Shown here: positions 1-64,000 of the stretch, piece after piece
How positions within the stretch are numbered: the first letter of the stretch is position 1
Layout: every line of letters starts with the position of its first letter
From: Fistulifera solaris
Taxonomy: Eukaryota
DNA: 64,000 bases
Reading direction: 5' to 3'
Assembly: GCA_030295235.1 (NCBI GenBank)
Contig: AP026164.1
Span: forward strand, 434,001 to 498,000
The notes under the pieces: model-generated
Databases searched by the model: none
What the model saw: the letters and a program-made list of their open reading frames with translations, nothing else
Told to the model about the DNA's origin: nothing
Made by a program: the position numbers and the translations under genes

Positions 1-908
1 TGTGAGTGTACAGCGTGCTAGAACTTGAATACGGGCCGGAATCTGATGCGGAAGGGCAACTCCCCTGTGTAACGCCATTCCATCCGGTACATTTTGCTTT
101 CCCAATAAGAGAATACTGCATGCAGCTATCAATAACGGACATGCAATTGCGACGAAAGGAAGTCCTCCTTTTTGTCGAGAAATATATAAAATGCCAAATC
201 CTGAAATAAAGTCACATTCGAAAAGATGAGAAAGGACAAAGTCCAGAGACAGCAAGCGAGAGTTATAGCAAGAGCAGCAGCGTTCATGATAGATTCTTGG
301 AGGAAAATAAAAATCCGATCTCAAATTTCAACTCGTCCGCAAAAAGCAGATTATCTTGATGGCGCCTAAATAGAGGGATCGGACGTGCGCTCTCTATAAG
401 CTATTGGCAATGTTCTGAGTTTTGAGACGAATGAACAAGTTGTGATGTATTAGGCGGCACATCATGATCAGCAATGAGACCGTCGCATGTCAAAGAAAAG
501 GTGCACACTTAAATTTCTTTTATCGCACGTGTTTCGCACGTGTTTGCCACGAGCTTAAAAGCATTTGTTTAGCGTTTAAGAATTCCGGATTCCAACTTCG
601 ATGTGGGTCCAACCTTCGTACGTTCGGAATTTGGGACCTACCTCAATAAATACTTTGTATCATGTCCATTTTCATTTCACACCATGGCGGTGGTGATGAC
701 AACGGTGATACAGGATCATAACAATACCATTTTCTCTTGCGAATCTATTTCAATCATAAAGACCTACCTGATTCCTTACAGTTAACCTGCAACCCTTGTT
801 ATTGCGTGTTTGGGTTGATCTACTGTGACGAAAACCGCCGTTCATTTATTGCGCCGCTTCTCCACAAACGCGTCAACTTGCTTGAGTTGTTCAACAGATC
901 AAAGCATC

Positions 909-1923
909 ATGGAACGATATCAACGGCTAGAAAAGGCCGGAGAGGGAACATATGGTGTGGTCTACAAGGCAAAAGACAGAGTCACAGGAGAAATTGTCGC
1001 TTTGAAAAGATTCGTCTCGAAGCAGAAGACGAAGGGATACCCTCAACTGCTATTCGAGAAATATCATTACTGAAAGAACTTCAGCATCCGAATATTGTTC
1101 GCCTGTATGATGTGGTTCATACCGAGAGAAAATTGACACTTGTCTTTGAGTTTCTAGATCAAGATTTGAAAAAGTATCTCGACATATGCGACACGGGTCT
1201 GAGCTTACCGATTCTCAAGTCCTTTTTGTATCAGCTGCTGACCGGCGTGGCTCATTGTCATCACCATCGAATATTGCACAGAGATTTGAAACCGTAAGTC
1301 TTGGCTGTTTTGATTGAAAGGAAAATGCCACGGAGATAGTTGTACCAGCTCGATCGTTTATGTATGACTACGTACTCATTTGTGCTAACCGCCCCTCTGC
1401 CTCCGTAAATAATCCTGCGAACAGTCCCAACTTACTCATTAATCGCGAAGGACAACTAAAATTGGCAGATTTCGGTTTAGCAAGGGCTTTTGGTATCCCT
1501 GTACGATCGTATACCCACGAAGTGGTTACTTTATGGTATCGTGCACCAGATGTTTTAATGGGGAGCCGCAGATACTCGACCCCGGTCGATATCTGGAGTG
1601 TTGGGTGCATCTTTGCAGAAATGGCGAATGGGCGACCCTTGGTAGCGGGGACTTCCGAAGCGGATCAACTTGATCGTATATTCCGATTGTTAGGGACGCC
1701 TTCCTTACAAGATTATCCAGGAATTGTTGATCTACCGGATTATTCACCGGACATGCCACCCTATCCCCCACCTCGACAGGGTTTAGCATCTCTAGTTCCT
1801 TCTTTGGGTCCAGATGGTGTCGATCTTTTGTCAAAAATGTTGCAATATGACCCAGCGAGACGTATTACAGCGCAACAAGCACTCGAGCATCCTTTCTTCT
1901 ATGATATGACAGGTCGACGTTGA
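909..1923 (+). CDS. CDKA: Cyclin-dependent kinase, PSTAIRE type (CDKA/Cdc2 family); 2 exons
   Basis: [21 protein letters not shown] from ATG 909, then [24 protein letters not shown] and [18 protein letters not shown]...CAG intron at 1294-1424 joins to HRDLKPPNLLIN. One A is missing in the A-run near 1005-1008 (ALK-K-IRL). Confidence 0.95.
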
Positions 1924-1997
1924 CAAATAATCAAGTTAAATTACAGCACTTATACATCTTGCCCACAAACTTTCAATATCTTGCGGTGAAAGGGGCT

Positions 1998-3901
1998 TTA
2001 ACTCGTCGACAATGTAGTGGATGATGTGTAGCTTAAATTGCCGGTAGATCCTTGTAAGAGTGGGGACGACTCACTCATGGCTATAAAAGCGCCTCTCGTG
2101 CTATTTGCTAATAGTGCAGGGGGTTCATTTGTATTTTCCATGACATCCAAAGGGTCCGAAATGGTTCTATTGCTTGCCCGAGTAATTGAATCGCAAGCGC
2201 TAGTTTGTGCAACACAGCGGCGCCTCTTTCGACTTGGTGTCTTTCCCACGTCTTGTCTGCACATGGGACAATTGCATGGATTACCACAGCCTGAATGAAC
2301 CCACGTTTTCCAGCAGGTCTCACAGAATATGTGGCCGCATCGAAGCAGCTTAATATTTTTCCCGTCAGCGCCATAGAGGGGGAATTCCGTAGGTGTCAAC
2401 ACGACGGAGGAATCTATTCGCGCTTTTAAATTCATCCACTCGTTTGAGGACGTCTGTCGCTTTCAAGTCCGAATCCTCTCCCCTCGGAGGAAATAGTTCA
2501 AGACAGATGGGACAAACCTTTGTCTTATACTCGCGCTGCAGTTGCCTGGCCTTTTCTCGATCGACTGAATTTAACTGACTCCGCTCTTCAGCATATCGCC
2601 ATCTCTTTTTCGATCTCGGTATTCACCCCACGCTCCGAAAAAAATGTGAAGATGGCGAAAGCCATAACAACTCCAAAACGAGTAATAAAATCATTGATTC
2701 TATCAGACCAGGTTGGTGGTCCTGCTTTCAGCATGTCTGTAAGATCGGAGATGGCGTGCAGAATAGCCCCTCCAAAGTCGCGTCTCTTCAAATCAGGCTT
2801 CATGTTCACAACGATGTGGTCGAGGCGCCACCAAGGAAGTACTGACGATATACTGCTCCTCGTAGAAATGAAGCAAACGTGATCCTGAACTGACAAAAAT
2901 ATAAGAAGCCCATGGGTGTTCTCCAAATCGTTCTTTGCCTCTCCTCCTCCGTCGCCTCTAGTCGACCACCAACTATCGTGTAGAGTTCTTGCAAATACTT
3001 GGGCTGCATCATTTACCAAGTCTTGCTCATTCTCATAAGCATAGTAAGTCCCATCCCTTAGAACAGCGGATATATCCATCTTCCTGACAGTCGCAACCGC
3101 AAGTTCGACTCGCGGCAAACGCTTACCACCCCCAGATGCATAGCTTAATGTTGTTACGTTGTCCTGCAATCTTCGTCGTACAGGTGGGCCTATTGCGACG
3201 TCCCAAGGTCGAGAGACTTCAGGCACTACCGCTCGTTCTCCGTTCCCAAAGGTGTCTGTGAAGTTTTCCAGCGCAATTGCAATTTCTTCAAGATACAAGC
3301 CACCCAGCACCCAGTCTGGATCGCAGAGCCGTAAACCATGACGACCTTCTCTTAGACTATCTCGGGGCTCTAAATGTGAAATGGCACACCTTAATGGATT
3401 CTCTAGCGGATTGGGATAAAAGTCAGGTGTCCAACCATACACTGTAGGATTTTTATACGAAACCCGAGTCTCCGATTTAACGTCTCCGCTTGCGGCAGCC
3501 CCATCCCAAGATCCAGCCTGCTGACTATCGTCACCTCGTGAAGTAAAAAAAGAGCCCGAGAGCGGTGTGCGCCACCATGCTAGACGGCTTCTGCCTGAAA
3601 AATGTTCTTTATGTCGCAATTGTAAAAGTGCAGAGGAAGCGCGTCTGGTATGCGAACCCGTCAAAGCCGCGTAGTAAATGGCGACGGCCTGTATGACGAC
3701 TAAAGATAGCGTCGCCATCCAGACTTTGTAAGAAATCAGCCAACTGCGATATCGTGCTTGTCGCATTTTGCGCTGAAGAGGCGTCTCTTCGCTGTCTGAA
3801 TGCATCGATATCACGCTCAAGCACTCACCGAAAAGGCGTTCTGTCAATCTGGCACTCTCCATTGCCGCAAAACTGTTATTTTCGTGAGTTCGTGTTGACA
3901 T
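1998..3901 (-). CDS. Membrane protein with TPM (MOLO-1/Psb32-like) domain, transmembrane helix and C-terminal RING finger
   Basis: [54 protein letters not shown] and [10 protein letters not shown] are TPM-like. After three homopolymer indels (about 2640, 2608 and 2380) the frame continues CPICLELF...[13 protein letters not shown]...CPMCR. Confidence 0.75.
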
Positions 3902-4620
3902 TATGGTGACACGTTTGCTTCAATGTTCAGGATCGGCTTGCAAGTTCATCAGAATTTTTTAATTTGAAATTTGCAAACAAGTTTTATCGCGAAAGAGACG
4001 GTTCGTAGTTGGTGCTTTCCTCTTTATCCGTTCACTCGAATGCTTCGCATAAGGTCGATACATTGAGGTTCTGTCACATCATGAAAAGAGGCAAAAGTCG
4101 TCGCAAAGATTAAAGAACGCGTTCTTTCAAAAGTCAAGAAAAGCTGCGGGGCCTGTCAGACTGTCAGAATGTCAGACGACAGACGACGACAGACACCAAA
4201 AGGTTTCGAGTTTGGACCTTCAATCCTTCATCCCTAATCCCTAGTCGACCCTTTTCTCCGCCGCTCCACGAGTCAAATTTCCTCCGTTGAAACCTCAAAC
4301 GTGCAACCGACCACAGTAAAGTGTAGCCTTGGCTGGTACATTCGTTGTGCGACCAAATGGCACGAATGCATTTTTATAAGTAAAAATTGTATCAGATCAC
4401 GTTCCACGTCCATGCACGCGTTTTCGATCGATGCCAAGAAAAATCCGATCGCCCACTTTTTCCAAAAAAACTTCTTGTTTGACATCCAACGAATAAATAA
4501 ATCCTTTACCAACGTATCACTTCCTTCTACTTTCATAAAACGATACTTCACAAGAAAGTCACCATGCTTCAATCGCCCCACAACAGGCTATCTCTTTGCT
4601 GCCTTTTCTGGTTGATCACA

Positions 4621-5487
4621 ATGGGATCTAGCAGTCCCTTGAGAAATAATCTCCGAACACGACTGCTTAACGAACACGGCGCCGATAAATGCCTTCTTGA
4701 TGTTCATGTCCAATGTACTGTCGAAGGAAATGAACAACTTCCTATGAATTGCGACGACTTCGTACCTGCGCCTCTGCTGTTAGCACAATGTACAGAAACA
4801 CCCTTTTCGGTCACGATGCTTCTTCGTGGTGATCGATGCCAACCAAGCAATCTGGGTGTTGATTGCCAAGACCATTTCCCCCGCTCCGAAACATCACAGG
4901 AAGACGATTGGTTGTTTGTTGTCGCAACTGATGCGTCTGGTAAGGCAATGGAATACCACCGTGGTTGGGTTCGTGTTGGTGATCATTACATACTTTCCAA
5001 TGGGTTACCAATGGAACATGGGATTCAGATCAACGTGTATAATGATGAACACGAATCGAACTTGTATCAAAGGGTTACGTATCGAGAAAAACTTTGCACG
5101 AATCAACACGCCTTTCTTGGTTTACTAGGCGGTTCGCAGATCATTAAATTCAAGGATAGGTACAACAACGCCGTTACACCATTTCGAAGCTCATCTTATC
5201 AAGCTTTCATCGACATCAAAATCTTACGACAAGATAAGATGGCAGAAAGTATCCGACTTGAGTCGCTAAATGTATTAACGAGCTTTGAAGACATTCTCGA
5301 ATTATCAGATGAACTGAAAGGAGCTGTTCTTGAACAAGGAACATCATACCAAGTTCGCGTCCCGCTATCACTCAACTTGTTGGAAAAGCAAGATCATTCG
5401 TTGCTTGTCCAAGTCACGGGAAAAGCAGGCGAATGTGTCGGAGCTAGCTTTCATAGAATTATGGATGCCCGAACGGTGTCCAGCTAA
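4621..5487 (+). CDS. Hypothetical protein (about 288 aa)
   Basis: Long uninterrupted ORF filling the space between neighbours. No family recognised. Start is 4621 or 4564. Confidence 0.6.
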   Translation: MGSSSPLRNNLRTRLLNEHGADKCLLDVHVQCTVEGNEQLPMNCDDFVPAPLLLAQCTETPFSVTMLLRGDRCQPSNLGVDCQDHFPRSETSQEDDWLFVVATDASGKAMEYHRGWVRVGDHYILSNGLPMEHGIQINVYNDEHESNLYQRVTYREKLCTNQHAFLGLLGGSQIIKFKDRYNNAVTPFRSSSYQAFIDIKILRQDKMAESIRLESLNVLTSFEDILELSDELKGAVLEQGTSYQVRVPLSLNLLEKQDHSLLVQVTGKAGECVGASFHRIMDARTVSS

Positions 5488-5626
5488 AATTGTCAGGCAC
5501 ACTACAATGTGGCTTCCCATTCTGTTGCTACTTCTACATAAATCTAGATCCGCACTTTCCGTTCACTAATGAATGCATTTGAATGTATTAGTCGGCTTCT
5601 CGATGCTATCGTGTTGTTCATTGAAC

Positions 5627-6784
5627 TTATCTATGTTCCATCTCATTTGCAAAGCGGTCGATGCATGGGTAGCCACATCCAAAATCTCGAACGTAACAAT
5701 TTGCCTTTGCCAGTTCGAGCTGTGGCGAACCATCTTGACTGCAAGGAAAATTCGTCTCGTTCTGGCAAGCGTTTTCAATCTGTTGACGAAGATCACGAAA
5801 CTGAGCAAGGTCTCTCTCAAATGATGGTCTGCCGATCAATTCATCGATGGTTCTATCCAGTGACTTGTTCGCAACCTCGTATAACAGTCGGTCACCAACG
5901 TGCGTCTGCTTCCATTCGGCTGATTCGAAAAAAGATGTAATGGCAGGAGTTAAGAAAGCTCCAGCGAGAGAGACGCATCGGTTTCCACTGAGATACCAGC
6001 TTCCATTTCTCTTGGACGGCATGGTAATCAAATCCGTCCATGGCAGTTTCGTCAACCAAGACCAGACTAGAAGCGACTCATCCAGACGGTCAACCACAAA
6101 CAAAAAATGGTAGAACGTTGTGATGCGCCGAATGGTTTCGTATAATTCCGAAATACGGTCATTTTCATTTGTAACATTGACAACCAATTCCTTGTCAGCA
6201 GTGTAATCAAGTAAAAAATCAGGTTTCGTCTCGCGAAGCTTCTGAATAATAAACGAATCCTTCGGATTCCTTGGACCGCCAGTATTCTTATGGAATGAAA
6301 CATAATGAAAGTAAACACTCGACATGGCTCGGGAGGACGGCTCTCGAATCGGTGCTACACGAATCGCACTCGCGTCATCATCCCATGAATATTCTCGTGC
6401 CAGTTTGTGTTGCCAGTGAACGGTGCAATTGTGGCGATTTTGAATTCGTAACACGACACCAGCAAGGGTACTGCTCGCCGATTTCGGAACTTTGATCAAT
6501 ACCAGCCCCATTGGTGAGCCCTTCTGGGTATTGCGATCATTCCTACACCATGCATCAAGGTTATGAACGGACCAGACTCGACTCAGTTTAGTCGCGAGAT
6601 GATCTAGACACGCATCTTGTAGAAAGCAGTCTGGTCTACTTTCGAACTCCGGCACAGCGACCACCACAGGAATCGGTAAATCCGATGATTGTTGATTCAA
6701 GAACAGTAACAACTGCAGCGATAAGCAAAGGAGAGAAACGGCAACACAGACTGATAGCCTTCTCGAGAGAAGCCGAAGGGTCAT
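5627..6784 (-). CDS. Type II membrane sulfotransferase (Gal-3-O/carbohydrate sulfotransferase-like)
   Basis: N-terminal signal anchor, 5'-PSB-like LIKVPKSASST, 3'-PB-like IREPSSRAMS, DRLDESL and DRLLYEVAN motifs. Confidence 0.8.
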   Translation of the reverse strand: MTLRLLSRRLSVCVAVSLLCLSLQLLLFLNQQSSDLPIPVVVAVPEFESRPDCFLQDACLDHLATKLSRVWSVHNLDAWCRNDRNTQKGSPMGLVLIKVPKSASSTLAGVVLRIQNRHNCTVHWQHKLAREYSWDDDASAIRVAPIREPSSRAMSSVYFHYVSFHKNTGGPRNPKDSFIIQKLRETKPDFLLDYTADKELVVNVTNENDRISELYETIRRITTFYHFLFVVDRLDESLLVWSWLTKLPWTDLITMPSKRNGSWYLSGNRCVSLAGAFLTPAITSFFESAEWKQTHVGDRLLYEVANKSLDRTIDELIGRPSFERDLAQFRDLRQQIENACQNETNFPCSQDGSPQLELAKANCYVRDFGCGYPCIDRFANEMEHR

Positions 6785-7280
6785 GAATTGACTTGTGCTT
6801 GTTGCTACGCCATAGCGCTTTGCGGATAGACGATCGTGCTGCTATAATTCGCTTGCTCCTATCCCAGCTAATACCTTTTATTAACAAGCACAAGAAGCAC
6901 AGCATCAAAGATGAAAATGAATCGTCATCGAAAATGTGTGCTTTTTTTGCGTTGCGCTGCGTTCAATTTCAAAAATCTGACTGTGGGCCCAATTGTAGCA
7001 GAACTACTGCCGACTCGATTTCAGTCATTTGTCATGTTGCGATTTGGTTTTTACTCCGTATTAGGCATATACTTCCATCAGCAGCAAGCGTTTTTTTCGT
7101 TTTAAAGGATAGCCATACTTCGTATCATGACAACAAGCTGACGCATTCTTTGCGTCGAGAAAGCATGTAGCGTCCGTTACTTGAGATTCATAGCACGCGA
7201 TTCTAAAACTAAGGCTAAATCTAATAAACGACAAACCGCAAAAACTGTCTTTATTCAATTTGATTGTTTCTATGACATGT

Positions 7281-8600
7281 TTATAAGAAGTACTCGGGTT
7301 TGAATTCCTCGGAAACTGCTTTTTGCTCTTGTTCTTGCTGCTCGTGCTGCGGCTGTTGTTGTCGCTCTTGGACAAGTTCATCATCGAATTTAAGAACGGG
7401 ATCTGAAGAACTCGTGTCACTATCATTTTCGATGAATAAGATACCATTTTCCACAATTGCCTGTGGGATATCCATTGTGATATCTAGGCCTTCTTTATCT
7501 TTGCCCATGGGCTGCTCTTCTACGACATAAATCATATTACTTCGCGAGGAATTCGTCTCGGTGACACGCCTACCTCGATGCCCACTGTCCGACCCCGTAC
7601 TAAAGTGCGTTATCATCAATGGGTCTTCTACTTGACAGAACTTGCAGCCCAAGCTAGCAAAAAATCGCCTCATTTTAGCCTTGGTGTCAGGTCGATTGCG
7701 AACAAAAATGAGAAAATTCCAGAGGCCCTGTAGAGGCTCACAAAACGAAGACATGTAGTCAAGCCAGTAGGCTTTCCAATTGAACCAGTGTGCGATTGAC
7801 CACAAAGTAGAGGGCATCCACGTAATCAAAAATGAAAGGGAATAAAGAATAGCCTGCACGGCTACTTTCGTCGATTCCGATTCGGTGCGTCCCAGGGTAT
7901 GGCTCGAGTGCCCATCGATGCTGTAGCGATTCAATCGCTTGACGGTGCGTTTGACTTCCATGCAGATAAAAGCCATACAGATGCAACAAGCCAGCACGCA
8001 AACCCAAAGTGGTCCGTAGAACAAGAGCACACCGTACAACCAAGCATGATTTCCCCGCTCGCAGGGCACATCGCTGGACTGGAAACTGCTATCTCCGCAC
8101 TCGGCGGGGTCTCCAATAATCCAACACACGGCTCCTATATGATTGTATTGCTCCAGAGGGAGTAGAAGGAATGAAGTTCCGACAGAAAATGATAGAATGA
8201 ACCCGTGCACCCACAATTCAATTGAGGCAAGCATAAGATCGGTCCATCGGAAATTAATAATGAGTAAATAGAACAGCGCCAAAGAACAGTTGTAAAGAGG
8301 AGCACCGACGGCTAGTTGCAAAAGGAATCCTTGAAAGTTGCACGTACCGCGATTGCCGGCACTGAGAGCGAAATTTCCCTCAGGAACAAACCACGTGGAC
8401 ATGAACCATGCGAAGGAGGAAAGGATATCGATGCAACTCATTCCCACAAGAATACGTTTAACAGGGCCTGCTCTATTGCGTTTCCCGTCGCAGTAGACCT
8501 CGTAAATAATCATAGCCGAGCATGGTATTGAAAGAGGCGCAGTGACTTTGGGTGTAATGGCAACAGCTCGCTGCTGCCGGTAGCTTAGTTGTTCCCCCAT
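7281..8600 (-). CDS. Seven-transmembrane GPCR-like receptor (cAMP-receptor/Git3-like class)
   Basis: Seven hydrophobic segments, RILVGMSCIDIL, TCNFQGFLLQ, CWI, QAILYSLSFLITW and PLQGLWNFLIFVR, followed by an acidic/Q-rich C-tail. Confidence 0.85.
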   Translation of the reverse strand: MGEQLSYRQQRAVAITPKVTAPLSIPCSAMIIYEVYCDGKRNRAGPVKRILVGMSCIDILSSFAWFMSTWFVPEGNFALSAGNRGTCNFQGFLLQLAVGAPLYNCSLALFYLLIINFRWTDLMLASIELWVHGFILSFSVGTSFLLLPLEQYNHIGAVCWIIGDPAECGDSSFQSSDVPCERGNHAWLYGVLLFYGPLWVCVLACCICMAFICMEVKRTVKRLNRYSIDGHSSHTLGRTESESTKVAVQAILYSLSFLITWMPSTLWSIAHWFNWKAYWLDYMSSFCEPLQGLWNFLIFVRNRPDTKAKMRRFFASLGCKFCQVEDPLMITHFSTGSDSGHRGRRVTETNSSRSNMIYVVEEQPMGKDKEGLDITMDIPQAIVENGILFIENDSDTSSSDPVLKFDDELVQERQQQPQHEQQEQEQKAVSEEFKPEYFL

Positions 8601-9814
8601 CGGAGTAATTTTTATGATAAGGAATAATTACGGTGATCGAATGTTTTGAAAAGCATTAAAGAAGGATTGGCATTGCACGCTGCTGGGCTATGTGGTATAC
8701 CAGGGAAAAGAGAATCAGTTGTTAGTTGTTATGCCTTACATGAGAAACGAAACCTGGTGCCAGTACGGTACTTCGTTTAGCAATCATACTGGTATCACTC
8801 TTAAATTCAACAAAATGCCGGTCGGTGGTCGATGGTCGATGCAAATGATCGATGGTAAATGGGTGTCACATTTGTTCGGACCAATGAGATTCATTGATGA
8901 AGAAAGACACAGTGCATAGTGAAGTACTATGTAGATAAGACAATTTAAACTCTGGTGTAAAGTGTATTAAGCCTGTAAGTACTCGGTACCGCATGGTTTT
9001 AGGCCGTAAATTGCTCGAAACTTCCCACGTTGTGCACGGCAGAAGCAAGCAATAGGTTGACACCATCAAACTTTAACCCTAAACAGAAATGAAAAAAATC
9101 GACAAATGCAACCTTTACAAACATGTTACACGTGATAGTCACGAGTCGCAGCCCTTAGAGCTACGAAGCTTTTTATTTTGGCAACAGATGTGATATAAAA
9201 GGGTTCTAGGGTTTGATGCAAAAACCTTAGGGATCGTGCGGTCTTCAGTGTCACTTTGGAGCCGACGTAATGAATAAATATGCTTCTGGGTTACACTGCT
9301 ACCTTTAGCCCTCACTTGTCCTGCAAAATTGACAATCAAGATAAACGCGTTTCACCAAGTGATAAACTTTCAACAGTATTGTCTTCCGTATTTACTACGT
9401 ACCCAAAGTGTTTTTCCGTTTTTTGGCACGACTGCATTTGAGTCATGAGTCAGTATCTTCCTAGCCACGCTGCTCCGCTCGCACAAAATGATAGGTCTAG
9501 GCTGAATTCGCTTATTTTACAAATTAATAGCCTTCTCCAGAGTTTTGCTGTACCTCATCTCAAATATTTGACGTCGAAAAGTCTCGTTAATCGTTAGTTC
9601 CCGTAATAGGATAAGCCCAAAGTAACGAAGGCGAACCTTTCCTTACAACTCACGACTGCTCCTCCTACTCATGACTAAATCAAGGTCCCCATCCTCTTAA
9701 CGCTTAACCCTATAGGAGGGGTACACGCGGCATTCTCGTTGTAACCCATAATTCTTTCACATCGTTCGGCCTTTTGATAAGCAAATATCTCTTCTACCAG
9801 ACGTCCAACTCCTA

Positions 9815-10326
9815 ATGATTACGTGCCTATCACATCAACTGAGCTCATTCATTTTACCGTCGGCACCGGGTGTGCTTTCTTCTTTGACTTTAGCCCAAGA
9901 GCTTACACCAGCATTGCCTACCCCAAGGATCGCTCCTTCGATAGATCCTTTAATGAATTCTGATTCGGGTTATGGAATCATCTCTGCATTTATTCTGGCC
10001 GGCTTTGCGATAAATTTACAAAGTCACCGCTCGCAGAACGATTTTGTACTAGCGCCTCCTCCCATGAAGGAAAATATTCGATCGGCTGTCACCAACAGAA
10101 CAACATTCCAGGACTGGAAAGACATTTCTCGACCAGAAAACTTTGTGTTATTCAAAAGAGAGCAAACAATAACGCAGAAACTTCGTATCAGCGAATTGAA
10201 AAGCGTTGGGTCTTCTTCGCATTGTTACTCTTGTTCACTCCTATCTTTTCGTTCGAGTTCTTTTTGACGGTGAGCCGTCCATTATTCTGTGCCTGGGACC
10301 AAGATTTCTGCCAACCGTACCATTAG
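9815..10326 (+). CDS. Small hypothetical membrane protein (frameshift-corrected)
   Basis: The ORF from 9815 has a hydrophobic segment and FQDWKDISRPENFVLFK. Restoring one A at about 10154-10157 continues it as RANNNAETSYQRIEKRWVFFALLLLFTPIFSFEFFLTVSRPLFCAWDQDFCQPYH, stop at 10324-10326. Confidence 0.6.
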
Positions 10327-10955
10327 ACCCGTGGAATTCGCTGTTGCTATTATGGTCCTGTGATTTGAGGTACGCAAAGATCCTTGTATTCGCGCACTGG
10401 GCGTTGTGGTGGCTGAGAATCGGCGAGCACGTGTTAACGCTTTGACTTTCACAAGAAAAAATCGAGACTGGATATAAAGGTTGCTACCTTCATGGACAGC
10501 ACGGACAGCAACTGCTACGGAATATCGATTGGCTGTTTGTCGAGCAAGATGAAGCAAAGCGCGTCAGTTCGGAGGGAAAAGTGAGATGACGACTGCTCCC
10601 CGAGGATGGAATGATTGAAACAACTGCCCCCTGTAGTAACTTGAGTCCACCTTGATTGTTTTTTCTCGCTGGGACCGTAAAGCTGATGGCACACCGTGTT
10701 GATCCCTTTGCAATTGTTGCTTGCAATATACCAGGTAAACCAACTCCGGAGGGCTATAGAAACCTGATCCCTTATCTACTGAGAGTCTCTATAAGCACGA
10801 AGCACCATAATTATTCTACAGAAAAAATTTCAGAAGAACATCCGCCCATCGCAGATCGAGTATTTTCTTTCAAAATATTTCTTTCGTTGATATTATACGA
10901 CTCTTTTAAATCCAACCTGCAATCCGCGCACAAATCCGATGCGATTTCAAAAGCG

Positions 10956-11771
10956 ATGGCACTGACACAGAAAGCAGGTCAGCGAAGTACGGCTGTGTCA
11001 AGACGTGTCTCTTTAGACGACAGAAGAGTCATGTTATTGCGCAACAAGAGCCGTCTTTTCTTCGAAATGTTTATCATTGCGACACTGTTGGTCGCGTTTG
11101 TCATACTTGGGCGAACAGGTCGGACGCCATCTAAGATTAGTCTCGTGGCTCCTTCGGTATCCCTTCAAGGAACGGAATCAGACAATCAGCAAACGGTTCG
11201 CTTATCAGCGACTTCTGGAGGATTAGCGTATTATTCTTGTCCTTCATCAAGACCTTCTTTAATATTTTTACACGGCGCAGCATTCAACAAAGAAGACTGG
11301 AGGAATTCAGGGATTTTGCAGAATTTTTGTCGGCAATGGTCCGTCGTAGCGCTCGATTGGAATGTTAAAGCAAGCTATCAGCAACTTCTGGAAGTGATAA
11401 GAGACTTGAGTGATGCAGGTCAAGTGTCTTTGCCCATTAAAGGTCTGGTGACTCCGTCGGCTTCCGGTTACGCTGTGATTAGCAGCTTGCAGGGAAATTT
11501 GTCAGCCCTGACGTCTCCCATTCAATCATGGATCCCCGTTGCTTGCAATGCTCTGCTATCGGTTGATGCACCAACGTTGGCTCAGTTTGATGGATGGCCA
11601 ATATTTGCAATATACGGCGATCTTGACCCGTCTGGAAAACGTAGCTCGGATTTACTAAAGCAACATTCGGGGGCGACTGTACAAGAGCTGTCCGGTCGAC
11701 ACCCGTGTTATTTAGACTCTCCCGTGGAGTTTGTTGACACCATCAATGGATTTTTGAACGGAATCGAATAG
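10956..11771 (+). CDS. Alpha/beta hydrolase, ABHD14-like, with N-terminal membrane anchor
   Basis: LIFLHGAAFNKEDW, VALD, VTPSASG (ABHD14-type nucleophile elbow), IYGDLD and GRHPCYLDSP. Start is uncertain (10956 or 11031). Confidence 0.8.
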   Translation: MALTQKAGQRSTAVSRRVSLDDRRVMLLRNKSRLFFEMFIIATLLVAFVILGRTGRTPSKISLVAPSVSLQGTESDNQQTVRLSATSGGLAYYSCPSSRPSLIFLHGAAFNKEDWRNSGILQNFCRQWSVVALDWNVKASYQQLLEVIRDLSDAGQVSLPIKGLVTPSASGYAVISSLQGNLSALTSPIQSWIPVACNALLSVDAPTLAQFDGWPIFAIYGDLDPSGKRSSDLLKQHSGATVQELSGRHPCYLDSPVEFVDTINGFLNGIE

Positions 11772-11950
11772 CGATAGCATAAGCATATGGTATTTGTTTG
11801 AATTTTTTAATGGTAAGAGGTGAGAGCGTCTTTTTACTGCTAGGAGAGTTTTGCTTGAGCTTCTAAGGTAGCTGTATTTCTTGATGGAATAACAACAAGA
11901 TATTCTCGGTGCATGTGGATTCGTTGAGTACGCCATTATCGACTTTCGTG

Positions 11951-12861
11951 CTACAAAAGTCCCACACCTTTCAATTCTTGCTGAGCAATAACAAAAATTT
12001 GGCCGAGCCAAGCCACTTGTAGGACCGAAAGGCTGCTCAACGACACCAAGAAGAATTTTAACCATCCACGCCGTGTCTTGGTGCGAACATCATCGCCCTT
12101 CAATGCAAGCAGTACATCGCGGCTGAAATGATAGGAAAAGATAGGCCACAAAATGCATCGGCAAACAATAAATGCTACGACGAAGAACAGTCCAACGACC
12201 ACTTTGGTCATGGGAAATGCGTCGCCCAATCCTACGACACCGTGCTCATCATCGAAATTGGCCAAGACACAAAGGATAGCCGTAGAAACTTCCGAAATAC
12301 CGAAAAGAAAATCGCATAAAAGAGTCCGACACCGCTCGACATGCTGCCGTAGGCCGTGAAGATGCTAAAGACGTGATGAAAGATGAATTCGGGGCCGTCA
12401 TTCCAGGCGATCGTATCGACGAGGTTCTTCAGTTGATAGCCCAGGAAGATGAGAGCAACGCGGAAGGCTCCTGGATGGTAAGTGTACAGTCTCTGTTCGT
12501 GTCCGGCTGCAGGCATGGCGTGCTTGTGGCCGCGCAAAGCAGCCATGAGCGGCTCAAAAACCTCACGGGCTTGCCAGCCCGTCGCAGCGCAAAGCAGGCA
12601 CGACAGAGTGTCGACGCCCAAGTGACGGGCTAAGATCTGACGATTGACTTCATTCTCGAACAGTTCGTGAGCATCCCGATAAATCGCAAAGATGTAACGG
12701 CAGGTGTGTTCGACAGAGGTCAGAAAGAGAATCAACAAGGCTATGGTTAGGACACACGAACTGAGATTCGGCTTCTCGTTGCACTCGTGAAATGAGTCTA
12801 GAGACCACAGCACACGAAGAGACCGTTGCTGAAGTTGTTGTTGTTGTGTTGGTCGGCACAT
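11951..12861 (-). CDS. TLC (TRAM/LAG1/CLN8) domain membrane protein
   Basis: FLGYQLKNL, FIFHH, then after one indel at about 12303-12306 FGISEVST, FIVCRC and LQVAWL, which is the TLC motif order. Confidence 0.8.
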
Positions 12862-13149
12862 TTTTTCCTTTGTGCAAATCAAAAGGTCACGCGTTTTTCG
12901 TTGCAACGAAAAAAATGCGACGTATAATCGGAAGGTCGTGCCTTGACTGCGCCAATTTTTTGGCTGGCGTCTGGCGTCCGAGGTCCGAGCAGTCCTACGT
13001 TCAAAACAGTCACTGTGGCGAAGGTTGTACACGGTTCGCGTCCCAACCAAACACGCGAAAACGTCATCATGCCGTCTACTACTCTGGCTCTACTAAGTAC
13101 TGCTGCGACATCAGAAGATATGGTTCTACACGAGAACACTCTGCTATAG

Positions 13150-15072
13150 CTATAAATGCTCCAAGTAGCTCTCAAGGCGATCCGTTTGCTCCGACTTCTC
13201 TAAAACCGAAATGAACTCTTCCAGAGCATCTCGAATGAGGCCGATTCCTAGATTCTTTGCTTGAAGTTGCGATAAGATACGTTCGTGGCATCGCTTGCTT
13301 CCAGTACAGCAAAATGCTGCTATGGCCGATAGCCGGTGCCACAGATCACCGCCGCCTTTCAGCTTGGTCTCTAATGCCCCCAATTGTACTACGGCCTCGT
13401 CATCCATCGATTCCTCGGCATCCGAGCGAAAGAATTTATATTCCGCCAAACGTGCTTTCTGGTCGTACAGAATAATCTTTTCGACCAGTCGATCGCAGCG
13501 CTCAGTCTCCACGAACTTGGCCAATAATCGTTGCTTACTCTCATGCGGAGAACTGTCGTCCAAGTGTCGCGTAAGAGAATACAGAATACGGATCACCCAC
13601 TCTCCTGTCGTGCTATTCCATTCTCGTTTAGCCTTTTTTGAAGTCGCGGCGACGGGAGCCATCTGTGGCAGATTGTGTCCCACAAACATGGGAAACAAAT
13701 ATTTGAGTCCTCCGGATGCTACAATTTGTTCGCATAACAACTTGTGTACCGTCTTTGAACCATTGAAATCAAGGAGCTTTAAAGCTGCGCCGCCGGCATG
13801 TACTCGTTCCTTCAAGCAGCGGACAGCCAACTCAACGCCTTGTCTCTCCAAAAATGCTTGTGCATTTTGCTCACTATTCGCTAGAGCCAACGATAGAACG
13901 AGGCAAGCATTCTCAAGAGATTCTACTTCCTGGTCAGTTCCTGGTTGTTTCTTGCGAAAAAGTGCAATTACCTGCAGAAGCGCTTCAATTCCATCAATTT
14001 CTGCTGAAGACTTGTTCAAATCTTGTTTGATAACATCGCTTTCCTCGATAATTGAAGAAGAGTATGGTTTTATCCTACTCCAATCGGGGAAGACTGAATA
14101 CACATCTTCTCGGGTAGAAAGAAGAGCAAGAAGCTCCAGCGCCCTATCCTTCATCATGGTGCTGTCATTTATTTGTTGAAAGAGCCATGATACGAGAAGA
14201 GTCTCCTTACATATTGTTGCTGCCACTGACATTCCCGACGAGAGTAGATTGTTAACCTCTTCTGCAGATTGTTGCATCAAGAGATCCATTTCCATTAAAT
14301 TTTCTAATAAAGCCAAAATGTCTTCCACGCCTCTCCCTACTTGATCGTCCTCATCATTAGTGCTCTCCAAACGAGAAAGGTTACCGACGAGATACTCCGC
14401 ACCATCTTTTATTACAAGACTAACTACGGCTATGACTTGGGGAACAAGAGTGCCTTCGTCCTCGTCGACGAGCAGTGATGAGTCCAACCACTCCAGCAAG
14501 ACAGATACAACGGTGGTCACTACATCGGAGTTCTCGTGCAACAAGAGTTGCAGTAACGTCGAAACCAAATCGTGCTCTATCAGCGACGCATACAGTTTTG
14601 CTGGTTCTGCCGCAAACGATTTCAGCATGGCAATATTTTCGTAGAGAGCTATTTCGCTTTCCATATACTGAGAGGGATCATCGCTAAATTTGGCTCGTTG
14701 TATCTCGTTTGTTTGAATCGCCTTTTGCAGTGCCGCTGACGCTATTTTAACTCCTTTGGGTGAAAGATCCACTACTTTGGTATTGCTCGCCATTCCTTCC
14801 GCTTGTTCGAGCAATTCGGCTGCCGATACAATCACACGTGGCTCATTCCGATCTTCAGCGATTCTGACATCTTTGCGAGGCTTCTTCTTCGGCTGATCTT
14901 CCGTTTCTAGATAGTATCCAATACCTTGTGGACCAGAACTAAAGTAATATCCAGGCTTACTTCCTGCGAATTCAGCAGAGGGAATAAAATCAGAGCCACC
15001 GATCACAATCCGATCCATAGCATCGTCGACGGATGATGACAAAGGTCGCTTTGCACCCGCTTCGCTACTCAT
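13150..15072 (-). CDS. CTNNBL1: Beta-catenin-like protein 1 (spliceosomal Prp19-associated)
   Basis: NEIQRAKFSDDPSQYMESEIAL, LLLHENSD, DGIEALLQ, LENACLVL, FLERQGVEL, GGLKYLFPMF and RLLAKFVE. Confidence 0.88.
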   Translation of the reverse strand: MSSEAGAKRPLSSSVDDAMDRIVIGGSDFIPSAEFAGSKPGYYFSSGPQGIGYYLETEDQPKKKPRKDVRIAEDRNEPRVIVSAAELLEQAEGMASNTKVVDLSPKGVKIASAALQKAIQTNEIQRAKFSDDPSQYMESEIALYENIAMLKSFAAEPAKLYASLIEHDLVSTLLQLLLHENSDVVTTVVSVLLEWLDSSLLVDEDEGTLVPQVIAVVSLVIKDGAEYLVGNLSRLESTNDEDDQVGRGVEDILALLENLMEMDLLMQQSAEEVNNLLSSGMSVAATICKETLLVSWLFQQINDSTMMKDRALELLALLSTREDVYSVFPDWSRIKPYSSSIIEESDVIKQDLNKSSAEIDGIEALLQVIALFRKKQPGTDQEVESLENACLVLSLALANSEQNAQAFLERQGVELAVRCLKERVHAGGAALKLLDFNGSKTVHKLLCEQIVASGGLKYLFPMFVGHNLPQMAPVAATSKKAKREWNSTTGEWVIRILYSLTRHLDDSSPHESKQRLLAKFVETERCDRLVEKIILYDQKARLAEYKFFRSDAEESMDDEAVVQLGALETKLKGGGDLWHRLSAIAAFCCTGSKRCHERILSQLQAKNLGIGLIRDALEEFISVLEKSEQTDRLESYLEHL

Positions 15073-16340
15073 AATCCAAGCCAGCGTGTTGTCGCGACGT
15101 TTTAACGCTTTTGCTATCAAGAAATGGTACACAGGGGATTTTGTTCGAATGGATAATACATGAAACGCTCCCGAAATGTCAAACCGTGAAGGCGGCTTAT
15201 GCGGCGTCTCTTCCAGAAAACCGTGTCCCGTGTAAGTTGATAGTACCAGTAGAGTATCTGTGACTATGATGCTTATCACTCGCTGAGTCACGAATAATCA
15301 CAAACAGGGTTTAGTCTGTCCGTGCGTACACTACGACATATTATTAGCACGCTGCGACATCTCCTATACTCGAATACCGTTCCGATTTCTTCCACTTTGA
15401 AGGTCTAGTGGATTTAAAACGTCTTTCGGGGCCCAAAATAACAGTGCATACAAAGTAGCACAGGAGTTTTTCGGCCCGTTGCTTTTCACAATCATTTGTG
15501 CTTTTGAGCGACCTTCTTAAAAACATTCTACGATTTCCTTCTCAAAATTTTCTGCATTCATGATGGAGATAGTATTGCAAAGACGCCGACGAAAATTCTC
15601 GCAGAAATTCGGTTCAGTAAAGGGGTTTCTTCCATTTGTAAGAGGATAGGTTTGCTCGATGACTTTTGTCGCCGCAGAGTTTGATCCTTGATGTCGGCCG
15701 TGGCGGGAAAAACATAATCATCAGAGACGATTGATGCTTATCATTCTTAAGCAACTGCTCTGTAATCTTGCTATGAAGTCAGACACTGACGAGTTACCTG
15801 ACACGGAAGATATTGTCACAACGCTGCAATGCCTCGCCCCCGTTCAAAACATTTAAAGGGATCGATGGAGCCGCGCACGAAACGTATCAGCGCACGCAAC
15901 AACAAAGATAAATCGCATTTTGGGACAAGTTTGTCGCAAATCGGCTAGGTTGGGAGCGACGGCCGATGGATTGAAAGCGTGTGAAGTGTGTGATATGGCA
16001 ATGCACAATTGTGAGTTTTGCTCAATACCACAATCCATTTGAAGGAAAATGTATGCGTAACCCTATCTTACTAGAGTGAAAGAGCAGGATTGGATCATGG
16101 TGGGTTTAGCAAAGACACGATTCCTTCCTGACGACGCCCGACGGACAAATCAACATTGTAGTAGTCCAGATCAATAAGCGTTGGCTAAGGCGAGCTTGCG
16201 AGTGACTAAAATTTGGTTACTACTTGATAATGGTGGGCGATTACATTTCCCATGATTTTGTGTCAGAAAAACAGGAGATCGCCTGACCAAAATATTGCCC
16301 CTTGATCCAATTTCTGGTCGATTCAAGTCTTATCAAATAA

Positions 16341-18626
16341 TTATAACGATTTGAGCACTTTCGATATATTGCTGCTACTGTTGCCGCTGCGCTGCGAAAC
16401 AGAATCGCTATCTCTCTGCAAGGAAGTTTGATAATCTGTCAGCGGATCATTCAACGTGACGCTTGCGCTGGCATTCACAACTGGCGGTGGAGTCGGTACA
16501 GAGGACTTCGCATTAGATCTCATCAACAAGCTACGATACGCGTCGAAGCCACCTTTGCTGGTTCCACTGTTCAGTTTCTCGTCTGCTTCGCCGCCTTTGA
16601 CAAGTGTTTGGCGCTTTACTCGTTTCTTATTCAAATCTCGGACCAAATCTTTTACCAGCGACTGCAGATTTTCTCGTTCTTTGCGAAGTCGCGCGACTTC
16701 AGCACTTTCTCTACTAGGAACCATGACATCTGCTTCTGGGATGACTTCCAGTGAATCAACGCAAAGTGTTGTCGGATCGTAAGGATCGCTGTATCTGTTG
16801 AACGTCTGGATTTGGTTCTCGACTCGCCGGGCACGTGTGTCCTCTTTCTGGGGCTTTCCACCCCTCCTTGTCCAAGAAAACACTGGAGATTCGTCCATCA
16901 GATATGATGGAGCGGAAGATGCCAACGTATTCGGAGTGTCAGTTGTAGGATGAATGGGTGTTTCGGCTACGGCAGTCCCCTCCAAGGAAAGTCTAGCTTC
17001 AGCGCTGGACGCATCAAGACTTGACCGCAAATCGGTTTTCTGATCAGTATGATCCGCGTACGACGTTTCGTCGCGAGGAGGTATCATTGGTCGAAAAGTA
17101 GTTGGGGGTATATAAGCAGACGTTGAGCTTCGCTTTGCAACCTCCCCCTAGCACAGGATATTCCTCCGCGTCAGCAACACTAACACTCCATTCTCCGCTT
17201 CCTCTCGACACGCCAGACAGTGTGCTGGCATCATCCTTAGCTGACTCACGGGATGTAGAGCGAGTCCTCATAAGACTACTTTTCACAGATTGCGAGCTGT
17301 TCAGCGAAATACTCGAGGGAACCTTGGATGTACTGCCAGAAGTCAGGTGGCTACTATTGCGACTTTTCATACTTTTATTGACACTTTCCGTAACACTCAT
17401 CGCACTAGACAATCTTCCAACCACAATCTCGAGTGGTTTTGTGTGTTGTGTCATTTCTTCGGCTGTAATGTCATTCCGTTGTAGTATGCGTTTCAGATCG
17501 TTCACAGTCTTTGTAAGTTCTGCGTTTTCTTTTCAAGCTGAATCACTTGACGTGCAACAACTTCAGTGGACGTCAGCTTCTCATACTTCGCTTCGATCTC
17601 TTTCAGCCTGTTTATCTCTTCGGCAAGCCTAAAGTTTTCTTCATTGTGTTCTGCCAGCATGTACTCAAGTCTCTGTGCGCGCTGTTCGAGTTGATCCCAA
17701 GCAACCGGGCTCTTCTTCTTTTTTGCACGAGGATTGGCGACTTTCGTACCGTATCGCAAAGGTGCACTGCCCCCGCTCCCGGAATGGGACGCTGCAATGC
17801 TTTCTCGCGTCGCAATAGTGTAGTCATCCGCATCTGCTTGTGAGTCGTTCAAAACAGACTGCGAGTTGACACTAGCACCAGCGCTAGGCACTCGACCATG
17901 CTTCATTTTTAAAGTCATCTCTTTTCGCGCAAGCTTCCAAAATGAGGGACGTTTCAAAAGCATCTTCATAATGGCTTCCTTATGCTCCGTGTTGCCACCG
18001 CGACGACTCTGCACAATTTGCAGCGACGTACGTCCAAAAATATCCTGTTCCTCGGCAGCCTCTGGATACGCCATTAACAGAATGGAAACCGTTTGTGGTG
18101 ACGCTAGATGCCATAACGCTTCATGTAACGGCAGTTTGTTGTCATGATCTCGCTTTGTCGCGGCGTCAGGATATACTGTGACCAGTTTTCGAATCAAGTG
18201 TTCAAGATTTCCTCGATAAACGCTGTCTCTGTCTTTTACACGAGCAAGTTCTCCACAAGCCGTATGCAAAGGCATTTGCCGGAACGAAAACTGCACCGAA
18301 CTGTTGATTGTAATACTCGTTTTGATTGTTTCATCGTCGTCATCGTCGAGAGCGCGGATGGCCGAAACCCATGTGCTAGCTTCGTAAGGCGCTTTTCCGA
18401 GCCTCCGTAATGCTGACTCGTATTTCTGGTGCAATATCAAGCGCGAGAGGGTCGTGGGACTGTCATAAAAATCGACCTCGTCTTCTTTCACTTTCTTGGA
18501 AGTATTCTCAGAGCGGCGGGGCAGAAGAATACTACCGGATTCGTCTGAATAAGATCGACTATTATGTGCACGGTTCGACGAATTTTTCACGAAGTCAGGC
18601 TTTCTATGCTTACGAGAGTCCTCCAT
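16341..18626 (-). CDS. Large hypothetical protein with ankyrin-like N-terminal repeats, coiled coils and Ser-rich regions
   Basis: MPLHTAC, LPLHEAL and LLMAYPEAA...DIFGRT are ankyrin-like. Three ORF pieces join by indels at about 17530-17533 (LEKENAELTKTVNDLK) and about 17144-17148. Confidence 0.7.
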
Positions 18627-19261
18627 AGCATCTGATAAAAGTGGAAGTACGACAATTAGACTAGTCTTTAGTTACTTGATTTTGCTTTCAAATTCGTCCT
18701 CATTTGTCGCTTCGTCGCTTCATGGTCAAGATTCAAGTGTGGTTTATTCTCGCCGTCACGCAGCGACGAGCACGTGTGAAAAGTGAAGATAGAGCATGTG
18801 ATTTTCTCTCGAGGTACCGGTACCGGGTACATGGTGGTGGTAGACTATCCAAAAAATTGTAGAGAACCACAGCGACGAGGGACTTAATAATAAGAACCAG
18901 CGTTACTGTCACAAGAGCACTTTCGTGACTCACAAATTTAAAGTTTACAGTGCAGGTCCTGCTATCTATTGTAGAGTACACACGGCAGTAGGAGAAACGT
19001 AGCTCTAGGCTATCGATAACTGTGGATGGATTTGGACTTCGTACTTGGTAGCAACTAAGGGGCAAAGGGCGCAGTCCTAGTTCACCATTCACCAAGCAGC
19101 ACAAAGAAGAGCTACCGGTAGGTACCTGATACATTCATAGAGTAGTCAGGACTCAAAAAACACGGTTATTGATGTTGATGCTGACAAGGACGCCGCTAAA
19201 ACTGAAAGCTCCCATGTCTCTGTCGACGCTGCGAACAAAATTGTTATTTCCCCATGAACCA

Positions 19262-20822
19262 TCAACCTTCTCGACACCTGAGAAAAAAGAGAGCGCCTGC
19301 AGAACACACAAAATAGAATGCTGAAAGCCCCAGAACAACCGCATAAGCAAGCCAATCGTACGAATCGTTCTCGTTGTTGCTACCGCTAATCATGAACAGC
19401 AAAGGACCACCAATCATGGGCCCGAGGGCGGTGCCGACAAAGGCCGCAACCCCCATATTCCCAATAATTGTGCTCTGTCATTTCCTGATTCACGGGACAA
19501 CGTGTCTACGGCCAAACTGGTTTCCATCGTTAGGTAGATTCCGTTCCCGATGCCAAGAACCAAGCAGACATAAATCATGTCATGAACCGTCCGGGCCGAG
19601 ATCAAAGTCAGAGTCGCAACGGTAAGTATCAAGCAAGAGAAGTATACCAATGGCTTTCGCCGTCCTTTCCAACATCGATCGGAAATGAAGCCAGCAGGAT
19701 AGCATACAAGCGCTCCACTGAATTGACCCAAAATAGCCAATTGTGCTACCACATTCTGAGGATTGTTCTTGACGTGTATCATGTCGCGTAAAAAATACAA
19801 AAAGAATGTTTGAACAGAGCTGCCACAGTAGTAAAAAAAGCCTTGATATTGTTACGACGAAGAAGTCATGATGCCGGTCGACGTCCATCGTATAGGCTTG
19901 TAGCATGCTTCGCCAATTCAAGTCATAGACGGGCACTAGCATGCTTGCGAAAATTTGAGTTGGTGTGACCACAACAATATCTTTTGCCTGTTTAATCACG
20001 TGTTTAAGCCGAGGGGCTGAAATTCCTGTCGGTGAAGTATCTGCACGAAACTGTGGAGTGCCATTTTCTGCCCTCGCTAGGGTCGGCACTTATTCGATGG
20101 AACCCTCGCTGGCACGCCAATACGACATCTTTGTCGTTTCCGTACAACCCCGTTAAAATGCCAGCAATAATAACTATGCAGGTGTATAGACCGTACATGC
20201 TTTGCAAGTCTTCGGCTAGCACGGAATGAAATAGCCCAAACCCAAACAGCGAGCCTGTCACAATCTGAAAGGCCAGAATACCGTTGGCGACTCCCATTTG
20301 CGTCGAGAGAATCTGATCCGCCAAAATAGCCAGCATTATGGCGTACATGATGTTGAGTCCGACCATGGTAAAGCAGAAAGCGATACCGTAGCGGATCCAC
20401 AGATTGGCTGCTGCCGAGAACATTTGACCGATTAGTCCAAAAACTGTCAGGACAGAGCCCACGATATGGAAAGGAAGACGCTGTCCCACATCCGGAACCG
20501 GACGGTAGGTATCGCTGATTCGTCCAATGACGGGAGATATTAGTTGGGTGAGACCAGCGAGAGATACGAATAAGCCGAGGGCAATCGAAGAATGTGCATA
20601 CATGCGCTGGCATTCCAGTGGTAGCGTAATGAGAAAGAGAGTGGTCAAAATGCATCCATAGGCGAAAGCAGTTGATAGAATACAGGATATGGAGAGCAGC
20701 GGCATCTCAGAATCACTTGAAGGCGCTTGTTCCTCTAAGGAATCGTAGAGATTCGTTGCCGATAACACTAACGATTGTCTTTCGTCGGAAGCATTGTTTT
20801 GACGGTTTCCGTGAGGAGTCAT
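19262..20822 (-). CDS. Major facilitator superfamily transporter (SLC45/GPH-like)
   Basis: LISPVIGRISD...GQRLPF, AILADQI, AGFISDR...RRKP, LAVDTL and GTALGPMIGG. Four ORF pieces are joined by indels at about 20070, 19835 and 19452. Confidence 0.85.
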
Positions 20823-21251
20823 TCAACTGTTCCGCAAGCAGTCTCAGCTATTTCAAAATCCAATCTAAGAGTCCCTATGTGTACATGGACTGATTTAGAG
20901 AATAAACTGTGATATTGATAAATTATGAATCAAAATAAAACTTCAAGAGAGTTGATGGTTGGTGATTTTTTGTCCTAAAATGATTGATAATCGAAACAGT
21001 CGTATTAGAGAAAACAACGGCGTCTCGCTCTCGCCACTCGCCATCAGGTTCTGTTTTCTGTGCACGTGAAGACATCGCATTACCAGATTATCTGTGTGTG
21101 AAGAATGTATTGCCTGAATCATCAGATGATGACAGCCCCGTGTTCACTACCGGGAGGGTACCTGGTACTTGTATACAGCTGAAGTGTAGGTTGTCGGTAA
21201 CCACGACTGTATTTCAGTCATGAATCAGGCAAAAAGAAAAAAAGACGAAAC

Positions 21252-21278
21252 TACCAGGTGGTACCAGGGTACCAGGTA
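21252..21278. promoter_or_regulatory. Triple tandem TACCAGG motif in the divergent MFS/RAD1 promoter (putative)
   Basis: taccaggtg-gtaccaggg-taccaggta. The same motif recurs in many other intergenic regions. A regulatory function is inferred only. Confidence 0.4.
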
Positions 21279-21453
21279 AAAAAAGCATTAAAGCAATGCT
21301 GACTATCGATACTTTCAAACCTACCCTGGTATTCACAACTTGCCCATTACTTTTAAACACTACATAGAGGAGAGATATATTCGTTTTGGTCGTAGTTGAG
21401 AACTCGGTAATCGCGTCGTGAAAAGAAATCAGCACAAAATCGCATCGCCTCAA

Positions 21454-22950
21454 ATGCCTCGATCAACGGAATTTGTGTCGCCGTCCGCATCGCAACCCAC
21501 CGCCGAAACGGTGACACCGAATCCTCGCAAAGAAGATGAATGGTTGCTTATGTGTCGCTGTGAGTCAGCTCGAGCGGTCGTGACTTTATTGCAGTCGCTC
21601 GAATCAATCACCAAGACGCGCAAAGCCGTGCAGCCCGTGACCGTTTTTTGCAGCCCGAGTAATCTCACGTTTCACGTGCAAGGAGCGACGAAACAGCTCC
21701 AGGCTTCCATAGATATGCAAGCTACCATGTTTTCTGAGTATCGGGTACATGCGGATCACCGCGACGACGAAACGGAGGACTGGCAAGCAGGTGGCGAATT
21801 TTCGGTCAATCTGACTTCCATCCTGGAATGCTTGCAGCTTTTGGGAAACAACCCCGGAATTCAATTGACCTTGTCATATAACTTGAGGCATGAAGTACTT
21901 AAAATTGAGTTGTTGCAGGATACGGTTTTGTGCACGGCGGCTATCCCGGGAATGGATTTACCAGCCGATCATTCAAATCCCTCTTTGGTCAAAGCTTTTG
22001 GAGATTCTCCTATCACATCACGAATCATAATGATGTCGAATACATTGCAGCATATTACAACCGAATTACAACTCGTTTCGGGTGCCACTGTGGCTACGGT
22101 TTCCTTGACAGAGAACGAAGGGTGGGTGGTGGCCGTGGTTGGACATTTAGGTGAATGTCTCTTGTCTATTCCTGCGTACGGGAGCCACGTCATTAATCTC
22201 GAGATCAATGACCCACATCATTCGTGCTATTCCTACCCGCTGTCATCGCTTCTGGCTAGTCTGAAAGGGTTGGATATTGCGCAAGAAACTTGTATCACAA
22301 TCAATTCTATAGGGATGATGGCTATACAGCATCAAATTCTCGACCCTTCGGTGGGTGGTGAGAGTCCGAGTTTCATTGATTTTATTCTTTGCAGCTTGAA
22401 GGATGATGACGAAAATAATGACGAAGAATCTCGTCGGTCCTTATTCTCCCGGCCGTTGAGCCAAGGATCGCCCATGCAACACAGCCAACGATTGGTTGAT
22501 CTTCACGATGATGAGTATACCGAACGATCGCGGGCTTCCCAGAGTAGACGGAGCACGACCGATAAGCGTATTCCCATACAATCGATAAGTCAAGGCGCTG
22601 CTCAGAGCGCTGGTGGTAGTCAATCACCGTCGTCTCATGGAAGTGCGAATGCTCCTTCGCCACAAAAGGAATGGTGGGATGAATCCGAGGACGATGGTGG
22701 CGGCACCGGGAGAAGCAAGCAGCAGAAACGAAGTCTATTCGACCGTCCCAAGCAACGTCCTCGACAGCTTAGTCCTCCATCGAGACGCAACCGATCGTCT
22801 CCGAATCGGCTCGAGAGTGGGGCCAGGCACAGCGATAGTGACGACGAAGACGATATTGAGATGCTAGATATTACCGCCGCAGCATCGCCACAACCAGCCA
22901 TCCGTGACGAGGAATGTTCCTCTCCCGAGCTATTATACGGGAAAAGCTAG
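21454..22950 (+). CDS. RAD1: 9-1-1 checkpoint clamp subunit Rad1 (Rad1/Rec1/Rad17 family) with a long disordered C-tail
   Basis: PCNA-fold pattern: KQLQASIDMQATMFSEY, FSVNLTSILECLQLL, GHLGECLLSIP, YSYPLSSL..SLKGL and TCITINSIGMMAIQHQI. Confidence 0.8.
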   Translation: MPRSTEFVSPSASQPTAETVTPNPRKEDEWLLMCRCESARAVVTLLQSLESITKTRKAVQPVTVFCSPSNLTFHVQGATKQLQASIDMQATMFSEYRVHADHRDDETEDWQAGGEFSVNLTSILECLQLLGNNPGIQLTLSYNLRHEVLKIELLQDTVLCTAAIPGMDLPADHSNPSLVKAFGDSPITSRIIMMSNTLQHITTELQLVSGATVATVSLTENEGWVVAVVGHLGECLLSIPAYGSHVINLEINDPHHSCYSYPLSSLLASLKGLDIAQETCITINSIGMMAIQHQILDPSVGGESPSFIDFILCSLKDDDENNDEESRRSLFSRPLSQGSPMQHSQRLVDLHDDEYTERSRASQSRRSTTDKRIPIQSISQGAAQSAGGSQSPSSHGSANAPSPQKEWWDESEDDGGGTGRSKQQKRSLFDRPKQRPRQLSPPSRRNRSSPNRLESGARHSDSDDEDDIEMLDITAAASPQPAIRDEECSSPELLYGKS

Positions 22951-23399
22951 TTGCTGCTAATCGTAGTGTAACTATGGCACGTGATATCTCCTACTCAACT
23001 TGTACTTAGTATTTACACGATGTAGATAAAAGCGCGCCGCAGGAAACGGCAAGGCTTTTGACATTGCAAAGACAGGTATATGGAAGCTTTGTCGACAATT
23101 ACATTTGTTCATGGCTGACGATGACAAGTAATCCCGTGACGCATGTACCGGCAACGAAATTAGGAACACCAGCCAGCGCCGTTATTTGTGTGACTATTGC
23201 TTCGTCTTATCGGGGCACGATGGGCGCAGATCAGCCCTGGGATGGAACAATGTGCAAGATGAGTTCTCTTCACCCCAACTGACGGTGCTGTCAACCGTTT
23301 CTTCATAAAATAACTGAAGACGTTCAAATTTCCCCCATGCTTTGTGCCCAAGCCAAATTCACCGTAACTGATGCAAAAATTCTCTGTCGGAGTCATCTT

Positions 23400-24331
23400 T
23401 TAATCGAGTTCGATTATCAAGTTCCCTCTCGATGGCCCACCTTTGATCGGCATGCCTAGATCTGGTACAGTTATCTTGTTATGCCCCTTACGTTTCTGGA
23501 TTTTCCTTGACCAAAGTGAGCCGTCAAGAAGTGTGATTGTCAAGTGCGAGTCTTTCGGTGGTACTTTGGAGCGATAGATCAAATCATCTCCTTTTCGAAC
23601 AAATTTTGGGTGTTTCTTTTCTTTCACAACAAAGCTAATTTCAGGGAAACGACTTTTGGCAGGAAACGTTATCTTTGTCCCTGCCTTCCATCCCGGCTTC
23701 AATTGAATCTCGTACACCCTAGAGCCGACTCCCGGAAAATTAACTTTTAGCTTCTTCGTTGCCCCAAAAACAGCTCTTCGAGTGAACAGTCTATCGACCG
23801 CTCGTAAGCCTGTTGCTTGAACCGCGTCCCTCTTGAACCTCGACCAGCGAACGTGGACTCGCGGAACATCGACCCTCCCATCATTTGACGTAAAATTTCA
23901 TCGAGTAGAGGGTCGGCACTCATACCACTTGCGGAGTCTCTGCCAAAGGTAAACGGCATTGAGTTGCCGCCAAAGGCGGAGAACTGTGGATTTCCACCTT
24001 GGCGGAAAGCGCTTCCATAGTTCGGTCCTGTCCGTTGTGAAGGGTCCACAGCGGCTTCACCGAACTGATCGTACAATTTTCGTTTCTCCGGATCGGCAAG
24101 GGTCTCATAAGCCTTTGATATTTCTTTAAATTTCTCTTCATCGCCTCCTTTATCTGGATGATACTTCAAGGCAGCCTTTCGATAAGCTTTCTTTATTTCA
24201 TCCGCTGTCGCAGTCTCCGGAACACCAAGAACCTTGTAAGGGGTCGTCGATGACGTATGACGTCGTGCCGCATGGACTGTCGCCGAAATTAGAAAAAAAA
24301 GCAATAAAGAAAGGCGTTTGATTGCTCGCAT
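23400..24331 (-). CDS. DnaJ/Hsp40 class II co-chaperone with signal peptide
   Basis: Signal peptide, J-domain with HPD (KYHPDKGGD), G/F region, CSLEELF, then after one indel at about 23762-23765 [24 protein letters not shown] and GMPIK..RGNLIIE. Confidence 0.9.
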
Positions 24332-24546
24332 GGTGAAACGCGGGATTGTTGTTTATTGGTTAAAAGAGTGGCATGGAATAATATGGCTTTTATTGTTGTT
24401 GTTTTCGTTGAAAAAGGTTTGTATGGATTGAATGGCGATGGCTTAACATTACAATTTACAATGAAGAATGAAGAAGTTCTTGAAGTAGGCAAACAGTTTC
24501 GGTATTTAACTTATACCCGACGTAACGGTACCAAACACTTTGTGCC

Positions 24547-26965
24547 TTATAAATGCGGTTCTTTTGGGGGGTGAAAGTGAAACTCTTCACCCGAAGCGCT
24601 GCTAGTGCTCTTCCGCTCTTCATAGCCTGTAACAACTCCTTTGCCGCTTGCGATGCACTGGGCTCGGTAATCTAAAACACCCGATTTCCAGTTTCCTTCG
24701 TGAAGATACCTCAAGTAATTGTCCAGAAGCTCCGAACCTGCCTTGATGTCGTATATGGTCTTGTCGCCTGCTGTTATAATCCTCATGTTATTGCGGTCAA
24801 TAAAGGGATTGTAAACATGAGTTTCGGTGCTATAGTTTTCCAACTCAGCTGGCATGCGCTCCAGGTCAACAGTCATTTCGGTTGAGATTAGTGGCTTTCC
24901 CTCACCCATCACGCCAGTGCCATTACAACCGTGATTAATGAAAGTCAGTATTCCCGTATCAACTAAGTAGCCAGCTTTTCCAAAGTATTCAAACGCAAAC
25001 CCATAACCGAATAAGTATGTGTAGAAGAGGCTTGAGTATTGTAGAAACTCTGACGAGTCCAAGTATTCGATCATTTTATTCACTAGGGACGTTGTGCTGG
25101 GATAGAAAAGGATATCGTAGACTGATTCGTCCGCGGCAATGAAAGTGCCTTTTGCCACATCCGTTTGAAAAAATATACCCCGTCCGGCCCCGGGTATCCG
25201 ACTGACTCCTACAGCGAACAAGGAAATAGGAGCATTTGGAACGTCGGGGTCAAATCCGTGTCCTTCGTCGCACATGAATGGCTTCTGTGCTTGATTGCAA
25301 AATTCATCTTCCACCAGACGTGACGGAAGTTGATAGGTCATCATAGTCGCATCGTCAAACCAGTACATGATCGGAATATCATTGGATACAGTCTTGATGA
25401 GGCTCCTTTGCATTCTGATATGCAATTCAGCAGCGCTGGTAAACCAGAGTGCCCTTGTTTCTATATTATGGAAACAAGCAATGAAAGATAGACGATCCAA
25501 GTGAACAAACTCTTCGTAGCGCTGAATGGCTTCGAAACCGACTTCAGCCAAGATCCCAAAGATTGTTTGCGCGATGTTACTTCCCAAATCATCATGAGGG
25601 ATAACGAGAACCCCGTTTGTCGACAACATATCCGATATATTGTCAAGTATCTCTTTGGTGATTTCTGGCGAGCTCCAGAGCGAGTGACTACAAAGAAACG
25701 GATCGGCAGATAAGTTACATGATAGCAGTGCAGTGAAAAAGCTTACACCATGACACATAGATCATTTCTTGCACTCCTCACCTTTTTTCAAATATAATAA
25801 CATCAAAGAGATCGTCCGGAGTAGTGTCGCTATCGTCGTCATCGTCGCCTAATAGCCATTCCAAAGCCGTCTCACCTGAAATTAATTCGACTCGTGCATC
25901 ATCGTTGCAATACGGGGTGATACCCTCTAAAAAATTACTGCAGTCGCTATGTTCAGGATATAGCTTCTTATTCACCTGAAAGGTCTCGTCATCAGTTCCG
26001 ATAATGACGACCTTTTCCACCGTCTTGTGCTTCAGGACTTCGCGTAATGTGCCTCCAATCTCCTCTCCGATAATCACGACTCTTTTAGGATCATCATGGG
26101 AGAACATTATGGGGTGAACGAGCGCTTCAAAGTAAATTTGATCGTAATGCTGCTGTAGAATATCGCCATTGACAACTGATCGAGGAGCTGATGCCGGTTT
26201 AAAATGGACACCGTTAGTGTCGGATGAAACTTCAGCGCTGCCCACACTTTTGGTGTCATCTGCCATCGATGAAAGCGATGGCGAGTACGCCATCCAGGTG
26301 AGTTTGCTAGAGTTTCTTTGCTTGAATGACCAGAGCAATGAAGGCTTATTCGAGGTCATTGAAGCACCAAATACCTCGTTTGCAAGCGGCACAACCGAGT
26401 TCCATGGATCGTTAAGCTTGCATAAAACGTTAATTGACAAAATTCCCAATTTCGGCCATGTATACAAGGATATGGTTTCTGATCCAGCATATCCCATGCA
26501 TCTCACGCCTTTGTTTGATGAAGCTCGGTGACATTCGTACATGAAGGCGTCGATGATTCCCAAATTTTTGACGAACGTTAAGAACCCAAACTCGACAGCT
26601 TTCTCGGAGTCAAGAAAGACAGAATCAAGATCTTCCAAATCAACCAGAACTTGTTGCGGGCCTGAAGAAAGTCGTTTTGCATTATTCATCAAATTTTTCT
26701 GTGCGTCCTTACTCGGATTTTCCTCGGCCGCATTACCGGCGTAGAGTTCGCTCAAATAGGTATTCCACTTGATGATCGAAAGACTGGAGTGAGAGGAATC
26801 GGAAAACTTTGAGGGAACGAAGTAAGTCTTGAAAGCTTCACTGACTGCAATCGGCAGATACTCATGATAAGCGGACACCAAAGTCGTCGAGAAGTACCCC
26901 GCCGTGAACGCAAGCAGGCACGGGCCTACCACCGAAGTAATGAGAAGGTATAAAGAAAGATTCAT
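24547..26965 (-). CDS. Fusion of AdoMet decarboxylase-like, spermidine/spermine synthase-like and SET domains (diatom long-chain-polyamine-type fusion); 2 exons
   Basis: N-terminal hydrophobic anchor; QQVLVDL...FLDSE...ISLYTWP (prokaryotic-type AdoMetDC-like); YFEALVHPIMFSHDDPKRVVIIG...TLREVLKHKTVEKV...FDVII (aminopropyltransferase-like); GAGRGIF, FINHGCN and IKAGSELLDNY (SET). A GTGAGG...TAG intron at 25781-25688 joins the two ORFs in frame. Confidence 0.85.
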
Positions 26966-27487
26966 TCTATCACGTTAGCTCAACACCATATCTCTTGTTT
27001 AAAATGCTACAGCATCAGGTTTTTTTCTGTTTGAAAAGGTGCCTTGTAACTTGTAACGCAAGTTCTCATTTCGCGAAAGGATTGCGTCGCACTTTCTCAC
27101 CTTCAACCTCGGAAACGGCGCTAAAATTCTGCGGCAATGTGGACTCTACGTAGTTTTTTTGTACTGGAGGCCGAATTTTAACGTCGTTTCCCCGCAATCT
27201 CAACGCGAAGCCGTTGTGAACACCGAACCGAAGCAGAATACAGAAAAGTGCCATTGGTACACTTTGTATCGGTCTAGCCTCAAATTGGTGTTATAAAAAT
27301 TACTCCCGGTAATACGGAGTAGCACATTACTCTTTGAATACGAAACGCGCACGGTTCTAACTAAGAGCTCAACGGACAGTTTAAAAATTTGTTTCGTTCG
27401 CAATAAGATTTCGATTTCTTTCCCTTTCTAAAACTGTAATTGAATTTATTGATGCTTTTTAATGATAATGAGGAAATCGCATTGACA

Positions 27488-29827
27488 TTAATCATCTTTA
27501 TCTGAAGGCTCAAGATCATCGTAGAAGCGAATGGAGAGAAGTAGCGTTGCGCCGCTGGTGACGGCAAAGCAAACGAACGTTCGATTGAGCAGGTTTTCCA
27601 TTCCCTCCTTCCCAAAGAGAGACAACAAGACGTCGCCCACCGCCCTTCCCGCGGTTCCTGCTTCTGTAGCCAGTAGACCTACGTTAAAGATACCTTGGCT
27701 CCATCGTTTTGGGATTGTCTTTGACAGTAAACTCATGTTCGGACCTTCCAATGCATTCGAACTTACGAACATGACAAACGTCCCGATTGCATATTGCAGA
27801 ACCGAGTACTGCGCTGAATACCTGATCACGACAACACAACCCAAGCACATGCAAAGCTGCATGAGAATAATCAACTCTCGATCATCATACCTTCGAGCCA
27901 AGAGGGAAACTACCAGGTTTGCTGGGAGCATTGATAAGCCCAAGGAGGCAAGATAGACACCGCTGATGCTGCTGTTCCAGTCAAAGTAATACTCCGTCAA
28001 TGTAGCCGACGAACTCAAAACGGCTTCAAGAATAAGTTTAAGAACAAAGTAAATCAAGAAAGTAGTCATGACGGGAATATTGTTCCATATTGGAGCTTCA
28101 TCTTCGAAACTGGAAGCAACAACTCCTTTGGATCGGTCCCTCGACTGAATCAAAGGAGTCTCCTCGTTGTTCGTGCCGACATCCTTTTTTGTGGTTGAAG
28201 TGTTCCTCTTGGGAGGGTCTCGGAACCATACGATTAAAGCAATTAGGTATACTCCCCACACAATCATCATGACCCAGCCTGGTGCATTTTCGGCTTGCCA
28301 GAATCGACTATCAGAGTCGTCGGGGCTGACTGTATTCAAAATCGAGGCGATCAAAGGACCAGCAGCCATTCCCAGTGCCCCAGCCGTAACAAAGGCAGCC
28401 GATGCTGCGGTGCGTTCTTTCCGAGAAAAGCGGTCAGCAATATAGCGTCGGTTAATCGATCGGGCGCTTCCAAAACCATTCATTAGACGCCCAATCATCA
28501 CGATGTGCAAGGAGTCGCACGGCAAGCCCGCGGCGTAAAAGATGTTGCCGACGAAACTGCACGAACTAGCAAAGATCAAAGCATGTTTGTATGAGTGATT
28601 GGTCCACCATGAGAACAAGATAGTCGAAACAAGGGCGGCGACCGGCGTCATACCAATAATCAGGGAAGCCATGGAAGGATCCCCGCCCAGCTTTCGCGCG
28701 TAGCTAGCGGACGTTGGCGCCACAATGTAGTAGTTCGTCATGTACAAAAACGTCGATAGGAGATTGAGAAAGTCCGACATGGGCGTAGCTGCCACGTATT
28801 CGTCCTCTTCTCCTTGCTCTAACATTTGTGGGTATTCGTCGATTAGCAACGTGTTCGCCAACATGCCAACAAAACTACTTGATTCCTCTAGTCTATTTCG
28901 AGCTGCTTGAATACGAAGTAAGATAAGTTCGTTTGATGTTCGCTTGTGTACAAAACTGGGATCCCACAGGAAGGTACGTTGCATTGAGCCTATCGAACTA
29001 GAACTTAGCGCAGTTCCATGGGCGTCCTGTAGTTTCGATGAACACGCTGGCGTCCAGGAAAGGCGCGGGGCTTTTTTCGCTGTTGGACGCGGAATATTGT
29101 GTGGACCCGAAACGATGTCAGCCAGTAATGTAGGATCTGAACTTAAGCGCTGGTGTTGAGGCACTTTGCGAACTGTTTGCGGGACGCTCATCAAAAGCAT
29201 GTCAGCTGTCTGTTGTCGATTCCATGCTAATTCGAGAAAGCCTCCCTCAAGAATTGTTGTCAAGGCACCCAAGGTATGATCTTGTACTAGCAAGGGCTCT
29301 ACCAGACGGCTTCCGCGTAATCGAACCCTGCCACTTCTATTAAGAAAAAATGCCTTCGAAAGTTTGACGGACATGCATTTGTCGTGTTTTTTTAGGATCT
29401 TTCGGATTCCCGTCACATTCAAATCAAGGAACTGTACCAGTCGCAATATTTTCTCTCCTGCCTGCTGATAGCCTTTAAGAATTTCATTGAATTCGTCTTC
29501 TGTCGTCGCAGTATGTGCTCTATGACGACAGGTCAACAACTCCGTCGCAATCCGACCTTGTTCTTGCACAATAAAAAGGAGCATTTTCTCTAGTTGAACG
29601 TGAAACACGCCTAAGAATTCAGCTGTTACAGGATGATGCTTCATAGATGACGTGAAAGGCAGGCTACTAGTCATGGAATAGTCGGCATGTGAATCGCTGT
29701 CCGCATGATTCGAGTAAAGAGAGTCGCGGCTTGATTTTTCGAGGACATCTTTCAACTGCTCGTAGTCCAAGTAATAGGAAACCCACGGGCCGTACTGCTG
29801 ATCCAGTAGTTTTTGACCGAACTTCAT
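27488..29827 (-). CDS. SPX-MFS protein (vacuolar phosphate transporter, VPT/PHT5-like)
   Basis: MKFG...YLDYEQLK and LNVTGIRKILKKHDK (SPX), followed by MFS helices (TFLYMTNYYIVAPT, GRLMNGFGSARSINRRYIAD). Confidence 0.92.
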   Translation of the reverse strand: MKFGQKLLDQQYGPWVSYYLDYEQLKDVLEKSSRDSLYSNHADSDSHADYSMTSSLPFTSSMKHHPVTAEFLGVFHVQLEKMLLFIVQEQGRIATELLTCRHRAHTATTEDEFNEILKGYQQAGEKILRLVQFLDLNVTGIRKILKKHDKCMSVKLSKAFFLNRSGRVRLRGSRLVEPLLVQDHTLGALTTILEGGFLELAWNRQQTADMLLMSVPQTVRKVPQHQRLSSDPTLLADIVSGPHNIPRPTAKKAPRLSWTPACSSKLQDAHGTALSSSSIGSMQRTFLWDPSFVHKRTSNELILLRIQAARNRLEESSSFVGMLANTLLIDEYPQMLEQGEEDEYVAATPMSDFLNLLSTFLYMTNYYIVAPTSASYARKLGGDPSMASLIIGMTPVAALVSTILFSWWTNHSYKHALIFASSCSFVGNIFYAAGLPCDSLHIVMIGRLMNGFGSARSINRRYIADRFSRKERTAASAAFVTAGALGMAAGPLIASILNTVSPDDSDSRFWQAENAPGWVMMIVWGVYLIALIVWFRDPPKRNTSTTKKDVGTNNEETPLIQSRDRSKGVVASSFEDEAPIWNNIPVMTTFLIYFVLKLILEAVLSSSATLTEYYFDWNSSISGVYLASLGLSMLPANLVVSLLARRYDDRELIILMQLCMCLGCVVVIRYSAQYSVLQYAIGTFVMFVSSNALEGPNMSLLSKTIPKRWSQGIFNVGLLATEAGTAGRAVGDVLLSLFGKEGMENLLNRTFVCFAVTSGATLLLSIRFYDDLEPSDKDD

Positions 29828-30136
29828 CGCCAGCCTTGAGTTCGTTCACAGGAGTGATAAAACAATGATTGATTTTATAAATGAATCTTTATTTGAAGAA
29901 AAGATGCACATGGCAATACGAAAAGTATAGGTAACCTTATTGTAATTCAATACTCATCGCAGCCAAGGTAAAACGGGCAACGGACAAACTCCGCCGATGT
30001 CAACTGCCAACTGCCAACGTCACAAAACGAGAAGTGATGAATTATGACATCAGTGTTCACAAAATCGTTGCAAACAGCAAAAACTCGTCGTCCTAGTCGG
30101 CACAAATCAAATATCGTCATCTCTCTCAAAACTATC

Positions 30137-30856
30137 ATGATGCTATTATCGACTCCATCGGTTATCGGTGTTTCGCTTCTCATTGGGGCTGTGAAATCCT
30201 TGACGATTCCTTTCCCTCATCTTCGACCAACTGCCAACAAAGTTGTAACGGCGTTGAAGGAAAAGAAGGTGCAGCCCTTCCAAGTAAACGCGCGTACTTA
30301 TATCGCAGCAGCTGCTCTCTGCACAACTGTTCTAGCAACACCGCTGGCACCGGCGCGGGCGGCAGAATCGCAAGTGATCGGTCAGATTACGGGGTCGGGT
30401 CTTGTATTCAAAGACACACTTCAAGTCGAATCCTTTGAAGATCCCAAAGTTCGTGGTGTCACACTTTATATCAGCAACTTTCAAAGACCCATCAATGAGC
30501 GTCTTTCTTCGGCCAAAAATTTCTTTTCAGATCCATCGTCGGCGGCGGTCGCTTGTGCTCGGACCGGACAGAAGGTGATAGTCGCGGACAACATCAATAC
30601 AACTCCCGCCGGTGAAGAAGTATTCAAAGAATCAAAAAGTCTTCTTTTCAAATCTTTAAAGGTGCAAAGAATCTTCGACATGGATCACAACACTGTCATT
30701 TACGTTTCATTCAATACACGAATGGACAAGAACGATGACGACAACAAATCGAGATTCCAGAACTCATTGTGTGCGGTAAATCTGGATAATTACGGAATGG
30801 AACCATCAGTTGTGGGTACGAAGGAAGCGCCAGTATCAGCTACACCAGTACCTTAA
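30137..30856 (+). CDS. CreA-family protein with targeting presequence
   Basis: VESFEDPKVRGVTLYIS, DPSSAAVAC, EEVFKESKSLLFKSLKVQRIFD...TVIYV and SLCAV match bacterial CreA. Long N-terminal presequence. Confidence 0.8.
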   Translation: MMLLSTPSVIGVSLLIGAVKSLTIPFPHLRPTANKVVTALKEKKVQPFQVNARTYIAAAALCTTVLATPLAPARAAESQVIGQITGSGLVFKDTLQVESFEDPKVRGVTLYISNFQRPINERLSSAKNFFSDPSSAAVACARTGQKVIVADNINTTPAGEEVFKESKSLLFKSLKVQRIFDMDHNTVIYVSFNTRMDKNDDDNKSRFQNSLCAVNLDNYGMEPSVVGTKEAPVSATPVP

Positions 30857-32447
30857 ATTTCAAGTCACTTCAAAGGTCAAGGAAAACGATCAAGAGTATA
30901 TCTAATCATGAATCGTTTTTTTGCTTTACATGCAGCTACACTTTAGAATTGTGTTGAATGATATGTCATAAAATGAATCATAGTTGGCTTGTTCCGGAAG
31001 GAAAGCTGAATGTCTTTAGGCTTCGACGACGCGAATCATATCATTCCCGGAAATCATCAACCAGGATTATTGTCTGATGCACTGTCTTTACGACCCACTT
31101 CCACTCGTCCAGAATAGAGAACGTCGCACTGTTTTGGGATTGAGAAATAATGTGCCAAACACGTGCGGTTGGATGCGCCACTCGACATAATTTATTACGC
31201 CTATAACGTCGACGTTCCGTTGATACTTGTTACTACAGTAGTAGTCACAGTTTCGAGACAAGACTTAGAAATAGGGGCAATTTGACGCCTACTGTCTCAG
31301 TCCCTTTGTGGTCGGTCACGCCAAAGCCGATTCATTTTTGATCTTTGAATAATTTCGCCTTTTGCATAATATCGAAGGGGGCACGTGCGCCTAAAGAAGT
31401 TATCACCTTCTCTGATTTCGATCCTCGACAAGAAAGCTTTACGACGATGCAGACGAACTTCTTAGGAGCGCCTGCAAATGCCAATCGGCAAGATAACTTT
31501 CACGCGTAAGTGCTGACTTCAAGTGTAAGCTGGACGCTCATCCCAGTTACTGCGAAGCAAATCATGGATGCGATCTTGGTTGCGTCCACGTTGAAATTTC
31601 TTTGACCATGGGTTCAGATGCTTCTGATATCCCTTTGGGATCATACATTGGATTGGATCAAGCATTGAGGTGCGGCAGTCTACAACGAAGGTGGTTCAAC
31701 AGCTCTCGCGACTCAACTACAAACTCCAAACCATGGAGAATTTTATTAGTCACTCTGTCGCTCCTATGTGTATCGAAGATTATGCCGGCATGATGGACCC
31801 TTTCCACCCTGAACTCTCTCCTTTTGTGAAGACTACGACTTTTGATGGTTTGTTCTGTGAGAAAGCGTTTCATGTTTGGAACGAAAGAGACCTCCGCACT
31901 TGTCGAGCCATGCTTCTCTACAGCCAAGACAGCGGCTGTATGTGAATCCCGGCCGTTGCGCTTTTTCTTCTGGTGTCTAAATGCAATCAATCAGTCGATG
32001 ATTTTTCAAATAATGAGCGAGTTTCCTTCTGGTGGGAGAAGGAAAACCGGGCGACGTACCGGTACAGTGACACGTAATAAGAAGTTTCCGTTGTCCTTTG
32101 GAAGGTGGTGTGAGGTACTACTACTTTGTACGGACTATGACAATTTACTCGATATGATTTATAGTTTTTGATTTTTTTGTTCGTTGAGCATTCCACTATA
32201 ATCGTTTATGTACAAGTGAGCGCGCATGGACGGTCTAATTAATAATTACCATTCTCTAGCCTCCACTCGGAAGTTCAGAGTGGTCTAAAGTTTCTTTCAA
32301 AAATAAATGACTTCTGGCGTGAATGAGATCTCTGTTCGTTGGTGTTCCGTGGTGGATGGTTCTCATTTCCAATCTTTCATGTTTCAAGGTGCCATTCGCA
32401 AAACAAGCAATGCAACGTAGATCTCAGACAGGATATATTGTTTAACA

Positions 32448-34863
32448 ATGATCACACGACGACTGCGAATCGTTTTCAGCGGGCTCACCGTCATCCCACT
32501 TCTCCGTGCTTGGCCGAGCGGCATCGTTCCGGTGCATTCAGGCAAAAAGACGGTGCTACTCACCGGGGGCGCTGGCTTCGTGGGGAGCCATGTGGCCGAA
32601 TTGCTTCTAGATCGAGGCGATGATGTTGTTATTGTAGATGAAATGAATGACTACTACGACACGGCAATCAAAGAGTCAAATTTGCGCACTCTAATTGAGA
32701 AATATGGTGACCAGCGACTGAAAATATATCGTGACGATTTATGCAATGCATCCATGTTGGCTCAGCTTTTTGAGACGGAGAAGCCAGAATGGCTTGTTCA
32801 CCTCGCTGCTAGAGCCGGTGTAAGATCTTCCATTGAAGACCCCTTTCTTTATGTTCATTCGAATGTGAGAGCAACGGCTAACTTATTGCAATTCAGTCAA
32901 AAGCACGGCGTACGAAATTTTGTCTTCGCTAGTTCGTCTTCGGTTTATGGTGGATCGAAGTCCACTTTTTCGACGAAACAGAGAATGTGAATCGGCCGAT
33001 CAGTCCCTACGCGGCCACGAAGAAGGCGGGGGAACTTCTGCTATATACGTATCATCACCTGTATGGACTCAATACGACGGCCTTGCGATTCTTTACCGTT
33101 TACGGTCCCCGTGGACGTCCCGATATGGCTCCTTTCAAGTTCATTGACAGCGTCAGCAAAGGCGAAGCGGTTCAACAATTCGGGGACGGATCGAGTAGTC
33201 GAGATTACACATACGTTGAAGATATCGCAAAGGGGTCCTTTTGGCCCTCGACCGTCCTTATCCCTACGAGATCTTCAACCTTGGCAAAGGTGATGGAACG
33301 AAACTTTCGGAATTTATCATGTTGGTGGAGAAATACGTGGGAAAGAAAGCAATTATTGAATACCTTCCCGATCAACCTGGTGACGTTCCTTTCACATGTG
33401 CGAATGTCACAAAGGCGCAAGCGTACCTGGGCTATCAACCAAATGTTACCATTGAGGAGGGCATTCGGCGTACAGCTGAATGGTACAAGGGTGTCTTTCC
33501 GGATACTCTATCGTCCAAGCAGCTTCGCGGGCTTGCAGCGAGATCAGAAGGTACTCGTAGACTAAGCAAAAGTCGCACTCGTTTTTCGAAGAGGAAGCCG
33601 ATCGGCTCTACTGAGACTGTGCCGTGGAACGATGTTCCACTGGTTGAACCACACACTGGCAAAAGACAGTCTTGCTTACCGGCGGTGCTGGTTTTATTGG
33701 AAGCCACGTTGCCGAGCAACTTTTAGCTCGAGGAGATGATGTGATAATCGTCGATGAGGTGAACGATTACTACGATTTGTCAATCAAAGAATCCAATTTA
33801 CAAATGATTGTGGGCAAGTACGGCACGAGCAGAGTGCAGATATATCGCGCAGATGTTTGCGACAAGGATATGATGCAGCAGATTTTCGAGACGCACCGTC
33901 CGGAATGGATAGTTCACCTAGCGGCTAGAGCCGGAGTCCGACCCTCTATTCAAGACCCATTGCTCTATGTTCATTCGAATGTTGAAGGGACTTTGCGGCT
34001 GCTGGATCTCAGTCGCTTATATGGCATCAAGAACTTTGTTTTTGCGAGCTCTTCTTCTGTATATGGTGGTTCAACATCGACGTATTTCAATGAGGAAGAG
34101 GTCACTGACAATCCTATCTCGCCGTATGCAGCAACCAAGATTTCAAGTGAGCTCATGGCTTATACATATCATCATTTATATGGCTTGAACATAACTGGAC
34201 TTCGCTTCTTTACTGTCTTCGGTCCTAGAGGAAGGCCAGATATGGCCCCGTTCACCTTCATTGACAGAATTAGTCGCGGCAAAACAATACAACAGTTCGG
34301 CGATGGAACGAGTAGTCGTGATTACACGTATGTGGACGATATTGCTAATGGGGTTCTTCGTGCCTTAGATCGCCCATACCCGTATCAAATATTTAATCTT
34401 GGAAAAGGCAGTGGTACAAGTCTGTCGGAATTTGTTCGGACGGTCGAAAATTATATCGGGAAGTCTGCCAACATAGAAGTTCTCCCAGATCAACCTGGTG
34501 ACGTTCCAAGAACGTGTGCTGATGTCCGGAAAGCTGAACATTTGCTCGGCTATAAATCCCAAGTATCCTTTGATGAAGGTATTCGGCGGACGGTCGAATG
34601 GTATCAGCAAACATACCCTTTAGTGCGGGGGGAACGATACCGGATCATCACAGTCAGGTCTCTCGAGCTCGGCTGCCATCACCAATGTCCGCTCTGGTGC
34701 AGGATCTTCTGTTAAAGTAGAGTCTCGGTTTTCCGTTGACGATCTCTTTCTTTCCAATTGGCCTTGCTCCCTGGCATATGTTCAGTGGGCTCTGTTAGTC
34801 GCTTTCCTGATTCGCCGCTTCTGGCATAAGAACAAGCTGAGTTTTAATAAACACAGCTCATAA
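32448..34863 (+). CDS. Tandem double NAD-dependent epimerase (UDP-glucuronate 4-epimerase-like), probably one polypeptide with a C-terminal membrane anchor
   Basis: Two complete copies of TGGAGF(V/I)[51 protein letters not shown] and QPGDVP.T.A. Indels at about 32968, 33233, 33662 and 34630. Confidence 0.85.
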
Positions 34864-36406
34864 ACGAAAACCGCGCATTGTTTTGCAATGGTAAGAAACT
34901 ACTTTCCCATTTACATGGTACCATCGACGTGAACTGGAAATCTCAAGATATCGCTTCATCGACTTCATGCCTTTAACAAAGGTTGCTTCTCGACATTGAC
35001 AATTCAAGTTGTAATGAATACTGTAAGACTTTGCTGAACTTCAGGCCAATTTATGTTTTAATGTAAATCATATTTATGTGTTAACGTTTTGTATTGGGGC
35101 GATGCGAGTGAAACGAGAAATTCAAGTTGGAAGCAATGAAACGATCGACCCCTATCAGTATGTCGAATGGTAATGGCGACCTTATCCATAAATTTATTAG
35201 CAATCACTCGTATCATTGAGTATGGTTCAACGCATTTCTAAACAAAAGAACCACTAATTGTAGATTTTCGACTAATTTGATACCATGACCATAGCATCAA
35301 TTCTTCCATTCGACACGTATGACACGATTTCAATTCAACCGTCTGTGAGGGACTTTTTAAAATGAGATATGATTCCTTAAGCGCCTTTGTTAACTATTTT
35401 CTGCTGGAACAATTAGCGTTACCGCCTTCATCAAAAATCACACCACCTAAGTCATAACATGACTAAACTATACTTCAATCCCGGAAATGTCGACGACACT
35501 TATCAATTAAAAAATAGTCTAGCGAGAATTATTTCATAGTATTTGGGTGTAGAGAGCAACAATCATTTGATTTTCGTATATTTGCGTTGATGTAGGTTAT
35601 GTTGTTAGTTGTTACGGTGTTTTAAATGAATTCTGATGTGTTAGGGTTCGGAATGATATGTTGAGTCTTACACGGCTTAACGTTTATCTAGTGGTTCTCA
35701 TCTATTTGAACAGCCAAGGATCTTAGATTATCCTGGAATGGACTGGAATGGATGAGAACGTTTTATAACAGTTGGAGTTGAATAGATATGCGAACGCTAT
35801 CCGCTCAACTTCATCGGATGTTGTTCACAATTTGATAGTTTTGAATGATCGGTAAAATAGATGTTCATTACGGGGCCTGTACGTTGTACATCTCAAATTG
35901 TTTAGTTTGCCTTGTACGGGCAATTGGACACGACTAAACTGTGTTCGCAGTCCCGGAAATGTCCTCAGCATCATTTCGATTACCAGCCGGCACTCACATG
36001 TCTATACATGGAAACAGGTACAGTACAATGTCAGAAATATTTTGTACCGTTCCGTACCAGATGATCGTATCATAGAAAGTCATCTGGTAGGGTTTCTACA
36101 CACTGAACTTTGTCTGTGACAACAAAACTACTGGTACCAGGTAGCATTCACGTGCGCTGCATCAGCCACCTACCGCTACTACGTTTGCGTTAAAGCAACG
36201 AAAAGATCGACGGGCTCGCGAATACCGGTACCTGGTACGAGTTGATTCGCATTTGCAGCTTGCAGCCTTGCGCTTTGAGTATCGTTCGAGTAGCTCTTTT
36301 GCCATCGTCGCAGAAGTCAAAGTCCAAAAAGGAACTTCTGCACCTTGTCGTGTTGGCTCAGATCGTATCGAAAGCGCCACACAAAGTTTTGCTGATGCAT
36401 ACCCCG

Positions 36407-38882
36407 ATGGAACGAGCACGGACATCTCCTCCCTCGCGAAGAGGTGATTGCTTTGAACGAAAACCCAATCTTCGTCCAGGAAGCTTTTCATTCTCCGAAC
36501 CGCGAAGAAGACGTCAATCACATCAACCATTGCTACGGCGGCCGCCGTCATTGTCAACTGTTTACGCTGGCAATCAATACAACGGCAAAATTGACTACAC
36601 TCGAAAAACAGTTTCGAACGATCGGCCGCAGCCGCCATCAATCATGCATTCCTTCGACAAAAGAGATAACAGAAGTGTTAGAGAAAACTCTTCTTCCTCA
36701 TCTATGTCGTCGACAAGGGAGACACCTCAAGCGCCTCAAAATCGAGATCGATATGTCCATCCCATGCTGGTCGGTCGATTTATTCCTGCCTGCGTCGTTC
36801 AACAAGATAAGATGGAAAGCTTAACTCCACAATCTACACCAGATCTATCTGAGATTTACTCTCACTCCAGTAGTGGCAGTAGTCAAAAGCTTACGGAAGA
36901 AAGTTTGTTCACTTCGAGTACATCTACCGGTGATTTTGAAACGGTCAAACAAGCACAGGGATCAATAGATATTTTCGCGAAAGAGCAAAATGATACTTGT
37001 TTAACGGCAAAGCAAAAGCCTAAATGTGAAGAGGTGACCTGTTTCGTAAAGGTTCCCCTGCCGCCTACTGCGAAAGACGAATCGTCAAATTCATTTGCCG
37101 AAGAAGCGACGACGACGGGTATCAAGACTGGGCCGGAGGCGGCAGAGAACTCTGAGAATCTGCGTGTACATTCAGAAAAAGCTTTGGTGAATCCAAATGA
37201 CGATGGTGTCGACAAGAAGTATGATTGCGAAACAAAGGTTGAATTTCAGACGAATTGCGACATTCAGCCACCGTCCAAGAAGAGAAAAACGATTGCTCCC
37301 CATGACGAATGCAAAAACCACTTCGACGTGAAAGTAGGGTGCAGAGTTGCTGTGTTTTGGGGTGGCGAGAACGCTTACTTTGAAGGCACGGTGACGCGTG
37401 AACGCAGAAATTACAAGCGCCGGTACTTCATTGAGTATGATGACGGTGACCGGGAGTGGATTGATTTTACAAAACACAAATTTTACTTGGTGGAACAACA
37501 GCCAAACTGCGCACAAGAAGAACATCTCTCCAAGCGCAATTGCAAACCCAGTGGTAGCGTTTCCCCTATGTCTGATGCTGAGAGGAAAGATCATAAGACG
37601 AAGCCGATACCGAGAGCGATTGATTGCCCAAGTTGTCGTACAGAGGATCCAAAAGATGCACAATCTGGTAATGATTGGGTGTACACCTATAACATTCCCA
37701 AAGTAAAGGCAGAACCCAACAGCTCCGATGATTCCGAAACCGACGAAGACGAAATCATGGAATGGGCGGTGAAGATGTTTGGCATCAGACCACCGATCGC
37801 TCGTCCAAAAATTCAGTCGAAGGATGCAGCACGGAGAATACTGGAACTCCATTCCCCTCCTTCTATTCAGGACGACCGCGTGTATGGTGGAATTTCGGAG
37901 GCTGTGAAGCGTAGAAGAAGCTGTGCGGTTTCTACCACGAACGTTCAGGAAGTAATGCAAAAAACAGAATCGGAATTAGTGCATCGAGATCGACCAAGGC
38001 CTACGCATCGCGTCAAAATTAGAAATTCGGCGTTGATGGCGAATCCAGTCATTGAGCCAGAAAAGGACGAAGAAATTGAGGCAAAGCGTAAGAAAGAATT
38101 GGCCAGAGCCTTGACGGCGGAGGAAATCAGACTGATTTTGGGTGAAGACGAATGTGTTGGTCCATGCTCCACAAACTGGGTCCGTCGATCCGTTAGACAG
38201 CCCTCAAAGCACGCTTTGAACTCACCGAGGGTAAAAGACCTGATAGCAAAGTTAAAAGCAATGATCCAGACATGGTGGTTCTGAAGATGAAGAAATACGT
38301 TAATGATCCGAACACACCCTGCCTAGTAATCGATGCTGTCCTTGCTGCGCTTGAAGAAAATACGAATTGCGAAGCGCTTTATATTCAGGTAAGCCGATGT
38401 AGTCAAAACTGACTTAGTTTTATGCTCCTGAGTGTCTAACGTTAACCGTTCCTCAGAATTTTAACGAAGGCATGCGAGACGAACAGATGATGAGCCTACT
38501 TCAGGTGCTCCAGCGTTCTTCATGTAACATCTGGTGCTTGAATATCGGGGAGACGTATAAGGTCAAGCAGAAAACGTGGAAGCGATTCGCGATCGGCTTG
38601 AAGAAAACAAAGATCACCCACATGTACGCTTCTGAGCACGTGATATCGACCGAGTTAAAAGATCAGATCCGGTCGACAATTCGAGATAACCGGTCGAAGC
38701 ACTCTATGCACTGCGATCCCAACAACCTTGATACCATTGTCAAGTGCACTCATTGCTGGTGGAACCCAGTCAATACAAAGAGCTTGCGACCGTACTTGAA
38801 GAAGAGGGGCTACGACCGCATCTTGGGGGACAGTGAATTTCAGGGCTTGCCCGGTTCATCTTCTGGGGCGACTCTTATATAA
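36407..38882 (+). CDS. Tudor-domain protein with a conserved-looking C-terminal RNI/LRR-like region
   Basis: VGCRVAVFW..ENAYFEGTV...YFIEYDDGDREW (Tudor). One indel at about 38254-38257. GTAAGC...CAG intron at 38389-38456 joins EALYIQ-NFNEGMRD. Start uncertain (36242-36644). Confidence 0.7.
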
Positions 38883-39059
38883 CATTTGGCGAGCTTCAAA
38901 TTATCACCTAGACGAGTTATTATTTTTCATGTAATTAATTGTACAAAATAGATGTGAAAGCAAAGTGCAGTCGACAGAAAATTTGTACTTATAATGTGGG
39001 CTCAAATAAAACTATATTTTGAGAGATTTAGCGATTAGTCTGAAATATCAGCTGCTGAT

Positions 39060-39605
39060 TCATCTGTTCCTCGACTCCATAAGCTTCTGTCGTCTATTCC
39101 GTAACTGCTGTACAAGCTCTTCGGCGATTTCAATTCCACCGTTCCAGTCGTCGGTAGAAAGCTCGGTACTCTCCTCGGCATCGTGAGTCTCCTCATCCAG
39201 TTTTGATAAATCAAAGTTCATTAGTGATGCTTGCATTTGCATTAGCATGGCGGGTGTTTTTGAATTTCGTCGTTGAAATCTCCGTCTTTTCGTGGGTGGT
39301 TCTGTGTCGGGCGCAGCATAGCCGTATCCGTAGTCTTGTTGATCGAGCTCAAACGATACTGATTTCAAATTCGTTTCTTTCTCTAAATCTCTCCCTAACG
39401 TTGCTTTTAAAGACTTTCCATTCGTTATCATCTTGCTCAACGACATCGGAGAACTGCTTAGTTGTATGCAGGGGCTTTTCATGTCACCGTAGCCGTAAAA
39501 GTCAACAGCTGCTTTTGAAGACAGATCATCCGCTGGCTCTAGGGAGTTCAGCGTCCTTATTGATTCGATGGCGGACAGAGCGATATCGTGATTTGTAGCA
39601 ACCAT
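39060..39605 (-). CDS. Small low-complexity hypothetical protein with YGYG and KRRRFQRRNSKT motifs
   Basis: Clean 181-aa ORF with an ATG preceded by an A-rich leader. Basic NLS-like stretch. Confidence 0.7.
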   Translation of the reverse strand: MVATNHDIALSAIESIRTLNSLEPADDLSSKAAVDFYGYGDMKSPCIQLSSSPMSLSKMITNGKSLKATLGRDLEKETNLKSVSFELDQQDYGYGYAAPDTEPPTKRRRFQRRNSKTPAMLMQMQASLMNFDLSKLDEETHDAEESTELSTDDWNGGIEIAEELVQQLRNRRQKLMESRNR

Positions 39606-40928
39606 TGTTTGTATTATTGGATTGAATCGTAATCGTTTGTGTCAAAACACTGTGTTGAAAAATTTTGTCGTGATCGTTGTGTGGAAAAAGAGACGGCGGT
39701 TTTTCGATTTTTGATGCTTTGCGGCCTCCCGAAATGGAAATCGGTCCAGGCACGATCCGCTGTGATGCAAAAACGAATCGCTGTTATACTTTTTATACTA
39801 TACACTCCTCATCTCACTGGAAGGAACCCTCTGTTATCTGTTATGTGCATGTTAGGGCCTTCCTGGGAACACGCAAGCACGCAAGCGCGCTTCGAAGAAA
39901 CTCATAGAGAAATCATGAATCATCATGTATTAAATTATATCGCGAGGTATTCGTTGGTCCTGATGGGGAACAAGGCGAGAATCATCATCAACTATCTTTA
40001 TCACGTGACTTCAGTATAGAATTACACGTGAAAATTTGTCCAGGATTGGGGAAGGTTCCACTACACTATACTATCCATAAATGGTTTTCGACGAAAATTA
40101 CTCCCAAACATTTATCCATATAAAAAAGAACTCTTGGAACTTGAATGTTCAGGCCCAGCGCGCAATCGCTTCTCAACAATACAATTTACTTCATATTTCA
40201 TTGTGAGTATATAGCTTAAAGCACCGATTATTGGTGAATGATTTTGGACTAAAGTACATGACATAGTTTGCGCTTTTCACTGAAACTTTTCGACTCTAAA
40301 TTTAAAGGTTTTACTGGAAAATTTGAACTTTATACTGGATTCTTGATTATTTAAACACAAAAGCGAATCGCGAATAGCGCATAGCGCCCAAGGGAATGGT
40401 ACTATATACTATCAGCTCAACAAAAGAAACGGTGGCGAAAGGATGTCTCTTGGGAGAAACCCAGCCATCCGAAATGTTCCGTTGTTCGGGACTCGGAATC
40501 TCGGAGCCTCTATGACCTGACCAATCATCAATTTGTCACTCTGAAAAACTGCTGTGAATCAATCGATGATTTGATCTGCCTGCAAAGCATCGAGCTCTAG
40601 GGAGGAGATGGGGCAAACAAACGTAGATTAACCTTGGTTAACCGTGCTCCTAGCTAGGGAGTGCCTACTTAAAGGTTTAGCGACCAAAACCATACATGTT
40701 ATATGCCTTTCGCTACCACCACACAAATTAGCTAGAGTAACACAGTGCGCTATGACCACCATAGTCAGATCTGTCTGGGGCCATCTTGGGAGTTAGAGGG
40801 CTCTTGCGCAACAAGGTAATGCGAACCGTTCGAAAACTGCCATCAGTTCCATAATTTTTCTTGTAACAGAAAACTACGGACATGCAAAAATTCGCGAACT
40901 CGGAGGGGGAACCTCATCGCGCCATACA

Positions 40929-41990
40929 CTATCGTGACATTTGTCGCATGTTTTTGGAAAACTTGAACTCGGGTCGTCCATTCAAGAGTGTCGTTACTAA
41001 TTCACTCTTCGGTTCTTCTTTACAGCAACCCAAACGGATCGGTGTTTCCATTCCGTAGCCATCTTCCAAATAAGCAAAAATCTGCCAATCGTACGGATAG
41101 GCTTTGATCGCAACACACTCCTCTCCTCGGCAACTAAATCGCAGGCACACGTAGGTTTCGTCGAAACCACGGTCAAAAATAACCTTTTGTGCCTTCTTCT
41201 TAGCACCAGGAGCCAGTAAATTGATACCCCAAGAATCGATGCTTCTCCAAAAAGGGTTGACGAGCAAGAACAGGCGATCTTTCATATCGTGATCTATTGT
41301 TTCAATATCCTTGATGTATTTGACGTCCGTATTCGGGAAAACAAGGGCTTGAACGTCAAATTTGGCGCCCTCTTGGGCCTCCGCTGAATGTAAAGCTGAA
41401 CCGTCAAAGTCCCATATCTCTTGATCCTTGACCACAGGAGACAAAATTTGTTCCGACGATACTCGAATGCTTCGTAATAGCTCACGAGCGAGGGGCTTTG
41501 CTGCTTCGCGGTACATTTGTTGCGCCCCTCCTGGCCATTGGTTGCTGCTGGTAAACGAGTCTTTCTCTTGAAGGAGAAAGAATCGTACGGTTTGCCGTGT
41601 GACGCCGTCTCGATAAGCTCTCTCCACAGCACGCGCTGCCTGAGCTACCATGTCATCTCTCGTTACGGGAACTTCCACCATTCTTCCCCGATCCAGTGGT
41701 ACTTCGTTCGCTCGTCGGTTTTTCCGTTCCTCGGCGGCCTTTATTTCTCGGTCCTTCTTTTCCTTTGCTTCACTTTCGACCTCGTGTATTGTTTTTCCCT
41801 CCATGGTAGCAATCTCTGCTCGCAGTTGTGCCGCCTTGTCTCGCAGTGCTTGCGCCTCCACGGCGGCGTCATCCATAGTCGATGGTAGTGAGGACACAAA
41901 CGTCATTGCCGAACGAGGCGAAGATACGAATGCGGTTGTTTCCGTCGTGTAAATAGCGAGTAAAGCGGCGATATTATAAACAAATCTCAT
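40929..41990 (-). CDS. Plastid-targeted DUF1995-family protein
   Basis: Signal peptide ending TTA-FVS (ASAF-type bipartite signal), AQAARAVERA, WPGGAQQMY, LLVNP and KAYPYDWQIF. Confidence 0.8.
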   Translation of the reverse strand: MRFVYNIAALLAIYTTETTAFVSSPRSAMTFVSSLPSTMDDAAVEAQALRDKAAQLRAEIATMEGKTIHEVESEAKEKKDREIKAAEERKNRRANEVPLDRGRMVEVPVTRDDMVAQAARAVERAYRDGVTRQTVRFFLLQEKDSFTSSNQWPGGAQQMYREAAKPLARELLRSIRVSSEQILSPVVKDQEIWDFDGSALHSAEAQEGAKFDVQALVFPNTDVKYIKDIETIDHDMKDRLFLLVNPFWRSIDSWGINLLAPGAKKKAQKVIFDRGFDETYVCLRFSCRGEECVAIKAYPYDWQIFAYLEDGYGMETPIRLGCCKEEPKSELVTTLLNGRPEFKFSKNMRQMSR

Positions 41991-42532
41991 TTTGCAAGTC
42001 TTCTTTCAAATAAACTCCAATCTGTGCAAAGAGCGTGGTTGTTTCCTTTTCGTTGTCAAAGTTACGTAGTAGTTTGAGAAGAACAAAATGAAACTGAATC
42101 AGAAGAACGACGCTCGGGCTGACCAAGGCGAGTGACGAGGACGAGTGACTGACTCGATCCAAGACTCGACCGCAAAATAATGGAGATACGGGAATCAGCC
42201 TCAAGACTTAAGATACTGTAACAGAAATAGAACTTTTTTCTTGTTTTGTTGTATGAGAGCACGCACATGTTTTCGGACCGTTAAAACTTTCACGTTTTCG
42301 CACACACACAATGTTTCGAAGAAAAAAAACGGATAGGCGGAGGTTTTGATGAAAACGGATCGCCATGATTAATTGAAAACCTTCCTTTATCGTTAAGCTG
42401 GCATTATACGACTCAAGTTATCGATGGAGCTGTTTTCTTCTGCTGTCATACATTGCTGCGTGGTTTATTTTGTGCATTTTGAGCGGCTTCATTGCACGCA
42501 GAATATTCATCTTCTTCAAAAAATATCCGGTC

Positions 42533-43732
42533 ATGTCAAGCAGTCGAGAAGGATTAGCCATTGTCGACGAGAAGCTCACCTATACCAACGTTGTTGAAGA
42601 TGTTGACATAGAATCAGTCTTATCCGAATACGTTATGGCGGAGGATCTTGAAGCGATTCTACCCTCAGAGCGCATTCCAACGGTAGTCACCAACAGCCAT
42701 GGAGCGGAAGTTGCGAGAAACGACGAAGAGCAAGTTCCCTTGAGCCCCATCGGATCGGATCTTTCTATTCGTGCGGAAGAACTATCGGAGTCTATCTTAG
42801 AGAATCTACCTGTTTCTCCCTCATTGCTCGACGTGATTCAAGAAACCGAACAAGTCATCTGCGCTACTTCATCGGACCCCATCGATCAGAAAGTGTCGGA
42901 AGGAGTTACACCCAACCAGTTAGGTGTCGATACTTCGAAATCAGAAATTAAACCGTTTACATTGGTCACGTCACGGCTTGTTTCATTCTTTGGACTTACC
43001 CTGCTGGCTCTGCTCGTTCTCTATGGCCTAAAGACAAGTGCTCTTTGGCCACTGTCTTTTCGCGAGGCCTCTGTGACAGAAGACAAAAAGACCGTGAATG
43101 AGGCCGAGCCCAGTCGGCAAGTTGTGATGAGCACTCTTGTAGCGGATAAAACACTCAAATACGATGACTGGTCGCAAGATTTTATGGAGCAATTGATGGG
43201 CATCGACGATAGAAACAACGCCCTTTCCATTCTTCCCACTGTCGATGATTCTTCCAAACGCGGCTGGGGTACTCTCTTCGCACAGCTGTTAGGACTTGCG
43301 CTGTCTGTGTGCTCCGTGACTATGATAAAGGGTGAGAATCCGGGTGAAGAACACTCGATTGGAGAACCTGTCCACAAGAATCTCTCGAATTCGCGCTTGG
43401 ATAGTATTCGCCATATATTGGTCGATTGCAAGAAGAGCTTGCGTCGAAATGGGCGACGCAGTCGTAAGGAATCTGATTTGAAGGGCTACGACTCGGCCAA
43501 ATACGAACGCTTATCGGTTGAAGATTTACAAAAGATTTTGACCTCGTTCAATCAATCGGCGAAGGGCAGCAAGCAGTGTCTTATCAAAGCGATTGTAACT
43601 GAATATGCTCGACAGCTGGCTCTCTTGACCAAGGCTGAGATAAAGGAGCTGTTGGAATTTCACGATATTCTCTCGGCTACCTCGCTGACGAAACCGAAAA
43701 TGATCAGAACTCTTGTCGAAGCGGCCTTCTAA
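42533..43732 (+). CDS. Hypothetical membrane protein with two TM helices and C-terminal SAP/HeH-like repeats
   Basis: Acidic N-terminus, two hydrophobic segments, then YERLSVEDLQKIL...KGSKQCLI and LTKAEIKELL...TKPKMI. Confidence 0.65.
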   Translation: MSSSREGLAIVDEKLTYTNVVEDVDIESVLSEYVMAEDLEAILPSERIPTVVTNSHGAEVARNDEEQVPLSPIGSDLSIRAEELSESILENLPVSPSLLDVIQETEQVICATSSDPIDQKVSEGVTPNQLGVDTSKSEIKPFTLVTSRLVSFFGLTLLALLVLYGLKTSALWPLSFREASVTEDKKTVNEAEPSRQVVMSTLVADKTLKYDDWSQDFMEQLMGIDDRNNALSILPTVDDSSKRGWGTLFAQLLGLALSVCSVTMIKGENPGEEHSIGEPVHKNLSNSRLDSIRHILVDCKKSLRRNGRRSRKESDLKGYDSAKYERLSVEDLQKILTSFNQSAKGSKQCLIKAIVTEYARQLALLTKAEIKELLEFHDILSATSLTKPKMIRTLVEAAF

Positions 43733-43792
43733 TTATGCATGTTAAATGAATAAGTATTATCACTAGTATTCAGAAATCTCTATGAAAGTTGC

Positions 43793-46284
43793 TCAGCTAC
43801 TTGCACTGATCGTGACTGGTTCGTTCGAGCGTCGGTCTCTTTGTCTATTTCTTCGCATGACGTGATGATACAAGTAGACCAGACTTTGCGGAGTCATACC
43901 ACTAATTTGCGACGCCTCATGAAACGTGCTTGGCCTGATTCTCGTAAGCTTCTCAAGTTCCTCGTTGCTTAGTGTGGGCAGATTATTATGATCGTAAACG
44001 ACATCCGGAGGAATTCGTAAACCCTGAGCTCGCCTCCAGCTATCCATATCTTTATATTGCCGACGCACGTATGACTTATACTTCACTGACGCTTCGACGG
44101 TGTCATATACCGATAACGGGCATTTCATGAACGATATCTCGTCAGATGAAGTCTCGGCGGATTCCTTGCGAACATCCATCATGATGTTTTCTACATCGTT
44201 GAGTGTTACATGTGGCATGATAAGGATTTCCTCAGCGGTCTTTTTCTGTCCTTGCTTTCGACTTACTTGCGCTCCGCCCATGAGATCATTGCCACCGCGA
44301 GCTGACCATTCTGTGACCTTCAAATCAAATTTCTGTAGCTGTTCAATACGGTCCCCAATTAGCATTTCACGGGCGTCAAGAGCTGAGATGCGCTCTTCGT
44401 CTCGGACCAAGCCAAAGTCTATTCCCTTCCGAGTCAAACGCAAGTCCGCGTTATCAGCTCTTAAACTGATACGATATTCTGCTCGCGAAGTAAACATACG
44501 ATAAGGCTCCAATGTTCCTCGAGTGACCAGATCGTCGATTAAAACGCCAATATATCCCTCATCGCGTCCGATGATGAGAGGTGAAGGAGCATTTTCGCCA
44601 GAACTTGCTGCCACCGCTGCGCGACCGGCGTTTGCTCCAGCAATAATCCCTTGTGCGGCGGCTTCTTCGTATCCCGTTGTTCCGCAAATCTGCCCCGCAA
44701 GAAATAGCCCTCCTATACTCTTAGTCTCGAGCGTGTGTGTTAATGCTTGAGGGTTGACGAAATCATACTCCACGTCATAGCCAGGACGAACAATGTCAAC
44801 AGCTCCAAGTCCCTTCATACTCCGAATAATTTTTAACTGAATTTCTTCGGGATACGGTCTGCACATTTATTCAAATCATGGTGAGAGGGGTCGCACAAAG
44901 GAAGTTTACAAGTCGCGAAAATGACCTACCCACTCATACCATTCGGGTAAACAATATTCGTATTCAGACCTTCTGGTTCTAAAAAGCAATTATGACCCGT
45001 TCTATCTGGAAAACGTTGTACTTTTTTTGTAAAGAGAGGGACAATATCGTGGGCCATTTCCCTTGCCATCCAAGCCGTCGTAGATAGGGAGTGTGTGTTC
45101 ATACTTCATTACAAGCTCATGCGTCTTTTCGTTTGTTGCTGTCTGATAACAATCAATCAAGGTACCCGCCGTCACCATGGGGGCTGCTCTTCGTTGAACT
45201 GGCGAATGTGCGAAAATGGTTGCGCAGGGACTTCCGATGGTTGGATCGTACAGGCATCCCAGTCGATCGAACTTCCGTCGATGCGAGGAGGCGTCCCCGT
45301 CTTGAGACGACCAAGTGGAAACTTGAATCGAGCCAAAGTGTGTGCCAATCCTACGGAGGGAGGCTCTACCAATTCGGAATCTCGTAGATGCCGTCCGCCA
45401 GCATAACGGTCGTGACCGATCATTAATACACCGCGGAGGAACGTGCCCGTTGTAATGACTACAGCTCTAGCCTGAATTTCGTGTCGCGTCGCTGGTTGAT
45501 TTTCGCTCTCTGTTGTCTGCACAATAACTCCACGAATTCGCGCGTTTCGGGTGGCGGACGTGGCCGAATGCATCATTTTGTCCATTTCGGGTCGGCGGTC
45601 GTCACTTTGCGATTTCATCCCCAATAAGCCCGTCCCCGAGACACGGATCGTATTCTCCATCGACATGGGTGCTAGCGATTCAATGGGAGAACCCGATTCA
45701 TCTAAAAGTAAGTCTTGAACGCTTGCTTCAATAAGATGTAGATTGGGATAGGACTTCAAGGTCGCTTGCATTGACGTCTTGTACAGATCACGATCCATTT
45801 GGGCTCGTGGTCCGCGCACTGCCGGTCCCTTACTACGGTTGAGAACACGAAAATGAATACCCGCCTCATCCGCCACTGTACCAATCAATCCGTCGAGTGC
45901 GTCAATTTCTCGCACCAGGTGGCCCTTACCGATGCCTCCGATGGAAGGATTGCACGAAAGCTCACCGATGGTATCGAGACGTTGCGTCACCAGGGCCGTT
46001 TTCGCTCCAGTTCGTGCCGCAGCGGCAGCTGCATCACATCCTGCGTGACCACCTCCAACTACAATGACATCGTATTCTTGATTCAACAGCGCATTCTGAT
46101 TTTTGAGAGGTGGAGAACTCACGATGCTTCGGAAAAAAAGAGTGGGGTGGGTCGAAACGAGAAACTTTTTACAAAGTTGACTCTGAGCAGCAGAGCTCGA
46201 CTCATTAACATTATGAGCGTTGAGAGAGCGATGTTCATATTCAAGATCTTCGACGGCTGGCGTTGCATGGCTCACTGCCAGCAT
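43793..46284 (-). CDS. MTO1: tRNA U34 carboxymethylaminomethyl modification enzyme MnmG/GidA/MTO1
   Basis: [69 protein letters not shown] and [13 protein letters not shown]. Intron at 44929-44859; indels at about 45181 and 45025. Start uncertain. Confidence 0.93.
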
Positions 46285-46410
46285 CGTCGTTTGCTCTATA
46301 ATGTTGTTGTAGTTTCTTTTCTTTTCAAGGTCGCCACAGAATAACGTTTTGATGCTTGGATGCTGCTTTGATGACGTGTAGCATACAAACGTACAGAAGG
46401 TAAGACGGGT

Positions 46411-46619
46411 ACCGGTATGTTGGCCGGCCGTTTCTATCATAGTGCTTCGGAAAAGTTCTCCTTCTATTTTTGATAGTAGTGTGAATGTCCCAAACATCCC
46501 GGTAGGACACTACCGGTACGTTGTCCTGCCGTTTCTATCATAGTGCTTGGGAAAAGTCCTTCTTCTATTATTTGATAGTAATGTAAATAATGTAAATGTC
46601 CCAAGCATCCCGGTAGGAC
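46411..46619. repeat. Imperfect tandem duplication of an approximately 100-bp unit
   Basis: accggta..gttg...gccgtttctatcatagtgctt.gg.aaaagt...cttctatt..tgatagta.tgt.aatgtcccaa.catcccggtaggac occurs at 46411-46508 and again at 46512-46619. Confidence 0.9.
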
Positions 46620-48045
46620 CTTGTCAAGCTTTTCGCCGTGTTATCTCGTTGACTTGCAATGTTTTACGATGAAACATCAAGGAAAAATATTTCCCAAAAC
46701 TTGATAGTTTATTACAATGAATCATAATTTAATCAAACTGGAGAGGAATGGTAAAGTTAGCCGCAGAATCGTTCAAAGATAGATCGCTCGTCAAAGACTC
46801 GATCGAACCTTGACGACCGTCATACCAATGGAAGGCCACACCTCTCGATTTCGCTATGACAAAGGAATTGCGACGTTGCTATCTAACTTCAAGAGGAGGA
46901 AGACAAGGGTCATCATTCTTTAGGGGGGGGGCCACGGTTCGAGCGCGCTTGGTCGCCGGAACACTCGAAGTGAGATCTCTTTGCTCCAAATCATGTTTTT
47001 TTGTGAAAGGAAGAATCCGATAGCAATCGGGCAAACCGAGCGGCCTTGTCTAAAATATGGGACTTGTCGTGGCACAGTGATCTTCCGAGTCGAAAGGTTT
47101 GTGGCTACGCTTTGCTTGAAGGCGACGAAACTCGGCGAGCTTGGGAGAGTTATTCGCTAGGCCGATTAGATTTTGCCAAGGCAATGGCATTGCTGTTTTT
47201 GAGAAGAGGGCGAGCGGGTCATTCCCTTGTGTTAATTCACCAGAGTAGTTAACAGAAAATGAAACAAAGAACAGATTTAGTTAACTGGAAACGGCAAACG
47301 GAGAAGACTTTTTCCTCTATCTTCCTTCGCAGGACTACTACGAATGTGTGTCAAAGATGTGATGACGGGTGATTCGTAAAAAGCGCCCCGGCACTTGGCA
47401 TTCCGTGCTCCGAGAGAATGCTGAGTCGTTACAGAACTCTTTTACATTCGAAATGTAGAGTCAGATGACGACATTAAAGTTGGGTCTTGTTCCCGTTTGT
47501 CAGTGGTCATCGGTAAAGGCTAAACTGGTATTTCTTCACTGTTTTTGTTAATGTTCGTTTGTTCGTCAAGAACCAGCATTGACTCCGTTACTTGGCGTGT
47601 CTCCACAGGTGTCATTTCCGTTTTGCGTCTTGAATATGATTGTCGAGAGACATTCTCTTTTCTACATTAGCATCGGTGTTGTTAAAAGCTTTTGCCACTG
47701 CATTGGCTGTACCAGTACAGTGTCGATAGCGGTCTCGTTAGACTTTCGACTTTTGTGGTTTTGTGGAGTATTTGTTTGCGCTTTCACTTTTCTGAACAGT
47801 CTTACCGGAACACGCTGGATGTTTTTTGGTTTTCTTTTCCTTGCGCCTAATTGCGCTCAGTCATGATCTCAATGGCTCTCAATCACGGATGAAAATGTGA
47901 GTCAGTCGCATCAATCAACGAACGAACAACCTCGATGATCGATGAGTAAACCACATCGTCGGCTATTTCTCGATCTGAGGACCACCTAATGGCCCACCAT
48001 GGGTGCTTTGTGCTGAAATTGTGAATAGTGACTGCGTTTTCCTGA

Positions 48046-48968
48046 ATGATAATGTTGGGTCTGCGTCTTTCCCTGCTGCATTTGTTCACAATGAATACGC
48101 TCTTCAATCTGCGCGTTGTTTTTCCATGAAGACATTGGCAGGCTTCCGACGAAGTGCACTTCACGCGTCCTTTTCAGGAGAAGCTACAGCCTGTAATAAA
48201 AAGAAGCTTCTCATTTTGGGAGGTACAGGGTTTCTAGGTCAGAATATCTGTGAGCAAGCGTTGCAGGCAGGTTACGATGTTGTGAGTCTCTCCCGACGTG
48301 GTCTTCCTCCTTCGGGAGGAGTATCGAACGTCGACTATCGACAAGGCGATGCTCGCTTGAAAGATTCGGTTAGGAATATTCTCAGTGAAAGCTCTGACTT
48401 TGCGGGGGTCGTTCACTGCATCGGGTTGTTATTTGATGACCAGTCGGGTTTGGGTTCTTTAAATGTCTACGTTTCGGGCTCTGGATCAGTTCCTGATGCG
48501 GCGTCCACGTATGAAACTATTACGCGGCAAACTGCGTTTAACGCGATCGAAGTGGCTACAGAGTACGCCAAAAAGAATGCGTTACAACAGTTTCCTTTTT
48601 GTTTCACATCGGCCGCCGAAGCGGGGTGGCCCCATGTGGCTGGAGGAGATCTTATCGAAAACTACCTTGCGCCAGACTTTTTGAAAAGATATCTTATGGC
48701 AAAGCGTGCGGTGGAAGCGAAACTGCTTTCGAGTGAACCTACTTTACGTCCGATTATAGTCCGACCGTCGTTGATTTACAGCATGGATCGACCCTTGAGT
48801 TTCCCTCCCGTTGGTGCTTTCTTTGTGGGCAACAAAATCGGTCTTCCCTTCGTCGATCGACCAGTGACGGTGCAAAATTTATCAAATGCTATGGTAAAGG
48901 CGATAGCAAAAGACGATGTGAAAGGCCTGCTACGCTACCAACAAATCGATGATATCAGTAGTTCTTAA
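48046..48968 (+). CDS. Atypical SDR / NAD(P)-binding Rossmann protein (COQ11/NDUFA9-like)
   Basis: LLILGGTGFLGQNIC, SLSRRG, VVHCIG, RYLMAKRAVE (YxxxK) and IVRPSLIY. The start is uncertain: ATG 48046 needs one indel, or ATG 48126. Confidence 0.8.
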
Positions 48969-49033
48969 CCCATCGGCAAATATGACTTAACGAGCTTCAT
49001 TAGTATCTCGTTTCTTGCAAGCTTATTCTATAG

Positions 49034-52000
49034 CTATAATACACCTGGGTTATATAAGCCATCGTGTTGAGATGCGGCCCTTTGGTTAGCTTTCTGCGCA
49101 TCTGAATACGTTACAAGTTTTTCAGGGAGATCCGGTATGGTCGGTGTTCTGCTCTTCAAATGAAGAAGCGACTCGTCCTTTCCTGCGCGGTCTAACATCC
49201 CCGCTGCTGCACCCCAGTTCACCGAATTTGCATCTGCGTCACTAAGAGAATCCGCTATCATTCGAAGTAATTCTCGAACGAATTCTTTTTGGTCCTTTGC
49301 AGACCTCTTTGTCGACATGTTTTGTTCGAACTCTGTGATAACACCATGCGAGACTCCTGGTAAGCACGACAGTATCTGTCTAGGATGAGCACACGGGGTT
49401 ACTTGAATACCGCCGCCATGTAAAGGGTCGTCTACGGTTTTCGCTTGCTCAAAAGTCGAGGGACCGGACATGCTCTGTTGTGAAGCAGGTCCCTGACCTC
49501 CAAACTGCAACGTCTGTCCCAATACCATTCTGCAATAAATATCACGGATGACATTAATCATGTCCCATTCGATGCCAACCATCCATTTGGGCTCCGTTAC
49601 AACGTTCTTCACCGCTTGTGAAAACATTTGCTGGCCAAGAAGTTGTACATAGTGAGGAGACCAAGCTGTGGCTTCTAGAATCCGATGACATATTTTAGTG
49701 ACCCTTCGGCAGGTATAAGCATCAGGATATCCAAGACATTGGATTATTGACAACGTCAAACTGCTGGCGATAGCCTCACTTTCGAGAAACAAAAAGTGAC
49801 AAAGGCCTTTGATGCGCCGGAGCTTTCTGGCGTCTTCATAAATTTCGTGCTCGGTCCTCGTCGTCCCATTCGCGTCTACCGTATCTACAATCTCTGGGCT
49901 GGTATCAGACCTTTTACTTGACTGTTCGTCTCTGGCCAAATTAGCAAGCACAAGAGCCCAGTCGCCCTTTAAGGCCAACGCCACCTGCAAAACGTCACTA
50001 AATGTCCTACTTAGCTCCACGACGCTTTTTTCTACCGCTGCCTCGGATGTCACAGCATCGAGCTCGCCCACAAACAACCCCGCGTGCCCATAATACCAAG
50101 TGTACCAAGTCTCGCTACCCTGAGAAGCAAGTAAAGCAGCGCGATTACAATCCGGTGTAGTTAGGGCTTTCCTGGGAGACAGTGAGTCTCCGACTGCGTT
50201 ACTCGCGTTCGCATTCAAAACTGGATCCCATGTTTTTCGAGCCGAAATCGAATATGGTCGAAGATAGGACTCATAATGGGCTCGATATGGGTCTTGTACA
50301 ATGTAGAAGGGGTGCAGGTCAGGATAAACGTGACTACGTGCTTCATGAATTGGTTGAAATGTCTGTGTTCCATCGATCGAAGAGATGATGGCTCGGTCAA
50401 AAGCGTGACGAGGCGCGGGTAAAGGTGAGATATTTCCGGAGCGAACAGTACTTTTTGGGTGCAAAGCAGTCCTAATAACTGGAAGCATGTGTTTCGAAGT
50501 TCATTGAACCAGCCGCTCCACTTGGGTACCAAGTTAAGATCGCGACGACTTGCACCTGTGACAACGCTTCCAGCGGTCCCACCCTCTCCAAATACCCCGC
50601 CTGATTGCGCATCATGGTTCTTCGATAAAAATGCCTCATCCTCTGATATCGCGAAAAGATACCTTTGGTAGGGATTCCTTAGAAAGACGCTCTGTTGTTC
50701 TGGTCTCCAAACTGCAAGAATTACTTCGTAGATTTGAAGAAGCACCGGCAGAAAACGTGGCCATAAAGGCACAAAAGGGTCATCAACAGCAAGATCGTTG
50801 ATACTCATAGGCCCTTCATCCCGAAATGTGAATTCAGAGTACATACTTATGTTCATAATAGATCCGTCGATGGGATTGAGCTGTGATCTTTTCTTGCGTG
50901 CCGCCTCCTGGCACCGTTTTCCCACGGACAAAAGCTGGTTTAAAGGGGTAAAGACTCGGTAATAGTTTTGAGTGATTCTTTGAACAGTTCCCGGATCCGT
51001 CGCTGCAGCTGGGTTGCTGGCTATATCTGCGACTCCCAAATATTCTAGAAAAGAGGGCACAGAAGAAACCCATCGTTGGATATCAAGAGCTTCAAGTGAC
51101 TCAATTGCTGTTGAAAGGACTCCTCCTATGAAGTTTGACCGAGCCTGGTGATCGTCGACAGCTGTCGCAACGCATGAAAGAAATTCGAAAAGATGAGTTT
51201 GATTGAGTGGAATGAGTCCGTCCATTGCTAAAAGTGAGCTTGTCGCATTACTCAGCTGCGATAACCAGGGGACGAGGTGCTGGGGAACAACTTTAGCAAT
51301 GGTCACAAGTGCTGATCCGCTCCGTTTCTTTAATCCAGTAATTTCTGGACTTAGCCCTTTGCCAGGTTGAACATCGGTCGCGGTCCACTCATCTTTCAGT
51401 CCCAAGTAGCCAATTAATGATTCAACACCCTGGAGTAATGTTGATGAATCATATTTCCACACAAACCTGAGTGGTTCCAGCAGATACGTCCTTCGGAAAC
51501 GAAGCCACAAATGAGCTGGGTTCCAGGTGACCACGCTGTGAACAAGTTCAGCCAATGCTGCCTTTGTGCCCGTCCTAAGCTCCAGTCGTGCCTTATATTC
51601 CTTTTGATTTGAACTTTGTTTCGCGTTATCATCCATGGACCATGATGGTAGACCACTTAATAAATTTTCCATGGGTAACGCAATACCTTCAAATTGTATG
51701 ACTGCGTCACTAAGTTGGGTGACCTGTCCGTTGGATGAGTCCAAAAAGTTCAAAGGTTCTCCGTTGGCGTGACTCTGAAGGAGCGACTTCATTCTCGCCA
51801 CAAGCGTTTGAGCAACTATACAAGGTTCAACAGTCCCCGCGTATTTAAAGACTGCGCTTGACCGTGATCGGAAGTCGGAAAGCCATGCATCATAGCCATC
51901 TGAATCCTCAAAGCTCGCCTCTAGGAGCTGAGAAAACGGATGTGTCTCGTTTTCGACGTCCTCCCAACGAATTCGCGACACGTGGTTCATGAAAGAAAGG

Positions 52001-53430
52001 ATAATGTCTTGGAGATACGGAGCTAATAGCCGACTTTGTGCGATTTGAGGATCACGAAACAAAGTAGTCCATGTATGCAATTGCTGACAGCAAACCTTTC
52101 CTGACGGATGTCGTAACATTTCAACCGTCAACAACGTGAACGCATGAAATATGTCATACTCAGTACCTGATTGATTGAGAATAGATTTGCTCGATGTGAT
52201 GTAAGTTACGTACGAGGACAGGTGATTGGAAAGAAGACGCGAAAGCGCTTTGTGGTAGCCGAGCTGGTCTGTCAATGAATCATACTGTCGAGTTGTGTCG
52301 CCCTCGGCCGCCACTTCGCTTCTCCGAAACTCTTCAACCGTGCTAAAAGCGCGATTCGCTTCCTGAACTGCAACCGGCAACTTTCCAAGAAGATCGATCC
52401 ATTGTTGTGTCTCCAATTTGCCCCGAGTTACTAGCTGATCCAAGCAATCAATTGCCTTTACTTGTATTTCCGCTGTCGGTTCACGAAGCAAATGCAATAG
52501 TGGCAGAATGAAATCCGGAGAGCCTCCAATGATCCAAGAAAATGGCATAGAAAAGCAGAATTTTTGCAACAAAAGCAAGGTATCAGCGATGAGAAGAGCC
52601 AGATCCTCCGCTCGCTTCTTTTCGCGTTTGTAGGAGGCGGCCTCATCCTCGGACAAAGTGTGAACGGTCCGATTTTGAGTGATGAGATATTTGTGCATTT
52701 CAAATAGAGATGTTTGGGATTGCTGAAGAAAGACATAATGTTCGAGCAGCTGATAGAGGAGAGGGAGAAAGCTACCCACGACCTCATTCAAGCCTTTCAG
52801 GATATCATTGCGCCTGGTTGTTGGTACTTTCGCGTTGAAGTCGCTATCAGTGCAATCTTCCGCAAGAAGTTGTAGACACTCGAGACAAATTTTGATGCCA
52901 GCATTTCGCCCTGATTCTGGTGACACCTCGTCGTACCAAAGACCTCCTTGACTATACGGAGCGAAAATATCGGCAATGAAAGTAGTCCATCGCTGCGGGA
53001 AGTCACGAATCGCTATCGACTCAATAATCAACGCAAGCTTCCTTCCCAGTATTCTGATTTGACCGCTATCAACTGGTTGTTGACTCTGGATACAAAGCAA
53101 GCGCGCCGACGTTAATACAGCTTGCCGCAATGTAGTTCGATCCTGCTCCGATAATGACGAATAGCTGTAATTTCCAGCCTTTTTCTCCTGCAAGAAAGAA
53201 GATAAGAGTTCCAAAGCTAGTAGTTTTGTTGCAACGGTGATGTCACTTCCTTCATAAACATGAAGCTCTGACTGTATCCATGCCACGCAGACAGCAATTC
53301 GTCCTTCAAATTTCTTGAACTCTTCCAGAATTGCAAAAGCGCTTTGCCGGTCCGCTGCCGAAAAAGCAGAATTATAAAGCGACGAAACGGCAATGGCGCG
53401 AAGAACGGTTTGCTCTTGATTTGGGTCCAT
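49034..53430 (-). CDS. XPO5: Exportin-5-like karyopherin (XPO5/MSN5/HASTY)
   Basis: About 1460-aa helical protein with IAIRDFPQRW, LQLLAEDC and RRNDILKGL. The two ORFs join by one indel at 50233-50237 (RLEKTWDPVL). Confidence 0.78.
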
Positions 53431-54334
53431 TTTTGTGGTGAATAGTTGCTAATAAATGAGGTAAAACATGAAATCCTGAGAAGAAGGGAGGATGACAACT
53501 GTTTGTTTTTGAGCAGCTTTCGATGTTCTTTCAAATTGTTAAGAAGACGTTAAGATTCGACTTTGGGCGTGCTTTTTTCAAAGATAAGTATCAGAGACTA
53601 CGGAACGGGATTGTTTATTCTCAAAGTGCTTTTGTCAATCAACAAGGTTTTTGAATGGATGAGGATGAAATGACATGAACGACGAAATAATGAATAATGA
53701 AGGACGGATTAGAAGATAGAAGTGCGAGGGCAGGATGGTCCGGACGGATGACGTACAGGAGAACCAGCTGTACGCTACGCGTACGCACGCCTGGCTGGCT
53801 CATGACTCATGACTCGACCTATCCAGTCATAGCGAAAAACAATTCACGGACTTATTCCATGTTTAGAAGGAAAGCCACCTTAAATAAATAGTAAAAGAGG
53901 AAGAACGAGAATTACGTGCAGTTCACGTACAAAGAAGACTTGTCCGTGTCTCTAATGCCGCATGAAAAATATGACTAACGACTGAAATGCAGTCGTGGTG
54001 AAATACGGCCTACACGCTGGGTGCATAGTACATTGAGTATTCAACGATAATTCAAATGTATCGACACAAAGCATCAAGATGAGTCCTGCAATACCACTGA
54101 ATAACGTAGTTGCATCGTGTTGGAAGCAAATGGATCTTACTAAATCAGTAGGACGAACGATTATCAATTATTAGTCTCGCTCGGCTCAATAACGACTCAT
54201 GACTGAAACGCAGTCGTGGCAAGAATTCGTTCCGTCACATGTTTTCTCTTATCGCAGCGCAAAAGAGAACGAGAGCGTCGGCGTGATCTTGCTGCAACTA
54301 CTAGTCTGCAGTTCAGCTAAAAGAGAGCGCAAAT

Positions 54335-55071
54335 ATGAGTGGAAGAGACGGTACAGAGTGGAGGAAACCAGTGATCGTTGGAGAAGATGTCAAGCCATTC
54401 ATGAAGGAGGAGGTACGTCCATGAAACGTCAGTCGCGTCGCCCCAATCTGCGCTTACGAGCAGAGTCCGTTTTTCATTTTCAGCACATCTATCCACCCGA
54501 ATACGAAGGGCACTTTGATGGAGTCATGATAACTTGTGCGGAAATTCATGAGCGTATTCAGCAGCTTGCGACGTTGATACACACCGACTACAAGGGCATT
54601 CGCCCTGTCTTGGTGTGTACACTGAAGGGCGCGTCGCCTTTCTACATTCATTTATCGGATGCCTTGAAAGAGATTAGGCAAGGGTTTGATATGGAGTTTG
54701 TTCGGGCGTCTAGCTATGAAGGTACGGCAACCAGTGGTCAGGTAGAATTTGTTGGCGAGTTAAAGATGAATTCGTTGCAAGGGAGACACATTCTATTGAT
54801 TGAAGATATTGTTGATACTGGGACCACGCTCAGCGCTCTCATTCCCATGCTCCAACAGCAGGGAAATCCAGCGGGCGTCGAAGTGTGTTCGTTGCTGGAT
54901 AAGCGTCTAGAGGTGAAAAAGTACGAGGCCAAATACGTCGGTTTCTCAATCCCCAATAAGTTTGTGATTGGGTATGGACTGGATTACGAAGAGTTGTATC
55001 GTGATCTCAAAGATATTTTTGTTATTTCTCAACTAGGTATCAGTTTTGATGCCAGTACGTTACACAAATAA
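54335..55071 (+). CDS. HPRT: Hypoxanthine-guanine phosphoribosyltransferase; 2 exons
   Basis: LVCTLKGA, RASSY, PRPP-binding ILLIEDIVDTGTT and FVIGYGLDY. Phase-0 intron GTACGT...CAG at 54413-54483. Confidence 0.93.
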
Positions 55072-55184
55072 TCATGAGATGTTTGTAAATAACGCCTAAA
55101 CTATTTCAAAGAAAAACGAGGCGCAGCAACATCATTTAAGTCCTTTTTGCACTTAATACGTGAATTTGGCTACGTTTTACACTC

Positions 55185-56071
55185 CTAAGTCTCCATTGCT
55201 TCCGATTCCTTCTCTTCTTCGCCCTCCTCGTCATCATTGTCGGCTTTCTGTTCAAGTTGATCGATGTAGGGTTTCAAAGCATCTCCTTCAATGAGGGTGA
55301 AGCTCTGATCCTTTCCGACAATAGCGATACTGCCATTGTCAACCGTAAGCTCATCGTCACCGCTTACACAACCAGCCAAGGCTTGTAGAGCATGCACAAT
55401 TAGCTGATCGGTCGAACATGTCGCGAATGTTTCGTAATGTTTCTCCAGATACGTTCGCGCCGATTGACTACGAGCCCCAATCGCACTCGCGTAAAACTCG
55501 TAGAGATTTCCGCTGGGACATGTCTGATAGAGATGAGGAACACCACGACTGTCGACACTGGAAATCAATAGACCTACACCAAAGGGTCGACGGACGTAAA
55601 TTTGCGTTGTTCGCTGGTGTTTGTCAGCGAGGTCCGCCATCAACTGATGCGGTGGGATGGGTGTACCGTAAACATATTTGTGATTAAGGCACTCTGTCTG
55701 CATGTACTTTGCTAGGGATCGAGCATCGGCAGTGAGACCCGCAATACCACACGCAATGTGATCGTCTATTTCCAACAATTTCTTTTGGTGACTCGACAGC
55801 TCCGAGACGGACCTTTTCAAGGCTCCCAGTACGCAGGTTGTATCACTACGAAGCCCTACGCAAGCGGAACCTTGTTTCACAGATTCCATGGCGTACTCGA
55901 CCTAGTAGCTATCGAGTTAGAACAGCGTAATAAACAACATGATGGCACTAACAAGTACGGAGTAATTAATATAAAAATGAAGGGGCGGAGGCTACAACTC
56001 AAACTCACCTGAAGTAGGCGGCCTTCCGGACTCCAGACTGTTACATCGGTATCGTATTGATTGCGAAACAT
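55185..56071 (-). CDS. PSMA1: 20S proteasome subunit alpha type-1 (alpha6); 2 exons
   Basis: [46 protein letters not shown] and [20 protein letters not shown]...TAG intron at 56008-55902. Confidence 0.96.
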
Positions 56072-56590
56072 TCTTCTAATGTGAATTACTATGAAACTTG
56101 TTTATCAAACAGGAAATGCAATCAAAGGAGTCCACCATGTGACGGATGATATTTTTCATCTGCCCCGCTCTCGACGACTCTCGACGCGAAAGATCCTCGC
56201 GGATCGTTGTCCTTCGTCCGCGTGTGGACGGACTTACTATGGACTGTACACAATTATATTGTGAACAACCTATGGTAGGTTGACGTTAAATTTCATCTAA
56301 GCGATGGGCGCCTTACATGGTCAATTGTACTTAAATTATTATATCATTGAGCCCGCACGGAATTTGCTTAACCGAATCCGTCAATCATGTTGTTCGCCAA
56401 CGAATATTTGAATATGCCTCAACTTCTCAGAGCACGTATCACAAAATTGCCGCGGTTTTTTGTCACGCTCGTCGACCTTTACCAAGGTTTCAGCATCATT
56501 TATTTTCTTAATGATTTGTTGTCTTTACCCTGCTTCAGCTTTTCGATCACATACCAAGCAAGCAACGACAGAAACAAATTCATCGACAAA

Positions 56591-59500
56591 ATGGCCCCTC
56601 AACGTACGGATAGTCGCTTGTCCCTTCCACAACGCACGGATAGTCGTTTGTCCCATCCACAACGCAACGAACGGCGCGATAGTTCTGTCTCGCGTCGTCG
56701 CGATAGTTCCCTTTCACGACGTCGTGATAGCCTTCCTTCGTCATGCGAGTCTTCCACTGTTGTGACGGAGAAAAATGTGCGACTTCGTCAAGCTGCCAGG
56801 CGTCAATCGATTGCCGAGTTCAAATTGCAAGCCAAAAAGCAACGCGATCTTATTCTTCGCAAAGAAAACGACCCTCCTTCCGATCCGTATTCACCTCCAA
56901 TGACCCGTTCCGCGAAAAAGTCATCTCAAGTGATCGGTATTCCACGATGCAGCAACGGGCTAGTCTTGAACTTCTCACCTCCCAACCAGGAAGAGAATGA
57001 AGCTCGCGAAAGACTTGAGAAAGAGCGTAAAGAAGCCGCCAGGTACGTCAGCCGTCGATTGTGTATCTCATGTTGTGTTGTTTATATCTCATTGAATCTA
57101 TTATGATCCAAATATTCAGAGCTATGAGAATCCGAAAAAGTCGTGATAGCGGAAACCTTCTGATCTATTCACCAAGTGGACGTCCGCTCTATCACCCCGC
57201 AGGAGGCGTGGAAAATGAAATCGAAGATCAGGTCATGACCGACGTATCCCCTACAAAAAAGCATTACAGGTTTCCACAGCCGGGTCGATGACGAGCTGAA
57301 AGGTCTCTTGGACGAAATGAAAGAGATCATGAAAAGTTCTTCCAACTCCAACGTCGACGCCGTTCTTCAGCAACAATTTCAGCGGATGGAAGTTCTTACA
57401 AACGAGAAGGCCAAATTAGAATTCGAGAACAAGGATCTGAAAGAAAAAGTGGCTTTCGTGTCTACTCTCGAAGACCAACTCCGAGATGAAAGAGTCGAAA
57501 AGGAGAAGCTTCTCAACGATAAAGCAAGCTGCCAGTCTCAATGGGAACAGAGATTTCGTGCTCTCGAAGAAGAGAAAAAAAGAGATTCAAGGTGCCATGC
57601 ATGACCTTGAAAAACAGATGGTGGCTCTAAAAACAAAGAATGTCGATGCAGAAGAAAGACTCCATCAGCAGAACACAGTATTCGAAGAGATGAAAGAAAC
57701 TCTGGCCAAAGATAATACTACGTTGAGGCATCTCGTTGAGAAACTTGAAAAGGAGAAGATAGCAGTTGAAGAACGTGCGCTGCAGCTTGAGCAATCAATC
57801 CAGACGGTATCAAATCGCGCTAGCGAAACGATTCAGCAAGTTGAAAAACGCTTGGAAGAGAAAGAAGAAGCCCTCATCCAGGCCAAGGCTGCACAACAAG
57901 AGCTGGAAAACGCCCTCGTCGAGCTAATGCATGAATTAAAAACCACTTCTCACAAAGCAGGCGTTGATCGAGAGGCCTTTATCAACATGAATGAAGAGAA
58001 CCAGTGTATCCAGAGTGACCTGAAGCAGTCTATTGCAGAAAAGGACAAGAAGATTGGCGAGCTGTTTAAGCAGCTGGGTGAAAAAACACTCTGAGGTAGA
58101 AAAAGAGCGAGCTCTGTCTTCGTCCATGGCAGGCGAAGTCGGGAAACTCAAGGAAAATTTTCTACTTGCAACATCAAAGGCTCATCAAGCTGAGAGTGAG
58201 CTCGAAGTACTGCAAGAAACGATGACAAAGCGCAATGAGCAACTTGAGTTACTCTCTGGACGTCACGAAGAAATGGTCGCTACCAATGAACGGCTGGAAA
58301 AGGAAAAGTTTACATTGGAGGAAGCGGTAACAAAGCTTAAGGAAGTGGTTGAACAGCTATCTGCGCGTGTAACAGAATTGAGCGCTGCAAACGAACACCT
58401 GGAAGACGAAAAATCAGCATTTCAGGAAAAACTTCTGCAGTCGGAGACCTCGTTGATTGAGGCAAAGAATGAAAACAAGGAGTACACCGAGTTGCAAAAA
58501 GTTACCAAGACTGAGTTGGAGCAATCGCTTCTCGACGCCCTTACTGCAAAAGATGAGATGGAACAGAAACTTGCCGATATCGAAAAAAGATTTGCATCAC
58601 TGCAGCAAAACCTTTCAGCTGCTTCTGGTCGCGTCGAAGACCTTGAATGCGCTCTAAAGAATGTGTCCGATGAAAGAGACATGATAAAAAACCATATGGC
58701 TACTTTCAACGAACGTGAGGATGAACTTCGAAAGAAGCTTTGGCACGCTGAAGGGGTTCGAAGAGCCATGCACGGCAAACTGATCCAGCTGATGGGTAAC
58801 ATTAGAGTCTTTGTCCGAGTGCGACCAGCAATTCAGGGCGAACTCGGTGCATCCGCAAACACTGACGAAGAAACAAAGAAAGTATCGCCCGGTGATAAAC
58901 GAAAGAGGTCGGAATCGCAATTGACAGCATCTACCACACCTTTTCACTTTCCTGGTGTGTTCAGTGATGCCTCTTTAGACGACATGACCAAAAATAGAAT
59001 CGAGGTTACCGAGCCTCCAAAAGACAGAGGTGGTCTTAAAGACCGGCGCAAAACCTGGAGTTTTGCCTTCGACGGTGTCTTTCCGCCAGAGAGCAGTCAG
59101 AAAGAAGTCTGGGAAGCCACCGAACCTCTTGTTCAATGCGCCGTGGATGGATACAATGTCACTGTGTTTGCTTATGGTCAGACGGGTAGTGGCAAGACTT
59201 ACACGATGCTGGGAGAAGCCAAAAATGAAGGAATTATCGCGCGAGCGGTCGGGAAACTTTTGCTGCGAAGGATGAGATTGAGTCTCTCAGTATAGAAGAA
59301 ACGGAAGTGAAAGTGTCTGTTGAGCTCCTTGAAATTTATAATGAGAAGGTTCGCGATCTTCTTGCTCCCCAGGGAAGCGACTTTCTCAAAGTGTCGTCAC
59401 AAGACGTAAGCGGCAATCTAGTTGCCGAGACAAGCTGCAAAGAACAAGTCTTGAAGATCCTGCAGCATGCACAGAGTCGGCGCTGCGTGAAAGAAACTCT

Positions 59501-59994
59501 TTCGAACGCAGAGAGCTCAAGAAGTCATTTGATATTCACGATTCACTTCGATGTCAAAGCGAAGGATGGCTCTATTCGCAAGGGGAAATTAAACATCTGT
59601 GACTTGGCTGGCAGTGAACGGCTCAGTAAAAGCGGAGCACATGAACAAGGTGTAAGTTTTAAATGTTCATTTCTGGAATCGGGCCCATGTAACTGACAGC
59701 ACCTCTTTGTTTCTATAGGGAGCATTACTAAAAGAGACTCAGCACATCAACAAAAGCTTAAGTACACTTTCCAACGTAATCGAACGACTCCAGGCCGGGG
59801 ATAATAATGTTCCCTTCCGCGAGTCAAAACTTACGCTTCTCCTTAAGGACAGCCTGAGTGGAAATTCAAAGACGCTAGCGATTGTCTGCTGCAACCCGTT
59901 ACCATCACACATGAGCGAAAGTATTAGCAGTCTTCGCTTTGCATCGAAGGTCAATCGGGTCGATCTGAAAGCAGCGACAAACTTCTCCTGTTAA
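56591..59994 (+). CDS. Kinesin-14 (C-terminal motor, KIFC1/Kar3/Ncd-like); 3 exons
   Basis: Basic N-tail, long coiled coil, neck LMGNIRVFVRVRP, FAYGQTGSGKT, EIYNE, NAESSRSH, DLAGSER, HINKSLS and PFRESKLT. Introns at 57043-57119 and 59652-59718; indels at about 57258, 57578, 58084 and 59260. Confidence 0.92.
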
Positions 59995-60109
59995 TCTTGG
60001 GAACTGATCGTTTCGCCGTAGAAAAGAAAAGTACTAACCATTAATTCGAATCGTAATACTTATGTACGTTAGAACTCTAATGGTGCTTCTACATTCACAA
60101 CAATTTATC

Positions 60110-61466
60110 TCACACTGGAAAGACTGTTGCTTTCTCGTCCTCCCCTTCCTTGGGCGACGGCAACATCATTTCGTACTTAAGCTCCAATTCGTGCAGCCGT
60201 TTCCAGACTGCTGTGTTTTCCCGCTCAAGCGCTTCCGCCCGGTTCTCTAGTTGCTTGACAACACCGATCATCATATCGACGAGTGAAGGTGGCTTGGGTG
60301 CCAGTTGCGGTGTTCGACGATGTGGATTCAATACTTGAAAGGAAAGTGGCGAAGGCCCATTAAATCGGGGCACTACTTTGGGTTGAGGCTTGGTCACTTT
60401 CGTCTTCAATCGACTGGCTGCTGCGATGGGAACATTGGGTGAAGTAACGAGCACAGCCTGAGTATCCTCGGTAATTGATTCAACGGCACAATTAGTTTTT
60501 GCAATCGGACTCGGTACGTCGAAAACTGAATGGTTGTCGACCGCCATTTGGTTGTAATTCTTTGGGTCGCTGACCGATTCATTTAAGAAAGGGAGCTGTG
60601 GACCTGGATCAATACCGCAAGGAGATCGCTGCTCCAGGGGCGTCGTCTTGTCGACCCATGTAACCGTGTGTTTTGTGTTTTCCAACGATGCAGCCGCAAA
60701 CGCTCCGTTTGGCGCGCTCTCGGGGACGGTTTCCGGGGATACGTAGACATTGGATGAAAAGGCACGGATCATCGTCGATGCGGTCGGAGAACCACTTTCG
60801 TGCCCCAAACTCGGTGGTATCGCGTACGACTCAAAGTCTTGCCACGGAAAGATATCTTTGACGAAATCCTGGTGATTCGCGTCGATCGGTGTTTGGTGTG
60901 CCGGCGTGGGAGTTCCGAGTATATGAAAACCCGATGATCGGAATGTGGAAGTGGATACGCTTGGCCCCAAACCGATCGGTCGTAGCGGATTCTCATCCAT
61001 GTAGGCTTGCAAGAGCAAGTCTTCACCGTCGAGGGGACTGGGCGGTGCATTTATAGTAGAATGAACCTTGCGTTTGTTTTTTTGGGGAGTGCTACCCCTT
61101 ACTACTTTTCGCTTGCGAGAAGAATCATTTTCTTTTCATTTGTTCGGAATGAATCCATTTCTCTCTTGAGTTTGGCGATGATCTTCGCCTTGTCTAATTC
61201 CAAAATTAATTCTCCTTGAGCATTCTTCCTGTAAGTTTGGAAACGGTTGCGAACGAATTCAGGGTAGACTTGTTCTTGTAGCAATGAGCTTTTCTGTTTG
61301 GTGTTTAGATACTTTGGAAACCATCCGAAAAGCCATTCTTGCACCTTTTACTACAATGTCCTTTGCATCCGCGGCGACCAATGATGAGATCGTACTGTTC
61401 CAAGTCTTTGCAAGTTGTCGGCGAAAGTGTGTCCGCTGTGGCAGCGGATAGGCTTGCTGGGTCCAT
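60110..61466 (-). CDS. Hypothetical protein with degenerate DUF6824-like N-terminal domain and C-terminal coiled coil
   Basis: YDLIIGRRG..GH, then after an indel at about 61347 KY...KSSL...RF...ELDKAKIIAKL. After a second indel at about 61135 it joins ORF 60110..61018. Confidence 0.55.
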
Positions 61467-62267
61467 TGTTGCGTTTTTTTGCTGAAACCCGTCAACGTTT
61501 TTCAAGGAAAGACTTTATCTTGAATTTGAAACGAAGCGGTCAAGGTTGTAGTTTCGATAATGATCGCAGTCTGTTTCTCGGAAGGAAATGAAGCGACGAT
61601 TTTGATCGAAGTGGCAAATCCGTTCTGCGTTTCGCTGAAGGTGTGCCTTTGCTAGTGTTCGTCTTATTCCTTTTATCAAATTGATTGATTATTATACGAA
61701 GTAAAGCACTGAAGGAATGAGGCGCAATGCGGATGAGATGCATACCTTGTCTGTTGATGCTGAACGTGAAAAGATGTGCATCGTTTTGCGTTTTGTTTTT
61801 ATGCACTTTGCGGTAAAGTATAGCTAAAGGGATCTCGAGGACACTTTCTACTCTCCAAAATAAACCTGGTACGACAGAGGTATTGTTCGACACCTTCCAG
61901 TTGGAGTACCGGATGCCACAGCTTGATTTGAATCGTGAAGCCTTAGGTCGTGGAAAGCCATGACTCTGCACCTTTGTGTAGGCGCCCTTTTACGGAAGCT
62001 GGGCATTTGAAAAAACAAAAATGACCTGCCACTACCAGGTAGCCGCTACCAGAGACTGCAGCAGCAACTCTCGCGACGAAGACAAAATCATTCCTCGTTG
62101 CATCATTCAAGCAATCTTGTGAGACGGAGAAGTTGCTTTCTTCTCAATTTTTCAGTTAGCCTTCTCCGCACAAGCAATCCGTAAGCCAGAACGTCGCGAG
62201 TGACGATCAATTCGAAGCACACAAGCACGATTGTGACATTGCAAACTTCATTATTTCTTGAAACATC

Positions 62268-64000
62268 ATGTCCGACGACGAAGCCAACGAAAAGTTGGTC
62301 GCTCCTGCGGATTTTGACGGTCCCACCAGCACTCGACATTGCACGGATGTCTTTTGTTTGCTCATTCTGATTGCAGCATGGGTGGTAATGACGGGTGTCG
62401 GACTCTATGCGGTAGGAGAAGGAGATTACCGACTCGTGTTGTATCCTTTAGACTACGACGGAAACATTTGCGGAACGGGTGCGTGTTCGTCGCTTAAGCG
62501 CAAGAGGTCTTTCGAAAGGCTCTATTTGTCATACTTGCTAATATTGTGCTCTTTGTTTTGCAGACTTTAAAAATGACATGACGGCATATCCGAATCTGCT
62601 CTATGTCAACTCTTTTCCGGTGGAGTCTGTGTTGACGAATGTCCCGACTTGACCAACAAGACACAAGACGGTGTCTCGGATGTTCATACTTTAATTACGT
62701 ACGATGGTGTCTGGCAACCGTCGTCGGGAGGTGCCCAACTTCCTTTGGATTATGTCAAAGTGGCCGATTATTCGAATGCGTCGGATGTCATGTCCTGCAC
62801 GGACGCTACCTGCTGGGATACTGAAGCCTATACCAGTCCTTACAGCCCGGGGGTCCGTCTGGGTTACGGTTATGCTTTTTATGCCGGAACCACGTACGGT
62901 GTTCTGGGACGATGTTACATGACTACGGCCGCACTCGATCGCATCGAAGAACAGCTTAACTTTGAAATCGCCTCCGCAACGGAAGCGGCGTCGGATCTTA
63001 TGGGAATTGGTGCTGTCGAAGATGCTTACGCGTTCTGGAATCGTGTATTTGCAGATTTGTGGACGGCGCGAGCCTATGTTCTAGGCTTTGGATTCGGCGT
63101 CTCGTTGATCGTTAGCTCACTGTATATTTTCATGCTGCGTCTGCCGTTTTTACTCAATACCGTCGTCTGGGGGTCCATTTTCCTTACTATTGGCATGTTC
63201 TTTTTTGGTGGTTATTACGCATGGAATGTGGCTACAGATTGGGATGAAGCGGATCCCCAAACCGTGGAAGATACTACGATCACAGCAACCACGGGTGCTG
63301 CTATTGCGTTGTGGGTGGTAGGCGTACTGTTAGTTGTGCTGACGTGCTGCATGCGCAAGGCGATTCAAGTGGCCTTACTTTGTGTCAAACAAGCAGGAAG
63401 GGCCGTCAATAACATGATTCTCATTTTGACGGTTCCATTTCTTCAAGCGGCCGCATTGGTCGCTTTCTTTGTCGTTTGGTCTATCTATGCGGTGCACTTG
63501 GCGAGTCTCGGAGAAATTGTGACGAAAGAAGTGGAGCTAGACCCTAGCGCGCTGACAGGAGAGGATCTTCCCGAAATGGATCAGGGCCTTATCCAACCAG
63601 TGCACTATCGAGTTTTTCTCTTCGACGAATTCATAACTCGGTGCTCGTACTACCTGTTATTCTGTCTCTTCTGGACAGCAAATTTTATTGTTGCCGTCGG
63701 TGACATGATTGTTGCGATTGCAGTCGCTAAATGGTTCTTCGCGCGAAATAAAATGACAGTGGGAAGCTGGACTGTCATTAGTAGTGTGCGAGAGACGGTC
63801 ACGTATCATCTTGGAACATGCGCCTATGGTTCTCTCTTGGTCGCCATCGTGCAATTCATTCGCTACATCATCGCAAAGCTTCAAAAGAAAGCTAAGGAAA
63901 CACAAAACAAAATTGCCGAGTACATACTTTGCTGCTGCCAGTGCTGCTTCTGGTGTCTCGAACGATGCTTGAAGTTCATCAACAAAAACGCTTACATTCA
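62268..64000 (+). CDS. Choline transporter-like protein (CTL/SLC44), truncated by the window end
   Basis: DGPTSTRHCTDVFCL, YPLDYDGNICG, and near the end YHLGTCAYGSLLVAIVQ and CCCQCCFWCLERCLKFINKNAYI. Intron at 62479-62563; indel at about 62614. Confidence 0.92.

Follow-up and report, generated by a model that had tools for sequence, protein, structure and literature searches.

A diatom polyamine-enzyme fusion with two apparently inactive polyamine domains and a retained SET domain

What remains for a polyamine-synthesising fusion protein to do when both of its polyamine domains appear to have lost their catalytic residues and its SET domain has kept them? The question is raised by a gene in a 64,000-nucleotide stretch of Fistulifera solaris DNA, the whole of which we call the window. 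Long-chain polyamines and silaffin lysines that are methylated and carry polyamines shape diatom silica, and we found no characterised enzyme of long-chain polyamine or silaffin polyamine-lysine synthesis in the open-access literature. Diatom fusions of AdoMetDC and aminopropyltransferase (APT), with or without a SET domain, were described by Michael 2011 (FEBS Lett 585:2627), as paraphrased in PMC3820600, PMC12029483, PMC6356823, PMC4483651 and PMC12803844, and the last of these still lists diatom APT fusions as needing study in 2025. In open-access full text we found neither a biochemical test of the diatom fusions nor a description of one in which AdoMetDC and APT are both dead. The abstract of the original description is said to mention already diatom forms with a catalytically dead AdoMetDC.

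The gene is a single one on the minus strand, with a CDS spanning 24547-26965 and a product of 774 amino acids in a frame that is open throughout. This is exactly the span given in a preliminary description of the locus, from which the intron was absent, and all seven motif strings quoted there are present in the minus-strand translation where they had been placed. Its core observation, degenerate motifs in two polyamine domains beside retained SET motifs, is confirmed. The gene is built as follows.

25782..26965, minus strand: CDS exon 1, an ORF encoding aa 1-394 and two bases of codon 395, with the membrane helix, the AdoMetDC-like domain and the first half of the APT-like domain
25688..25781, minus strand: intron of 94 nt with GT..AG ends, predicted from sequence and skipped in transcript contigs
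24547..25687, minus strand: CDS exon 2, an ORF encoding aa 395-774 and the stop, with the second half of the APT-like domain, a linker, the SET domain and C-terminal helices

The gene is expressed and spliced, a point on which the preliminary description had let its reading depend. One transcript contig in run X2 (depth 344.7) and one in run X3 (depth 341.3) join 25687 to 25782, the intron ends reading CT..AC on the plus strand, and the contigs of these runs extend to 27005-27026, beyond the CDS start. No contig making this junction was seen in runs X1 or X5. Record 5 of X1 crosses the intron unspliced; retention of the intron places an in-frame TGA directly after exon 1 and would cut the protein after aa 395. 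The freshwater metatranscriptome X5 gave two short contigs within 24555-24948, one with 18 differences from the window in 187 bases and the other with 1 in 225, and this coverage is too small to bear on habitat or to add to the expression evidence. Searching the 64-kb window with the protein by tblastn returned nothing beyond the gene itself.

The product has, in order, an N-terminal membrane helix, an AdoMetDC-like fold, an APT-like Rossmann fold and a SET fold.

26870..26953, minus strand: N-terminal hydrophobic helix (aa 5-32), a likely signal anchor; helical in the model, with pLDDT 84-95 in these blocks

This predicted helix backs the membrane anchor that had been proposed for the protein. 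A type II, lumenal orientation is suggested by the paralogues, in which a basic tail is followed by a comparable N-terminal helix. We found 62 long diatom homologues (E down to 2e-37), the best full-length one being 30% identical over the first half and 44% over the second. The order of its domains, the N-terminal helix and full-length homology to diatom fusions place the protein in the AdoMetDC-aminopropyltransferase-SET family, as had been claimed. Like the diatom fusions of Michael 2011, as these are summarised in the papers that cite them, it combines a bacterial-type class 1b AdoMetDC, a bacterial-type APT and a eukaryotic SET domain behind an N-terminal hydrophobic helix; unlike them, on the same summaries, it has an APT that is dead too and whose N-terminal beta-domain is eroded. 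The family is already in print, and the window holds a variant within it. In the alignment with the 62 long homologues, most rows read LLESHISFHTWP, GGGEGATLREV, IEIDE and DVIIMDALDP in the window's motif columns. The divergent motifs picked out in the preliminary description occupy these homologous catalytic positions, both here and in a phmmer alignment with the SpeE structure 1uir, and in the columns matched with paralogues and SpeE the catalytic motifs are degenerate.

The first of the two polyamine domains was recognised mainly by its fold.

26318..26668, minus strand: AdoMetDC-like domain (aa 100-216), catalytically degenerate; from Pfam, the structural model and Foldseek
26453..26491, minus strand: degenerate autoprocessing site YAGSETISLYTWP (aa 159-171); numbering transferred from T. 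maritima AdoMetDC

The Pfam AdoMet_dc profile (PF02675) scored 22.2 bits (E 1.9e-4), under its gathering cut-off of 25, and a phmmer search of the PDB gave no AdoMetDC chain at E <= 1. This weak call is confirmed at fold level in the predicted model, which has pLDDT 88-97 over most of the domain and matches T. maritima 1tmi_A in Foldseek (TMt 0.75, rmsd 2.8 over 115 columns, E 5.8e-6), with further AdoMetDC matches to 1vr7 and 2iii. In the T. maritima enzyme, Ser63 at the Glu-Ser site is the residue turned into the pyruvoyl group, and His68 and Cys83 are functional residues of class 1b AdoMetDC. We carried this numbering over through a canonical diatom domain (P0006), aligned gaplessly to 1tlu and to processed 3iwb chains, and from there through the diatom and orthologue alignments. 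The Glu62-Ser63 self-cleavage pair is S162-E163 in the window, His68 is Y168 and Cys83 is K183. In three orthologues the pair reads T-E, Q-D and H-D, with Ser63 present in none of the three; Cys83 is lost from all three, and His68 is Tyr in P0209 and P0210 and retained in P0211 (GYSGHDFISLHTRP). Based on these replacements, we predict that the AdoMetDC-like domain would be unable to self-cleave into its pyruvoyl form. A two-copy homodimer prediction for this domain (aa 100-220) scored 0.15, against the tool's mark of 0.32, and speaks neither for nor against a dimer.

The second polyamine domain, which the intron splits, is more readily recognised and is also degenerate.

25402..26152, minus strand: APT-like Rossmann domain (aa 272-490), catalytically degenerate; from Pfam, NCBIfam and fold matches
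26048..26074, minus strand: degenerate cofactor loop IIGEEIGGT (aa 298-306), canonically I-G-G-G-E-G-A-T
25988..26002, minus strand: IGTDD (aa 322-326) in place of (I/V)-E-I-D-E, the acid that ends strand beta2 being Gly323
25787..25804, minus strand: DVIIFE (aa 388-393), continuing over the splice as KSHS, in place of DVIIMDALDP

The Pfam Spermine_synth profile (PF01564) scored 48.3 bits against a cut-off of 22.9, in a match that covers only positions 2-76 of its 186. The NCBIfam speE equivalogs, including TIGR00417 and NF002010, scored 46.5-60.5 bits against cut-offs of 249.55-537 (individually, 60.5 against 260 and 55.9 against 249.55). Both halves of the domain gave SpeE fold matches, and phmmer aligned the protein to Thermus SpeE 1uir (E 3.5e-16) with GEEIGGTLREV opposite GGGEGATLREV and IGTDDE opposite VDIDGE. 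Class I methyltransferases and SpeE use an acid at the end of beta2 to bind ribose, and the acidic residues of the SpeE DxxDP motif hold the polyamine amine. In the window, the G-G-G-(D/E)-G loop that holds decarboxylated AdoMet reads G-E-E-I-G, and the adenine-binding Asp of D-A is Glu in E365-T. Glu393 stands where the catalytic Asp would be, and no second Asp-Pro follows, DxxDP having become EKSHS. All four sequences of the orthologue clade have Gly at the beta2-end position and F-E at the catalytic one. The SpeE N-terminal beta-domain has shrunk to a disordered linker (aa 220-269, pLDDT <50), and the region of its LDGxxQ motif aligns with gaps and reads NGDILQQ. Invariant in the clade are Asp325, Asp388 and the flanking EALVHP...PKRV and LREVLKHKTVEKVV blocks. 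The cofactor loop, GEEIGG in the window, reads GKGTGA, GNGTGS or GNGTGV in the orthologues; such variation among close relatives looks like relaxed constraint rather than a retained binding pocket, and the GxGxG-type loop of the three orthologues (GKGTG or GNGTG) might allow some nucleotide binding in the clade's APT-like domain. As judged from its residues, the domain could not bind decarboxylated AdoMet in the canonical manner, nor could it deprotonate an amine.

By their residues, then, both polyamine domains are without what is needed for catalysis and cofactor binding, in agreement with the claim that both are apparently dead, and the protein would have no capacity to make decarboxylated AdoMet or to transfer aminopropyl groups. 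The SET domain presents the opposite picture.

24643..25236, minus strand: SET domain (aa 546-743); from VIA-align, an atlas feature match and motifs
25177..25191, minus strand: SET motif GAGRG (aa 561-565), the GxG of the AdoMet pocket; G168 and G170 (exon-2 numbering) are >=90% conserved in 80 family sequences
24925..24936, minus strand: SET motif NHGC (aa 646-649); N251, H252, G253 and C254 (exon-2 numbering) are >=90% conserved in the 80 sequences
24715..24732, minus strand: SET motif ELLDNY (aa 714-719), with the presumed catalytic Tyr; E319 and Y324 (exon-2 numbering) are >=90% conserved in the 80 sequences

The roles of GxG, NHxC and ELxxNY are those established in the general SET literature. 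All 22 invariant or nearly invariant family positions that we listed lie within the window's exon 2. The AlphaFold2 model of exon 2 has a mean pLDDT of 91.9, and VIA-align matched it to SETD8 1zkk_A (Z 8.9, 150 aligned, rmsd 4.4); the best 50 of 1000 chains all have the SET fold, nearly all of them named lysine methyltransferases, and 53 of the 1000 reach Z >= 8. An atlas feature match to SET clusters scored 0.96. Sequence-level support is weaker: the Pfam SET profile (PF00856) scored 16.5 bits (E 0.012), under its gathering cut-off of 22.4; a search of PDB chains with the exon 2 sequence gave 0 matches at E <= 10; and the family profile retrieved from PDB sequences APT matches plus two marginal SET matches (E about 0.002). 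Foldseek of the exon-2 model against the PDB gave none at E <= 0.001, the best being SETD8 at 1.4e-3. With the Pfam match sub-threshold and the profile matches marginal, an intact SET domain rests on the fold and the three motifs. On this footing the preliminary description holds here too: the motifs are retained, the SET fold is found, and this is the most conserved part of the protein. Among cluster representatives the SET half has 712 relatives at E <= 0.001, those named or read being diatom or diatom-like. In this they resemble the diatom-restricted SET proteins of Nemoto 2020 (Mar Biotechnol 22:551), a set of seven genes according to PMC11151724 and PMC11554505, where they are cited as proposed to methylate cell-wall proteins and long-chain polyamines.

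Conservation among orthologues is graded in the same way. Between three and six orthologues, at 48-89% identity, have their intron at the same site and carry the degenerate motifs as well; conservation of that site and of both halves extends down to 48% and 69% identity, and the orthologue ORFs P0209, P0210 and P0211 have the same MNLSL/MNISM start and the same exon-1 end point. A metagenome scan that used the single protein as query yielded no relative; one that used a 4-sequence orthologue alignment yielded 80 loci, none of them an orthologue and all remote (25-53% in their best segments). With no orthologue DNA from these scans, we used amino-acid identity per domain as the measure of constraint, in place of dN/dS. 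By this measure the SET domain is 79-94% identical among orthologues against 49-82% for the dead domains, where the pair at 88-94% is drawn from different assemblies. In two orthologues whose halves were paired by the equal size of their parent contigs (8827 and 11180), SET reaches 88% and 81% identity. The APT-like domain stands at 64-66% and 55-59%, the AdoMetDC-like domain at 60% and 49%, and the linkers fall to 34-44% and 35-40%. The dead domains have kept their fold and exceed the linkers in conservation. A variant contig about 8% diverged, which may come from another allele, from a paralogue or from a related strain, has 33 listed differences in 30 codons, with 10 synonymous and 2 non-synonymous codons in aa 722-761 against 7 and 10 in aa 162-219. 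As far as identities can tell, the gradient fits constraint on SET and a weaker structural constraint elsewhere.

The pattern of the window is common in its family. Both polyamine domains are dead beside a SET domain in 17 of 103 long family members, and both motif sets are intact in 59, in a census biased by the many dead-APT sequences that were found via their SET half. The well-supported branches of the SET tree can be reconciled only with four or more origins of the dead/dead/SET state. Among the seven rows of the window's own SET clade, P0014 has both motif sets intact, P0048, P0066, P0081 and P0087 are scored dead in AdoMetDC only, and the window and P0077 are dead in both domains.

Dead polyamine-pathway domains have precedents. 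In trypanosomatids a dead AdoMetDC paralogue, the prozyme, forms a heterodimer with the live enzyme and activates it. Like the window's protein, it is a catalytically dead polyamine-pathway paralogue kept under selection; unlike it, the prozyme is stand-alone and eukaryotic-type, the window's dead domain being a bacterial class 1b one within a fusion. A 'catalytically dead paralog' of deoxyhypusine synthase is also cited in PMC12803844. Foldseek placed the exon-1 model closest to human spermine synthase 3c6k (E 4.7e-8), whose N-terminal domain PMC12803844 presents as a class 1b AdoMetDC that has lost its function and is needed for dimer formation. There, too (3c6k/3c6m), an APT is preceded by a dead AdoMetDC-derived domain, but the human APT is active and the enzyme has neither SET nor a membrane anchor. 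Superposition is poor (rmsd about 13, 325 columns), and the match is one of domain content, not of arrangement. By analogy with this enzyme, a structural or dimerisation scaffold would be the plainer role for the dead domains.

We consider it probable that the protein is a signal-anchored member of the secretory pathway, descended from a diatom AdoMetDC-aminopropyltransferase-SET fusion, in which SET alone would still be an enzyme. The two dead domains would persist as folded modules without catalysis, most likely serving as a scaffold or for oligomerisation and placing SET at the membrane, and SET would use AdoMet to N-methylate lysine amino groups of silaffin-like cell-wall proteins, long-chain polyamines or both. 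A more specific proposal, which we judge rather unlikely, is that the dead domains act as a prozyme does and heterodimerise with live AdoMetDC-APT paralogues on the same membrane, activating them or docking SET so that polyamine elongation and N-methylation are coupled. Its material is at hand in the 59 of 103 family members that are live, with the same N-terminal helix and domain order, in the intact row within the window's SET clade, and in dead domains that are folded and more conserved than linkers; bacterial class 1 AdoMetDC and SpeE form oligomers, and these and the trypanosomatid prozyme are its precedents. The 49-82% identity of the dead domains is, however, modest for a specific interface. 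This proposal was the reading of the preliminary description; it overlaps the scaffold reading and adds a particular partner. The binding of polyamine chains by the dead domains, also proposed there, is unsupported, and the DxxDP acids that would hold the amine are lost.

The APT-like Rossmann domain might instead have been re-purposed, becoming a second methyltransferase or a ligand sensor with AdoMet or some other nucleotide as its ligand. The generic GxGxG loop of the orthologues would suit this, as would Asp325, Asp388 and the two flanking blocks held invariant in the clade. We think it improbable: the window's loop puts two acids into the glycine loop, the beta2-end acid is Gly in all four clade members, and a loop that differs in every orthologue argues for relaxed constraint. 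That the locus is a decaying pseudogene, or an artefact joining two unrelated ORFs, could be read from the two Pfam matches under cut-off and from the truncation after aa 395 that intron retention would cause, and is very hard to maintain. Two runs contain spliced contigs, all 774 codons form an open frame, orthologues conserve the intron site, both halves and the reading frame, synonymous changes are in excess in the C-terminal part, and the models are confident. On these grounds we rejected it.

The family and the idea of its dead domains being already in print, and function still being inference, the result is incremental rather than surprising. Should docking occur, which we regard as doubtful, the dead domains would pair with live AdoMetDC-APT domains in the membrane of the secretory pathway or the silica deposition vesicle, one subunit elongating the polyamine and the window's protein N-methylating the chain or the silaffin lysine that carries it. 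The at least four independent losses would then mark the division of an ancestral all-in-one enzyme into specialised subunits by subfunctionalisation, and which dead/SET subunits a diatom expresses would determine how its long-chain polyamines are methylated in a species-specific pattern. On the reading we favour, of a scaffolded SET enzyme, the repeated turning of two enzyme domains into folded non-enzymes within one fusion would be a tidy case of pseudoenzyme evolution, parallel to the dead AdoMetDC domain of animal spermine synthase. If SET is the constrained and probably sole active part of a recurrent subfamily, these proteins would be clean candidates for the N-methylation step.

The gene, on the minus strand at 24547-26965, comprises two neighbouring open reading frames (ORFs; 395 and 403 codons) whose junction reads ...GAAAAAAG|GTGAGG...TTTGTAG|TCAC..., giving one intron:

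25688-25781, minus strand, intron predicted from sequence (94 nt, GT..AG)

The predicted spliced product has 774 aa and reads ...DVIIFEK-S-HSLWSS... across the junction. We compared contigs of four public sequencing runs (X1, X2, X3 and X5) with positions 24000-27500 and found 25687 joined to 25782 in one X2 contig (depth 344.7) and one X3 contig (depth 341.3), the skipped segment ending CT..AC on the plus strand. An X1 contig reads straight through the intron, unaltered, and the X5 contigs have no coverage there. The X2 and X3 contigs skip the intron and span the gene, jointly covering about 24424 to 27026 but no neighbouring gene; transcription and the predicted splicing are therefore both borne out. 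A stop codon in the same frame precedes the ATG by 9 nt, the MNLSL/MNISM start is common to the window protein and three orthologue ORFs, and no paralogue was found in the rest of the 64-kb window.

Domain boundaries were taken from Pfam and from two AlphaFold2 models, one per exon, built with family alignments.

Features of the predicted protein
aa 5-32, helix (exon-1 model)
aa 100-216, well-folded AdoMetDC-like domain (exon-1 model)
aa 106-201, AdoMet_dc (Pfam), 22.2 bits, under the cut-off of 25
aa 220-269, disordered stretch (exon-1 model)
aa 272-394, Rossmann half, aminopropyltransferase (APT)-like (exon-1 model)
aa 276-361, Spermine_synth (Pfam), 48.3 bits against a cut-off of 22.9
exon 2, SET (Pfam), 16.5 bits, under the cut-off of 22.4

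NCBIfam speE equivalogs scored 46.5-60.5 bits against cut-offs of 249.55-537. Foldseek matched the exon-1 model (mean pLDDT 74) best to human spermine synthase 3c6k (E 4.7e-8), then to SpeE structures, and also to T. maritima AdoMetDC 1tmi_A (TMt 0.75, rmsd 2.8 over 115 columns). In the exon-2 model (mean pLDDT 91.9), the first ~125 residues resemble SpeE over its C-terminal half (rmsd 2.5-3.0 to E. coli 3o4f) and the second half folds as a SET domain, matching SETD8 1zkk_A with a VIA-align Z of 8.9 (rmsd 4.4 over 150 aligned residues). The 50 VIA-align matches listed were all SET-fold proteins, nearly all of them named as lysine methyltransferases, and a protein atlas grouped exon-2 residues 130-379 among SET clusters (score 0.96).

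To number AdoMetDC residues, we searched the AdoMetDC part of a canonical diatom homologue, P0006, against PDB sequences. Its alignment to 1tlu, the T. maritima AdoMetDC, has no gaps; 3iwb, the processed enzyme, has two deposited chains of 62 and 68 residues, and residue 2 of the 68-residue chain falls at query position 64. This puts Ser63 at the Ser of LLES|H, His68 at the His of FHTWP and Cys83 at the Cys of FTCG, which we take to be the pyruvoyl precursor, processing residue and proton donor, respectively. The window protein has S162-E163 at the Ser63 site, Y168 at His68 and K183 at Cys83. Processing sites in the exon-1 orthologues P0209, P0210 and P0211 read GYAGTETISLYTWP, GYAGQDSISVYTWP and GYSGHDFISLHTRP; none of the three has the Ser63 equivalent or a Cys at the Cys83 position, and P0211 retains His at the His68 position.

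APT motifs were read from an alignment to Thermus SpeE (E 3.5e-16) and the family alignment. The cofactor loop GGGEGATLREV has become GEEIGGTLREV, (V/I)-E-I-D-E reads I-G-T-D-D, the D-A ahead of a conserved Trp is E-T, and the catalytic DVIIMDALDP is DVIIFEKSHS. From human and T. maritima SpeE structures, we assume these to be the sites for the dcAdoMet amine, ribose and adenine and for the catalytic base. The SpeE N-terminal beta-domain, which bears ...LDGVxQS..., is shortened and predicted to be disordered. Since all four motifs are changed, canonical aminopropyl transfer by this protein is very unlikely. These alignments uphold the preliminary description of a fusion gene with degenerate polyamine motifs, in both the AdoMetDC and APT residues.

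Aligning exon 2 with 79 relatives, we found 22 positions that are invariant or at least 90% conserved, all listed as window residues. They include G168/G170 (GAGRG), N251-H252-G253-C254, and E319 and Y324 (ELLDNY) in exon-2 numbering; GAGRG, NHGC and the ELLDNY Tyr are presumably the AdoMet pocket, pseudoknot and catalytic Tyr of SET. The earlier proposal that the SET domain alone looks catalytically intact thus holds, with fold and motifs kept. As similarity of exon 2 to solved SET proteins is marginal, the domain reads as a divergent, diatom-type SET.

At the ORF level, the exon-1 orthologues P0209 (79% identity), P0210 (56%) and P0211 (48%) all stop at the window's intron site and all have degenerate motifs; the cofactor loop differs in every exon-1 sequence (GEEIGG in the window, then GKGTGA, GNGTGS and GNGTGV). 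The six exon-2 orthologues are P0329 and P0330 (88-89%), P0331 (77%), P0332 (74%), P0063 (70%) and P0333 (69%). The N-terminus of P0329 is a read-through of its own intron (MCHVVSFFTALLSCNLSANPF...) almost identical to the translated window intron (25688-25761), so the intron sequence itself is kept between these close relatives. We paired orthologue halves from equally long contigs, 8827 (P0210/P0331) and 11180 (P0211/P0332).

Amino-acid identity to the window protein by region (pair 8827; pair 11180)
Membrane helix: 70%; 44%
First linker: 34%; 35%
AdoMetDC-like: 60%; 49%
Second linker: 44%; 40%
APT-like, N / C part: 66 / 64%; 59 / 55%
Pre-SET: 64%; 75%
SET: 88%; 81%

With the closest relatives, identity is 94% in SET and 74-82% in the dead domains. 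This gradient, one of amino-acid identity and not of dN/dS, is consistent with an active SET domain under constraint, beside relics that stay folded but are less constrained. X1 also contains, beside contigs identical to the window, contigs differing in ~8% of nucleotides (19 differences in 227 bases; window 24560-24786 and 26309-26480), and a contig from X5, a freshwater metatranscriptome, shares their variant letters. A second haplotype, a recent paralogue or a sister strain could each account for the variant. It shows 10 synonymous versus 2 non-synonymous codons at aa 722-761, and 7 versus 10 at aa 162-219.

For a family census, every retrieved protein of 600 aa or more (102 in all) was aligned with the window protein. 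Regular expressions served to score three sets of motifs, domains being called live or dead by motifs kept or lost. The expressions are crude and the sample is biased, as one of two source searches required SET similarity.

Motif census (AdoMetDC / APT / SET: proteins)
live / live / no SET: 39
live / live / SET: 20
dead / live / no SET: 18
dead / dead / SET: 17, window protein included
dead / live / SET: 7
live / dead / SET: 1
live / dead / no SET: 1

In a maximum-likelihood tree built for the 45 SET-bearing rows from their pre-SET and SET residues, the window protein falls in a supported seven-member clade (97/84) with P0014 (both live), P0066, P0081, P0087 and P0048 (AdoMetDC site dead only) and P0077 (both dead). 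Because well-supported branches force at least four changes to the dead/dead state, predicted loss of both polyamine activities with SET kept is recurrent in diatoms and not peculiar to this gene. The sole live/dead/SET case in the 103 sequences, P0007 (Nitzschia inconspicua, 871 aa), has the reverse partial pattern: its processing site (LLESHVSFHTWP) and SET are intact, and its APT is degenerate (LSCGGGAALRE, IEEEK, DVIILD then a deletion). P0149, P0158, P0162, P0167 and P0170 (600-693 aa) form a tight SET-protein clade (support 100/100); upstream of SET the AdoMetDC site is gone and APT is vestigial only (D-[VIA]-[VA]-[IF]-L), which appears to be the same decay at a final stage.

The downstream neighbour, an ORF at 23747-24331 (minus strand), is hydrophobic at its N-terminus and carries a DnaJ (J) domain (PF00226, E 7e-26); it is only 194 aa long and so could be a single exon from a larger gene. 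The upstream neighbour (27488-29827, minus strand; 779 aa) combines an SPX domain (PF03105, E 1.5e-12) with a major-facilitator transporter (PF07690, E 8e-29), the architecture of phosphate-sensing vacuolar transporters. In the intergenic stretch 27154-27191, upstream of the fusion gene, several X1 contigs are interrupted at 27157-27160 and 27189-27191, where their loose ends are unrelated, and one base is missing at 27154; this suggests a repeat or structural polymorphism.

Michael (2011) described this diatom fusion family, reportedly including fusions whose AdoMetDC is catalytically dead. The predicted double loss is a variant, common and recurrent, of this known family. One article notes that Nitzschia inconspicua encodes 32 APT-domain fusion proteins said to need study, and describes the N-terminal domain of human spermine synthase as a class 1b AdoMetDC whose function is lost but which dimer formation requires (PMC12803844). 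Nemoto et al. (2020), as cited in later work, put forward diatom-specific SET methyltransferases as candidates for methylating cell-wall proteins and polyamines. In full-text searches of open-access literature we found neither a description of the form with both domains dead nor a biochemical test of any family member; the supplements of Michael 2011 and Nemoto 2020 could bear on this.

We propose that the N-terminal helix would insert the protein as a signal anchor. In paralogues a basic tail precedes the equivalent helix; as this tail is presumed cytosolic, the bulk of the protein would face the lumen of the secretory pathway. Family-wide invariant or near-invariant cysteines (exon 1 C145, C156, C342 and C353; exon 2 C130, C139, C254 and C344) would fit a lumenal, disulfide-bonded protein. 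The preliminary description had the dead domains binding polyamine chains or partners; binding by a canonical polyamine pocket is disfavoured. The AdoMetDC-like and APT-like relics, still folded, would serve as a rigid stalk or oligomerisation unit, as spermine synthase suggests by analogy, and they might also pair, prozyme-like, with live paralogues. SET would use AdoMet to methylate polyamine nitrogens or the epsilon-amines of lysines in silaffin-type proteins. In biosilica chemistry the protein is a clean candidate for the N-methylation step; it is also an instance of pseudoenzyme evolution at the level of domains.
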